DNA of 63,133 nucleotides, filler included. It is 15 parts of 15 records of this genome, joined end to end, with 100 filler letters (N's around TTAATTAATTAA, not from the genome) between each part and the next. Parts side by side here need not be neighbours in the genome. Positions count along the whole stretch, not along the records: positions 13,729 to 17,154 come from SRR7504441_20902; 14 more parts are not named here. One strand, written 5' to 3'. The translations under genes and the position numbers were made by a program. The number at the start of each line of letters is the position of its first letter. Position 1 is the stretch's first letter. The notes below the pieces were generated by a model. The model searched no databases. It was not told the DNA's origin and saw only the letters and a list, made by a program, of their open reading frames with translations. Shown piece by piece: positions 1 to 63,133 of the stretch.

Positions 1-2
1 CG

Positions 3-596
3 CCCGAGCCGGAGCCCGAGCCGGAGCCGGCGCCCGAGGAGCCGGCGCCGGTGACGGACGGGGAGAAGGAGGCGCTCCAGGCGCGGCTGGGCGAGCTGCA
101 GGAGCTGCTATCGGGGCAGGGCCGCGAGCTGACCATGGCCCAGCTGCGGATATCGGTGCTCGAGCTGCAGAAACTGACAGGGGACCCGGAGTGGCGCAAG
201 CTGAGCCAAGAGTGGCGCGCAAAATATGAGTCTAGCTGTGTCGAGATCCGGGGGATGGTGTCAGCCAACGGCGAGCTGGCCAGCGAGCTCCAGTGCCTGA
301 GGGAGGGACTGCTCCGGAGAGACGAACAGATCGAGTTTCTGATGCAAGTGCACGACGCCACGGCTGAGGTCGAGTGGAGCGCCCCCTGGGAATGCCCCGC
401 GTGCACCCTGCGGAACAGCCCGTCCGAGGACCACTGCACTGCCTGCGGCGGCGCACGTCCCTCCGGGGCGACGGCCCGAGCTGCGGATAGTGGGGCATCG
501 CGGCCGTGGAGTTGTCCGCACTGCACGTTTGAGAATCTGGATGGGAGCGCGGTGGTGTGCGCCGCGTGTGGACGGCCTAGAGCCGACGGCACGTGA
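3..596 (+). CDS. 5'-truncated coiled-coil protein with two RanBP2/NZF-type zinc fingers
   Basis: WECPACTLRN..CTACG and WSCPHCTFEN...CAACG match W-x-C-x2-C-x3-N-x6/7-C-x2-C; PE repeats at the window start. Confidence 0.8.
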   Translation, partial: PEPEPEPEPAPEEPAPVTDGEKEALQARLGELQELLSGQGRELTMAQLRISVLELQKLTGDPEWRKLSQEWRAKYESSCVEIRGMVSANGELASELQCLREGLLRRDEQIEFLMQVHDATAEVEWSAPWECPACTLRNSPSEDHCTACGGARPSGATARAADSGASRPWSCPHCTFENLDGSAVVCAACGRPRADGT

Positions 597-690
597 CATT
601 AAATCACGGTACCGGTGGTAAAGTAGCTTAATTAAAAGTACCGGTAGCTCCTTAACACTCATCAGGTCGTTTTTATTGGCATATTCCTTC

Positions 691-2067
691 ATGGCACTTC
701 GGGGAAGCCTCGCGATCGTGCTGCTGGCCGCCTCTCTGGCCGTAGCAGCGAAGCCGTCGGGGCTGGCCCAACTGATGCAGCGCCAGGCCGCCTCACTGGC
801 CCATCGGTGGAACATGTCGGTCAGCTTGGCCTTCTACCAGCCTCAGCTCGCCCCCAGCCCGGTGCTCGCCTCGGCTGGCTCGCGGAACGCCGGGCTCCAC
901 CTGACCGCCCGGCGGCCGGTCCCGAGCCGGCCGGACGACCGGTACGTCTGGGGGAGCACCACCAAGATGTTCACCGCAGCAGCCGTGCTCCAGCTGGTGG
1001 ATAAGGGGATTGTCCGACTGGCGGACCCGATCGGCGCACACGTCGACCCGCTACTTCGGGCGGCTGGGCTGCCGGTGCTAACGGAAAAGCTGGGCCCGGC
1101 CGCGGCCCAGATCTCGGTGCGGGAGCTGCTGCACATGACCTCGGGGGTGGGCGATTACGACCGGGGGAATTACAGCCGGGACCAATTCGCCTCTCCGGGA
1201 CGCGACTTCTCGCCGTTGGAGATACTGTCCGAGTACGTGCCAGGCGAGCTGGAGTACCCGCCCGGGTCTGCGCAGGACTACTGCAGCACTGACTATATAC
1301 TTCTCGGGTTGCTGCTCGCGCGACACTTGGGTGATGGCAAGCGGTGGCAGTCGTACGGTCACGGCCGGGCGCGCCAGCCAGCCTAGAGCAAGGGGGGCAG
1401 ATCAGCTGTCTGTGCTGCCTGATGCGCTGCGCAAGCGGCTCCGGCATTCGGTGTTTGCTGATAAAGGCCGATGCTCACAGCACACGCCTATGCATGGCTT
1501 TATGGCGCCCTCTTACTATAATCCTCACCAACACGGCGGTAAAACGCCTTGGCCTAACGGCTGGTAATGAGCCGGCCAGATCTGGATGTATGGAACGTCA
1601 GCTGTGTGGGAGGCTGGTCCGCCGGCAATTATATCGGGTCGGTCTCTGATGTGGCTCTGTTCACACACGCTCTGTATAGCCCGAACGGAGAATCGGTAGT
1701 TTCCCCAGCGATGCGGCGCGAGATGATCAATTTCACGGCGCCTGGCGCATCTCACCGGCACCATTTTAAGTTCTACGGCATGGGGACTTTCAATTTGGAT
1801 TGGGCAGTTTCGACCGGCAGTGAAAACATCACAGCTTACGGCCATGTGGGGGATACCTATGGGTACCAATCCCAAACGACTTACTTCCCTTCTGAGGACA
1901 GCGTCATCACGGTGGCCACTAATATCGAAACCGACTCGCAGGCCCAGCCAGCAGAGGCCACTTGCCTCTTGTTTCACGAGATAAGGGCGCACCTTCGGGA
2001 TGAACCGGCGCCGCATTGCTCGTTCAATGTGCCGGAGCGCTTTATCGGAACTTGCAGCTGCAAATGA
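691..2067 (+). CDS. Secreted beta-lactamase-like serine hydrolase (S12 family), 3 exons
   Basis: Signal peptide, GSTTK (SxxK), YCS, GHVGDT. GT-AG introns 1358-1400 (43 nt) and 1539-1579 (41 nt) join three ORFs in frame. Confidence 0.85.
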
Positions 2068-2365
2068 CCTCGTACTGCATACATGTACTGTAGTTCCGAT
2101 CATGCAACCACAGTACACTGTGATGTAGACTACAAGCCGTGTAGAACAACTCTAGAATAACCCTCTAGATCCACACCAAGCCGGTTCATGGGCAATAAAC
2201 AACACTTGGAGTTTCAACATGACTATTGTTTACCTGTGTTTACTTGCAATAAATCGAATAAAAACTAAACAACCCCAATAAGACTATGTCAGCACAATGT
2301 CATCTATGACTCACGATAGAGGTCCCTAAGAATTAGATCTCTTCAAGATCAAACTCTGAGCATGA

Positions 2366-3841
2366 TCACTTCATCCACTTCTTGAACAGCTCAATGGCCT
2401 TGTCGCGGATCCTTGTTGCACCAGGCACTTCGTTCTCTGTGGCCGGGTACAGCCCGACGCAGTGCGAGCCCAACGGGGCAACCTCTGTGTACACCTCGCG
2501 GGCATTGGCAGGGTAATCAGTGATGCTGAGCAGGCTCCAAGCATCGAGCCCACCGTTCGAAAACAGCACGTTGCTGATACCCTCGGGGCTCTTGGCCCCA
2601 TAGAACTCATTCGTCTGCGCGATCCGCGCTCCAATCGACGACTGCTCGATCCCGTACACGTCCTCGCAAACGCCCTGCCACAGTCGCCGGTCCGATACTC
2701 CTAACGTGTACATGGACGGCCGGTCCCACTCGCTCGTGGCTGTCTGGAAATAGCCAAACTCGTTGCAAGTCTGCCAGAACCACGTTCTGGCCGCGTTAGC
2801 CTCGCCGCTGGCAGGCAGGGCGCTCTCCATGAGAACAGCATACATGGCTCCTATGGAGTTGTCGGTGCAGTTGTTTGGACCTACTCCCTGGCTGATATTC
2901 AGAAACTCTGACACAGACACAGCGGCGGCCAATGCCGACGGCGCTTTCTCGACCAGCCGCCGGATGTCGTCCAGCTTGGGTTGGCGGGTGTTGTTGTACT
3001 GCATCACTAGCCCGGGGAAGGTGCTAATTGCAGTCTCTAGGTTGGCGCGATCCGCCTCCGACACCAGCGTGCCCGGGCAGACATGGAACAGCTGCTCCAG
3101 CCGGAGCCGCGCGCCCGGGGTCGGGTCGTGGATCAGCCCGGCGAGCTCATTGTATCCGGCATAAAGCTTTGTGGCGATTGTCTGGTCGAATACGCCCTCG
3201 GGGCTAGTCGAAACTGCCTTCCAGACCATCTGCCCGAAGCCTGGCCAGTCCTCGACCGCGTGCACTGGCCCGGAGGCCGCCCAGCAGCCCTGGGTCAGCT
3301 CGGGGTACTTGAGTCGGTACCAGGCGGCCAGGTTGCCCGGGTAGCTCCCGCCCATACAGAACACCGCCGACTGGTTCATGTCACTCCGCTGCCCGACGAA
3401 CCAGCGCTGGAACCGGGCCAGGTCGGCGAGCGCCTGCCGCGAGGTGAGCAGCGCCAGGTTCTCGGTGGCCAGGCTCCCGAACGGCTGGCTCTTGCCGTAA
3501 AACCGGTGCTCGACCGCGACCACCGCCCCGCCGGTCTGCCGCGCGAACTCGACGTTGGTCAGGTAGCCGCTCACGTAGGCGTCCGAGAGCGGGCCCTCGC
3601 CGCCAATGGTGAGCAGCACCGGGCCGCCCGGCCGGTAGTGCTCCATGTTCATGAAGTATCGCTGGCCGAAGGTTCGGTTGTCCGCTGGGTTGCTGTGATC
3701 GACCAGTTGGGCCGTGTAAAAGTGCTCAGGGTAGCCCGAGGGTGGTGGGGCCGGGGCGCGGGCCAGGAGCTCCTGGCGCAGTGGGATTCCCTGAGCGCAC
3801 GCGGCCAGCAGCAGCCCGACGGCGAGCGAAGCTGTTGCCAT
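2366..3841 (-). CDS. Serine carboxypeptidase S28 family (PRCP/TSSP-like), secreted or lysosomal
   Basis: Signal peptide, GGEGP, EHRFYGKS, QALADLA, GGSYPG nucleophile, WFWQTCNEFGYFQT, GSHC. Confidence 0.93.
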   Translation of the reverse strand: MATASLAVGLLLAACAQGIPLRQELLARAPAPPPSGYPEHFYTAQLVDHSNPADNRTFGQRYFMNMEHYRPGGPVLLTIGGEGPLSDAYVSGYLTNVEFARQTGGAVVAVEHRFYGKSQPFGSLATENLALLTSRQALADLARFQRWFVGQRSDMNQSAVFCMGGSYPGNLAAWYRLKYPELTQGCWAASGPVHAVEDWPGFGQMVWKAVSTSPEGVFDQTIATKLYAGYNELAGLIHDPTPGARLRLEQLFHVCPGTLVSEADRANLETAISTFPGLVMQYNNTRQPKLDDIRRLVEKAPSALAAAVSVSEFLNISQGVGPNNCTDNSIGAMYAVLMESALPASGEANAARTWFWQTCNEFGYFQTATSEWDRPSMYTLGVSDRRLWQGVCEDVYGIEQSSIGARIAQTNEFYGAKSPEGISNVLFSNGGLDAWSLLSITDYPANAREVYTEVAPLGSHCVGLYPATENEVPGATRIRDKAIELFKKWMK

Positions 3842-3949
3842 AGTGCGGGTTGAGCGAGCGCGTTACAACGGCCGCCGCGGTGCTATGACAGTACCGGTAG
3901 ACTGTAGAGCTCGGGCTGCTCGGCTCGACGGGCTGTGGTGCGGCCAGCG

Positions 3950-4696
3950 ATGGGTCTGGTGTACTCCCCACAGTACGACGTGCTGGTCTCTCCGGCGGCG
4001 CTATACGGCCTGCCAGCAACCTACCTACTCCTGGCCATCTGGGGCAACTTCGCCATGCGCTCCCGGCCGGCGTTGGAGGTGGGCCTCGCGATGAAGCTGT
4101 ACAACATGGCCCAGATAGGGCTTTGCGCATACATGACAGCTGGCATGCTGCCCGTGCTCGGATTCCCGAACGTGTTTGGGATCAACAGTCAATACACTGC
4201 GCAGGGCGAGTGGTTTATCCTGGTGCATTACATTTCAAAGTTCCTCGACTGGCTAGATACGCTGTGGATGGTGCTCCGGAAGAAGTCCAACCAACAGATG
4301 AGCTTCCTGCACCTCTACCACCACGCCACTATAGGCCTGGTGTGGGGGTTCCTGCTCTCGACAGGCAACGGCAACGGTACGGCCCAGTACGGCGCCTTCA
4401 TCAACTCGGTGACCCACGTAATCATGTACTCGCACTTCCTCTGGACATCGTTTGGGCTAAAAAATCCACTCAAGGGCCTAGTGACCACCTGGCAGATCTG
4501 CCAGTTCTACTCATGCTTCGCCCATGCAATTTGTGTGCTCTTTGTGTTCCCAGATTGGGAGACTCACTTCCCGCGGAGGTACGCCTGGGTCCAGTTTGGC
4601 TACCACCTGACCATGTTATACCTGTTCACGTTTAGGCTGCATTGGGTGCCGGCGGCGCTAAAAGATCCTACTCTTGACAAGACCAAGGTCAAGTGA
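3950..4696 (+). CDS. ELO/GNS1-SUR4 fatty-acid elongase
   Basis: KFLDWLDT, SFLHLYHH histidine box, NSVTHVIMYSHF, TTWQICQF; C-terminal KxKxx-like ER signal. Confidence 0.93.
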   Translation: MGLVYSPQYDVLVSPAALYGLPATYLLLAIWGNFAMRSRPALEVGLAMKLYNMAQIGLCAYMTAGMLPVLGFPNVFGINSQYTAQGEWFILVHYISKFLDWLDTLWMVLRKKSNQQMSFLHLYHHATIGLVWGFLLSTGNGNGTAQYGAFINSVTHVIMYSHFLWTSFGLKNPLKGLVTTWQICQFYSCFAHAICVLFVFPDWETHFPRRYAWVQFGYHLTMLYLFTFRLHWVPAALKDPTLDKTKVK

Positions 4697-4911
4697 CCTC
4701 TGGCTTTCTTTGCTTAACCAGATTCTAAGTACTCAAGCTATCGTTTCGGCCGTTGCCACATTAAAGCCGTGCACATCGCATTACACATCGCATTGTGCAT
4801 TTATTGATTTTCTTTCTATAACGTTAGTTTTGCTGCAGATTTGGCAAGTGATCATGACTGAAGCCGATTAATTACTCCAGTAGACCCAATACCTAGCCCC
4901 TCACCTACCCC

Positions 4912-5264
4912 TCACCCTGTGGAGCATGTGCTGTTGTTTATATCGAGCCACAGTTTCGATGGCTTCTCCACACAATCTACCATCAGCAAATCTGATTCCT
5001 TAGAATGATACTCCCCATCTGAGTGGTACTCCCCATCTGAGTGGTAGTGCCTCCCTAACACAGGGTTCGTGCTCTCACTCCAAGCACTCGTCTCCGGATC
5101 GTACACTTCCAGCAAGTCAACGCAGCTATCATCGTCGCCACATCCGATTAGCCAGAGCCTATCCTCAAAGGCTACTGCGGTTGTGAAGTCCCTGGAAGGA
5201 CGCGGGCCCTCACTCCACCGCTCGGTGGTTGGATTGTACACTTCAACCATCCATTCCGGTTCCA
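4912..5264 (-). CDS. 3' end of a Kelch-repeat protein
   Basis: VEVYNPTTERWS and LEVYDPETSAWS Kelch blades; truncated by spacer; tandem HSDGEY repeat near 5004-5050. Confidence 0.75.
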
Positions 5265-5364
5265 NNNNNNNNNNNNNNNNNNNNNNNNNNNNNNNNNNNN
5301 NNNNNNNNTTAATTAATTAANNNNNNNNNNNNNNNNNNNNNNNNNNNNNNNNNNNNNNNNNNNN
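5265..5364. other. Artificial contig-joining spacer (first of 14)
   Basis: 44 N + TTAATTAATTAA + 44 N. Identical spacers start at 9676, 13629, 17155, 20436, 25177, 28547, 33133, 37711, 43861, 47649, 51676, 56207 and 59370. Confidence 0.98.
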
Positions 5365-5853
5365 CCCCTGCTCAGCCGCCTGCTGATACAGCTCGACCGC
5401 CCTCATGTAGTCCTGCTCCACGCCCTGGCCGAGATAGTACATGTACCCAAGGTTGTACTGCGCCTCGGCGTCCCCCTGGGCTGCCTCCGCGGCGATCCGC
5501 CACGCGGTCCTCCTGAAATCTTGCTCCACGCCATCGGCTCCAAGGTTGCGCTGCGCGTCTGCATGCCCCTGCGCAAGATTGCGCTGCGCCGCTGCGTGCC
5601 CTTGGTCGGCTGCCCGCCGCCACAGCTCGGCCGCTCTGTTTTCGTCCTGCTCCACCCCTTTGCCGAAGTGATAGAGTAGTCCGAGCCTGTACTGCGCCTC
5701 TGCGTACCCGAGCTCGGCCGCCTGCAGCCACAGCCGCACAGCCTTAGCCCGGTCCCGATCCACGCCGCTGCCCTCAAAGTACCGCAGCCCGAGCGCGAAC
5801 TGGGACTCTGGGCCGTCCTGGGCGTCCGCCTCGTGCGAGCTGCCGGCCTCCAT
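5365..5853 (-). CDS. Sel1-repeat protein (3'-truncated)
   Basis: Repeated AQYxLGxxYxxGxGVEQDxxxAxxxxxxAAxQG units. Confidence 0.9.
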
Positions 5854-6216
5854 TTGCTCACTGCAAGCAATCGCGCGGCCGCCGCGATCCGAGATGAATG
5901 ATCAACGCACAGCCTTGTCAACGGATCAATGTGCGGCACTGAACGCTGTTTTGAAGTACTTTTGCGCTTGAAGCCCAAGGATGAATGCTCTACAAACAAA
6001 AGTTCTTATGCGCATATTGCATAGTTCGCCCCGATAATTGACAGATCTAGATTTGATTTAATTAAGAAACTAGAGTAAAGATCCGGCCGATACGGACACG
6101 CGGACAGTGTCACAACAGCCCTGTGGTGCATTGGCCCCGTGAACCGTACAATCATGTAGTCTACATCGATGAAGCTAGCACCGGTTGAGAGGTTCAGGCT
6201 AGCCTAAGGCTAGCCA

Positions 6217-7043
6217 TCATGCTCGCAGCTGGGCTAGTAATCGGGCCACCGGCTCTATCTCGTCGTCCGCTGCCTGCTCATTGCTAGGAGCCGGTTCTGC
6301 GGGCTCCGGGTGGTCGGCATACCACCACAAGTTGTCTATTGCTGCCTTGAGCTCGCCGAGTGCTTGCCTGGCCAGGTCGAGGTCCTTGTTGTCCTCGATC
6401 TTGATACGGAGAAGCCCCTTGAGCCCAGCCACTTGGTCGAGCAGCCCCGGCAGCTGCTCAGGGTGTTCGTCCAGCAGCCCGACCATCGCCTGGGCCGACT
6501 TCCAGCACTCGCGCTCGGTGCCCGGGATTGGAGTCCGGGTCACTGCCGCGTTGCGCTGCCCTGGCACCGGGGGCGCGTCCATCTCTGCCTGCTGCTCCTC
6601 CCTGTTGGCCAGCCGCTGGAGCAGCTCCTGGAACAGCGTGCCCTCCAGCACCCCGCCACCGGCCGCCAGTCGGCGGAGCTGGGCCAGCAGTCCCACAGCG
6701 GCCAGCACGTCTTCCTGCAGTGCCCCGAGCTGCTCTTTGTTGGTCAGCTCGCGCCTCACCAGCGCATCCAGCTCCATCAGCTTCCCACCCAGCACCTCCC
6801 TGCTCACACTGCGCGGGGCGCCTGCCACCCCAGTCTGAGTGTCGGCAGGGCGCCAGCTGGGCAGCGCTAGGACGGGGGCAGCACAAGCGCGCCGGAAGGC
6901 TGGTCCAGGTGGCAGCGGCGGGTACCGTGGAGCGAGGTGGCGTTGACGATCAGGTCAGAGCGCCAGGATTCGAGCGAGCCGAGCCGGGGAGCCTTGCGGC
7001 GGTTCCGGCCGAAGCTCGGCTTTACCTTCCAGCCAACCGCCAT
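6217..7043 (-). CDS. Hypothetical helical protein, probably multi-exon
   Basis: 203-aa ORF with coding-like composition; upstream ATG exon (MAVGWKV) and possible short introns; no recognisable family. Confidence 0.4.
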
Positions 7044-7545
7044 CGTACTCTCTCGGCCCTCCTGCACGGGCTCATCTCATCCATTTTTGCCACCGGTCTT
7101 CACAGCCAATCACAAAGGTGACAGGGTCCCCGTCAGCTACCCGTGCCAGACCGCCAGGCCATCATGTGCAATGGACGCAATAGATCTACTAGTGGGAACG
7201 CGCGAGGGGAAAGGTCCTGAACCTACCTTTAAGGAGCCTCTTCTCATGACCCACGTGCGGGTGATGATAAATCTAGGTACCAAATCTGATCATGAGCTAA
7301 AGACAACGGTACATGTACCGACGTAGTACCGATGTCACCGACGATGTTCACTTCTAGCTTAATACTTGTATAGTACTTCTTGTTCACTTTTATATGAACA
7401 CTAGTTAATGTAGTTGAGTGACTTGTGGCATACAGCTTTTCAATGAACGCCATAGTACCAGTCCGTCAGTGCATGTCGATGCCCATGATCAACTTGCTAA
7501 CTAAGTCGAGTCTAAGCTGAGTTTAAGCGTGTGCACATGCCTCTG

Positions 7546-8572
7546 TCATGTCGGAGGCGCTGCTTTGGGGGACCATCCCCGCTCTAGGAAGATGTGTCGC
7601 GCAGCCTTGGCATCCCGGTAGCCCGCCTCATACATCTGCAAGGTCTCGGTCATCGAGCAAGGCAAGGCCGCGTTCTTGACTGCTAGATTGACCGAAGGCT
7701 GGATGTCCGATGGTCCGAACGGGAGCACCTCCACCCCAATCGGCGGCTCGCCTCCCACCCACTCCATCTGCCGCACAGCCCTGGTTAGATAAATACGGCA
7801 ACTCCCGACCCTACAGTGCACACACCTGGTTCCATTCGCACGAGGAGTAGGCCCCGTCCCCGACAATCGCCCCCCGCCAGCGGATCTGGCCCCTGAAGAA
7901 CACTCCAGGCAGGTTCATGGAGGCAAGCACGCAGCTCACGAGCTCTTGGTTGCTCCGGAACTGTGAAGCCCGCTCGTTGTGCAGCACCGGCACAAGCCCC
8001 CAGCGCCACTCGATCCGCGTGAACGACACAGTCAGCCGGCCACTCAGCTTTGCGTGCGCGTCGGGTGGCAGGAACTGTAGCAGGTGGCGGCGCAGGAAGT
8101 CTGGGCCGTCCAGATAGCACCGGAGCCGGCCCTCGGCCCAGTGGGCCAGGCAGGTCGGATACTCGGCCTCGCACCAGGCGCGCGGGCAGACCCCGAGCAG
8201 CGTGGCCAGCACCGGGAAAGCCGAGGCGGAGGTGACGTAGATGTGCGCCTGCTCGAGCTCGAACTGCTCGTACAAAAACTGGCAGACGCCGCCCATGTAC
8301 GGCCACCAGAACCCAGCACCCCCGAACGCCACCGCCGGCCCGGCCGGCGCCCGGCAGCGCATGGGGGTGTCGCCCTTGAGCCAGCCGATGAGCAGCTGGG
8401 CGGTGTAGCAGCAGGTGAGCAGCAGGTTGCAGCCCCAGCCCTGGACGGTGGCGCCGGCCGAGCGAAGAGCGGCGCGGGGGGAGGAGAAGAGCTCGGCCAG
8501 TAGCAGGCCCAAGGACAGGGTGCACAGAGTGCTGCTCACCAGCAAGCAGAGCGCCATGCACACGAGCTTCAT
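7546..8572 (-). CDS. Patatin-like phospholipase, 2 exons
   Basis: N-terminal hydrophobic segment, FGGAGFWWPYMGGV glycine loop, TSAS nucleophile elbow, LASMNLP, DGA motif, C-terminal YEAGYRDA; one intron near 7768-7825 with ambiguous boundaries. Confidence 0.85.
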
Positions 8573-8632
8573 GGCCACGCCTGCCCGGTTCAGTTACATC
8601 GGCGTGTTTGCCGTTATATGTACAGATCTAGG

Positions 8633-9675
8633 ATGGCGGGAAGGGATCCCGTCAGCCCGGGCCCCGCAACCGAGGCTGACCGACCCCCTGTAACGCCGGC
8701 GGCGGGCCAGCAGCGCGATGTGTGGTGGGTGGATGAGGAGGGCCGGGGCGGCTGGTTCTGGGGCACGGTGCGCTCTCTGCCCGATGGAGCCCTGAGCGTG
8801 CAGTGGGACTTGTACCCTGAGGATGGGCCGGACCGCATCCCCGCCGCCTCGGTCCCAGCCAGGGTGCGCGAGCGCGGCTCTCAGAGCGTGCACCCGCAGC
8901 AGCAGCGCCGGCAACGCGCCAGTGCAGGCGGATCTGCAGTGGACAGCAAGAGGAGGCGGGTGGAGCCGGATCGGTTGACGGTTGGACCGGTACGCCGACG
9001 GTTGGACAAGGAGGAGGAGGAGGAGGAGGAGGATTGCCATGAGATCCAGTACATCAGCGACGTCAGGACCACAGGAAAAGGCAAATCGAGTAATCAAGAA
9101 TATCTCGTCCAATACAAGGAGGACAGGGCAGGTGATCAGTTTTGGCAGCAGTCGTCGCGAATGAAGGAAGACGGCCTCAATGGAGCAGTGAGCAGTTTCC
9201 TGTCGGGAAGGCTTGCGGGCCGCGATGGAAGGGAGAGCCAGACGTGTCAGGCGTGTACTCCAAGCGACGGTCCAGGGTCACCACGGGGTGTCCAAGGACA
9301 GGATGCCCTCCTGATCAAGGTCAAGGAGCGCTGCATCTGTGGCGCGTACTTGGTCACCTGGGAAGATGGCCCCGACACTTGGGAAGCAGCTCGACACTTG
9401 GAAGAAGTGGACTCGGTTACAAGGTCATTCGACCACGGCTACAAGAAAGGCCGGGAGCTACAATCTTCACCCGTTGTGACGCGGCCAGTCAGAATGTCTA
9501 GCGACTGGAGCTTTCTGAAGCAAGCAGGTAAGGCAAGTGGCACTGCCGGCAGCAGGCGAGCCAGGGCACGAGGACCGATTGCAATCAATCGGGCACAGAA
9601 TCAGGTGGAAGCGGAGCGGGCGGAGAGGCAGGCGGCAGAGAAGAAGGCAGCGCAGAACCAGCGGCTGCTAGAGGA
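8633..9675 (+). CDS. Protein with Tudor-like and two chromo-like segments (3'-truncated)
   Basis: DVWWVDE..GWFWGTV..LSVQWD; EIQYISDVR...EYLVQYKE...FWQ; YLVTWEDGPDTWEAARHL. Confidence 0.55.
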
Positions 9676-9775
9676 NNNNNNNNNNNNNNNNNNNNNNNNN
9701 NNNNNNNNNNNNNNNNNNNTTAATTAATTAANNNNNNNNNNNNNNNNNNNNNNNNNNNNNNNNNNNNNNNNNNNN

Positions 9776-11560
9776 GCCGCCGGGGCCGGTAGTGATTGAG
9801 CCGGACCCGGGGCTGGCCGAGCTGACTGCGGAGCTGGGGGCGTGCCGGGGCGAGCTTGCCTCGTGCCGTGAGGACAAAGCCGCGCTGGAGAGCCGGTGCG
9901 CCGAGCAGAAGAAGCGGCTGGACGGGCTCAAGGGCAAGCTGATCCAGCAACAGAACGACCCGGACCAGTCGGCCGAGCTGGAGGCGGCGTACCAGCTGCT
10001 CGAGCAGTACCGGGCGCAAGAGCTCTCCCCGGCCGAGTACGGGTCGCAGCTCAGGGAGAGCCAGGCCCTGCTCCAGGCCGGCCACAACGAGACCGTCCAG
10101 CTCCGCGAGCGGTGCCAGAGCCAGCAGGCCGAGCTGGATCTGCTGAGCGCTCAGATGGCGAGCCGGCCGAGTCCGGCGAGGCAGGAGGAAGAGCATGCGG
10201 CGACCGGCGAGTTGATGCGGCAGCTGCGCGATCAACACATGGTCCGGGCGTGGGGGCTGATCGCGTACAGGTTCGAAGGGTACATGCTCCAGCTGTGGCT
10301 GGAGGCCGCCAAGCAGGTGGGCCGGCTGGGGGAGTGCCGGGCTGATGGGCGGCGCAGGAGCTCGAGATTGCACACAGCCAGATGATGCTCCCTAGCCCAG
10401 GCCAGCTGGCGGCGGAGGATCGGCTGCGCGAGGCGCTGCGAGAGCGGGCCGGGTGCGGGGCCGAGAGGGACCAGTTGCGCGAGCAGTGTTCGGCGCTGCT
10501 GGTGGAGCTGGGCGCGACCAAGGAGCGAGCCGCCAAGTGCCAGAGTGCGAACAGCGGGCTGGAGCAGCAGTGTGCGGCCCAGCTCAAGGAACTGCACGCC
10601 AGGCGGGAGCTGCCCCACCAGCCGGAGCAGCCGGAGCAGCCGGAGCCGGCCGATGAGACCAGGAGGGCGGACGAGCTGCGGCATAGCGAGGAGCTCACCC
10701 GGCAGCTGCAGGCGTGCCAGGCCGAGCTGAAAGAGTGCCGGCTGGAGCTGGAGCGGGCGGCGCAGGCCAAGGCGGAGCTGGATGGTCTGTGTGCGGCCCA
10801 GCAGACCAATCTGTTGGTGAGCCAGGGCCAGCTTGGTTCGTGCCAGGCTGAGAGGGAGCAGCTGGACAGCCAATGCATGGCACAGCTGGAGCAGCTGGCC
10901 CGGGCGGACCAGAAGATTCGCCTCCTCACGGCTGAGCCGCCAGCCGAGCAGACACCAGCCGGTCCGGAGCCCGAGGCGCGGCCGAACGGAGCTCTGATGG
11001 CGCGCTCGTGGCGGCTGGTGGCGCACGGGCTGGAGCGCTGCTTGCTTCAGGCGCAGCTGCGGGCGCACGAGGAGGTGCTCGGGGCCACTCAGAGCGAGCT
11101 CGAGGGCACGAGCGCCCAGTTCAGTGCGTTGCGGCAGGCGCAGGGCTCAGAGCTGCACAAGCTGCAGCAGGCCAACAGCCGGCTCGAGTCGGGTGCCCGG
11201 CAGGAGCAGGCCACCTCTCGAATAGAGCTGGACGCGGTGCTCTTCGAGAAGCAGCAGCTCGAGAGCCGTTGCGAGGCCCAAGCGGGCGAGCTGGAGGCTT
11301 GCCGAGTGCGGCTCCGCGAAGCGGCGGCGGTCGGGCAAGGCAAGCGGGAGCTTGAGGATCGGGTGGAGCGGGGCCGGGACGAGCTCAGACTGAGCCGGCA
11401 GCAGCAGAGCGAGCTGCGGGCCCAGAAGGCGGCGCTGGAGCGCGAGCTCGAGAAATGCCGCGAGGAGCTGCTGGCGGCATACGAGCGCGATCCTGCTGGC
11501 GACGATAATAGAAAGTCGGTCGGCAGGAGCAATCTGCGCCAAAAGTTGCTGAAATCCTGA
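9776..11560 (+). CDS. Long coiled-coil protein (5'-truncated), 2 exons
   Basis: E/Q/L/R heptads; GT-AG intron 10317-10357 (41 nt) joins ORFs 9792 and 10382 in frame. Confidence 0.75.
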
Positions 11561-11739
11561 ATGAGTAAATCTCTTTTGTTCCCTATAGAAAGTTCTCCGT
11601 TTCATTCACCGGTTTCGATCTAGCGACCGACCTCATGAATGCACGATTCACACGACCTCAAAGGAGAACGCGCGCAGTCAACTGAAAACCGTCACATGAA
11701 AATTTCTTCGAATTTGTAACAGCAATTTCCCAGAGCAAC

Positions 11740-12075
11740 ATGGTCGCCTCACGGTGCGGCGGGCGGCTCAGACCGGCGGCTGACGGGGGGCAGATTCGAT
11801 CCACCCAAGCACAAGCCGGCCCCGGCCACGGCGGCCCCGGTCCCGGACAACGGTCGGCCCCAGATCGGGAGCACGGCCAACTCTTACGCGGCCAAGGAGA
11901 ACAACGACTTCAAGAGCAAGCTGGCCCAGCTCAAGGCGGCCTCCACAGCCAAGGAGAACCCGTACGGGTGCCCCCCCCCCACCTCGCCCCCGCTGACTCG
12001 ATGGGCAGCCAAAGCCACGACGAGACCGTCCGGGATCGGCTCGCCCGGCTCAACAGCCGGCTCAACACCGCATGA
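11740..12075 (+). CDS. Small 84-aa hypothetical protein, 3 exons
   Basis: Introns 11754-11793 (40 nt) and 11968-12008 (41 nt), both with GCTGAC branch; spliced CDS is 255 nt (MVASRFDPPKHKPA...RLNSRLNTA). Confidence 0.7.
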   Translation: MVASRCGGRLRPAADGGQIRSTQAQAGPGHGGPGPGQRSAPDREHGQLLRGQGEQRLQEQAGPAQGGLHSQGEPVRVPPPHLAPADSMGSQSHDETVRDRLARLNSRLNTA

Positions 12076-12346
12076 GCCGGTGACGGGCGGCGGGCTCCGG
12101 GAGGATTGGGCCCGAGCCGAGAGCCGGGGCGGCGGGAGCTTCCAGCCGGATACTTAAGACAGAGAGACGGGCAGCCAACCTCTGGTGGATGAGGGCGGTT
12201 GCCAGCCCCTGGGGCAAGCGTCAGGGCTACACAGAATGCGCACACATAGGGTTGTGTGTGCGCGGATGGTTTACATTAAACAAACATCTACCCATCACGC
12301 CGAGCCCCACTCATTTAGTTAGCTTGCTCCGATCACTTAGTTAGCT

Positions 12347-13628
12347 CTATGACGCGGATTGTAGCAGCTGGGTTACTTTGCCCACGGAGTCAACCCGCAC
12401 GAAATGGGCGCTCCTTAGCGGCCGGCCCGACTGCACCTCGACCAGCCGACCGGACCGGCTCAGCCAGTGGGCCAGCCGGCTAAGCAACGGGCCCACTTGC
12501 CCGGCCGAGCTCAGATTGAGCCCATCTGCCAAGTCGGCCTGGGCAAGCGTGAACCCAATCGCTCGGGTCAGCACGTCGTGCAGCCCCCCGGCCTCCGTGG
12601 GCACGCCCGCCGGGACGACTTGCTGGCCCACGATCTGGGCGGGGGTGGCCGAGCTGGAGAGCGCCAGCCGGGTGTGACCGGTCATCAGAGCGTCAGCCAG
12701 CAGCTCGGCCTGCCGGCCATTCCACATGAAGAGAGCCACAGGCGAGCACGGCCAGGACTCGGGCAGCCGGAGCCCGAGCAGCTGCGCCAAGCTGGGCAGC
12801 AGCCCCACCGCTGCCGCCAGCCTCCACTCGGCCGAGCCGACAGCGGCCGAGCAGGAGAAGCCGTACAAATACGAGGGCAGCGCGGTCAGGAAGAGCAACC
12901 CAACCTTGAGCGACATCACCGCCCCGATCCCGAGGTGCATCCCGACCATCCCCGCCGCACCCAGCCAGCGGGCCGGCCGCTCGAGCAACAGCGTGCCGGG
13001 GACCGCAACGCACTCGAGCAGTATCGTGCCTACCGCTATCCCACATGCCGCCCAGCTCCGGTCGGCGAACCACTGGTTGAGCCGCCTACTGGCCGGGGGC
13101 GCCGATCGCGAGTGGCGGTAGACGCGGAGGTACGTCTGCATGGTGTGCGGCCCGAGCCAGCTGGCGCCGCCCACCCTGAGCTTCGCCAGCCCGCTGGAGA
13201 GCACGAAGTTGATCGACACTCCCCAGGCCACCGCGTGCGCCTGCGCCGGGGGCAGCACCGCGCTGGCCCACAGGTTGTACAGCAGCGGGTACTCGCCGTG
13301 ACGGTTGGTGCTGCTGCTCTCTATCAAGTGATACAACGACCCGACCCCCGCTGCCAGCACCCGCGCCCAGGGCTGGTCTGCGCACCAGGCTGCCGCTGCC
13401 AGCACCAATGGCAGCCCCGCGAACGCCGGTACCCGCGCTTGCCGGATGCGCAGTAGCCAACGCGCTGGTAGCCAGCCGGGGCGGGTGACAACAGACGTCT
13501 TGGCCAAAGCCCAGAGGTGGTGGCCGGAGGCCTGGCGGACGATCAGCCAAAACAGCACCGTGCACACTAGCTGCTGGGCGTAAAATCGCCGCCGGGCCAC
13601 CGCTGCCACCGGGCCAGCCGCTACTGTC
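12347..13628 (-). CDS. HTTM-like multi-pass membrane protein
   Basis: Several TM helices; SSGLAKL, ILLEC, MHLGI pattern typical of HTTM/gamma-carboxylase-like membrane domains; start may lie beyond the spacer. Confidence 0.6.
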
Positions 13629-14297
13629 NNNNNNNNNNNNNNNNNNNNNNNNNNNNNNNNNNNNNNNNNNNNTTAATTAATTAANNNNNNNNNNNNNNNN
13701 NNNNNNNNNNNNNNNNNNNNNNNNNNNNACGGTAGAGTGCCTAGGTGCTGGCAGAGCTTGAGGTCCTGAACGAGGATAGCCGGGAATTCCTGCGGAAGGC
13801 GGTCGATGGCACCATTGAAAGCGTGGGTTGAGCTCATTTCCGAAGTACTTTATGATTATGAGAACGATTAGGTCTCCAACATGATGTATACTCACGCTAT
13901 ACTCACGCTCCTAGATTAATCCTAGATGCCCATCTAGTGTAATTTAATGTAATCAAGATAAACCGGGCCAATCTAGATCTACACTACTGTAGCGCTGTAG
14001 TAATACATTGTCATAAGACCGCCGATTGGTTCTTCGACACGGTGCGAGCGCGGAGCTCATGATTGTAATTAGATTGTAATCATGCACTGGGAGAACAATT
14101 ATCTATAGATCGAAACGAAATAGATGCAGTATTTAGCCGACAATCATTCAAATTAAACACGATGATGGAATACAACAGTTGGTAGATGACTCTAAAAGGG
14201 TTGCAATAGCACATCGACTATACTCGTACCGTAGTGCTCAACGCGAGCAACGCGTGTACATGATGGCTAGATGAATAGAAATGGCCAACCTAGTCTT

Positions 14298-14818
14298 TCA
14301 CTTGAACAAGAGGAAAACACTGTCGTAGGGCGGGACGGCCACGGCCATGGTCCCCTTGGCGGTGCCGGCGTCCTTGCGCTGCCAGATGTCGCGGACCTGG
14401 TAGGTCTTACCACCATCGAGGTCAAGCTTGGCCAAGTCCAGGGTGTGTTGCACCGGCTGCGAGCCCTGATTGATCACCAGGCATGCCTGCGAGTCCTCGG
14501 CCTGCTTCTTGCACCAGACCTGGCCCCGTTAGGGTTGTAATGGGTGGGCGGTGCACTCACAGTCTCTACCAACCGGCCTGGGTGCCCGGCCCACTTCTGG
14601 TTGACTGCGATGGCGTCTTCATTTGTGATTATGTCCAGGATCGGGTTGAGCTTGGCGTCGGTCAGCTCGAGCCCGAGGATGAGCGGGGCGGACACCACGC
14701 ACCAGGCACCGAAGTGGGCCCTGTTCCACGAATGGAATGTGTTGGGGGCCGGCTCAGCCACCCGCCCAACCTCCAGCATGTCCGGATAGGCCCAGCAGCC
14801 GGGCACCGAGAGCACGGG
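14298..14818 (-). pseudogene. GH27 alpha-galactosidase C-terminal piece
   Basis: PGCWAYPDMLEVG, RAHFGAWCVVSAPLILG, NEDAIAVNQ; after a 41-nt intron (14560-14520, GTGAGT..CTAAC..CAG) comes VWCKK..VRDIW..FK*. Confidence 0.8.
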
Positions 14819-14825
14819 CAGAGAA

Positions 14826-14974
14826 ATGGCGCTCAGGTTGATTGCCGCCTCGCTCGTTTTGGGCTCTGCTCAGGCCTGGGGACCACCGTCGGACTACGGC
14901 GGCCGCTTCAAGCCCGGCTGGAATGGCCTTGCTCGCACGCCGCCGCTTGGTTGGCGCTCGTGGAACGCGTTCGG
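14826..14974 (+). pseudogene. GH27 alpha-galactosidase N-terminal piece (inverted relative to the other pieces)
   Basis: Signal peptide + NGLARTPPLGWRSWNAFG, the canonical GH27 start, followed by unrelated sequence. Confidence 0.85.
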
Positions 14975-15311
14975 GGATGAGAGGCGCGTTAATCTGGACG
15001 AGCAATTTCGCGAGGCAGCTGGAGGGCCGGCACAGTACTAACAAGCGTCTGATAGATTAATTGAACTCTGTAGACTACGCACACGTACTACTCGGGGTTC
15101 ACTCCACGAGCTCGCTCTTTGGGATGCCTTTCAGGGTCTCGGTCTCGTCCACTTCATACCACTCGTCCAGCTGATGGCCCTCCCGTGGCTCTTGGGCGCC
15201 GGTATTTCTCTCTCTAATCCACGTGATGACCGCCTCGGCTGTCGTTTCGTCCACGCTCCGAAGCGTGAATGTCCCTTCCCTGTAGTTGTCCTTCTCACCG
15301 AAAACGTCATG

Positions 15312-15539
15312 CATCTTGGACGAGTCGGGGAAGTTGGCGTCGATGGTGGGCGTGCCGTCGGCTGTGTGCTGCGTGCCATTCACACCAGCTCCGCAACCCT
15401 CCCAGCCTTCATCCACCCCCACGCTGCAGTAGCCCAGGTCGCAGAGCGACACCGGGCTACTCCGCCCAGGCACTGTGCGATTCTTGGCCACCAAGGCCTC
15501 AGCAGCGAGCACCATCATGTCCTGAGTGATCCGGTTGCC
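15312..15539 (-). pseudogene. GH27 alpha-galactosidase second piece, embedded in an unrelated ORF
   Basis: GNRITQDMM...SLCDLGYCSVGVDEGW...NFPD, the segment that normally follows GWxSWN. Confidence 0.75.
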
Positions 15540-15979
15540 CCCGGCCGCCACCGACGTAGCGGACTCGCCGCCGCCAAGGGTGGATCCCAAGCCACTTGCA
15601 TCTCCGTCGTCGCCCCCGTGGGGAGGCGACAACGTCGCGGTCTGCGAAAGAAACGTCTCGTCTGGACTCGCCTGGATCGGGGACATGCGCTCGTCGCCCA
15701 CCACCACGATGGAGCTAGTACAGTAGCTCCGCCATAGACCGACGGCCCGAGGCCAAGCTTTTATTGGTATTGCTAGTACCTGTACCCGACAAAGACTTCA
15801 AATGCAGCATTTGCTCCCACTATGCTCCCACGGGGCGCGGCTTCTGCGCCGACGCGAGTCGTGGGAACACCCTAACACCCGAGTCTCTACAAGCACTCTA
15901 CCGGTATACGATTCGAAAGTGTGCTTGCACTGTGCTTGTAATCATACGAGCAGTAACGGATGAATTAGATCCGCGTGGC

Positions 15980-17047
15980 TCAAACCACTCGGTGTTGTAG
16001 CTCATCCAGATTGCCGCTCAGCACCGCTTTTACATTCAGATAGCACAGCCTGGCCACGTTATCGAAGAACTGCTGGGTCGAGGCCCCCAGGTGAGGCGTG
16101 CCCACCACATTCGGCCGTGCAATCAGACTATCGTTGGCCTCCGGTAGAGGCTCCTCCCAGAAAACATCCAGCCCGGCCCCGGCCAGCTTGCCGCTATCCA
16201 GTGCCGCCTCAAGTGCATCCCGGTCCACAATCCCTGCCCGTGCGCAGTTAATCAGCACTGCGCCTTGCTTCATTAGTTCGAACTCGGCAGGCCCGAGCAT
16301 GTTGGCAGTGGCCGGATTGAGCACGCAGTTGACGCTCACAAAGTCCGAATTGGCCAGCATCGCCTCAAACTGGGCCCGTGAGCTGCGCGAGTCTGTGCTG
16401 ATCACTTGCATTTTGAATCCAGCCTCGCATACCTCCCTCAGCAGCCTACCCGAGGCTCCCGTCCCGCCTATTATCCCCAGGGTGCTCCCACGCAGCTCCG
16501 AGCCCTCCGGGCCGCCCCAGCCGGCCGGCGGGTGCAGCGCCCGGTGCAGCCCCGGCTTGAGCCGCCGGGCCACCGCCAGCATGAGCATCACTATCGCCTC
16601 TGCTAACGCTGCCCCCACAACTGGGCGCCGCCGGCAGCGGCTGGGTTACCGTTGGCGTTGCTCCCGGGAGCGTTGCACACGGCCACGCCGCGGGCCGCGC
16701 ACTCCGGCATGCTGATCCTCGAGACGTCCACTGCCGGCTGGAACACCAGCCGCACCTCGGGCCCAGCGGCCTCCAGCGCCGGCCAGTCCAGCTTGGCCAT
16801 CGCCGGGACCAGCACGTGCGCCCCGGCGAGCGAATCGAGCTGCAGGCTCCCCCGTGGGCTATAACTGGCTGCGGGACACTCAGCCGAGGCCGCTGGGGCA
16901 GGCACCCGGGCGGATGCGGCAGTTGTGGGTGTGGATCTTGTCCAGCTGGGCCTGCATCAGCGGGAGCAGGAACTGCCAGCCGCTGTGCATCCATACGATG
17001 TCCACCGGCCCCGTACGGACCCCCCCGGCCAACAGCCGGCGGGCCAT
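15980..17047 (-). CDS. D-isomer-specific 2-hydroxyacid dehydrogenase, 3 exons
   Basis: VCNAPGSNANALAE, ELRGSTLGIIG, INCARAGIVD, GLDVFWEEP, TPHLGAST; introns 16905-16869 (37 nt) and 16649-16609 (41 nt). Confidence 0.92.
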
Positions 17048-17316
17048 TGGGTTACAACGGAATTATGTTGTAGCAACGAATGAAAACGAGGGTCACATGG
17101 GGTCATCGGATTTCTATTTAGTCTGTAGGCGGCCATGGTCATCTAGGGGCTGCTNNNNNNNNNNNNNNNNNNNNNNNNNNNNNNNNNNNNNNNNNNNNTT
17201 AATTAATTAANNNNNNNNNNNNNNNNNNNNNNNNNNNNNNNNNNNNNNNNNNNNCCGGTGCGCTTGACAGCTCAGTCAGTCGGCGGAGCATACGCATAGT
17301 TTGCTCGTCATCCCCG

Positions 17317-18060
17317 TCACGGTGCGTTTGCACTGGCTTGAGCAAAGAGCCAAGGCCAGACCTCCTCAGAATGATCCAGATAGCACTCATCCCAGACATT
17401 ATGCCCCTCACACCACAGCTCGTTCTCGACGCCGGTGGCCGCCCCGTTTGGCCAATACCTGAACACGACCTTTCCATTCCCAGCCGCACGCAGAGCTTCG
17501 ACCAGTGCTCGCGTATCGCCACACGGCACCACCTTATCATCCTCCGCGTGTGCAAAGTAGATTGGCAGGTCCTTCAACAGAGGCGCAAACACCGGCTTCC
17601 CTCCGCCGCAGATCGGCAGAATGGCCGCGAATCGGTCGGGGTTGCGTGCGGCCAGGTCCCAGCACCCGAGCCCACCCATGCTCATCCCCGTGACGTACAG
17701 CCGGGCCCGATCGGTACGACCGACCACTGGCTCCTGCCCGGACTGGCACCGGTCGAGCAAGCTTACCAGCGCGGCGCACATTGTCGGCTTTGCCCATTCC
17801 GTCTTCCGAGGGCACTGCGGCGCCACCACAACGCACGATTGACCGGCCAGCAAGCGCTCGCTCTGTCCATGCTCGACCAGCAGGCGAGGCAGCCCCGTGC
17901 GGAGGTGTTCCCAGTCCGTGCCGCGCCCACTCGCCCCGTGTAGATACAGCAGCAGTGCCGGCGGGCCCTCGCCGCTGTCGCGCCTCCAAACCCAGTACGG
18001 CAGCGCTCCGTCGGCGTTGCACGCAGTCCTGAAAGAGAAGTCGGGCTGGCTGGCTGCCAT
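17317..18060 (-). CDS. Alpha/beta hydrolase (phospholipase/carboxylesterase/peptidase-like)
   Basis: LYLHGASGRG, VVAPQCP, YVTGMSMGGLGCW (GxSxG), HAEDDKVV, GHNVW. Confidence 0.88.
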   Translation of the reverse strand: MAASQPDFSFRTACNADGALPYWVWRRDSGEGPPALLLYLHGASGRGTDWEHLRTGLPRLLVEHGQSERLLAGQSCVVVAPQCPRKTEWAKPTMCAALVSLLDRCQSGQEPVVGRTDRARLYVTGMSMGGLGCWDLAARNPDRFAAILPICGGGKPVFAPLLKDLPIYFAHAEDDKVVPCGDTRALVEALRAAGNGKVVFRYWPNGAATGVENELWCEGHNVWDECYLDHSEEVWPWLFAQASANAP

Positions 18061-18111
18061 CCAGCCTCGCCGAGTTATTAGCTACCCAAGTAACGGAAAG
18101 AGGCTCTCAGA

Positions 18112-20435
18112 ATGCGGCGGCTTGTAGTTGGTTTGAGCTTCGCCTTTGGGCTCTTGGCGGCCGCCTCAGCGGGCGGCTGCAACAGCTCGTTCACCTTCTG
18201 CAACGCCTCGGCACCGCCGGCCGCCCGGGTGGAAGACCTGCTTGCCCGAGCTTCCAGTAGCGAGCTCGCTGGGCTACTGTACGGACAGCCGATCGGTCGG
18301 CTCGGGGTGCCTCGGCTCAGCACCGGCGAGGCGCTGCACGGCGTGGCCCAAGGCTGCGTCGGGCCCCGATGCCCCACCTCGTTCCCGTCGGCGCTCGGGC
18401 TGGCCGCCAGCTTCAACGCGTCGCTATTTTTCCAGGTGGGGGCGGCCATCTCCACAGAGAGCCGGGCACTCCAGCCGGGCGGGACTGTCCGCTGGGCGCC
18501 GGACGTGAACTTGTTCCGGGACCCGCGCTGGGGCCGAGGGCAGGAGGTGCCGGGGGAAGACCCGGAGCTCTCGAGCGTCTATGCGGCCCAGTTCGTTGCC
18601 GGGATGCAGACGGGCCCTCTGTACCCGGAATACGTCAAAACTGGGGCCACCTGCAAGCACTTCTCGGCGTACGACGTGGAGAATTGGCGCGGGAACGACC
18701 GGCACCACTTTGACGCTCAAGTGCCTGTGGCTGACCTGGTAGACTATTACTGGAGGCCGTTCAGGAGTTGTGTGCGGGCGAGCGTGCTGGCTATCATGTG
18801 CGCGACCCGTTTGTTGCTAGTCGGTCTAACCACGTAGGCAGGTGCTCTTATAATGCAGTGAATGGGACCCCGAGCTGCGCCAATAGCAAGTTCCAGAACG
18901 GACTGCTCCGCGATCAGTGGGGCTGGGGAGGTGCCAACTCTTCCTCGGTGCTCTCCCCGCACATCGTGAGCGACTGCCATGCAATCGGCGACATGACCGC
19001 CAACTGCAACTGCTCTAGTGGCAGCAATATATACTATCACCCTGGGCATGGGTTCAGCACAAACGGTTCGGCCGCAGTTCGGGACGCTCTGTCCGGCGGC
19101 ACAGATAGCAACTGTGGTTGTTACTTTCAACGGCACCTTCCGCAGGCGATGCAGAGCGGGCTTGTGGCCGACAGCGCAGTGGAGTTGGCGGCGGGGAGGC
19201 TGGTGCACGCAATGATAAGGCTCGGGCAGCTCGACAGCAAAGGGCTCAATTCTGAGTATACAAAGATCTCAATCTCTGAGGTCGACTCGGCTGAGCACCG
19301 GCAGCTCGCTCTGGAGGCGGCGCGGCAGTCGATCGTGCTGCTCAAGAATGACCAAATAGGGGGCGAGCCGCTCCTGCCGCTGCGACTGGATGGACTGCGG
19401 CTGGCAATGATCGGACCTCACGCAAACGCTACCCAAGCGATGCTCAGCAATTATCACGGCGATAACAGGCTGGTGGACTCGCATTCACCGCTGCAGGTGG
19501 CCCTCTCTCGGAGAATTCATGTCGAGTATAGCGTTGGCGTGAACGACACAGGCTCCAACGCAACGGACCAGATTGATCAGGCAGTGGCTGCAGCCAAGGC
19601 CGCAGACGTGGCGGTTGTGTTTGTTGGGTTGACGCCTTGCCCACTCGGCGACCAATGCAACGAGGGCGAGAGCCATGATCGAACCTGGTCCAAAGGGATC
19701 CAAACTGACTCCCTCGCGCTGCCCGGAGCGCAGCAGCAGCTGGTCGAGAGCGTGCTCGAGGCCAACCCGCGCACCATTGTTGTGCTCATCAACGGCGGGG
19801 CACTGGGCGTTGATTGGGTTAAGCAGAACGTGCCCGCGGTGGTTGAGGCCTTCTACCCCGGAGAGCTGGGCGGCGACGCGATTGTTGATGTGCTCACAGG
19901 CGAAGTCGAGCCGACTGGCAGGCTACCAGTGACCATCTACGACCAGAATTTTGCGATGACACGTCAGATGACAGACATGTCACTGACCAGCGCGCAAGGC
20001 ATCACCCACCTGCACTACACTGGCACCCCTCTCTGGCAGTTTGGCGATGGGCTCGGATATGCCTCGCTCTTGCTCGAGCTGCTGGAACCTCTCGAGCTGC
20101 CGACAATCCAAATCCACGAGCTAGTCTCGTCTGGCCTCCCTGCACAGTCGTTCAACCTGCGGCTGACCAACACCGGATCTCGGGCCAGTGACGGCGCGGT
20201 GGTGCTCGGATTTGTTTCAAGCTCCGCGGCAGAGTTTCCTGTACAGCGCATGTTTGGCTTCCGGCGGAGTCTTCCCATACAGCCCGGTGAAAGTGCCGTG
20301 CTGTCGCTGGACGGCCCGACAGCTGATCTGCTGGCGGTGAGTGACAGCAGCGGGAAGCGGGTGGTCCACCCGGGCAGGCTCGAGATGAGGGTGGGAATGC
20401 AAGGCCAGTGGCTTGTGGCAACTCGGCAGCTCCAA
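18112..20435 (+). CDS. GH3 beta-xylosidase/beta-glucosidase (3'-truncated), 2 exons
   Basis: Signal peptide, EALHGV, RDPRWGRGQEVPGEDP, CKHF, IMCSYN restored by intron 18798-18841 (44 nt), VSDC nucleophile, SIVLLKN, GESHDR, FYPGELGG. Confidence 0.95.
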
Positions 20436-20608
20436 NNNNNNNNNNNNNNNNNNNNNNNNNNNNNNNNNNNNNNNNNNNNTTAATTAATTAANNNNNNNNN
20501 NNNNNNNNNNNNNNNNNNNNNNNNNNNNNNNNNNNCGCCGACTACCACCTGGCCCCCGAGAACGAATTCGTCGAGGCCACGACTTCAGTCCGGACCTGAA
20601 GTACTTCA

Positions 20609-20749
20609 AGAGAATGAACAGGTAGCTCAATCAAGGGCCGATCCGAAGAGAGGATAGAGAGAATGAACAGGTAGCTCGATGAAGGGCCGATCCGAAGAGA
20701 GGACAGAGAGAATGAACAAGTAGCTCGATGAAGAGCTGATCCGAAGAGA
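20609..20749. repeat. 49-bp tandem repeat, about 3 copies
   Basis: AGAATGAACA starts at 20611, 20660 and 20709; unit AGAATGAACAGGTAGCTCGATGAAGGGCCGATCCGAAGAGAGGAYAGAG. Confidence 0.9.
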
Positions 20750-21180
20750 TGATTCATTATGCGTACTACGTAATCTAACGCATTAAATCACGATCACAGG
20801 TACATGTAGGACCACTACACTCTCCAGGTTTAGCGCCATCCCCTCGCTCACCCCCACCTCAGCCAACCAAGTTCGCCAGTTCCTCCCCAAGACTCCAAGC
20901 CTAGCCAGCGCCAGGCCCGTCATAATTATCTATGCTGTTGGAACCCAGCCCCTCCTCCATCTCCCGTATACGTATCCAGCTCTCGTCCTACTCTCGTCCG
21001 CCTGCCCTCTCTCCACCCGAAGTATCGAGCCATCCGCCTTCATCTGCCAAAGTACCATCACCCTCTCGTACTTCTCGTCCCTACCTAGAGTTTTAGATTT
21101 AATTCACATGCAAGGAACACGGTACTGACACATTAGTTTTAACTGTAATAAGTCCATTAGTCACCGATTGCCATTCGGTT

Positions 21181-23003
21181 TTATGTCAGCGGCTTAACAG
21201 GGCTTGAACTGCCGCTACTGAGTCCATCTAGGCTCCGTCTCCTCTTGTGCTGTTGTTGCTTCTTCAGCCGGAGTAGCTCCTTCTGGCATTCAAACAATTC
21301 ACGGTTGGCCATCTCCAACTGCCGCGTTAGTTGGCCCTCACTGCCCGCTTCCCCGCCCGCTTCTGCATCCAGCCGGGCCTGCAGCTCTCTAATTTGGACC
21401 GCTTGCCTCACACTCAACGCCTCGGCCTCCGACTCCAACTCCTCCTGCAGTCTGAGCACATCATGCAGCTCGTCCAACTCGTCCTGCGCCTCCTCGAGCA
21501 TGAGTGCCCACTCGTCCGCCTTGGCCTCAGCAGTCGTACACCGCTCCTCCGCCTATCCGCACACTCAGGACCGCCCCCCATCCGAGCGCACCTGGTTCCA
21601 GGCCAGTTTAAACTCCAGGCAGCTTGTCTGGGAGGCCAGAAGCTGCTGTGACAGACCCGCCAGCTGCTCACGCCCATCCGGCCGCTCTGGGCTCTGCGCC
21701 TCGGCCGCGGCCTCGGCCTGTCTGTGCGCGACCAGCTGCATCTCGCCTACCTCGCCTTGAGCAGTCTCCAGCTGCCGACGCAGCTCGCCAGAGACAGCCA
21801 CCTGCTCCCACTGGCACCGGTCCAGCCCCGGGCGCGCCTGACACGACAGCTGCTTCTCGAGCGCTCGCCGATCCCGCCAGAGCCCTGACAGCTGCCGGCT
21901 GCTCAGCCCCGGCCGGCGGCCAGACAGACCTCGAGTCTTAAGTCGCGCATCTCGCCCTCATAGTAGGCACGCAGCCGGGTCTGATCAGTCGCGGAGGCCT
22001 GCACCCGGATCGGACCGGCCAGACCGGCCGAGCATGCCTGCGTGTCCAGCTTGGATCTAACGGACTCAACTCGCTCGAATAGCTTCTCTCGCTCGATTTG
22101 GACTTTCTGTCGGCGAGGCGTGCACGCGGGCCGCGCGGTGGTGCAAGTCCCCCCGGGCTCTGCTCCAGCTGGCAGCGCGCCACGCGAGGTGAGCGCGCCG
22201 GAGGCAAACTGTCTGGAGAGGTTGAGCCGGGAGACCGGCGGCGTGCGAACTCCGGCGCTAAGGCTCAGGCTCCGGCTGTGTGTCTCGTCAGAGCTGGATG
22301 GCGTGACCGGGCTGGAGGGCGTAGCTGGGTGCGGGCTCGGGCTCGGGCTCGGGCTCGGGCCGACGCAAGCGTCCTGCAGCGGCGGTCGCGGAGGGGTGCT
22401 GGCGCGTGGCTGGGCCGGCTTGGGTTGGCCGGATTGGGCTCTTCGCCTGATGGCTTGGATCTCAGAGAGCTGCTCATGCAGCTCGCGGCGTCTGCCCGGC
22501 GAGCCAGCCCTGCCGCCACCCTTGGCCCGGCTGCGCAGCCGCTGCCCCTTGCCGCGGCCCTTCCCGACCTCCGCGACTGGCTCGGACGAGTTTCTCCGGC
22601 GTCGCTGCACCGAGCTGGCGGTGCGCGGCCGCTCGGGCATCTCCGTCTCGGGCCGGGGGATCCCGCCGGTGTAAGTCTCCCGCCGCTTGGCGCGCATGGC
22701 CGAGTGCCGCCCGGGGGTGAACTGTCCGTTGGTCTGCAGCCGAGTCCGTTCTTTGAGGATCCCCGGCCGGGCCGGCTCATCCGCAGGGCCGTCGGCACTG
22801 CTCACCTCGGTGGTTCCGCTGCACCGGACAGCCCGGCCGCGGAGGGCGGCCTGGATCACAGCGGCCGACCGGCCGGCTTCGGCCCGGGCGTCGCGTTGGA
22901 CGGATAGCCGGCGGCGGATCGCCAGCATTCGGCGGGTCCGGCCAGCTCTGATCCCGGCTTGCAGCACGCGCGCCGCATCGGCGGGGTCGGTGGCGGCGCT
23001 CAT
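21181..23003 (-). CDS. IQ-motif, low-complexity and coiled-coil protein, multi-exon
   Basis: AARVLQAGIRAGRTRR and AAVIQAALRGRAVR IQ motifs; C-terminal coiled-coil exons separated by short introns. Confidence 0.65.
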
Positions 23004-23202
23004 CGAGGCAGCTGCTGGCCTGGGGGCATCCGGCGGCTCCGGCTGCGGTCTAGCCCGGCACACTGCTCGGGGCCAGCGCAGTCTGCTCGGCCGTGCCTCC
23101 CCCCAACAAGCGAGTTTCTGACTTCGCCGCGACTGCATCGAAAAGCACCGGCCCGGTGGCACTTGATGGCCGGCGCCGATGAGTGACAGCTGAGCCCGGG
23201 CG

Positions 23203-24325
23203 ATGATCTCTCGTGGGCTCCTCGCGCGGCGGGGCCTGGCGGTTCAGGTGCAGCCGGCTGGCCTGCGGGCGGCCGGGGTGCTGGCCGCAGTCACACACCA
23301 GGAGCTGGGCCTGCCGTACGACGAGGCGTTTGACTTGGCCGCTGAGCTGCCGCCCGAGCAGCTCGAGCAGTTTGAGACCTCACTCCGGCAGGAGCAACGG
23401 CAGGAGATCCGGTTCGCCACCCGTGAGGTGACTGTGCTGGATTCGGCGCTCGGGGACACTGGCGATCGGCTCCGGTCGCTGCACTTTAATCGGAGGCTCG
23501 ATTTGGTCCAGTCCTGTGTCCGGCTGACCGCTGCCGGCCGGGTGGACCACGCGCGGCCGCCCCCGAGCCACGGCCCGACCGCCACGCATCTGCAGGCTGC
23601 TGGCCGGCTGTAGGCTCGGCTGACTGGCCGGGGCAGGGGCTGGGGCTGGGGCTGGCGGCCCGTCGGGTGCTCTCTCCAGGGGACGAGGGGCTGGTCGGGT
23701 GCATGCTGGGCGGGGGCGGGTGCTCGCTGGCCGGGTTTCTGCTCAGCAGCTTCCCCAGTCTCGAGCTGACCGTAGTAGAGCTATCAGAGGACGTGTGCGC
23801 CGCTGCTCGCAAGTGCTTCGGTGTGCAGGCGCTGGAGCAAGAGGGACGGCTGGACCTGCGGCTCGGGCGGGCCGAGGAATGGCTGGAGCGGCCGGCGCCG
23901 GTAGATTTGCTGCTGGTGGACGTGGAGGCTGAAGGCGAGGCCCCTCCGAGCGCGGTGCTTGCCGCCGTAGACGGGCGGGCGATTCGGCCTGGCGGGGTTG
24001 TCGCGGTGAACGTGATAGGAGAGGAACGGCTCGATGCGGTGGTGGGGCTGCTGGCCGGGCGGTTGCCGCAGCTGGCGGTGTGTCGGGCGCCTGCCGGGTG
24101 AGAAAGCGGCGGGGTCGTTGAGCCTGACAACTATACAGGTGCGGGCATCCGGCAGGCGGGGCGGTGGGGCATTGGATCGTCTTCGGGTCGAATAATAGCG
24201 AAAGGCCGATGCCGACCGGCGGCCAGCTGGAGGAAGCTCTGCGAGGGCTGCCGCCGCTGGTGGAGGAGCCGGGCGAGTGGCTCGAAGGGTTCCGAGTGTT
24301 AGGCTCCGGCGGGCGATCGAGCTAG
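23203..24325 (+). CDS. Class I SAM methyltransferase, spermidine-synthase-like fold, 3 exons
   Basis: RSLHFNRRLDLVQS, MLGGGGCSL, VVELSEDV, LLLVDV, PGGVVAVNV; GC-AG intron 23596-23636 and a GT-AG intron near 24098-24138. Confidence 0.75.
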
Positions 24326-24385
24326 CACCGACACACTGAACTGTACTTGGTTTACTACTGCGTATATCTAGATGCTATTCGGGCT

Positions 24386-24775
24386 CTACTCGGGCAGCGG
24401 CACCGGGGTGGCACCGGGGACCGGGGTGTTGTACCAGTTAGGCACGTGGCAAACCATCCCGTTCTGCACCCCTTGCGCCGCGAAGCTCTGCTGCATGTCC
24501 AGATGCTTGACCTTGCCCTGGTCGCCGGTTATAAACACGGGCATATCCTTGAACCGCTTGGACACCTCGCCCACCAGCGTGTCCTCCGGCACGTCCTCCA
24601 TCACCTCCTCCCAGTAGTGCGTGAGCTCGCCCTCCGGCGCCGGCCGCATCGGAGTGTATTCTCTCATGTTGAGCACGCGCACCGCCCCAGGCGCCGGCGG
24701 GGCCAGCTCCGCGTACGGCGGCACAGAGTGCGCGGTGCACAACACACGGTCCCGCGGCTCGTCGTATGGGGCCAT
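24386..24775 (-). CDS. 129-aa hypothetical protein, possibly ubiquitin-like fold
   Basis: Clean ATG-to-stop ORF with GC3-rich codons; LDMQQSFAAQGVQNG resembles a Ubl C-terminal motif. Confidence 0.6.
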   Translation of the reverse strand: MAPYDEPRDRVLCTAHSVPPYAELAPPAPGAVRVLNMREYTPMRPAPEGELTHYWEEVMEDVPEDTLVGEVSKRFKDMPVFITGDQGKVKHLDMQQSFAAQGVQNGMVCHVPNWYNTPVPGATPVPLPE

Positions 24776-24819
24776 GATGAGATGAACTCTGCGATGGGTC
24801 CGTTATTTTTTTGTTTCTC

Positions 24820-25176
24820 ATGTCCTGGGCTGCCAGGGGCCTGCACTCCACTCCGGAGGAGCAGAGCCGGCCGAGCAGAGACTCGGAGTTGATGGGACCC
24901 GAGGAATCCCCTAGTCACCGGCTGTACGAGGAGCTGCCCTGGCTCAGAGGGCTGCAACTGCCGGGAGTAACCTGCCACCCAGTAACCTGCCGGTTCGACC
25001 ACCCTGAGCTCGAACAGTGGTACCTGCTCGAAGGTGGCCGGCCAGGGCGGCGGTGCGCGCTCAGTTCGGACTGGGGGCAGCATTACGCAGTCACTTTAAG
25101 CAGTACGTGTACACGTTCCAGGCTTTCGTCGTTGTGGCCTGCGGCGGTGCGGTGCTGCTCAACTTCACCATCCTGG
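24820..25176 (+). CDS. 5' end of a membrane protein (FxxxELExxY followed by a TM helix, nucleotide-cyclase/PDE-like N-terminus)
   Basis: RFDHPELEQWYL, then an intron, then hydrophobic YTFQAFVVVACGGAVLLNFTIL; truncated. Confidence 0.4.
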
Positions 25177-25412
25177 NNNNNNNNNNNNNNNNNNNNNNNN
25201 NNNNNNNNNNNNNNNNNNNNTTAATTAATTAANNNNNNNNNNNNNNNNNNNNNNNNNNNNNNNNNNNNNNNNNNNNCACGAAGCCGGCCTTGTCTAGCAG
25301 CCCCGACTTGCACGTCCAGAGCTCTAACTTGCACGGGTGCAAGCCGAAGTCGTTCGAGCCGAAGTCGGTCGAGCCGAGACGTCCCGGGATCTGTCCGTTA
25401 ACGTTGCCGGCG

Positions 25413-27139
25413 ATGCTGGCCAGCACTGGTGCGGTGGTGCAGCTGATGCTGCTGGCGAGCCCATTGGCCGTGGGCTACTCGTACTCTGGCCGGCTGCGGT
25501 ACGGTGGCTGGCAGGTGGGCCCGGTCGAGCAGCTTCGGCTGGTGCACGTGCCAAACCCGCAGCCGGACCTCACCTTCTACGGCAACGGCTCGCGCCTGGA
25601 CCCTCCGTCGGCCTGCACAATCTCCTGGGTCTGCCAGCTGGTCCCGGCCCGGCCCGTGACCTATGAGAGCCGGCCCAGCCGCCAGGGCGACAACGCCTCG
25701 GCTTACTACGCTCAAGTGCAGCTGCGGCGTGATGACAGCGCCGACTGGGGCGCCAGCCTCCCAGGGTACGCGTCGGTATACGTGGAGAGCCGCTGCGGGG
25801 TACCGCGGCTCGTGTCGAGCGTGGAGATCCTCGATTGCCTGCCCGGGCTGCGCGGTGGACGCCGTTTTCACTATCGGGCGCGCAATGCGGAAATGCGTGG
25901 ATCAAGCGCCAGCGAGTTGTCGGCTGTGAATGATTGGACTGGCGCGATCCAGGCCCGGATGCCTCCGACTACCGGCGAGGGCCCGGTGCACGTGGCAATG
26001 ATTGCGGACATGACAGACATTGACTACAACACTTCGATCCCTGGGATGGAGCGGCAGGCTCGGCAAGGCGGGATAGACGGCGTGGTGCTCTTCTAGATAC
26101 CTTATTGTTAGCCTTATTGCTTGTTTATCAGGTGCACGCCGGTGACGTTGCCTATGACGTCGACGACGACTGTGGCGACCGCGGGGACCAGTTCATGCGA
26201 AGCATAGCAGGGATCAGCTCACGCGTGCCGTATATATTCGGGCCAGGCGACCACGAAGGCGGCCGTAAAGCGCTCATAAACAGGAACTGCGGCGGTGACT
26301 ACGAGGCGATGGTGGCCCGGTTGACTGGTGCGGGGGGCGGCGGGAGCCCGGGCCAGCTAGGGCTCTCTCATGGGTCTGGATCCGGCTCGCTGTTCTACTT
26401 TTCATTTCAGATCGGGCTGATCCACTTTGCAGTGGTGAATGCGAATGCCTGGGTGTATGCTTGTCAGCACTGGATGCTCCGGGCGATGTACAGCTGGCTA
26501 GAGAGCGATCTCCGGTCGGTGGACCGCCGCAGGACCCCGTGGGTAGTGCTGGTGTCCCACAGGCAAGCCTACTGCGTCAAGAGTAACGACACCGAATGCA
26601 ACCAGGAGGCCCGCAGCCTGCGGTACGGCGTGCCTGCCGAAGCGCTCGCCAGGGGGATGAACATATACGATGGGTGGGGGAATCGGGCTCTGGATGGGAA
26701 CGAGGGCAACCAGTACGGCCTTGAGGAACTGGCGCACAAGTATGGGGTCGACATACAGTTTGGAGGGCACACCCACCACTACGAGAGGAGCTGGCCCGTG
26801 TATCGGGATAGAGTCCAGCAGCGACACTACCGCAACCCAACGGCGACCGTCTACGTGCAGGCGAGCGTGCAAGGCTGCGCACTGAATGAGTCCTCGGCAG
26901 GGCGGACTCTCGGGCATCGACGGTGATCCGTTTGAGCTGCCTATGGGACACTTCCAAGCCTTCCGCGACGAATCGCTCTCTGAGAGCTGGGTGAGTGCTT
27001 CCTAGTGTAATAAGGTAGGCGCGCTCACGTGTTGTTGTAGGGCCGGCTATCTGCGATGAACGCGTCCCGGCTCACCTGGAGCCAGCTCTTTGCGGTCAAT
27101 GGGTCGGTGCTCGACACGTTCGACATTATTAAAGTCTAA
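25413..27139 (+). CDS. Purple acid phosphatase-like metallophosphoesterase, 4 exons
   Basis: Signal peptide, FN3-like N-domain, ADM, HAGDVAYD, GDHE, VSH, GHTHHYER; introns 26085-26131, about 26861-26900 and 26991-27040. Confidence 0.88.
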
Positions 27140-27256
27140 CTAAAGTCTGATTCTCGTTTTCAGCTTGTCGCTGTGACCGTCAATTTTAACGGCTGTTGGC
27201 TCCGCACCTTGACAGCCACCCGATAGCCGAGCGGGCAGAGGCCCAAATCTGCTTAC

Positions 27257-28075
27257 ATGCCCACCGTGCGCGGCCGCCGTCGCACCCGCGCAGTGCTGGT
27301 GGTGGGGCTGGCGGCGGCGGCGCTGGTGATGCTGTCACTGCTGGGGCTGGTCGGGCCGCCGCCGGGGCAGCAGCTGCTGTACGGGCTACTGGCAATCCCC
27401 CGGCCTGCCCGAGTGGCGCTGGCCGGGCTGGCAACCGGAGCCCGGGGAAGCACCGTGTACTTCAATCCGTTGGCGGGCGCCCGAGCGGCGATCACCCTGG
27501 ACGATGCGCCCTCGCGGGACCCTGCCTCGTTCAACGCGCTGCTGGAGCTCCTGAGCCGACTGGAACTCAAGGTCACGTTTGGGGTGATCGCCGCCCACGC
27601 GGACAGCCCGGCCGGAGCCGAGATGCTGGCCCAGGCTGTGGCGGAGGGCCACCAGCTGATCAACCACGCGGGGCAGGACAGCCCAAGCACCGGGATGGAG
27701 CAGGGCCAGTTCGAGCGTGCGATCACGGGCTGCCAGCGCCTGATAGACGCAGCACAGCCGGGCGGCGCGCTCTGGTTCCGGCCGGCGAGCGGGCTGATGG
27801 GCTCTACTATGCGGCGGGTGATCGACCGGTTGAGGTATCGGGCTGTGATGGGCGATTGCTACAGCGCGGATGCACAGATTGAGGATCCGCCGTTTCATGC
27901 GGGGCTGCTTTCGCGATGCGTGCAGGGCGGCTCGGTGGTGATCCTGCACTGTCCGGAGCCGGGGCATCGGAGCCAGACGCTTCGGGTTATACCGCCGCTA
28001 GTCGAGAGCCTGAGAGCGAGAGGGATCGCTCTAGTCAAACTAGACGAGCTGTTCAGGAACCACACGGCGCTATAG
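27257..28075 (+). CDS. Polysaccharide deacetylase (CE4/NodB), membrane-anchored
   Basis: AITLDDAP, KVTFGVI, GHQLINH, WFRPASG, GSVVILH, LVKLDEL; N-terminal TM helix. Confidence 0.88.
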   Translation: MPTVRGRRRTRAVLVVGLAAAALVMLSLLGLVGPPPGQQLLYGLLAIPRPARVALAGLATGARGSTVYFNPLAGARAAITLDDAPSRDPASFNALLELLSRLELKVTFGVIAAHADSPAGAEMLAQAVAEGHQLINHAGQDSPSTGMEQGQFERAITGCQRLIDAAQPGGALWFRPASGLMGSTMRRVIDRLRYRAVMGDCYSADAQIEDPPFHAGLLSRCVQGGSVVILHCPEPGHRSQTLRVIPPLVESLRARGIALVKLDELFRNHTAL

Positions 28076-28813
28076 CTAGTTTTCAGTATACTGTAAATAC
28101 ACTAGCTGCGCTCGCCGCTCCATCTGACGACCTCCCGCGTGCCCCGGGCCCACTCCTCCGCTGTCGACCCGCCGCCGCTAGTGATCCCGCCACGGTGCGG
28201 CGGCATCCCCCGAAGGACCGCCTCGCCAGCCCCCAGCCGCGCCTTATTGTAACGTGCCGCCGCCGCCAGCGCCCGCTGCCCCCGGTTGTTGAGCCCCAGG
28301 GCCGCGGCGGCTCGCACCTCTATCCTTCGGAGCTCAGCCCTCTCCACTGTCAGCCTCGCGCCGGCCTGCTCGCACCGGTGAAGCTGCGCATCCACCGGGC
28401 AGCAGCCCTCGGCCCACAGACCGACTGGCACCGCCACCGGGCAATCCGCCTCTACCTCCGCCCATGCCTGGCAGTGCCGCCGCTCGCGCGCCGCTAGCTG
28501 CCTCCGCCCCCTCCGGACCTCCCGCCCCGCCTCGGCCAGCTGGGTCNNNNNNNNNNNNNNNNNNNNNNNNNNNNNNNNNNNNNNNNNNNNTTAATTAATT
28601 AANNNNNNNNNNNNNNNNNNNNNNNNNNNNNNNNNNNNNNNNNNNNATCCCACATGCGTCCAGTCCCAACAATCGCAGGGTTTGCCCTCGGAGTTCGGAC
28701 TGACGCTGCTATGCTTTCAGTCGCATCTCGAGTAGCACTACGGCTACTCTAGATCGTTCCTTCGTCGACTCCCGCCCGGAAAAGTGATATCAAGTAACGG
28801 AAAAGTCGCTCCA

Positions 28814-29293
28814 ATGCGGTCGTGCTTGCAGCGGCTTGCCCAGCCGGCGGCGCTGGTCGGCAGGCCGAGCGCGCGGGCTGCTGCTGCCGCCGGGATACGT
28901 GGGCTGCACCAGACTGCGCCGCGGCGGCTGGCTGCTGCCCCCAAGGTGGCGCCAACGCCGCCGCCCGCTGAAGGCCGGGTGGACAGGGGGAAGAGGACTA
29001 CGTCAGGAAGCGGACGCCGATGGAGGTGCGGCGGACGGGGGTGCCGGGGCGAGGCGGGACAGATCTTTAAGTTTGGGCTGTTCGTGTCCATCCCGGTAGT
29101 GATGATGCTGCACTTCCGGCACCCGGAGAACCTCAACTATTACATCCACACGGTGCGCCCCAGACTCTGGCCTACAGCCGACGGCGCGGGCCAGTTCAAA
29201 TACGTCATGTACCCCCCGGAGGCCGACCGGTCCGAGATATCGCCCGACGAGATAATGAAGGAGGTCCAAGCCGCCCGCAAGCGCAAGTCGTGA
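28814..29293 (+). CDS. PET100: PET100-like cytochrome c oxidase assembly factor, 4 exons
   Basis: Mitochondrial-type presequence; spliced MEIFKFGLFVSIPV...FKYVMYPPE; introns 28946-28986, 29026-29062 and 29153-29194. Confidence 0.7.
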   Translation: MRSCLQRLAQPAALVGRPSARAAAAAGIRGLHQTAPRRLAAAPKVAPTPPPAEGRVDRGKRTTSGSGRRWRCGGRGCRGEAGQIFKFGLFVSIPVVMMLHFRHPENLNYYIHTVRPRLWPTADGAGQFKYVMYPPEADRSEISPDEIMKEVQAARKRKS

Positions 29294-29544
29294 CCGGCGC
29301 TGGTCGGCGCGGCAGCTACGAGTAGACGCGCTCGGGCGGTGGGCGCGTGCTCTGCCCGCGGAGTGCCAGTACGCTGTGTATATATTATTATTACAGCGTC
29401 GTGCTTATTCTATTGTCTAACTGATATGTACATGCTCCGCCGTACAGTAGCCACGGGCTTCTCAATTAATTAAGCGTGGCATAAGCTTAGTCTACATAGC
29501 ATCGCAGCTCGCCTGGTTCTAGTATGTATCATTATCACTGAGCC

Positions 29545-30243
29545 TCACAGTGTGGAGTCCGTGTACGTGACATGATGCGGCGCGTCCATTCCGCTGTGGG
29601 CCGGCGGCTCGTCTGCCTTCTGCTCTCCCATCAAGATGACTCCACCGCCTTCACTTGCCTGCAGCACAGAGCTCCATTCCTCAAAATTGAGCAGCCCGTC
29701 GCCATCTGCCCGCCACTCAGCCCCCCGTGCCCGATGGGGCGGCGCCTTTGTCGGCTTGATCGAACAGCTCCTGCAGCTCGGCGTCGTCCAGCTCCACCCC
29801 CAGCTCGCTGAGCCCCTGGCGCAGCGCCGGCTGCGTGATGTGCCCCGTGCTGTGCTTGTCGAACATCCTGAACGCCTCCAGAATCTCCTCATTCGAGTTC
29901 TCCGACTGGGACTGCTGCAGCGTCTCCACCGCCAGGATCAGCCGCTCCAGGGATATCAGATCTGCCCCCCGGCCTCAGCCCGGGGGTACATCTCCGGCGG
30001 CCTGATCCGGCGGTGCTCTCGTCCTTGCCGTACATCGAGTCCAGGGTGGCCAGGGTCTTCTCCACCTCGGCCCGGGCGGCCTGGATCCCATGGTCGGCCA
30101 GGACCTGCACCGCCGCGCTGGGCGGGATCGCCCCCCGGCCTGCCCCCCAGGGTGACCGCCGCCGGGGGGGGGGGGGCAGCGGCACCGTGCTTGTCGTGCA
30201 GCGAGAACAGGTGCTGGAGCATCTCCGCGTCCACCTCCCCCAT
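29545..30243 (-). CDS. Calmodulin-like EF-hand protein, 4 exons
   Basis: EEILEAFRMFDKHSTGHIT, ELQELFDQADKDGDGLLNFEEW (last loop restored by a GC-AG intron). Confidence 0.85.
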
Positions 30244-30341
30244 CGCCCCGCCAAAGCTGCCTTCTCGGGGTGCCGATCTGTTCTTCCGTTGCCAAGCCTT
30301 GAAGCGGCGTCCGGTGCCAGGTGGATTTGAAGGGCAGCGGG

Positions 30342-30846
30342 ATGCAGTGCCGCTACCCGGGGAGGGTGCTCAAGGCGGCGTCATGCGGCTGCGGGGCGGC
30401 GATCATAGCGGTCGGGGTGTTCCACCTGATAACGCTCTCGCTGGACGTACCGGGGGCGGTCCGGAACGCCTACTTCATCGTGTTCGGGGCGCTGCTCATC
30501 CTGGCCGAGTTCTCGCACCTGGCCAAGGTGCAGTGGATGCTCAAATACCTCTCCCTGCTCACCACCTTCACCGGTACCCGCCCGCCCGCCAGTCGCTCAG
30601 TCGGGGCCAGGCCGCGGGATCTTCTGCCTGTACATCGCCTCGATTCTGTTTGAGTTGACCCACCCGGAGAATTTGATCATCTCGATCGCGCTGGCCGCCA
30701 ACGGCGTGTTCAACGTGGCGCTGGGCTGCGTCCAGAAGGACGCGCAAGAAAACCCCTGGATGGACAGCACAAAGGCTGACCAGGTCCCGCCCATAGCCGG
30801 GTCGGCCGGGGCCGATCCTCTGATGAATGACCGGGCTTTCCCGTAA
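30342..30846 (+). CDS. COPI-associated / TVP15-like Golgi membrane protein, 2 exons
   Basis: YFIVFGALLILAEF, LSLLTTFTGRGIFCLYIA after intron 30574-30610 (37 nt). Confidence 0.8.
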
Positions 30847-31046
30847 CACGAGGCACCTCGTCGTGCTGCACAAGCGAGCGAATTGCGTTGCGGGTATCAT
30901 TCCAACTAAAAACAGACTATTCCAATTAAAAACAGATATAATTGTCAAAGATGCGCATCGTCACTGATCGCCTATTTGCGGCGGGTAATCATCTACTCAT
31001 ACCCGTATCTACTACGTACACGCATGAATGCACCCCATCAGCACCC

Positions 31047-32251
31047 TCAATCTATATCGATGCCCTCCGGCAGCGGGCCCTGCTCCGGCTTCCGTGCGAA
31101 CTCATAGTAGCTACCCGTCGGCTTGCTGGCATTGAACGGCCTGCCATAGTTCTGCATTGCCAGCTTGTCGGTCTTTTGTATCTCGCCCGGGTTGATATCG
31201 ACCGGCTGGCCTGTCTCGAGGTCTCGCACCACGTCCGGTCCGTCCGTCATCTTGGTAACTTTGTATTTAAAGTCTACTGGGCTCCAGTTCTTGAGCAGAT
31301 TGTGGCTATCGTCGACCTGCTGCAGGAATTCGTTGTGGATCCGGTTGTAATACACCCCGCACTTGTTGAAATGCTCGATCACGTCCTCGCCCAGCGTACT
31401 GTCGTCGTACGGCAACGGACTGTCTGCCAGCAGAGCCTTCTCCATATACTCGTAAGTGAAGAACCTGCCATACCCAAAATGCTTCTTCTCGACACACATC
31501 GTGTACTGGAACGGCGTGAACGGCGGCAGCATGCACTGCATGTGCAGCTGCGACTGAGACGGCGGCAGGTTGAACCCGGCAACCAGATGTGCGCCCAGCT
31601 GCTCGTCTGTCAGGTTGCCATGGAGAATCCGGCGCCGATAGTCGGCGTTGGCTAGGAACTGCTCCTGCACCACCGCCCAGGCCTGTGCCCGCATCTGCCG
31701 GATGAGCAACAGCGCCTTGGCCGGCTGGGCCAGCAAATGGCGTAAGTCTGGGATGTACCGACTGGTGGGCACCACGTTGACGTGGCAGGGGCAGAGCGCC
31801 ATGAGGTCGTCGAAGATGATCAGTTCAGGGGACTGGTACCTGAGCGAGACAGTGAGCGGGAAGTTGCCCTTCTCGATCCCGTATATGAACCCCATGAAAA
31901 CGTTCTGAGTGGCAGTCACCTCCACCTGCCGCACCGGTCGGACCTGGCTCGAGGGGGGGGGGCAACCTGGGAGATATTGGATCCGCATTGATTGCACGCG
32001 ACCATGGTGTACGCGTTGGGCTTGCCGCAGTTGTGGCACACCCGCACTCGGTTCTTAAACTGTTGGGTGTCCGCCAGCGGGTGCTCAGCCACTTTGCCCT
32101 TGAACGGCGGGGCCGGCAGCCCGGGCCGCTGGTCCACGTGTGGGAACTCGCAGACCGCCCCGGCCAGGTACTCGAGCCCCACGCCGGTCGGCCGCCCATT
32201 GGACTGGAGCTCGTCCGGCTCGTTGCCGCAGCAGCAAAGTCGCTGCCCCAT
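31047..32251 (-). CDS. Zinc-ribbon + HIT-like (DcpS/aprataxin-type) protein, 2 exons
   Basis: MGQRLCCC N-terminus, CHNC..CNQC, FDDLMALCPCHVNVVP, GFNLPPSQSQLHMQ; intron 31966-31926 (41 nt). Confidence 0.65.
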
Positions 32252-32301
32252 TTCTTCAACGGCCGCACGATTGGAGGGGTGCTCCCTCTGATCGTAAGGC
32301 G

Positions 32302-33069
32302 ATGAGTGGGGCGCTGGACGTGGTGTTTCTGGACATCGACGGGGTGCTGCTCCCGCTGGACGAGGGCTGGGGCCCGACATGCCCCGAGTGCCATAACGGC
32401 CCCGACACCTCCCCGCCCTTATGGAGCTGCGACCGGTGCGGCGAGCATCACAGAGACAACTGTTCCAACGCCGTGAGCACCATGCCCAACGGCGACCAGC
32501 TCTGCCGGTCGTGCGCCGACGCCACCCCCAACAGCAGCAGCAAGCGCCCCCGCCGCGCGATCCAGCCCCAGCCCCAGCCGGCGGCCGATCGGGAGGACAG
32601 CGCACCGGATGGCCCAAAGGGGCTGCTGTTTCCGCGGGAGACGCTCGAGGCTCTGGACTGGCTGGTGGGGCGGACGGGGGCGGAGCTGGTGCTCTCTTCC
32701 ACCTGGCGGGTGCGGCAGGAATGGACTGAGAACATTCTGGATTGCTTTGAGGAATTCGGCGGTCGGCTGGCTCGGGTGCGCAAGTTTCGGCGCACCCCGC
32801 AGGCGGACGGGGTTCGGCAGTGGGAGATCGGGGCCTGGCTGGCAGCCAACCCCGGATTGCGGGCGTGGTTGGCGGTGGATGACCTGGACTTGGTTGGTGG
32901 GCGACTGAATGTCCGGCATAGTTCTCTATTCGACGGGCGGACTGTGAGGACGGCCCCGGAGATCGGGCTCACCATGGCGGACGCGATTGCCGGGGCGGGG
33001 CTGATGGCGGCCCAGGGGTGTGTGCTCCGGCCGGTGGATGATGGTGAGAGTCTCAAGTCTGTGGGATGA
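32302..33069 (+). CDS. HAD phosphatase, 'Swiss Army Knife' RNA-repair type (HAD_SAK_2-like), with Cys-rich insert
   Basis: VVFLDIDGVL, LVLSSTWR, RQWEIGAWL, WLAVDDLDL, GLT. Confidence 0.8.
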   Translation: MSGALDVVFLDIDGVLLPLDEGWGPTCPECHNGPDTSPPLWSCDRCGEHHRDNCSNAVSTMPNGDQLCRSCADATPNSSSKRPRRAIQPQPQPAADREDSAPDGPKGLLFPRETLEALDWLVGRTGAELVLSSTWRVRQEWTENILDCFEEFGGRLARVRKFRRTPQADGVRQWEIGAWLAANPGLRAWLAVDDLDLVGGRLNVRHSSLFDGRTVRTAPEIGLTMADAIAGAGLMAAQGCVLRPVDDGESLKSVG

Positions 33070-33297
33070 GGCCAGCTCGCGTTTAATTAATAATTAATAT
33101 CAATTGCTCTAGAACGAGAATGGATTGAATCANNNNNNNNNNNNNNNNNNNNNNNNNNNNNNNNNNNNNNNNNNNNTTAATTAATTAANNNNNNNNNNNN
33201 NNNNNNNNNNNNNNNNNNNNNNNNNNNNNNNNACAGGCCACGAGAAACGAGAAATCGGGAATATTAATTCGCAAGGCTGATCTCTTCACTCGAATCT

Positions 33298-36200
33298 ATG
33301 CCGAGCAGGCGCTTCGCTGGCTCACCCGGCGCTGGCGCGCCCGAGCGGCGAGCGATTCCGCGGCCGGCGGCGGTGGGCCCGTCCGACGACCCGGCCGGCC
33401 TGGCCCGGTGGATCATGAGCAAGGCGGACCGGCACGCGCGCAACGGGCTGCTCAGCCTGAGCGAGCTCCGGACCTTCCTGCCCAATCACCCATTCACTGT
33501 GTGGCTCGGCGCCCAGCGCGGCCGAATGCTCAAGTACGATACCAACCGGGACGGCGGGATCTCCACCCGCGAGCTCGAGCGCGCCTGCGCCGACTACCTA
33601 GGGATGGCGCCCCAGGGCAAGTCGGTCCCTCAGGAGCCGCTGTCAACCATCAGCAACCGGTCCCAACCAGGCCGCAAGCGGCAGGCCGGCCCGGACAGCA
33701 CGCGGGCGATGGATATGCTCAACTTTTACCGGATTAAATCGCCCGGCCGCGCGTCACCCATCGCCACCCAGCAGGCACGCGGGCGAGCCGGCTGCCGGCG
33801 AGGTCAGGGGACAGGAGTGGCGGCGCAAGGCTCAGCAAACGCTTGCGATGAGCCGTTGGAAGGAGGACGCAGTCGAGCAGCGAGCCAAGCGCCGGCTGGC
33901 CGACCTGGCCTTCCTGTGCGACGAGCCTGAGCCGGTGTACCGCAACCGCTCACCTCGGTCGCCGCCCCCTGTGCCAATAGAACTCACCAGCACGCCGCTC
34001 AAGCCGGAGGAGCGCCCGCGGGCACGAAAGGTGCTCGGCGGCGCTGTAGCGGCGCTGATAGGGGGCAGCTTGAGCAGGAGTTGGCCTCACGGCAGGCTGA
34101 GGCCGAGGCCAAGCGGAGGGACGGGCAGCGGGTCCAGTGGGCGGTCTGGGTTTGGTTCCAGGGCATGAGCCGGGATCGGTTGGCCGGCTGGCGGGCGGCG
34201 GCCACGCAGGCCGAGATGGCCCAGCTTGAGCTGCATGATAGGCTGACGGAGGCTGAGGACGAGCAGGCCGAGTTTGAGAATGAGATGGAGATCCGACACG
34301 CGACTGAGCTCCGGCGACATCTGAGCGAGCAGCGGGAGCTGTTCCAGGCGCAACAGGCGGAGGCGGTCCAGATGGCAGTGGAGAAGCTGCAGGAGGAGCT
34401 GGCAAACCGAGCGAGCCAGGAGGAGGAGATAGGGCGTGCGACCAGTGAGCATCTGGCGACGATCCAGCGTAGCTTGGAGGCCGAGCGAACAGCTGCGCAG
34501 GTGGCGACCGAGCAGGCGCGGGCGGTCCAGGCGCGGGGGCTGGTCTGGAGCGTGGCGAGGGCCTGTGCGTCCGAGCAGCTGGGCTGTGAGCCTGTACAGC
34601 TCCGACGCCAGTTGAGGGCCTGGAGTGGATTCGCACGTGAGTGCAGCGCTGCGTTCGCCGAGGCGGTGTGCAGGGCGGCTGAGTTGGCCGACCGAGGGTG
34701 CGGCCTGGAGGAGCAGCTTGCTGTAACGGATGGCATGCTGCCTGAGGCTGCTGCTGCGGTGAGCCGAGCGCTCCATGGCAATGAGCCAGGGAGGTCATCT
34801 CTAGGGCAGATCGCTATGGCCTTGCTCAAAGCTTCCCGGGCCAGAGCCGAGCTCGAGCGGGCGGCGCTCCCGGCGGGGGAGCTTGACCAGGAGCTGGATG
34901 CGCTGAGGGAGCGGCTGGAGACCGAGCACTCAAGTGAGATCAAACGGATCCGTTCCGAGTCGGAGAGCTACCTCGACTCAATCAAAGAGCGGGCAACCGC
35001 CGAGCGGCTGGAGGCTGAGCATCAAGTGCGGCAGGAGGTGAGCGCCCGGCTGCACGAGCAGATAGCGCTGCTGACGGAGGCGAATGACGAGCTGAGCGAG
35101 CAGCTGGACGCACAGCGGAGCGAGCTGGCACAGGAGGTCTTGGCCAACTGGGTGTGTCGGGTGCGAGCCCATCAGAGCAGCGAGGGCGGGCGGCGGGCGA
35201 GCGAGCTTGAGGAGCGGTTGAGGGGGACGGAGGAGGCTCTGGCCCAGCGGTCGGCCGAGCTGGTGGCTGCGGAGGAGGCAGCGATGGCGCTTGAGCAGGA
35301 GCAGGCAGCGCAGCAGGAGCAGTACAGCGAGCATCTGAAGCAGCTGAACGAGAGCGTGCGGGCGATGGAGGAGGAGCACAAGCAGCGGCTGCGCGAGGTG
35401 AGACTGGGCCTAGTGCGGGTCTGAGCGTGTGCCAGGAGCAAGATGAGATGTGTGCTGAACTGGATCGGCTTGAGCAAGTCAATGGGCAGTTGGAAGAGAA
35501 GACTGAGACAATGGACGGCGAGATGGACACGCTGCAGCGGGCGTGCGAGGAATCTTCACAGACGCTGCTCGAGACGATGCACGAGCGTGATCAGCTCAGG
35601 CTGGAGCTCGACCGGGCCGAGAAGGCGCATGCAGCTGAGGTGGAGCACCTACGGGAGAGCGTGGACCAGACGGGCTTCACGTTGGCTACCTCGCTCAAAC
35701 AGAGGCAGGCGGATGCGCTCGAGCTGCAAGCTGAGCGGGATAGACATGAGGAGCAGGTGGCGGCGCTGGAGAGGCAGCGGCAGGAGGGGATGCGGACTGC
35801 CAGGGACAATGCTGAGACGATGGCGAGCGAGCTCGAACTGCTGAGGCGGGCGCACGCCAAAGAGGTGGAGCAGCTCCGGAGCCAGGCCCAGCAGACGCAA
35901 GGACTGATCAAGATGCAGAAGCGGTACGAGCAAGATGTGGACATTCTGGCAGGCGCGGTCGAAGCAGAGAAGCATAAACGGGAGAGCGAAGTGGCTGGCT
36001 GGTTCCAAGCGTGCGAGACCATGGAGGCCGCGGGCATGGAATCACGTGACGAGTTGATGCGCAAAAAGTTCAATTTGCTGGTGTCAAGGTCAGGCTGTTC
36101 AAGTAAGGGCTGCTGATTGTTTGGCAGGCTGTATACGCTCACCTCGTTGCTAGGCCGCCGCAGTCAGCTTCCCACAGGCTATGTACTGTGAGTGCTCTTG

Positions 36201-36439
36201 GAGCTGGCCCGAGTGCCCGTTGATCGATGGGCGCTTGCAGTTTTATGACCAAGATTCTCAAGTACAACACTGCGCTGGTGCGTCTGGAGCATGTGCTTAC
36301 AATCTCGTCCCGCCGCGAGCTTCGGCGGTGCGTTACTTCGTGGTGCACCGTGTTCTCAGTCATCAAAGCGGTGCGCGGCCAGCTTGAAGGAACCTTGACT
36401 GTGCTCAGGCAACCAAAGCGGCTGAGGATACGGCGCTGA
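33298..36439 (+). CDS. EF-hand + long coiled-coil protein, multi-exon
   Basis: EF loops DRHARNGLLSLSEL and DTNRDGGISTREL; successive coiled-coil ORFs joined by about 40-nt introns. Confidence 0.7.
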
Positions 36440-36951
36440 ACAATTTGCAAGGGGTCTCCCAAGCCTTGTTCTCTTCAAAGCATGAAAAGCTCAAAGAGTC
36501 TATAAGTCAGGAGCTTGATTCCATTAGTCAAATCGAGCGGATGCTCATGTAATCTCCGTTGTTGAATGCTCTCTACAGACCGAGTAGGTTCATGTACTCG
36601 TACGTACGCATGTACGAGTACAATCTCTTTTGAGCATTCGTCATAAAATGCAAATGGGCAGTTGCAATAATATTGCAACTATTGTTCTATAGTATATGTA
36701 CTCATCAGTGACGAATACCGCAAAGACCGATGAGATACGTGTACATTACGTGTACATGACATTGGGCCATGTAAGCTTACCTCACGCGCCCACACCATGA
36801 CCGTCCCCACGAGTTGTTTTCACAGCGGAACTGCCATCCAGACCGGCAAGGTATCTAATTGTGCTAAACACGCTAAGTAACTAAAATGCTGCTAACATTC
36901 CGCCGGCAATCGCATCTATATCTGGTATCTTCCAAGGCTGACCAGCCAGGT

Positions 36952-37624
36952 CTAGGTGTCAAACATTTGCTTGAACTCGTCATACTGCAACCCAATCGCT
37001 CACAGCCGGCACCAAGAGCGCCAAGCACCTCGATCTCGCCCGATCCATCTGTGTCCGCCTCCTCAATCAGTTTCTGCCCTGACTCAGCCGCACGCCCAGC
37101 GGGCCCAGACCTTGATGTCGATCGTCAGCCCAAACTGAGTTATGACTGACTCAAGCTTTTTGGCCGCGATGCAACCCGTCTTGTCCGGCTGGCCGCCTGC
37201 AGCCCGCGCTCGGCAACCAATGCCCGCACAAACGGCCACCAAGAGCAACGTACGCCAGCACGGTGTCGCTATCATCGTCCGCCCGGGCATCCCGCTTCTT
37301 TTGGTTTTCGATCACTTTCAGGAACTCAGAGAACTCGATCTCGTTCGAGCCGTCGTCATCCACCTCCGCAATCATCTGCAGGAGCTCCTCGTCGCTCGGG
37401 TACTGACCCATCGCTGCCCCGGTCCGTTGGCCCCTGGAGCAGCCGGCCGCTACCATTGAGTGTGGCCTTGAGCTCCCAGACGTCTATGGTGCCGCTCCCG
37501 TCTTTGTCGAACCGCTCAAAGGCCTGGGGCGGGCTCAGGGATCGGGCTCGGGGTGTAGGGCCGGCTAGCCTGGCCGCCGGGGGCGCACCTCGCGGCACTG
37601 ATCGATCTCTTCCTGGGTCAGCAT
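36952..37624 (-). CDS. Flagellar outer-arm dynein 18-kDa Ca-binding light chain (LC4-like), 6 exons
   Basis: Spliced MLTQEEIDQCREAFERFDKDGSGTIDVWELK..MGQYPSDEELLQMIAEVDDDGSNEIEF..YVALGGQPDKTG..FGLTIDIK..DTDGSGEIEYDEFK; the ALGG..D.TG and FGLTIDI segments are LC4 hallmarks. Confidence 0.82.
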
Positions 37625-37810
37625 TGCCTTTTGCTCCAAGAAAAGGTTGTCCGTTGGAGGTCCTGGGCCCCTGGCAGCAAGGGGTGGCGAGGTTCAGATG
37701 GCAGCCCTGGNNNNNNNNNNNNNNNNNNNNNNNNNNNNNNNNNNNNNNNNNNNNTTAATTAATTAANNNNNNNNNNNNNNNNNNNNNNNNNNNNNNNNNN
37801 NNNNNNNNNN

Positions 37811-38386
37811 GCAGCATGCTAGATAAGTTCCAACAGAACATGTTCTTCGAGATCAGCTCGCCGCCCTCGCTCCGCTCGCACCAGCTGCTCCCGGCGAGCA
37901 TGGAGCGACTCAACGGCAGGTTGCACCTGGTGCTAACCCGGTCGGTAAACCTGCCTAGGCCGGGATGACTCGGGCGGCAGCGTGCTCACACTGGAGCCTG
38001 GGCTGTGGGTGATCTCCTCCTGGGCCGACTCGACCGAGCTAGTCCAGACCATCAAGGCCTCCGCCTGCTGGCCGTGGGTCGGTGGCTGGGGGCCCGCAGC
38101 TGTCTTCCGTGGCCGGCTGGTGGTTGATGGTGGGTTTGTGCTGCGCACCCCGGTGCCCGAGGGCCTGTCGCCGTGCATGGTGGCCAATGTGGAGCTCGGC
38201 GAGGGCGCGGACATCTGGACCGACCGGCCGTGGCTGCGGTTTGTGCTCGATAACGTGCGGTGTGCAGTGCCGCTATTCCGACAGACAGACATCGTAGCCG
38301 ACATCGTGGCGGGCTACCGAGCGGCTTGGCACCAGCACAAGGCCCATGCCGACTTGCTGGCGGCCACGGCGCGCAAAGAGCAGTGA
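37811..38386 (+). CDS. 3' part of a hypothetical protein
   Basis: Coding-like ORF from the contig start; no family recognised. Confidence 0.45.
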
Positions 38387-38511
38387 GCTTCCTATTGCGG
38401 CAACGATACTACTGAACTCGTGAACTGAGCGTACAATACTCGTACGTATAAGTAACATTTACTAAATAGACTACTCGTACTTGTACAGTACAGTACCGGT
38501 GCTGTCGGTGG

Positions 38512-39075
38512 TCATCGTTTGGGGCACTTGCTGGGGCCCTGCACCTGGTCCGGCCGCTTTGTCTTACCGGTGCTCCAGCCCTGGTGCTTGGCCACTAGCG
38601 GGGCGTGCACCAGCTGCTTGATGCACTCCAGGCACCGGGCGCTCGCCCCTTTCCTCCACTGGCCTTTGGAGAACTTGTCCCTGCCAAGCTCGTGCCCGCA
38701 GTGGCTGCACTTCCGCATCTCCGGCGCGAGCGCCTCTGCTGCTGGCTCCGAAGCCTCGGCGGCAGGTTCGGGGGCCGCAGCCTCGGCAGCTGATTCGGGG
38801 GCGAAGCATCCCCCGACTTCGGCAATGACAGCCTGACCGCCTCCTGTCGCCTTGCTCGCGCGCCAATCCTCCACAGCTTTCCGGAACTCCGCCGCCGCTT
38901 CGGCCTCTCGGGCAGCGATGAACGCCGCGTCTTCTGCAGACATCCGGTGCGTGGTGCCGGCCTCGCTTACCGTTGCCTCCGGCGCCTCAGCAGCAGACTC
39001 GGGTGCCACAGTCTCCGCAGCTGCCCCGGGTGCCTCCGCAGCTGGCTCCGCGGCTGCCCCGGACGCCTCCGCCAT
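38512..39075 (-). CDS. A/E/P-rich protein with Stc1-type zinc finger
   Basis: RKCSHCGHELGRDKFSKGQWRKGASARCLEC matches C-x2-C...FSxxQ...C-x2-C. Confidence 0.7.
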   Translation of the reverse strand: MAEASGAAAEPAAEAPGAAAETVAPESAAEAPEATVSEAGTTHRMSAEDAAFIAAREAEAAAEFRKAVEDWRASKATGGGQAVIAEVGGCFAPESAAEAAAPEPAAEASEPAAEALAPEMRKCSHCGHELGRDKFSKGQWRKGASARCLECIKQLVHAPLVAKHQGWSTGKTKRPDQVQGPSKCPKR

Positions 39076-39183
39076 CTGGCCCTTTGTGAGCGCCGCCTGT
39101 CTCAGCGTGCGGCCGCCGGTGCTCGCTCGAGTAACGGAATTCTCGAGTCCTTGCACCGGCCGCTCCGTCGTGAGGGCGTGTGG

Positions 39184-39996
39184 ATGCTGGGCGGATGGTC
39201 AGCCGAGCAACCCTCGGGTCAGCAGGAGGCCGGCACCAAGCTACTCGGGCTGCTGACCGGGGTGTCGTATGTGAGCGGGATCGACTATTTCAGAACGATC
39301 AACAAGCGCACCGCCGAGCTGGTGCCGACCGACCGCTGCCGGCGCATGCCCAAGAACGCCCGGTTGGCGCTGGCCTGCGTGGATTGCGACGTGTATGTGG
39401 ACCTGCTGGAGCGGGGCGACCTGGAGGCCTGCGCGGCCTACCTGATCAGGGACGGGGTGAGCCGGCTGGTGGCAGCCGGGGCTGAGGTGCTGGTGATTGC
39501 GAGCAACACGGCCCACCTAGTTTGCGAGCCGGTCAGCCGCCAGTTCCCCGAGCTGCAAGTGCTGCACATCGCCGACACCACCGCGGCGGCGGTCAAGGCC
39601 GCCGGGATGACACGGGTTGGGCTGCTAGGGACCCAGCCTACCATGCAGGAGGGCAGCTGGCTCATTCGGCGGCTGGAGGCTCACGGGCTCGGAGTGGTGG
39701 TGCCGTCGGACGAGGCTGACCGCAGGCGGTGCTACGACATCATATGCCAGGAGCTATCGTTTGACGTGCTCACGGAAGCATCGCGGGGGTTCTTTGTTGG
39801 ATTGGCCAGGAAGATGGCCGCGGAGCAGGCTGCGGAGGGCGTGGTGCTGGGATGTACGGAGATAGAGCTGCTCGTACGGCCGGAAGACATCCCAGAGTGC
39901 CCGCTGTTCCAATCGGCAGCGCTGCACATGGAAGCAGCAGTGCAGGTGCATCTCGGGCTAGTGAATTTGACTCAGCTCGCCCCTAGTACAACTTGA
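39184..39996 (+). CDS. Aspartate/glutamate racemase family (RacX/YgeA-like)
   Basis: LGLLTGVSYVSGIDYF, IASNTAH, LHIADTTA, VGLLGTQPTM, VVLGCTEI. Confidence 0.9.
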   Translation: MLGGWSAEQPSGQQEAGTKLLGLLTGVSYVSGIDYFRTINKRTAELVPTDRCRRMPKNARLALACVDCDVYVDLLERGDLEACAAYLIRDGVSRLVAAGAEVLVIASNTAHLVCEPVSRQFPELQVLHIADTTAAAVKAAGMTRVGLLGTQPTMQEGSWLIRRLEAHGLGVVVPSDEADRRRCYDIICQELSFDVLTEASRGFFVGLARKMAAEQAAEGVVLGCTEIELLVRPEDIPECPLFQSAALHMEAAVQVHLGLVNLTQLAPSTT

Positions 39997-40152
39997 CCGA
40001 TACAATGTCAAGATTGGCTCTATTAAATGAAGGCTAAACTGGAAATCAAAACGGTATTCGCATTCATAATTAGATCAACGGAGCCTTTTAATAACATAAC
40101 GATTACTCAATCTCAAGACCTGTTCGGAGTGGCCAAAATGCTGGAATAAGAA

Positions 40153-41597
40153 ATGCCGTCCACAGGTCCGGGGAGGGCGTGTGCAGGCGTCGAGCCGGGC
40201 GACAGGGGTAGGGTTTGGCACCCGGCATGTCGGTGGGCCTGGGAAGCTGCTCACTCGCGAGGAACGCGCGCTGTACGAACGGAGCGGCGTGATAGCACCT
40301 CGGGGCCCCAAGAAGAAGGCACCGCGGGCTGACATCGCCACAGCCGCCACTGCAGCTTCTGCACTGGCCTACGCTGTGGCCGCGCGCACACTGGCGCAGT
40401 ACGACATGCCCGATCCGAACCCAACGAGCAAGCGGTGAGTGGAGGGCCGTGGCCATTACTACGCTGACCGGCACTATTAGATGCGTCGTATGCAAGTGCA
40501 GCCTGGTGAAGACCGAGATTGAGCGGCAAAACGAGATACCCCGACCGGTGCCCACTCCAGCAGCTGGCCTGAACGAGGCGGCAGGGCGTTTGCGAGGCCT
40601 GCTCGTGGCCAGTGACTGCGGCAAGGGCAGTCAACGTGTTTGCCCTGCGAAACCTGTGACCAAATCAGCGGCCTGGACTGACCCGTGTTAATGCAGGGCT
40701 GATACCCGAGCTCCCACCGAGCCCTGTATCGACCAGGGCGACTTCAAACCCCTGCAGCCGAGGATTAGGTCGGCAGCCCGGCAGAGGCCGCAGCGCGGGC
40801 CTCAGCTGAGTGGTATTGTGCCTGCTGGGGTTTTGGCTGCTGAGGCTCGAGACCGAGCACAGCCCAAGTCTACCCGCTACCTCAAATGGCGGCCCACGTC
40901 CGCAAAGCCGTTCGACCGCGTGACTGGGCTTCGAAAAATAGGCCGAGTCTTCTTTATAATAAACAGCAAACTTCATGCAGGGACATGCACGACAGATGTC
41001 TGGCGGCGGAAAAGCCAAGTAGAGGAAATCTGGCGCTGGTTGAATCTCGAGCGCCGGCTGTGGGGATTGCCTGTCATATGGTGTGGGTTGCTTGGCTGTG
41101 TCCCCGGAGATGAGCTCTATCAGCATTTCCGTTCGGGTGGCGACCAAGATCGGCAGCAAGCAGGACAGGACTCGCGGCTGGAGATTGCCCGGCCGGCCGC
41201 AGTTAGAGATGCTGACCAAGGGCTGTTGTTCATAGATCCCCATCAGAGCGAATACAGGGGACCAGCTCGGTTCACCAAGCTGCCAAGTCCCACTTCAGGG
41301 ACGATAGAAGATTTCATTCTGTATTCAAGTGGTTCAATCGTGTGTCAGGGTCACTGGCAGCTACCCAAGGTCACGGAGATCACATGCGACTCGCAGGAAC
41401 ATTGGAAATCTCTCCCGAGTAGAGCTCGCCGATGTCCGTCGGAGCATCTGCCGTTGGTCGCGGAGCTCGCCCTTGTCTCCGGCGTCGACGTGTACAAAAG
41501 AGAAGTGTTTGACCAGCTATCTTATAAGGCCAAAATCCTTGACGAAGAACGAGAGCAACTTCGCAGGAGCGCCCCGGAGCTGGCTCTCATCAACTAA
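40153..41597 (+). CDS. Hypothetical multi-exon protein with CxxC pairs
   Basis: Chain of short ORFs separated by GT..CTGAC..AG introns; CVVC and CEAC; final 259-aa ORF; start uncertain. Confidence 0.45.
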
Positions 41598-41782
41598 TGA
41601 CGTAGCGCACTAGAGTCGTGTAAATCGAGAATCAATCGATACATCGCGTGATGGAAGCTACATGGAAGCTAATGGAAGCCGCGCGAATAAAATAATTTGA
41701 TACTCACTATACACCAGCTCCTTCAGGACGTGGACTTAGCTGACGATCCTGTAAACTAAGTGCTAGCTAAGTGTAAGCTGAA

Positions 41783-43174
41783 CTAAGGGTAGTTCCAGGT
41801 TGTTCTGAACCGACCGACGTTGAGTATGGTTGCTGTAGGCCTCAAAAGGGTTGCTGCATCGTGGCATCCTTTGGTCAAGCTCCAGTTCCGGCGCTCCACT
41901 AGAACACACGGTGCCTTTATGAGCTCATCCACAATCATTTGCCAAAACGAGCGAATGCCCGTGTTATAGAAATTATTCCACTCAGGGTCTCCCAGCTTGC
42001 CAAGCCTGTGAGTGTCGTCGACTATCTGGCCATCCATCATCAACCACTGCCCCTTCATGCAACCAGCACTCTCCACAGCTGTCCGAACACTCGGCAGCGC
42101 CAACAGCTCGGCAGCGTCGTACAACTCCCCCCCGACCTCCCGCACCGCGCCCGCAGACGACGCTGGAACGACCAGCGTAGCTAACCCGAACCAGCCTGGG
42201 GCAAAGTATGCATGCGCTAGGCAGCCGTCTCCAACAGGACCGAACAGCATGGCGGCCGGAAGCACCAGCATGACAAGCGCCATCAGCGCCGTGCCAGCCA
42301 GGCACTCGCCGTGCGCGGAGAGGTCCGCGCGCAGCAGCACGTGCACCAGGCTGCAGCACATGGTGTTCCACCCGATAATAAACACGCGGCGGCGGCCCGG
42401 CGGCAGGTTCCCCACAAGTCCCAAATAGACGATGATGTACAGATGCATGCCGGTGCTGAACACCCCGGCGCACAGCTTGACCCAGCTAGCAGCCCGACCC
42501 GACCATACTACCACCAGGAGCAGGCCAAGCACTGCTTCCAACCCGACCCCGACACCACTCAGCCACCGGCAAGCCGTGCGGTGGTGCGTCGGGTCGGGCA
42601 GCAGTGCCCCCAGGGCGGCGTTGAGCGGGGCGAACACGGCGGGGGCTACCTGCGCGTGAAAGCTCGGCGAGAACAGTTTTGCGAGGCCGCTCCAGAGGTA
42701 GAGACCGGCCAGCATCAGCAGTAGATTGCCTGGAGCGTCTGGCAAGAGCAGCGCCGTGAGCCCAGCCAGCCAGTAGTGCGTGTAGACTAGCCGCCAGCCG
42801 TCGAGCAAGCAGAGCAGCCACATGCAGCCCACCGCGCCCCCGAGCCCGAGCCAGTTACCCCCGGCCAGCCCGGCAAGAAACAGCCCGGCGAGAAGCTGGT
42901 TGGGCCAGCGGAGGCGGAACGCCCACCGAGATACTGGGGCGAGCACCGGGAGCACAGGCCACAGCGGCAGCCGCCGGCTCGGCCGGAGCAACCACATGGT
43001 GCCGAGCCGCACTGCCACTTCGGAGGCGGTGCCGGCCAGCAGCAACTGCCTCAGCGCGGCTAGGCAGCCAGCCGGACTGGACACGTCGGCCACTGCCACC
43101 AGCAGCGCGTGCGGCACCTGGAGGCCCAGGACCGCCCAGCGCACCCGGTGGAGCCACTCATCCCAGCGCTTCAT
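41783..43174 (-). CDS. HTTM-like multi-pass membrane protein
   Basis: YLWSGLAKL, GLEAVLG, GMHLYI, GWN; many TM helices. Confidence 0.6.
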   Translation of the reverse strand: MKRWDEWLHRVRWAVLGLQVPHALLVAVADVSSPAGCLAALRQLLLAGTASEVAVRLGTMWLLRPSRRLPLWPVLPVLAPVSRWAFRLRWPNQLLAGLFLAGLAGGNWLGLGGAVGCMWLLCLLDGWRLVYTHYWLAGLTALLLPDAPGNLLLMLAGLYLWSGLAKLFSPSFHAQVAPAVFAPLNAALGALLPDPTHHRTACRWLSGVGVGLEAVLGLLLVVVWSGRAASWVKLCAGVFSTGMHLYIIVYLGLVGNLPPGRRRVFIIGWNTMCCSLVHVLLRADLSAHGECLAGTALMALVMLVLPAAMLFGPVGDGCLAHAYFAPGWFGLATLVVPASSAGAVREVGGELYDAAELLALPSVRTAVESAGCMKGQWLMMDGQIVDDTHRLGKLGDPEWNNFYNTGIRSFWQMIVDELIKAPCVLVERRNWSLTKGCHDAATLLRPTATILNVGRFRTTWNYP

Positions 43175-43190
43175 CCGAGCCCCCCAATTT

Positions 43191-43200
43191 TAACGGATTT
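43191..43200 (+). promoter_or_regulatory. Representative YAACGG putative core-promoter motif in a 43-bp divergent spacer
   Basis: TTTTAACGGATTTT here and at 53199-53212; the same core occurs in 10 of 11 divergent spacers (see findings). Confidence 0.65.
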
Positions 43201-43217
43201 CTTACCCGCTCGACTCG

Positions 43218-43765
43218 ATGCCAGAGGATAACCAGTCCTCGGACGGGGAGGACGTCCCTCCGGACCTGAGCGACGAGGAGGAGGGCGCTGCAGCCCGGCC
43301 GGACGCTCTCACCGCGGCGGTCGAGCTCTGGTGCGGCTCGCCCGAGTTCGAGAACACCTGGAGCGAATGCTTCGACCGGTGGGCCGGGCCGGCGGCACAG
43401 GCTAACCGGCCGGCCAGCGCCATGCAGGGGCAGGGCTCGCACGGCCGGCACATATCGCTCGAGGTGGTGATCGCCACTGTGCAGAAGGTGCACGAGCAGC
43501 TGCCGCCGGGTGCCCGCCCACCCGCCACCACCCCGAGCCTGCTGCAGAGCTGGCCGGGTGCCTGCCGGAGCCGGACGCCGAGTTCGTCCGCACAGCGCTG
43601 CAGCAGGTGCGGAGTGACGTCTGGGAGGGTGGGGAGGGCGGGCAGGTGCTGCCGCAGCTGCTGAAAGAAGGCATCGACGAGAATGACGTGCCCACCGCGG
43701 TGCAGGTGGTGGCCTTACAACTGGCCGCGGCGGTGGAGCTGCTGGCCGAAGCCGGGGCGTGCTAG
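43218..43765 (+). CDS. Small hypothetical protein, 3 exons
   Basis: Acidic N-terminus; two approx. 38-nt GT-AG introns lead to TAG at 43763-43765. Confidence 0.5.
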
Positions 43766-43960
43766 TGATGCCAAGTCTGCAGTGCAGATGTTACGATTAT
43801 GATTATGACAGATGGATACGGCTTAATTTAATAGACCTTTCTCCATAAATCGAAAATAATNNNNNNNNNNNNNNNNNNNNNNNNNNNNNNNNNNNNNNNN
43901 NNNNTTAATTAATTAANNNNNNNNNNNNNNNNNNNNNNNNNNNNNNNNNNNNNNNNNNNN

Positions 43961-46900
43961 GACTGCAGCACCGTCGCCCGATTCAGCGGGCACGAGCTTG
44001 AGATACAGAGCCTGGCATGGCGGCCCGGAGGGCAGGTACTGGCCTCAGCAGCCAAGGACCGCACAATCAGGCTGTGGGAAGTGGGCCGACAGCAGCAGCT
44101 GCAGTTCGTGACCAGCCCCAAACCCGACGGGGGCAAGCCGAGCTGGGTGACGCTCGCGTGGACTGGCAGGGCTGGCCCGGACAATTCGGCTCAGCTGATA
44201 TCGTCTGGGCCTAAGGGCGAGATGCTCGGCTGGAAGCTCGAAGGCAAGCCGAGCAGCAAGCGGTTTGCCAACGGACACACAAGGATGGTGTTTGGGGCCA
44301 AGGTATTCGGAAACCGTATGGTGAGCGTCTCGATGGACCGGGAGCTGATTGTGTGGTGCCTGGGTACGCACAAGGTGCTCCATAGGGTGAGCACGGTCGG
44401 CGGGCTTGTGTATGGGCTGGCGTGCAGCGAGCCCGATGCACACAGGCTGGCAATCGCCACTGGGGACAAGCTGATCCGGCTGTGGGAGCTGACCGACCCG
44501 AGCCCGGGCTACCAGGTCGAGACGCTCTGGCGCGGGCTGAACGAGAAGGTGACCGCGCTCTGCTGGCATCCGGAGGTGGCCGGGATCCTCGGGTACGGGA
44601 CTGAGCAGGGCAAGGTGTGCCTGACCGGGGGGGTGGCAAGCGGGGCCAGGTGGGGGTAGTCCGGCCGGATGAGGGGGTCAACCACCAGTTTGGCAGCCTG
44701 CACTCGGGCACAGTTTACTCGCTCTGCTGGTCTGCGACAGGGTTGCTCTCTTGTGCGAACGATGGCAAGCTTCTCCAGACCTGCTTCGCGCCCGAGCTGG
44801 CTCAAGATAGCTGCTGCGACGGTGGGAGTTCGGAGCTCGGTGCTCAGTGCCGGGAGGTCAACCCCGGGCTAGCCGAGCAGTGGACTGGATCGAGCAAGCT
44901 GTGCGAGGCCGCTGTGGACCCGAGCAAGCAACTGCTGGCGCTGGGCCGGACGGATGGGTCGGTCTATCTGCTAAAATTCCCGTCGCTGTCACTGCTTGGC
45001 ACAGCCAAGGAGCACACCAGGTTTGTATCATGTCTGAGATGGCGTGGATCAGCACTAGCCTCGGGTTCTGACGATGGCACGATCCGAGTGTATGATACGA
45101 CTGCAACTGGTGCTGGCTCGCTTGTGTGTAACTGTATGATCGCTGGACACTCTGCTGGGGTGCCCTGCATTAGTTGGAACCTTGGCTCCGAAGCACTGCT
45201 AGCTTCTGCCTCTTACGATGGCACCGTTCAAGTGTGGGATGTTAGCTCTGGAGCCCCAATCGCGAACATGCGTGGGCACACTGGCCGCGTGCTCGCAGTT
45301 GAGTGGTCGCATACTGTACCAAACATGCTCATGTCCGGTGGCGATGACCAATCCGTCCGAACCTGGCAGCTAACAGCCCAACCAGAGCACACGCGCCCGC
45401 CTTTGAAGCGACCCAAGCAGACTAAGCCCAAGCCTGTCCGGCCATCTGAGCCTGCAGTCATCGCTCCAGCCCAGCCTGCCCGGCCGGAGCCCGGGCCGAC
45501 CAGCGCACTGTTTGCCGGCCTAGGCAGGGCCTCGCCCAATCTCGACTGTCTGGCGCAGCAGGTGCGCCAGTCGATGGCTCTGGGCTGATCTGTCTTGCAG
45601 GCGGTCAAGCTGATGGATCAACCGCAGACTGAACTGGAAGCTGCGGCGGGTGAGGACGCCGGATTTCTTACCGGGGGAAGTCTGTTGGAGCCTGTGCTGC
45701 ACGGGCTGGACGACGGACGGCGGGTCAGCTGCTGTGGGTCTTCAGTTCTGACGCACAGTTTAGTATTGGACGGATGGGGTGGCAAAATTAGCGAGCTTTG
45801 TTCCCAGAGCGAGAAGCTCACGCCAGAGCTTGTGATGCTACTTGGAGGGTGCGGGCACGATGTGTGGGCCGCTGGAGTGGCAACGCTGGCCAAAGAGCGG
45901 GAGAGCAGCGGTGACACGCACACAGCGGTGTGCTTGTTTGGTTGGCTTAATGTGGTTTAAACCGACGGTGTCAGGTTCTATACTGGCTAGGCATACACGA
46001 GCCTCACGAAGCTATCAGGTGCTACATGAGGGCGTCGATGTACAGGGAGGCTGCTGTACTTGCCCAGCAGCGACTAGCCGCTGGCGACAGCCTAATGGCC
46101 GAGCTGTACACCAATTGGGGAAACTTTTACTCAAGGAACGGTGCAGTTGAGGCCGCAGCCAAGTGTTTTGTAGTGGCTGGCGATACTGGACTGGCAGTCG
46201 CTGCGCTTCTTCGGCGCACTAATTCGCAGAGTGGCGAGAACATCAAGGCGGCGGCACAGATTACTGAAAGAAATGGAGAGGGCTCAGAAGCAGCTGCGCT
46301 CTGGCTAAGGCATGGGCTATATTGTCAGGCGAGCCAACGATGGAGTGAGGCAAAAGAATCCTTCGCAAGAGCTAGAGACAGCACTGCGCCATTAGCAGCT
46401 CTGTGTGTTGAGCAAGAATTGAACCGGCTGACCAGCAGTCCGGCCAAAGGACTGACTCCCAGTACCTCTAATGGGCTAGGCCAATGGGTCGATTGGGTGC
46501 TTGAGCAGTGGCAGAGCAGCGGAATTGATCACGCCAGCTTGAGGGCAGCTGACTTGACCACCGCAACGGGAAGCAGCACACAGTTGCCGATGCTACTGTC
46601 TGCAGCTGTGGTGCAATTCTGTACTGAGCCGGTAGATTGGGGGGCGGGTCTGCAACTTTGGCACCAGGCGGTGCATTTATGCGGGACGGGCGCCAGGTGG
46701 GAAACAGTAGACGCCTTGCTTCGTGTATTGGATCCAGAGTGCACCCATTGCTTCTCGCGCTGGCTGGAGGTCAGTCCAGGTGAGCGGGCTGTGCTCGAGG
46801 CGCTGCAAGCCTTGGATGCGATGAGCAGGGGGTACCAACTGTGGTGGCGCTTTCCAGAGCAGTTTAGTTGTGAGGCAGTACGCTCGATCGAGTATGATCT

Positions 46901-47338
46901 TCTTGGGTCGTCTATGGGAGAAATCGCCTTCAATCGACAATTGCTCAACACAAGGCAACAGCTCTTGAAGGGGCACAACAACCGGAATCTTTCGACCCAC
47001 GATGAAATGCTGACCGCCATCGAAGCAGATTGCGCGGTGACTAGCTCCCATACGCACAACCAGAACGAATAACCTGGTAGTCTAATTGTTCACGACGGCT
47101 GGTGCAGGTGTTGCAGGAAGAACTTATACAGCAGCCAGTGCCGTATCTTGATATCTTAGAAGCTCTGTCGCTCTTATGCTGTCTCTACGCGTGTGTTGGG
47201 GACTCCGATAGTTGCCTCCGCTTAGCTAACCTAGGGAAAACTGCAAGCTTCGTGGATGACTCAATCGAAGCGAATTCTGCATCAACCGTGTTTTCAACCT
47301 TGTGGCTTCTAGAGCGCGCAAAACTTCTGAACGAGTAA
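43961..47338 (+). CDS. GEMIN5: Gemin5-like WD40 + TPR-like protein (5'-truncated), multi-exon
   Basis: GHELEIQSLAW, SVSMDRELIVW, LAIATGDKLIRLW, KVTALCWHP..LGYGTEQGKV, MYREAAVLA, EAAAKCF, all characteristic of Gemin5. Confidence 0.8.
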
Positions 47339-47748
47339 ATGATTAAAAGTTATGCCCAGGCCTTGTTGTTAGTTGATTGTCAGTTATTGATGGTAACTCT
47401 CGTACAAGTACCACATTAACCGACACGTGCACGTAACGTGCACGATCTAGTCAACGTCAATAACTATGTGCACCGAGTCAGAGCTATGCGAGCTATGCTA
47501 GAGCTATTATAGATGTGTCCTCGTTTGCGGTACTCACCCTCAGTGCCGTAGAGACGGAGTAGAACTGTAGACGGTAGAGTGAGTGATGTTGTTTTGTTCT
47601 GTTGCCAATTTCAAGGTCGTACTGATGTACTGATGGTGTACCAGTGGGNNNNNNNNNNNNNNNNNNNNNNNNNNNNNNNNNNNNNNNNNNNNTTAATTAA
47701 TTAANNNNNNNNNNNNNNNNNNNNNNNNNNNNNNNNNNNNNNNNNNNN

Positions 47749-50700
47749 CGCATGATTCGTACGAGTGCTTTGTGCATCCCGACTGTTGGAGCTGCCATGC
47801 GCGTGGCGGATATGCTGACAGGCTGAGCGATATCGAGACGTGACATCAGTGCGAACCATGACAGCGACATACAGGTCGATCGACACCATTTTGCTTCCGA
47901 CGCATCGAGTGGAGTGGGACTGTATTTCTTTTTGATCGAGCATTGGTGAACGTACTGGAAGTGCCCCAACGGGCAGGTGCTCATCGAGGAATGCTGCCAC
48001 GTCGGCGTTCTGATCGACGGTGAACACAGACTCGTTCTCGGTGTTGCGGGTGTGCCCCACGTTGAGCCCGAGATAACGACGGGTCTGTCCTTTTTCCAGA
48101 ATGCCCCAAAACTTCAAGCCGAAGCGTCCGTTAGCCTTTTCGCAGATGGCAGTGAGGTGCCGGCGCGGGCCTCGGGCGATGAAGTCATCCACGTTGATGA
48201 CCAGCTTGACTTTGGTGGTCGGGTGCCGGTACATGCAGAGGTCGTTCTGCGACTGGAGGTATCCCTCCCCCAGCAGGAAGTCGCGCCAGGTCTCGTACCA
48301 GTTCATAGAGGCGATCCGCTGCCCGTACACTGGCCCGAGCTGCTTGAAGACTCGGAGTCTGGCCTTGCGGTGTGCTTTGAGCGCCACCCATCTGCCCGGG
48401 CTGCCCGGTGCGTAGCCCTTGCCTTTTGTGAACGCTGAGCTGACGTCTCCGAATGCCAGGTCGTCGTCGCCCTCGGCCTGCAGCGCCAGCACGAGCTTCA
48501 CTGACGAGGCCATGGGCGTCGGGCTGTCCAGCGGCTGGCCCTCCGTCCAGCTGAGCGGCTCCGTGTCCCCGCGGACTATCCAGCGAAACTTCATCCGCTC
48601 AGGCTTGGGCTCAGGGTTGAATCTTGTGCGCGGTACCCGCTGTTCCTTCAGCACCTGTTCGCGTTCGGCCCCGAATAACTCGATGTACCGGGTGCCTAGC
48701 AGCGCGTTCATCTCGGCCTTGTATGCGTCTAGCGCTTGTTGGACGGAGCACTTGAGCTGGTGGCGCTCCATCAGTTCTATTACTGCGAGTAGATCTTCGT
48801 CCATTAGAATGGAATTAACCATTAGTTTGTGCTGCTTGTGGTAGTCCTTGACTGCATCGGTCGCACCGTGATTCAACAAGAAGGCTTCGGGCTCCCACGT
48901 GGCCTGCCTCTTTCCGTAGTGCTTCCATTTTACCAAGTATTGGTACGTTCTTTTCCCTCTCGTACGCCGTTGATCGGGTTTGTGATCGAGTATTTCGTCG
49001 AGCTCATAGACATCTATCGGCACAGCGTTCTTGTGGAACCTGTGCACGAAGGTTTCGAACTTGGCCACGCTCGCGTTCTCGGCCGGCACGTAGTGTAGTG
49101 GGAACTTTGTGTTGTTCACTTTGACTGTGTCTACTTCAACGGCTGGCTCAATGTCCCAAATCTTGCGGTGCTGATTCCAACGGATCTCGCAAACGCGATG
49201 GGCGCCTGGCGTCATGAGCGCGCGGCCGGCGTAGATGCCGATGGCTGCGCGGGAGGCGAGCTTGCCGGCTCGCAGCTCGGCTGGGATGTAGTATTTGACT
49301 TCAGCTCCGAAGATGTGGGCGTCCTCGCCGTCGACGTCGAAGGGTATGCCCCCTGCGCGCTGCACTGGCGTGAGGCTGCCGGCGTAGGGCGTGTTGTCCA
49401 TGACGTCATTGACGTGGCGGAGGGCCTCGTCCCACACCTCCTCGTACCTGCCTGTTCCCCCCGTTGCTGTGAGCAGTGTGCTTCGCAGGGCCGACTGCAC
49501 CACTCGGTTTCGGTTCTCGATCTTTGAGTTGCCATTGTGGTCGTACCCCACTGTGGACGTGGCGAGCAGGTTGCGCCCCTTGAGGTGGCCAAGGAGTTGG
49601 TCACCGAGCAGGGTCGGGTCGCAATCGACGTGGACTCGTGCCAGGCGGCGGTGCTCGGGGTCAAATTTCAGCAGGAGACGGTACTCTGCCTCTTTGAAAG
49701 CCTTGAGTGTGTCGGGTCCAGACCGCGATTTTACCGGCTCGTAGTGGGCGGCGTCCTGATCGCCTCGCTGGTCCTTGTATGCTGTGAGTCCCAGCGCCGC
49801 CACATTGCCTGACGCTGTGGCTGGCAGGCCTACCAGGAAGTCCAGGCTGGCCACGAGACCTTCACTGGAGCCTATGGTCGGCTGGTCTCGTGCTTTGCGG
49901 GTAGCGGCGTCTCGCTGCATATTGGCTTGTGTGCATATCTCACAGTCGGGATCCTTGGGCCTGTGACATCGTTTTCTGTGTTTCTGCAACCGATGAAACA
50001 CCCTTTTTCTCATTGCAGTGATAGCTTTTGTCATAGATGCATCCACTTCCGTAGATATCATCGATTTCTTTACCGTGGGCAGTCTAACCCGCAGTCCATC
50101 CGGGATGCATTCGTATGCCTCTCCGTTTCTTTCGAGAGCTTGAACTGTCGGTCCATCGACGTACGTGTAGCCCGCTGCTCTCAATGTCGCCAATGAACAG
50201 ATTGAATCCTTGGCTTTTGGTGCGATTGGCGCATCCAGGATGTCCACGAGCGGCGTCGTCATGTCGGCCACATGTGTGGCTTTGGACGATCCAGAAACGG
50301 TTCCCAAGCTGATCGGTATTGCGAGCTTTCTGACATTGGTAAAGTGCTTGCTGTCTAACGGACTCAGCACGTCTGTTTCGGTACATGAGTCTATCAATGG
50401 CCCAGACGCGGGGCCGGGAGGGGAGTACCTTCGCGCTCTAGCGAGATCCTCCGCTCGGCGGGTCAGCTCCGTCGGTGCCTTCCTCTTCATCTGCGCCCTG
50501 GTGGTCGCGGCAACCCTGGCGGGGCCCCCACCGCTGGTGTCAGGTCCCTGATCCATGAGCGTGGCGAGCAGCTGCTGCTGAGATGCGGCGATCGTCTCGG
50601 TGAGCTGCGCCTGCTGCTCGGCCAGGCGCTCCTCGAGGGCGCGCTCCAGGCTGCGCTGGGTCCGGTTCATTTGTGTTGCTACAATTTGATGGACCTGCGG

Positions 50701-51675
50701 CTCGGCCGGCTTGGTGTGCAGGTGGGGGCACTGGTCCCCCCTTGGGCAGGTGCCGTACTTGGCGAACGTGCGGCATAGCTCCCGGCCCCGCTGCTGTGGC
50801 TGGCCGGAGCGGCGCCAGCGGCCGGACTGCGACTGCGCTGAGCCCTTTCCGCCGCCCTGCCGGTTGTTCCTCTCGGTGTTGTTCCTCTGGGGCGGTGTTT
50901 CGGTGGATGCCGAGCTCGGGTGCAGGTTGTTGGATTCTTTCCTCGCCGTTGACAGCATCTCTGCGAGCGCCTTGCGGTCCTGGTTGCCGGCGGCCCACTG
51001 TGCCATCAGTGAATGTACGAGGAAGGTGTGTGGCTGGACAATTCTTACCAGCGCTTCAACTCCAACTTTGACTTCAAACTGGCGGTGGAGGCGCACTTCG
51101 TCCAGGTGCTTTCGCAGCGTAGAGAGCCGCTGCTTGACAGCGCCTGCCTTGTCGGTGGCTTGCATCGTAGTTATCTTGCTTAGATCACGATGAAATGTTT
51201 CTATCGGAGTGTTCGCCGTGCCTTGAACGACATTTTGAAACAGTCTTACGCCCGACTCGGTCTCGCCGCCTCCGTAGGAATCGTGTTGGCCGGACGTCAT
51301 AGTCCCGCGCAGCCGGGAGTAGAGCGCCTTGTCCACGGGCTCCATTGGTCCCAAGATCAAGGGCCCAACATCAACATACGGGTCCTTGAGCAAAGTCTCG
51401 ATGAGAATAACGGACGAGTCTTTGTTCGTGCTGGCGAGGCGCTGGATGTGCTCCTTGGCCCACGCGCGGAGCTGTGCTTGGGTGGGCAGGTCTTCCGAGC
51501 CGCCGGCGAGCATGCCGACAGGTACGGCGTCCGTCATGGCCGTGGCCATGGCTGTGCCCAGGACCGTCGCCGTGGCGTCGGTCAGGCTCGATGGGGGGCC
51601 CGTTACTGGCTGGCCGGCCCGCTCCCGGCTGCCCAGGTACTGCCCGAGGGCTTGGGCATGGCCGGGGAGCATCTT
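47749..51675 (-). mobile_element. Ty1/copia-order LTR retrotransposon gag-pol (both ends truncated) with chromodomain
   Basis: 1323-aa ORF: Gag with CCCH finger, protease LIDS, integrase (H..H..CEIC; SLDF, HVDCD, NSKIENRNR), chromodomain, then RT (FGDVSSAF, VYGQRIASMNWY, INVDDF). The PR-IN-RT order is copia-type. Confidence 0.92.
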
Positions 51676-51830
51676 NNNNNNNNNNNNNNNNNNNNNNNNN
51701 NNNNNNNNNNNNNNNNNNNTTAATTAATTAANNNNNNNNNNNNNNNNNNNNNNNNNNNNNNNNNNNNNNNNNNNNGGGGGGGGGGGTAGTCAAGTTATGA
51801 ATTAAAAGTCGTTGAGCTATTACCCGCTAA

Positions 51831-53166
51831 TTACCCGCATATTGAGATTATGACTTCGACAAGCTTGACTGGATCTACTCTAGGCGAAGACTCGGGCGTC
51901 ACTAGCGTCGTGTAGACCATTTCCACCCCCATCGCTTCAGCAGCCGCTGCGCATTCCAACACGGCACTCTCGCCCCCATATAACTCTGGATCGGTGTCTA
52001 GTATCACGTGCGTCAGCAATGCTGTGCACGAAGCGGGGGGGCAGCACTTTTCACGCATGCAGCCGACTAAGCAGCCTACCAGCTCTGCCAGCGACCAGCC
52101 TTGGCACTCAGGGTCGGGGTAGGTGTTCGGAATATAGATCTTGGGGCACCGGTTCCTGCCCTGACCGATGGGCTGCCGCACAGCCAGGGTATACACACCG
52201 GGCGATGCCTGAGCTAATCCCGTCTATTATGAGGTTGGGCAACACGGAGGTGAAGAAACTACCCCTGTGAGCCTTACCGTCACACCCTGCCGGTCACTGG
52301 GCGCACATGGGGTAAACAATCAGCTCGGCCGACAGAATCAAATCGCAAACCGAGTCGGAAGCCGCGACGCTAGCCTCCAGCCCTGACCCGTCAGGGTTGC
52401 ACAGCTCTATGCTCTCGAGCCGGCTAGCTGAGCCAGCCGTAATCAGGTGCTGCCCGACTATTCGCTGGCCGCTGGCTAGCCGGGCGGCCAGGTGCAGGTG
52501 TCGGTTGCACCCGGCTCGCACCAGCCCGCGCACTTCTAACAGCTTAGAAAAGAGGAAGATGGTCGCATCTAGGTTCTTCTGGTTGGCCAAGAACCCGCCA
52601 ACCAGCACCAGATTGCCCACACTGGCACCGGCTAGCGGGAACTCGGGCGGGAGCGCCTCGCGCACCAACTGCAGGTGCACCTGGACCAGGTCGCACATGG
52701 GCGGCCCAACGGATTTGATCATCGGGTGGCTGCCCATGGCTATGGCGTCCAGCACTGCCTCCGGAGCCGGGCCGGCCAGGCGCAGATTCAGCAGCTCGTA
52801 CAGCCGGGACGAGCGATGGTCCGATTTGTCGGCCAGCGCCAGCAGCCGGTTACGTATGTCACCTACCGCCGGGATCTGGAACGCTTTGCGCAGCGAGGCG
52901 GACGAGCCGCCGCTGTCGAACGGCGTGACGATGTGGATTGAGTGGTGGGTGTACTGTGTGAGTCGCCGGCTGGTCTCTTTGAGCGCAGTCCCCCCGCTGA
53001 AGAAGAGACAGCGGGGCCCCAGTTCGGGCACCCGGAGCGCCCGTAGGATGCGCGGCGGGTCGGGGATGCGCACCGCCCGGCTGATCACCAGAGCTTCGCA
53101 CGCCTGCTCCGTCGGGGCGCGGAGCCGGGGCGAGCCGAGCGGCGAGAGCTGCGACGGACTGGCCAT
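51831..53166 (-). CDS. CofD/YvcK(UPF0052)-family protein, GAK-system CofD-like type, 3 exons
   Basis: PELGPRCLFFSGGTAL, HSIHIVTPFDSGGSS..LRKAF..PAVGDIRNRL, ASVGNL, YPMGSFFTS, CPKIYIPN; introns 52306-52265 and 52198-52156. Confidence 0.85.
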
Positions 53167-53226
53167 GCCTCTGTCACCCCACCCACCAGATCACGCGTTT
53201 TTAACGGATTTTTGTCCAACTGCCAT

Positions 53227-53276
53227 CGACTCCGCACCGACTCCTTCTCCGCACCGACTCCGCACCGACTCCTCCG
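53227..53276. repeat. Short tandem CCGACTCCGCA-like repeats in a bidirectional promoter
   Basis: cgactccgcaccgactccttctccgcaccgactccgcaccgactcctcc immediately upstream of ATG 53279. Confidence 0.7.
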
Positions 53277-53278
53277 GA

Positions 53279-54178
53279 ATGAGCAGCCCCGTGGTCCTTC
53301 TCCTTCTCTCCGTCGGCCTGTGCGCGGGTCTCGGGCCCACGGTCGAGATCGCGCCTGGCGTCGAGATGCCGCGAGTCAACCTAGGCACCTGCTGCGGCAG
53401 CAAGCCCAAGGCCGGGCTCCCCGGATGGCTCCAGGCCGGCGGTCGAGGCATCGACACCGCTTGGGACTACCAAGATCAGCCAGACATCGCCGCGGTGCTC
53501 AAGGCCGGCAAGATCCCGCGATCGGAGCTGTTCATCACGACCAAAGTCCCTGCCGGGATCGGGGTCGCGTCCAACCGTTCCCAGTGCACAGCGAGCCCGG
53601 AGACGGCGCTGTGGTACGTTCAGCAAGACCTGCAGCAGCTCGGGCTGGACTATGTGGACCTGGTGCTCCTGCACGGACCGTGCGAGATGGACCCCAAAAA
53701 CAAAGACCCGACGGCCGCCAACAACGCGCTCTGGAAAGGACTTCAGGCCGCGCTGGCGACCAACGCTACGCGGGCGATCGGAGTGAGCAATTACAAGCCA
53801 AGCATGCTTGAGAAGCTCGAGGGCCCCAAGCCGAGCGTCAATCAGTGCGAGATGTCCGTGCTCGGCTCATTCGGGCAGAAGGGCCACGACGAGGATGGGA
53901 TCGCGTATGCGGCTGCGCATGGCATCACGTACGAGGCCTACGGCGTGTTGAAGGGCTGCCCATGGGAGGACGCGAAAGTCAAGGCAATGGCTGCCAGCCA
54001 CAAGGTGGGCGTATCACAGGTCTGTCTGCGATGGGTGATCCAGCGTGGTGCCATACTTGCGACTGGAACCGGCAATGACACCGACAAGGCCGCAGGCTAT
54101 GCAAAGTCAGACCTGGACCTGTTCAGCTTTGAACTAACCAGCGAAGAAATGGAGACCCTCGATGGGATGCAGGACTAA
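53279..54178 (+). CDS. Aldo/keto reductase with signal peptide
   Basis: MPRVNLGT, IDTAWDY, RSELFITTK, LGLDYVDLVLLHGP, RAIGVSNY, PSVNQCE, QVCLRWVIQ. Confidence 0.93.
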   Translation: MSSPVVLLLLSVGLCAGLGPTVEIAPGVEMPRVNLGTCCGSKPKAGLPGWLQAGGRGIDTAWDYQDQPDIAAVLKAGKIPRSELFITTKVPAGIGVASNRSQCTASPETALWYVQQDLQQLGLDYVDLVLLHGPCEMDPKNKDPTAANNALWKGLQAALATNATRAIGVSNYKPSMLEKLEGPKPSVNQCEMSVLGSFGQKGHDEDGIAYAAAHGITYEAYGVLKGCPWEDAKVKAMAASHKVGVSQVCLRWVIQRGAILATGTGNDTDKAAGYAKSDLDLFSFELTSEEMETLDGMQD

Positions 54179-54592
54179 GCATCGGGACATACGACTGGCA
54201 GAGAGACATGCAGACAAATTCAAGTGATATGAGTACATTTATTAGAAAATCGGGAACCACATACGGTACTACCGGTACGCGGTATTACATATGATACGGT
54301 ACATGTGTCGCAAATTCAAGTGACATGATTTAAGTCTACATTTATTGGAAAGACGGAGCCTAGGAGAATCAACACAATGTCGTGGTCAACATTGTATTCA
54401 TCATTGATCAAGTCTCTTTTATTCGTCTTTTTTTACAATCATGACTTGTAATAATTGTGTTTCAAAATACTCATAAATCGAATTTAGAATAGCTCTATCA
54501 TTGCTACGTCTGTAATAAACGTATGATCGATCAGGACCGTTCTGAGCTTGGCCCCAGATCCGTGGTGCCTCCAACGGCTATATGATGACTAA

Positions 54593-55861
54593 TCATGACT
54601 CGCACAGCTTGGCGCACCGCACGAGGCATTCGTCCACCAGCCGCCCGCCAGCCGCGGCCACCCAGCGCACCTCAACTCGCCCGCCGCGCCCAAGCCGGTA
54701 CACGTCCGGACTATCGTTGGGAAAGAATCGCTCCGTCTCCCGGCACGCTGCTCCACCCGCTGCATCCGAGGCATCACAAGACACCGCGACTGCGCTCTGC
54801 ATCTGGGCCAGTGCAGATTGGCGGACCCCGGTGGAAGCCTCGCAGTGGGCCTGCAGCGCATGCACCGCCGAGGTCCAGTCGCCGCCCGCTGGGAGCGTCA
54901 TTGGCACGAAGTCGTGTGCAGCTCCGGCACTGCACAAGGACTCACACTGTGGTGCGCAGCGCTGGGCCCCAACTGAGTCAAAGCTGCGGGCAGCCGACAT
55001 GCTCCGGAACAGCCTGTGCCTCACGCTGAGCGCTGCACCGCCCAGTGGCGCGAAGCCCGCCTCCGTTGGTTGACCCCAGTATAGGCCTACGATCGCCGCC
55101 AGCACTGCCACAAGCAGCGCCGCAAGCGCCCACCGGCTGGGTTCGTGCTCCTTGCTGGCCTGGGCCGCGTCCTTGGAAGCGACGATCGGATCTGACATCC
55201 GACGCTGCCCAGGGGCGACTAGAGGGCTGCCATCCAAGCCGGCCACAACGGTGGCCATCTCGCTCAGCCTCTTCTGCTGGTTCTCAAGAGTGGGGAGCGT
55301 ATCCAGCTCCTCGAGCACGATCTCGAGCTTCTCGGCCGGCAGCCGGCGCAGCAGGGCCGTGTCTTTCTCGAGCTGCTCCACCAGCCCCCGTGTGGCCGGA
55401 TGCGGCGAGTTGCGCGCGAGCGCGGCCAGTTCAAACCGAAACTCGTCAAACTCTTGCAGCACGTCCGACACCGGCACCGGGGTGCGCGGGCCGTCGGCGG
55501 TGGCCACCTGGTCCACGAACTGGAGGAACAGCCCGAACCGGCCCTGCTTCTCGGCCTTACGGAGCTCGAGGTAGCTCACCCAGGCCGGCCAGTCCACCTG
55601 CCGAGGCTGTTACACGAGCGGGCAAGCGGGTGGACGACCTTGGCCATGTGCGAGCTCCAGCCGGGGCTGCTCGATCGGGTGTCTAGCAGTTGCATAAGGT
55701 CCTGCCGCTCCTGGTCCGAAGCGAACGGAAGCTCCTCGAGCTCCACCGCCCCCGAGCCTGCGGGCCAGATCGATCGGGCCAGCCAGGCGGGCACCGTCGC
55801 GGTCTAGGGTCTCGAAGATACGCCGCGCGTCGCGCCGCTCAGTCTCGGTCAGCGCCGACAT
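54593..55861 (-). CDS. EF-hand + single-TM protein with Cys-rich C-terminal domain, 3 exons
   Basis: RRIFETLDRD|GSGAVELEEL EF loop across an intron; TM WALAALLVAVLAAIVGLYW; Cys-rich tail. Confidence 0.55.
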
Positions 55862-56306
55862 CCTCGTGTAACTCACGCCTCACGCCTCGTAACCGCGCAT
55901 CATGCCTCTTCCACGATCGAATAAAAAATTTATGGAACCGACCCTCGCAGTCCAAACACTGCTGCGTGCCGTGCGTGGTTGTCTGGATCGCCGGCGCTTG
56001 ATCTCGACCCCTTGTCCATGCACCTCGCCAAGGAAAACACCACCTAGGATATAGTACTATATACTACCCCCCCGCCTTGCTGTACCAAGAGGCCCTCGCG
56101 CTCAAAGAAAGGGATGAAGGGTGCAACCGCGCGCCTAGTACTCGTACTTACTACTTAGCGGTCGACCCAATATAAATCGATTCTAAATAGCGCGCCATTA
56201 GTTTATNNNNNNNNNNNNNNNNNNNNNNNNNNNNNNNNNNNNNNNNNNNNTTAATTAATTAANNNNNNNNNNNNNNNNNNNNNNNNNNNNNNNNNNNNNN
56301 NNNNNN

Positions 56307-59300
56307 ATGGCCGGCGGGCATTCTCAAACACAAATGAGGCCAATTGATCCACCGAGGAGGCCGACAGGATCAGGAATCTGACGTCGGACGAGGCCACAAT
56401 CCCGTCCTGCACCGAGGCGAGCAGCCGGACAAACAGTTCAGGCTGGAGTGCGATCGCGCCGGTCAGATAGTTTCTGAACAGGGACTCGACCAGGTGGAAG
56501 TAGGCCACGCCCAGCTTGACGTACTTCATCATCTGGTCGGTCGGGATGGTGAACGCCAGCCGGAACACGGCATCAAGCGTGGTGTGCAGTGTCCGGTCGC
56601 CGTACAGATCCATCACTCCAAAGTTGACGTACTTACCTTCAACTACCGAGCCGATCACGTCGAAACAGAGCCGCGCAGCTTTGAACTTTCCTGTATAGGG
56701 GTCGACCAGGGTATTGGCGTCCAGCGTGCTCAGCTTGAGGCATAGCGGTGTGATGGTGGAGCAGACGTCTTTAAACAGCCGGAGGCCCGAGTCTGAGTGC
56801 TGGTTGAATGTGATCCGGTGCAACCCGTCATACACGAGCTCCACAAGGAAATGCAGGATAGCCTTGGTCACTGATGGGTCCTGGTAGAGCGCCTCGCACG
56901 CCCTTGCCAGGGCCGTCACAGCGGAGGTGTTATTCATTCCGGCTTGCTGCAGCGACTCAAACACGACCTGATAGATCTGAGAATTGGTGGCTGCCTCAAT
57001 GATCCCACGCAGGTCACAGGCAACGTTGATGACAACCTGGCGGGTGTTGGGCGCGTTCAAGTCAGCGTCCGAGAGAGTGCCAATCTGCTTCAGGGTGTCG
57101 ATCAGAGGCTGCATGAATGCCATGAGCGGTTGTCCATCTCCCCACTGGTGCACTAGCAGACAGACCAACGCCGAATAGAATATGGTCCGCTGTCGTCTGG
57201 CCGCCATGCTCTGCAGGAACGGCAGCTCGTTGTGTGATTTGAGTACCCACTGCACAACGTCGCACTTGAGCAGCATTTTCCCCGACCTATCCCCGGCGGC
57301 AAGGTCCAAAAACAGGTCCACCGTCTTGTCCATAACCTCGGCTGAGTCGGACCATGTCGACATGTTGTGTATCAGCTTCTCAGCCACCATACGCATCAGT
57401 GCAGTCTGATCCCCGAGCCCCAGCCGCTCCTCAATGCTTTGCTGCACTTCGCGCGGCACCATCGGCCCGTGTGTAGAAATAGAGCTGGCCAGTCTTCGCG
57501 ATCGGTGGGCGATGGAGCTGGTGACATGTGGCGTCGAAAGTGGGGTCTCTGCATTGGCTACTTGGTCGCAGAACAGCACTGCGTATTTGAGCTTGGACAG
57601 AAAGTAAACCAGCGCCACCTCCAGCTGCGGCACGCACCTCTGGCTGGCTGAAGCAAGCGGGGCCAGCAGTTGCAGGACGCATCGCGACAAATCGGCATCA
57701 ATCAACTCGTCTCCAGGCTTCATCTGCGTGATGTCAATAGCAGGAGCACGCGCAGCCCCCGGCACCGAATTGAGTGCCCTGGCTGAGCTCACCGAGTAGT
57801 GCCCACCGATGATGGCGCCCACCGCATTCACCATCCACGCTAGCTGGCCTTCTAGCACCTGGCGAGTGGTGCTGGTGCCCCCTCCAGACGAGAGCGCGGT
57901 GGAGTACTGTTTCATCATGTTATCGAGTAACATACCCAGTGCAGGACCGATCTGCTGGTACACATGCCGACAGAGCACGGGAAGATACTCCAGCTGAGTC
58001 CACATTGTGTCGTTCAGCATCGCGTCACATGAGCCTGACAGCACTGGCTCCACAGAGGCCAGGCAGCCCTGCAGGTACGCCTCCACTAATTGGGGCAGTG
58101 CCCTCATCACTACCGACGCAGCAGCCGGCTCCGCCTCCCGGAAGGCCACCAGCTCGGACCATGCCACTAGCAAGTACTGCGACGAGCCTTGGACCATGTC
58201 CCAGCACCCGAACGACCGAATCGAGAATTGTGCCAGTTGCTCGAAGAAAGCGGAGGCCCCCGAGGCGTCCACGGCCTCGGCGGCTTGGAAGATCTCCGGG
58301 ATCCGGTAGTTGGTCATCATTGAGGCGAGCAGCAGCGAGAGCCGGTGGTGCAGGTCGCTGTCCTCAAACACTCGAGGGTCCGCAAGCATCCAGCGGATCC
58401 CTTTGAGCAGCTTGGTGCAATGGACCTGCCTCACATTCGGCTTTGAGAAGAAGCGCACACAGCTCAGAGGCAGTGTCGCCTCCAGCACCTGAGGCACAGG
58501 CTCGGCACGAGCAGCAAGCCAAGGCTCACCAGAATCGGGAATCGGTCTGCAAACCCCCAAAGAAGGTCCACAAACTGACCGTTCTCGGCCTCAATCCGGG
58601 TCTGCAGCCCCCGAGGAAGGTCGATCGCTAACGGCACCGCCTCGTCTTCCCGGGAGAATCCGTGCGTGGTAAACCCTAGGCATCTATGGGTGCACTCGAG
58701 AGCCAGTTCCAAGATGACTGTGTGCTGGGCAGAGGGCGGGCTCTGCTGGACCTGCATCCAGGTTCACTCGGCCGGCGGAGAGCTGGGCAGCCTGCTGGAG
58801 CACTTCTTCGACCACTTTGAACACCGACGCCAGGTGCAGGATCCTAAAGATTGATGCTGACCTGCACACAGAGCTCCAGTTGCGGGTCGGGCTGCGGTGC
58901 ACACCTGTAGTGCTGGGAAGACGAGAAGGCGAGCGAGAAGTCCATCATCCCGTGAATCAGCTCCTTGAGGAACGTGAGCGCCAGCATGGTCTGACACAGC
59001 CTGTTGAGCGGGCCGCCAGCAGAGGGTAACTCACATCCTCCACAGAGCCTCCAAAGCACTTTGCCCCGACTTGTTTAGCCACCTGAAGATCGGATGGCTA
59101 CAGAACCGGCCGGGGCGTGAGGCACCTCAGCTGAAGCGGGCGACCCAAACACCCAGCCCCGCTTTGTGACCACCACAGCTGCTTTGCAGAGCACCTGCAG
59201 TTGCTTAGCTTGGGCCTTGCAGCCTGCGGGCCCGCACCGCCGTGACTGCCTTGGGCAGATGCGACCCGCGCTGGAAGATAAACCCGATGATCTGATCTCT

Positions 59301-59369
59301 GAGCTCCGAGCTCTCGGCGTCGGTCCAGGACTCGCCCACGTGCAGCATGGCCAGGTCCACGAGCCCACT
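56307..59369 (-). CDS. XPO7: Exportin-7/RanBP16-17-like karyopherin (both ends truncated)
   Basis: SCVRFF, HHRLSLLLASMMTNY, SSQYLLVAWSEL, EGQLAWMVNAVGAIIGG, CDLRGI, RITF..SDSGLRLFK, GKYVNFGVMDLYGD, YVKLGVAYF. Confidence 0.88.
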
Positions 59370-59553
59370 NNNNNNNNNNNNNNNNNNNNNNNNNNNNNNN
59401 NNNNNNNNNNNNNTTAATTAATTAANNNNNNNNNNNNNNNNNNNNNNNNNNNNNNNNNNNNNNNNNNNNTCAGGAGGGTGTGGGCACTACCCACTACAGA
59501 TCGCATACACTTAAAAATTTTACCTTTGGAATGATTAGAGAGCATGCGGTGCT

Positions 59554-60911
59554 TCAGCCGTCAGTGGTGATATACTGGACACCAAACTGATCCAGCAACA
59601 GCAGGCACTCATCCAACGTCGGCCCCACAACCGGCCGGCTAAGGTCCGACTGCCCCGGAACCAGCGCTTGATAATGCCCCGGTACGTACCTTATGGTCAC
59701 CAGATTGGCCTGCTCCCGTTCGGGGCTCCCTAGTTTGGCGTAGTTCCGGCCCTTGAACACCTCGCACCCGCCGCTGACCGAGTCGAAAATCAGCACCGCC
59801 AGTTCGCTTAGCAGCGCGTTCGAGTCTATCACGAAGAAAAGAAAATCGCTAAACGCCTCGAGGTGCTCGCCCACCGCCTCGCCGGCCCAGTGCGGATTGG
59901 CCTTGAGCACGGCCGCCTCGATTACCCGCTTCAAGTGCAGCGCCGTCTCCTTGACTAGCTCGTCTGAGGTGGCCACAGCCCGAAGATACGACCGGGCCAC
60001 GGACAGGTAGAAGCACTGGTTGTGCATAATCTCGCCTCGCTCGTTGGTGTTAGTCGAGCCCTGCCCCGGCTCGGCCCCTCCAGCGGGCCGCGCACCATGT
60101 CCTGCGTTGTCAGCCCGAGCGCAGACACAGCCTGTTCCATCAGCAGCACCTTGCCTGCCAAATCGACCCCGTCCCGCACAAACCAGCTATCCACCAGCCC
60201 TCGGTGGCTGCTGATCCGCTCCGCTGGCGGGAGCGCCGGCACGGCCAGTGGTTGCTCAGGCTCCAGCTGGGTGAGCTGCTTGTATGCTCGCTGCAGCTCC
60301 AGCCATTCCCCCACACCTCCGCCTCGGTCCGGGTGCGCCTGCAGCGCCCGCCGCCGGTACGCCGCCGTCACCGCCGCCCGGTCGGCCCCGTCCTCCACAC
60401 CGAGCACCGCGGCGGCCGTCCGGTCGGCCAGCGGCACCGCGCGGGCCTGGTGCACTCGGATGGCAAAATCCAGCAGCGAGTTGTCAATCGCTCGCTGCAG
60501 CTGATCGGCCGCCACCTGATCCGGGTGCTCCGCCCGCAGAAACCCCCAGGTCTCCCGTAGCGAGGCCGCCACCGGCGCCCGCGGCTCCGGTTGGGGCATG
60601 TCCGCCAGCGCCGGAGGCCTGTGTTCGTCCAGCACCACCGCCTGGTAGTCGGCGGCCGGGCCGAGCTGCTCGACCGCCTGCAGCCAGGACGGGGCCACGA
60701 TGTGCACCCCGAGCCGGCCGGCCCGCTGGAGCAGCTTGGGCGGCAGCCCGGCCCCGAGCACAAGGTGGCTGGCCTGCCCGAGCTCCTGCACCGGCTGGCC
60801 CCCGATCCGGCAGACCAGCTCGGCCAACCGCGCCCGCTCGGTCGGGTTGTCGGACCCGTCGGCGCTTTGAGCCACCACCAGCACCCGAGGCCCGCCCGCC
60901 AGCTGCTCCAT
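59554..60911 (-). CDS. BRCT + DnaJ + OTU-like cysteine protease domain protein, 2 exons
   Basis: BRCT (IGG..SHLV..HIVAPSWL), J-domain (VLGV..AYRRRALQAHPDRGG..LQRAY), NQCFYLSVA...GHYQAL; intron 60095-60061 (35 nt). Confidence 0.7.
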
Positions 60912-60977
60912 CGCAGCGAGACTGGTGAGCTGCAGTGCCGTTACTTTTTCCGGTGCTCGAGACGACCGCCTGGCGCG

Positions 60978-63032
60978 ATGGAGATGGGCCACGATGGGTC
61001 TCTCCGCCCGTCTGAGGTGGCCAGTCCGCCAGAGGGACTGGTGCACGGTGGGCCGCTCCGGCCGGATCTGGTGGAGCGGATCCCGCCGGCCGACTTGAAC
61101 GTGCTGCGGTTCATTCTTTCGTACCTGCAGCGGAGCCCGGCGGCGGTGCCGCTGTACGTAGTGGGCGGGTACGTGCGGGATCTTCTGCTGGGCAAGGTGC
61201 CCGACGACCTGGACCTCTCGTTCTGCCTGCGAGACGGCCCGGCCGAGCTCACGATGGCCAGCCTGTTCGGGCTCGGGCAGCCGGCCGACGGGGTGCCGGG
61301 CGGGCTGGCGGGGCACGCCGAGCAATGCCCCGAGTACGGAGTGGCCAGCGTGGAGCCGGTGCTGATGCAGTCGGACGAGTCCAAGAACAAGATGCTCGAC
61401 ACGGCCAAGGTGGTGCTCTCGCTGGCTGGGGGAAAGTTCGAGGTGGATCTGATGCCGACCATCGGAGAGGAGACCTACGACCAAGCCAACCGGGTGCCCG
61501 TCCGCAACCAGCGAGGCACCCCGCGCCAGGACGCGCTGCGGCGGGACCTGACCGTCGGGGCGCTGATGCTCGAGGTCTCGCTCCTCCCCGACGGCCAGCT
61601 CCAGTTCACTCTGCTGGACTTCTTTGGCGGGCTTGCGGACCTGCTCCCGCCACCCGGGAAGCCCGGAGTGCTGCGGTCGCCATTCCCGCCGGAGCGGGAG
61701 CCGGGCGAGCTGCTCGGGGAGGTGCTCGAGGGCGAGGCCGAGCTGGGGCTGGCCCGGGCGGTCGGGCTAGTCGGGAGCTGCCAGGCTATCTGGTGGGTTA
61801 AGGTGCTTAGGGACGACCCGCTCCGGGCGGTCCGGGCGCTCAGGTTCGAAGCCAAACTGGAGTTTGAGCTGGACCAGAGCTTCTGGCAGGCGGTGGCCTT
61901 CGGGCTCGAGCCGCTCAAGCTCAAGGTGGCCGGCTCGCGCAAGATGCAGGAAATGTGCAAGCTGGTCAAACTCGGGAGAGACAAACTGAAGAAATTCATG
62001 CTCGTCGCATTCGACAGGCGGTTCGTGGCCGGACCTGACGGCCAGACCGCATGCCTGGCCCCCGGCCTGTTTGGAGGGAACACAGCGAGTGGGGTGGCGC
62101 AGTTCCCTGCGGACGTCACTGGGTTTGACCGGGCAAGGTTTGAGAGGTCGGTGCTCGCTGTTCCTTCGATCGCTCACAGCGGGGACGCGCTGTTCGCCGA
62201 GTATCTGGTGGCGGCGCTGCTGGCCTGCTCGTTCGAGCCAGCCGGGTCTGCGGGCGAGCAGGCGGGCGAGCCCGGGCCGTCTGTCTGCCCGCAGTGGGCG
62301 CTGGTGTGCAATGGGATCCAGGCTTCCAACCCGATGCGCGACACCGGCAGCTTCCTCCTCGAGACGGAGTCACAACTCCGGGCCGCGCACGCCGCCCCGC
62401 CCATGCCGCACCACCTGGTCATGGCCGAGGCGCTCCGCACGGCCGGACACCACGAGGCCTCGCCGGAGCGTGTCGCCGGGCTGGTGCAGGTGTGGTCGTC
62501 GCTGGCATGGCCGACTGGCAACCACAGGCAAGTGACCCTGCCCAAAGGCTGGAACTCGACCGGCCGGCCAGCCGAGCAGTCGCTCGAGCCAGCCGCAGTC
62601 GAACTTGTCGGTTGCGAGCTCGAGTTGCTCCGGCAGCGGCAGCAGTACGTAGTGGCGCTTCTGCATGAGTCGAGCCCAGCCACAGCCGAGGCCGCAAGCG
62701 CCGCGCTCGAGCTGCTGGGCGAGCCGCTCCCGCTCCGGCTGACCGGCAAGTGCTTTGGCAAGGGCAAGGGCGAGGGCGCGCTCGGCAGGGTCCCGATGCA
62801 CATGCGGTCTGCGTTCTTGGCTTGGATGGAAGTGGCGTACCGGCTGCTCGACCCAGAGTTTAGCACAGGCCCGGTGGAGCAGCCGGAGGCCTTGGCGCGG
62901 TTTGGAGCCGAGCACGGGGGCTTGGTCGAGGGGCTGGTCGAGGCAATGTACGCTGGCCCGGACACGCTCAGGCCTGAATACCAAAAACCGAGCCCCGCCG
63001 GAACTAAGAAAAAAAGAGCTAAGAAAACGTGA
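60978..63032 (+). CDS. Class II tRNA nucleotidyltransferase / poly(A) polymerase family protein
   Basis: YVVGGYVRDLLLG, DDLDL, FEVDL, DALRRDLTVGAL, LLDFFGGLADL, DDPLRAVRALRF; basic C-terminal NLS-like tail. Confidence 0.9.
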   Translation: MEMGHDGSLRPSEVASPPEGLVHGGPLRPDLVERIPPADLNVLRFILSYLQRSPAAVPLYVVGGYVRDLLLGKVPDDLDLSFCLRDGPAELTMASLFGLGQPADGVPGGLAGHAEQCPEYGVASVEPVLMQSDESKNKMLDTAKVVLSLAGGKFEVDLMPTIGEETYDQANRVPVRNQRGTPRQDALRRDLTVGALMLEVSLLPDGQLQFTLLDFFGGLADLLPPPGKPGVLRSPFPPEREPGELLGEVLEGEAELGLARAVGLVGSCQAIWWVKVLRDDPLRAVRALRFEAKLEFELDQSFWQAVAFGLEPLKLKVAGSRKMQEMCKLVKLGRDKLKKFMLVAFDRRFVAGPDGQTACLAPGLFGGNTASGVAQFPADVTGFDRARFERSVLAVPSIAHSGDALFAEYLVAALLACSFEPAGSAGEQAGEPGPSVCPQWALVCNGIQASNPMRDTGSFLLETESQLRAAHAAPPMPHHLVMAEALRTAGHHEASPERVAGLVQVWSSLAWPTGNHRQVTLPKGWNSTGRPAEQSLEPAAVELVGCELELLRQRQQYVVALLHESSPATAEAASAALELLGEPLPLRLTGKCFGKGKGEGALGRVPMHMRSAFLAWMEVAYRLLDPEFSTGPVEQPEALARFGAEHGGLVEGLVEAMYAGPDTLRPEYQKPSPAGTKKKRAKKT

Positions 63033-63133
63033 TTTTCTAAACTATTGTCACCCTGAAAATTGATCACGGAATATAGTACACACAATTAATTCATTACGGG
63101 TCATGTGAGCCTTAGGGCTCCGACTTTCTAATA

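What the first reader, a model, noticed from the sequence alone, without database searches (positions are those of the whole stretch)
14298..15707. GH27 alpha-galactosidase shattered into permuted and inverted pieces
Seen: piece 1 (signal peptide..GWRSWNAFG) is on + at 14826-14974. Piece 2 (GNRITQD..DEGW..NFPD) is on - at 15539-15312. The C-terminal piece is on - at 14818-14298 and abuts the ATG of piece 1 back-to-back. Pieces 1 and 2 are directly consecutive in the protein (WNAFG|NRITQ), and their junction flanks are similar (GCGTTCGGGG vs GCGGCCGGGG, 8/10, shared CGGGG), with no GT/AG at either. Both are fused in frame to unrelated coding-like sequence that ends at a normal-looking convergent spacer (15042-15098). 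The central part with the catalytic aspartates is absent from this contig. Inference: options are a real complex microhomology-mediated rearrangement or gene-fragment capture, ciliate-like scrambling or trans-splicing, or an amplification/assembly chimera.
Basis: partly seen in the sequence, partly recalled or inferred. Interest (0 to 1): 0.7.

Follow-up and report, generated by a model that had tools for sequence, protein, structure and literature searches.

The report
Shattered, rejoined alpha-galactosidase gene copy
A sugar-splitting enzyme gene in a draft assembly of a marine microbial eukaryote is cut into four shuffled pieces with its active centre missing; it looks like a dead, one-off broken copy (made in the cell or in the laboratory), not a programmed scrambled gene.

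Summary
The pieces are real, and there is more breakage than reported. Four GH27 fragments lie on a 3.4-kb contig, out of order and on both strands. All 36 relatives with three or more pieces carry them in normal order. One filler is the 3' two-thirds of a separate small gene. Flipping 14975-15537 restores the conserved AFGNR exactly, with a 2-base overlap; the shared CGGGG is out of register. Other overlaps are 1 to about 5 bases. A depth-2 contig from a poly(A) seawater run is identical to the 3' end but leaves the window exactly at the fifth junction, so a longer form exists elsewhere. No contig bridged any junction, and coverage was too thin to test them. Best reading: a one-off, non-functional break-and-rejoin of one gene copy, made in the cell (0.5) or during amplification or assembly (0.4). 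Programmed scrambling or trans-splicing is unlikely (0.03). The scan had already noted about six similarly broken loci in this assembly, several flagellar (unchecked notes); that pattern is the only part worth pursuing.

The parts
14253..14297 (-). 3' flank (probable 3' UTR) of the GH27 gene, in its native place
   Evidence: RNA-run contig X4 record 16 lies on 14253-14448 with 0 other letters, 196 of 202 letters laid
14298..14525 (-). P4b: GH27 C-terminal beta-sandwich domain with TGA stop
   Evidence: Pfam PF17801 52.9 bits, cut-off 22.9; 81% identical to P0020 residues 501-577
14525..14526 (.). Junction J5: frameshifting deletion of about 208 codons (an inserted domain); overlap at least 2, perhaps 4-5 bases
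   Evidence: P4a-P4b gap is 148-243 residues in 23 of 25 relatives, 10 and 66 in the other two; X4 record 17 is identical on 14429-14526 and then leaves, with 53 letters unlaid
14520..14560 (-). 41-nt GT..AG stretch with a CTAAC across J5; removing it would restore the P4a-P4b frame (chance, or an older viable short allele)
   Evidence: its translation matches coding sequence of relatives, and X4 record 17 neither splices nor retains it
14526..14813 (-). P4a: last third of the GH27 catalytic barrel, starting mid-domain without an ATG
   Evidence: 88% identical to P0020 residues 197-292; PF16499 positions 219-283, 20.3 bits, below the cut-off of 23
14813..14814 (.). Junction J1: back-to-back join of P4a with the short leader of P1
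   Evidence: blastn matches to loci end at 14812-14813; 5 of 5 loci displayed read CCG-CT here and the window does not
14814..14974 (+). P1: 12-nt leader, ATG at 14826, hydrophobic N-terminus, through W-R-S-W-N-A-F-G
   Evidence: 78% identical to P0014 residues 16-51; signal peptide judged by eye, no predictor run
14975..15537 (.). 563-bp segment whose flip restores the P1-P2 join exactly (junctions J2 and J4, crossover in GG)
14975..15041 (+). X3': 21 codons and TAA, in frame after P1; possibly the 3' end of another gene
   Evidence: codon score weakly best in this frame (+2.4 bits); no relative identified
15042..15098 (.). Convergent spacer, 46% GC
   Evidence: all frames score negative
15099..15311 (-). 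Z3': last 70 codons and TGA of a separate gene of about 110 residues; its 5' third is absent; junction J3 at 15311/2, overlap 1 base
   Evidence: 93% DNA identity to L001, 70% to P0092; no Pfam family; Atlas hits below 0.9, lipocalin-like, a lead only
15312..15539 (-). P2: GH27 residues about 55-130
   Evidence: 82 relatives at E <= 0.001 among 224 candidates, best 82% over the piece
15540..15707 (-). Y5': low-complexity coding-like stretch (first ATG at 15686), in frame before P2; possibly the 5' part of the gene that ends in X3'
   Evidence: codon score weakly best in this frame (+2.2 bits); no relative at longer or near lengths
15760..15761 (.). Possible sixth junction, or an intergenic polymorphism
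   Evidence: DNA-run contig X1 record 6 matches 15631-15760 (1 other letter, 5-base gap), then 26 letters are unlaid
15980..16956 (-). Neighbouring D-2-hydroxyacid dehydrogenase gene, domains in normal order
   Evidence: PF02826 and PF00389; environmental contigs lie on it end to end with 1-4 other letters per 151

Best explanation
This is one copy of an ordinary, secreted-type GH27 alpha-galactosidase locus that was broken at several points within a few kilobases and rejoined by end joining inside a cell. The result is a very recent, non-functional allele. Shown: the four GH27 pieces, the two lost middles, the loss of both catalytic motifs, the foreign 3' gene piece Z3', and the exact reuse of both sides of the P1|P2 break. 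Inferred: three steps suffice if the parent order was GH27 (minus strand), gene Z head to head with it, then gene YX. (i) About 620 bp of the inserted domain was deleted (J5). (ii) The P1-P2 block was inverted, with loss of about 385 bp on one side and of the promoter and Z 5' end on the other (J1, J3). (iii) A loss-free 563-bp inversion followed (J2, J4). A single shattering with random rejoining fits equally well. No enzyme can be made from it. An intact copy exists in the population, and perhaps as the other allele of the same cell.
For: 36 of 36 relatives that match three or more pieces have them in order. Overlaps inferred from relatives are 1 base (J3), 2 bases (J2/J4) and 2 to 5 bases (J5). 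That fits the 0-6 bp of end-joined clusters (PMC7058534, passages) and is mostly below the 5-8 nt typical of MDA chimeras (PMC9984789, passages). Both ends of the P1|P2 break are reused with no residue lost or gained, which two independent polymerase jumps would rarely do (inference). Each piece occurs once, and a self-comparison of the 63-kb window shows no fold-back duplication. Five junctions in 1.0 kb (six in 1.24 kb) is far denser than the one MDA chimera per 2-100 kb quoted in PMC9984789. A k-mer assembler cannot join sequences on a 1-2 base overlap, so the junctions were probably in sequenced molecules (inference). Precedent for structure-first decay: dynein pseudogenes of Emiliania huxleyi, with large deletions confirmed by PCR and regions still above 97% identical (PMC4438323, passages).
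Against: There is no independent support for any junction, and one contig of identical sequence disagrees with J5. The pieces show no decay: 0 stops in 366 codons, 70 of 70 highly conserved columns kept (P1 had no such columns to test), 0 differences in 274 nt against X4. An artefact predicts exactly this. Single-cell MDA short-read assemblies keep many misjoins: 1,607 in one 57%-complete Chlamydomonas SPAdes assembly (bioRxiv 10.64898/2026.06.11.730069, passages). The proposed parent order is untested: in L001 the Z gene has other neighbours on both sides, and no relative shows that Y5' and X3' are one gene. The overlaps are inferred from relatives, not from the parent allele, and the published MDA overlap range may be cut off at its short end by detection rules (my caution, not checked).
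Confidence: 0.5

Rival explanations
1. Laboratory or assembly chimera. Repeated template switching during whole-genome amplification (or rejoining of damaged template) made a multi-junction molecule early, it was amplified, and the assembler kept it. The organism's gene is intact.
For: No decay in any piece. An identical RNA-run contig leaves at J5, and a DNA-run contig leaves at 15760. The assembly is made of 3-6 kb contigs. MDA chimeras join sites less than 10 kb apart, are mostly inverted and are unique to a sample (PMC9984789); early chimeras reach high depth and survive assembly (bioRxiv 2026.06.11.730069). Unchecked notes on this assembly report normal order in environmental data at other broken loci.
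Against: Overlaps of 1-2 bases at three junctions; exact reuse of both sides of one break; tight clustering of junctions; no fold-back duplications in the window. Whether the library was amplified at all is not known. Function-blind chimeras would not favour flagellar genes, which make up three of the six or so other broken loci noted (unchecked).
Confidence: 0.4
2. Gene-fragment capture: a mobile element or a repair patch collected pieces of several genes and inserted them here.
For: Pieces of at least two, perhaps three genes sit side by side. Gene Z has different neighbours in L001.
Against: No terminal inverted repeat or target duplication: the best inverted repeats in the contig are 13-22 nt and imperfect. 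P4b keeps its own stop and 3' flank at the contig's native-looking left side. No Z relative in viral contigs (0 of 3 candidate stretches); no relative of the fused ORF in prokaryote genomes (0 of 42).
Confidence: 0.05
3. Programmed scrambling or trans-splicing. This is a germline-like form that is unscrambled at DNA or RNA level into the normal gene, and the missing pieces lie elsewhere.
For: The P1|P2 boundary is exact and carries GG on both sides. The pieces are undecayed. A normal-order form seems to exist. Other 'scrambled' loci were noted in this assembly (unchecked).
Against: In ciliates the pointer is present at both consecutive segment ends, and scrambled pointers are the longer ones (PMC9797194, passages); here the in-register repeat is 2 bases. 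J1 and J5 join GH27 pieces directly, with nothing to eliminate. There is no GT/AG at the P1 or P2 ends. The other genes recognisable in the window are in normal order. The coding DNA is about 63% GC with TAA and TGA used as stops.
Confidence: 0.03

Closest known systems
Chromothripsis / chromoanagenesis (PMC7058534; passages read)
   Same: Clustered breakpoints, mixed deletion-type and inversion-type joins, pieces kept once or lost, overlaps of 0-6 bp.
   Different: The scale here is about 1-3 kb with pieces of 160-340 bp, in a microbial eukaryote. Copy-number oscillation and loss of heterozygosity could not be tested, and an artefact is not excluded.
MDA chimeras in single-cell or low-input assemblies (PMC9984789, passages; bioRxiv 10.64898/2026.06.11.730069, passages)
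   Same: Local, largely inverted joins of undecayed sequence that are not seen in other samples.
   Different: Reported overlaps are mostly 5-8 nt and reported density is one per 2-100 kb; here overlaps are 1 to about 5 bases, five or six joins fall within 1.24 kb, and one break is reused on both sides.
Erosion of haploid-phase (flagellar) genes in asexual Emiliania huxleyi strains (PMC4438323; passages read; supplements not seen)
   Same: Genes knocked out by structural change while the remaining sequence stays close to intact copies in other strains.
   Different: The passages describe mainly large deletions in dynein genes, confirmed by PCR. Here there are inversions and permutation at sub-kilobase scale, the organism is not identified, and nothing shows that this GH27 is stage-specific.
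Scrambled germline genes of Oxytricha, Tetmemena and Euplotes woodruffi (PMC9797194; passages read)
   Same: Coding segments out of order and inverted, with a short repeat at consecutive ends.
   Different: The repeat is 2 bases in register, two joins have no eliminated spacer, over half of the gene is absent from the contig, and the fillers are pieces of other genes.
GH27 alpha-galactosidases (rice 1uas, E 3.8e-18 for the closest relative P0020)
   Same: The parent gene belongs to a marine-protist GH27 clade of about 520-670 residues with PF16499 and PF17801.
   Different: Most of the clade carries an extra domain of about 150-240 residues before the beta-sandwich. The copy here lacks that domain and the catalytic middle, so it cannot be an enzyme.

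Membership tests
GH27 alpha-galactosidase (functional member) | Melibiase_2 catalytic barrel, complete and continuous | tested here: not met
   Only profile positions 219-283 of 284 hit (20.3 bits, cut-off 23); P1 and P2 alone give no GH27 Pfam hit; about 128 codons are missing
GH27 alpha-galactosidase (functional member) | Catalytic Asp pair after strands 4 and 6 (PMC1249566); their assignment to the K-x-D-G-C and R-x-S-G-D motifs is recalled, and fits the alignment | tested here: not met
   Each motif is in 28 of 29 full-length relatives and in 0 of the six frames of the window
GH27 alpha-galactosidase (functional member) | C-terminal beta-sandwich PF17801 | tested here: met
   52.9 bits, cut-off 22.9
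Ciliate-type scrambled gene | Pointer repeat at the end of one segment and the start of the next, longer for scrambled joins | tested here: not met
   The in-register repeat is 2 bases; the 5-base CGGGG register adds a Gly seen in 0 of 53 relatives
Ciliate-type scrambled gene | Segments separated by eliminated spacer DNA | tested here: not met
   J1 and J5 join GH27 pieces directly; the filler after P2 is coding sequence of another gene
Ciliate-type scrambled gene | All segments present somewhere in the germline genome; separate somatic genome | not testable with these tools
   No whole genome is held
Trans-spliced split gene | Splice donor after piece 1 and acceptor before piece 2 | tested here: not met
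   The flanks at J2 and J4 carry no GT or AG at the boundary
Chromothripsis-like event | Clustered breakpoints with mixed join types | tested here: met
   Five junctions in 14525-15540; one deletion-type, one back-to-back, three to foreign pieces
Chromothripsis-like event | Overlaps of about 0-6 bp | tested here: met
   1, 2 and 2-5 bases inferred from relatives and one RNA-run contig; J1 cannot be bounded
Chromothripsis-like event | Two copy-number states, loss of heterozygosity, presence in the cell's own DNA | not testable with these tools
   No source reads: no run holds more than 0.08 of the sampled words
MDA chimera | Overlap mostly 5-8 nt | tested here: not met
   See above; inferred from relatives, not from the parent allele
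MDA chimera | Junction confined to one amplified library | tested here: inconclusive
   None of the listed contigs from 4 runs bridges a junction, but same-strain cover of J1-J4 was absent
Fragment-capturing transposon (Pack-MULE or Helitron type; features recalled) | Terminal repeats or target-site duplication around the captured pieces | tested here: not met
   Only short, imperfect repeats in the contig; Helitron ends were not specifically searched

The most novel reading that the evidence does not exclude
A wild protist lineage is losing dispensable (flagellar or life-stage-specific) genes through kilobase-scale shattering and end joining, a micro-chromothripsis with balanced inversions of about 0.55 kb, and this GH27 locus is one of at least seven such loci in the assembly. 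The basis beyond this locus is unchecked notes: CFAP47, WDR47, a radial-spoke-like gene, a WD40-EF-hand gene, a HECT ligase and a surface-protein gene, with flipped or permuted pieces of about 517, 543, 550 and 552 bp against 563 bp here.
Probability: 0.25. Interest if true: 0.65.

Novelty: new member of a known kind. Interest (0 to 1): 0.32.

Why it matters
On its own this is a dead gene copy or an artefact, and it matters little. It matters as one more case of a pattern in this assembly. If the junctions are in the cells' DNA, they would show chromothripsis-like gene loss at kilobase scale in an uncultured marine eukaryote, perhaps linked to loss of a flagellated stage as in Emiliania. If they are artefacts, they show that multi-junction, in-frame, loss-free chimeras survive in draft protist assemblies and create false fusion ORFs (here a 202-codon Y5'-P2-Z3' frame) and false 'scrambled genes'.

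Tried and rejected
No whole genome was available, so an intact paralogue and the missing middles could not be sought outside the window. Sequencing runs: 13 listed from 12 studies, each with 0.05-0.08 of 354 sampled words. I laid 4 of the 13. There were no joints and no listed contig bridged a junction, but same-strain cover of J1-J4 was absent, so this is no evidence either way. 20 piece rows and 34 loose-end rows were not displayed, including the 53 unlaid letters of X4 record 17, so I could not confirm that they encode the missing domain. That record has depth 2, and DNA can be present in an RNA library. Searches for a parent of Y5' found nothing at longer or near lengths; X3' was not searched on its own. 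The fused ORF gave no useful PDB hit. A codon-based strand-switch scan missed J1, the positive control, so it gives no background rate; the other tight switches it flagged mostly looked like compact gene pairs on reading. Pfam control: 27 of 136 ORFs had a hit (136 of 149 selected from 462 ORFs of 70 codons or more; 13 left out because they lay in or next to the finding or were covered), and none was visibly out of order. This control is weak. The idea that J5 is an ordinary 41-nt intron was rejected as the main reading: the stretch translates like relatives' coding sequence, and X4 record 17 runs 7 bases into it and then leaves without a joint. It is kept as unexplained, because a frame-restoring GT..AG with a branch motif arose in 2.4% of 20,000 simulated frameshifting deletions, and in 0.045% with the strict donor that I chose after seeing it. 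A shared restriction site at the junctions was looked for by eye and not seen. That all three fusions are in frame is not taken as evidence: about 1 in 9 by chance. No look-alike notes in other genomes. Paper searches for chimeric rearrangement in protist single-cell genomes and for small-scale chromothripsis in unicells (listings only) showed no matching report; they are too narrow to claim absence from print.

Full report
Setting. The window is 15 contigs of 3.1-6.1 kb joined by 100-base N linkers; the finding lies on the contig 13729-17154. The genes are eukaryotic, GC-rich and intron-poor, with candidate introns of about 45 nt in two neighbours (read by eye). No whole genome is held. I did not identify the organism; unchecked notes on the same assembly call it a marine protist and in places telonemid-like or choanoflagellate-like, so the assembly may be mixed.

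The pieces. A search with piece 2 returned 82 relatives among 224 candidates. The full-length ones are about 520-670 residues with PF16499 and PF17801, and the closest, P0020, matches rice alpha-galactosidase 1uas at E 3.8e-18. Aligning relatives to the window gives four GH27 pieces: P1 (+, 14826-14974, the true N-terminus, 78% to P0014), P2 (-, 15539-15312), P4a (-, 14812-14526, 88% to P0020) and P4b (-, 14525-14298, 81% to P0020). All 36 relatives that match three or more pieces have them in order. The P1-P2 gap is 0 residues in 41 of 57 relatives. The P2-P4a gap is 128 residues in 23 of 38 and never less. The P4a-P4b gap is 148-243 residues in 23 of 25. So two middles are lost, not one. Each catalytic-type motif is in 28 of 29 full-length relatives and nowhere in the window (catalytic Asp after strands 4 and 6 from PMC1249566, passages; the mapping to these motifs is recalled). 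This copy cannot encode an enzyme.

The fillers. After P2 the frame runs into Z3' (15311-15099). It is 70% identical to protein P0092 and 93% identical at DNA level to locus L001 (24 loci from 101 candidate stretches). In L001 it is the last two-thirds of a free-standing 110-codon gene, whose 5' third is absent from the window. Z has no Pfam family. Y5' (15707-15540) and X3' (14975-15041) have no relatives found and only weak codon support.

The junctions. J2 and J4 are the two ends of one inversion. Flipping 14975-15537 gives A-F-G-N-R, the commonest form in relatives (32 of 64 scorable; spacing identical in 53 of 53), and puts Y5' in frame with X3'. The crossover lies in GG. At J3, relatives read ATG-GT in 5 of 5 loci displayed and L001 gives the Z side, so the overlap is one G. 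At J5 the overlap is at least 2 and up to 4-5 bases. At J1 only one parent can be inferred. The pieces between junctions are 161-337 bp. Each occurs once, and the window has no fold-back duplication. The pieces are undecayed: no stop in 366 codons, 70 of 70 highly conserved columns kept.

Independent data. Thirteen marine runs from 12 studies hold 0.05-0.08 of the contig's sampled words; four were laid. In the poly(A) run X4, records 16 and 17 cover 14253-14526 with no difference. Record 17 stops matching at 14526, exactly at J5, with 53 letters left over, and no joint was reported. So sequence of the same type continues differently there, as a long form of the gene would. The caveats are depth 2, unseen loose letters and possible DNA in an RNA library. 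Contigs of other species stop at 14974, and one in X2 continues in P2-like letters. X2 record 12 matches both P1 (+) and P2 (-) in the colinear sense. X1 record 6 leaves at 15760, which may be a sixth junction. No listed contig bridges any junction, but same-strain cover of J1-J4 was absent, so the junctions are neither confirmed nor refuted.

Mechanism. If the parent order was GH27 on the minus strand, Z head to head with it, then YX and the dehydrogenase, three events give the contig: a deletion (J5), an inversion with flanking losses (J1, J3) and a loss-free inversion (J2, J4). One shattering with random rejoining is equivalent. This order is inference, and L001 does not show it. Short overlaps, exact reuse of both sides of one break and tight clustering favour break and end joining in a cell (PMC7058534). 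They sit less well with MDA mispriming, with its 5-8 nt overlaps and one event per 2-100 kb (PMC9984789). Against that, nothing has decayed, nothing independent shows a junction, and amplified single-cell assemblies keep many misjoins (bioRxiv 10.64898/2026.06.11.730069). I put 0.5 on the cell and 0.4 on the laboratory or assembler. Programmed scrambling fails on pointers, spacers and splice signals (PMC9797194). Element capture lacks terminal repeats.

An oddity. J5 lies inside a 41-nt GT..AG stretch with CTAAC whose removal would restore the frame. No such stretch occurs in 18.4 kb of control coding DNA, and 2.4% of simulated frameshifting deletions produce a looser version. It could mark an older, viable short allele. 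But it translates like the relatives' coding sequence, and the one informative contig neither splices nor retains it.

Wider pattern. Earlier notes on this assembly (none checked by me) describe CFAP47 in 11-13 pieces, WDR47 cut at four points, and clean inversions of about 0.55 kb in a HECT gene, a radial-spoke-like gene and a surface-protein gene; most report normal order in environmental data. Each was judged a one-off. Together with the 563-bp flip here they suggest one recurrent process. The share of flagellar genes recalls the erosion of haploid-phase genes in Emiliania huxleyi (PMC4438323, passages; its supplements, which describe the individual dynein loci, were not seen and may hold closer parallels). 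These notes are leads, not support, and readers may simply notice breaks more easily in well-known long genes.

Verdict. It is a non-functional, one-off derivative of an ordinary GH27 gene, of a known kind whether biological or technical. Interest 0.32; the genome-wide reading would deserve 0.65 if shown, at a probability of about 0.25.

Noticed in passing
window 47749-51675 (-): A 1,309-codon open frame filling a whole contig, with a CCCH zinc finger, a chromodomain (residues 890-947) and then a copia-type reverse transcriptase (RVT_2, 1050-1209): a chromodomain ahead of the RT in a copia-like element.
   Followed up: no
window 14520-14560 (-): 41-nt intron-like stretch across the frameshifting junction, which would restore the frame if spliced.
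   Followed up: partly
window about 23200, 39170-39190, 43190-43220, 60940-60990: Very compact head-to-head gene pairs, with little or no sequence between the two coding stretches.
   Followed up: partly
window 15631-15760: A DNA-run contig lacks 5 bases at 15717, inside a small palindrome, and leaves the window at 15760.
   Followed up: partly
L001:2729-3058: Small gene Z (110 codons) of no Pfam family, with a 104-residue relative P0092; Atlas leads point weakly to lipocalin-like folds (scores 0.85-0.87).
   Followed up: partly
P0020 residues 293-500 and relatives: Most of this marine-protist GH27 clade carries a 150-240 residue insertion before the beta-sandwich; in some members PF00652 is listed, in most the insertion has no Pfam family.
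   Followed up: no
window 52297-53190 (-), 38794-39993 (+), 32104-33066 (+): Genes of families better known from prokaryotes in this eukaryotic assembly: CofD-like, Asp/Glu racemase, HAD_SAK_2.
   Followed up: no
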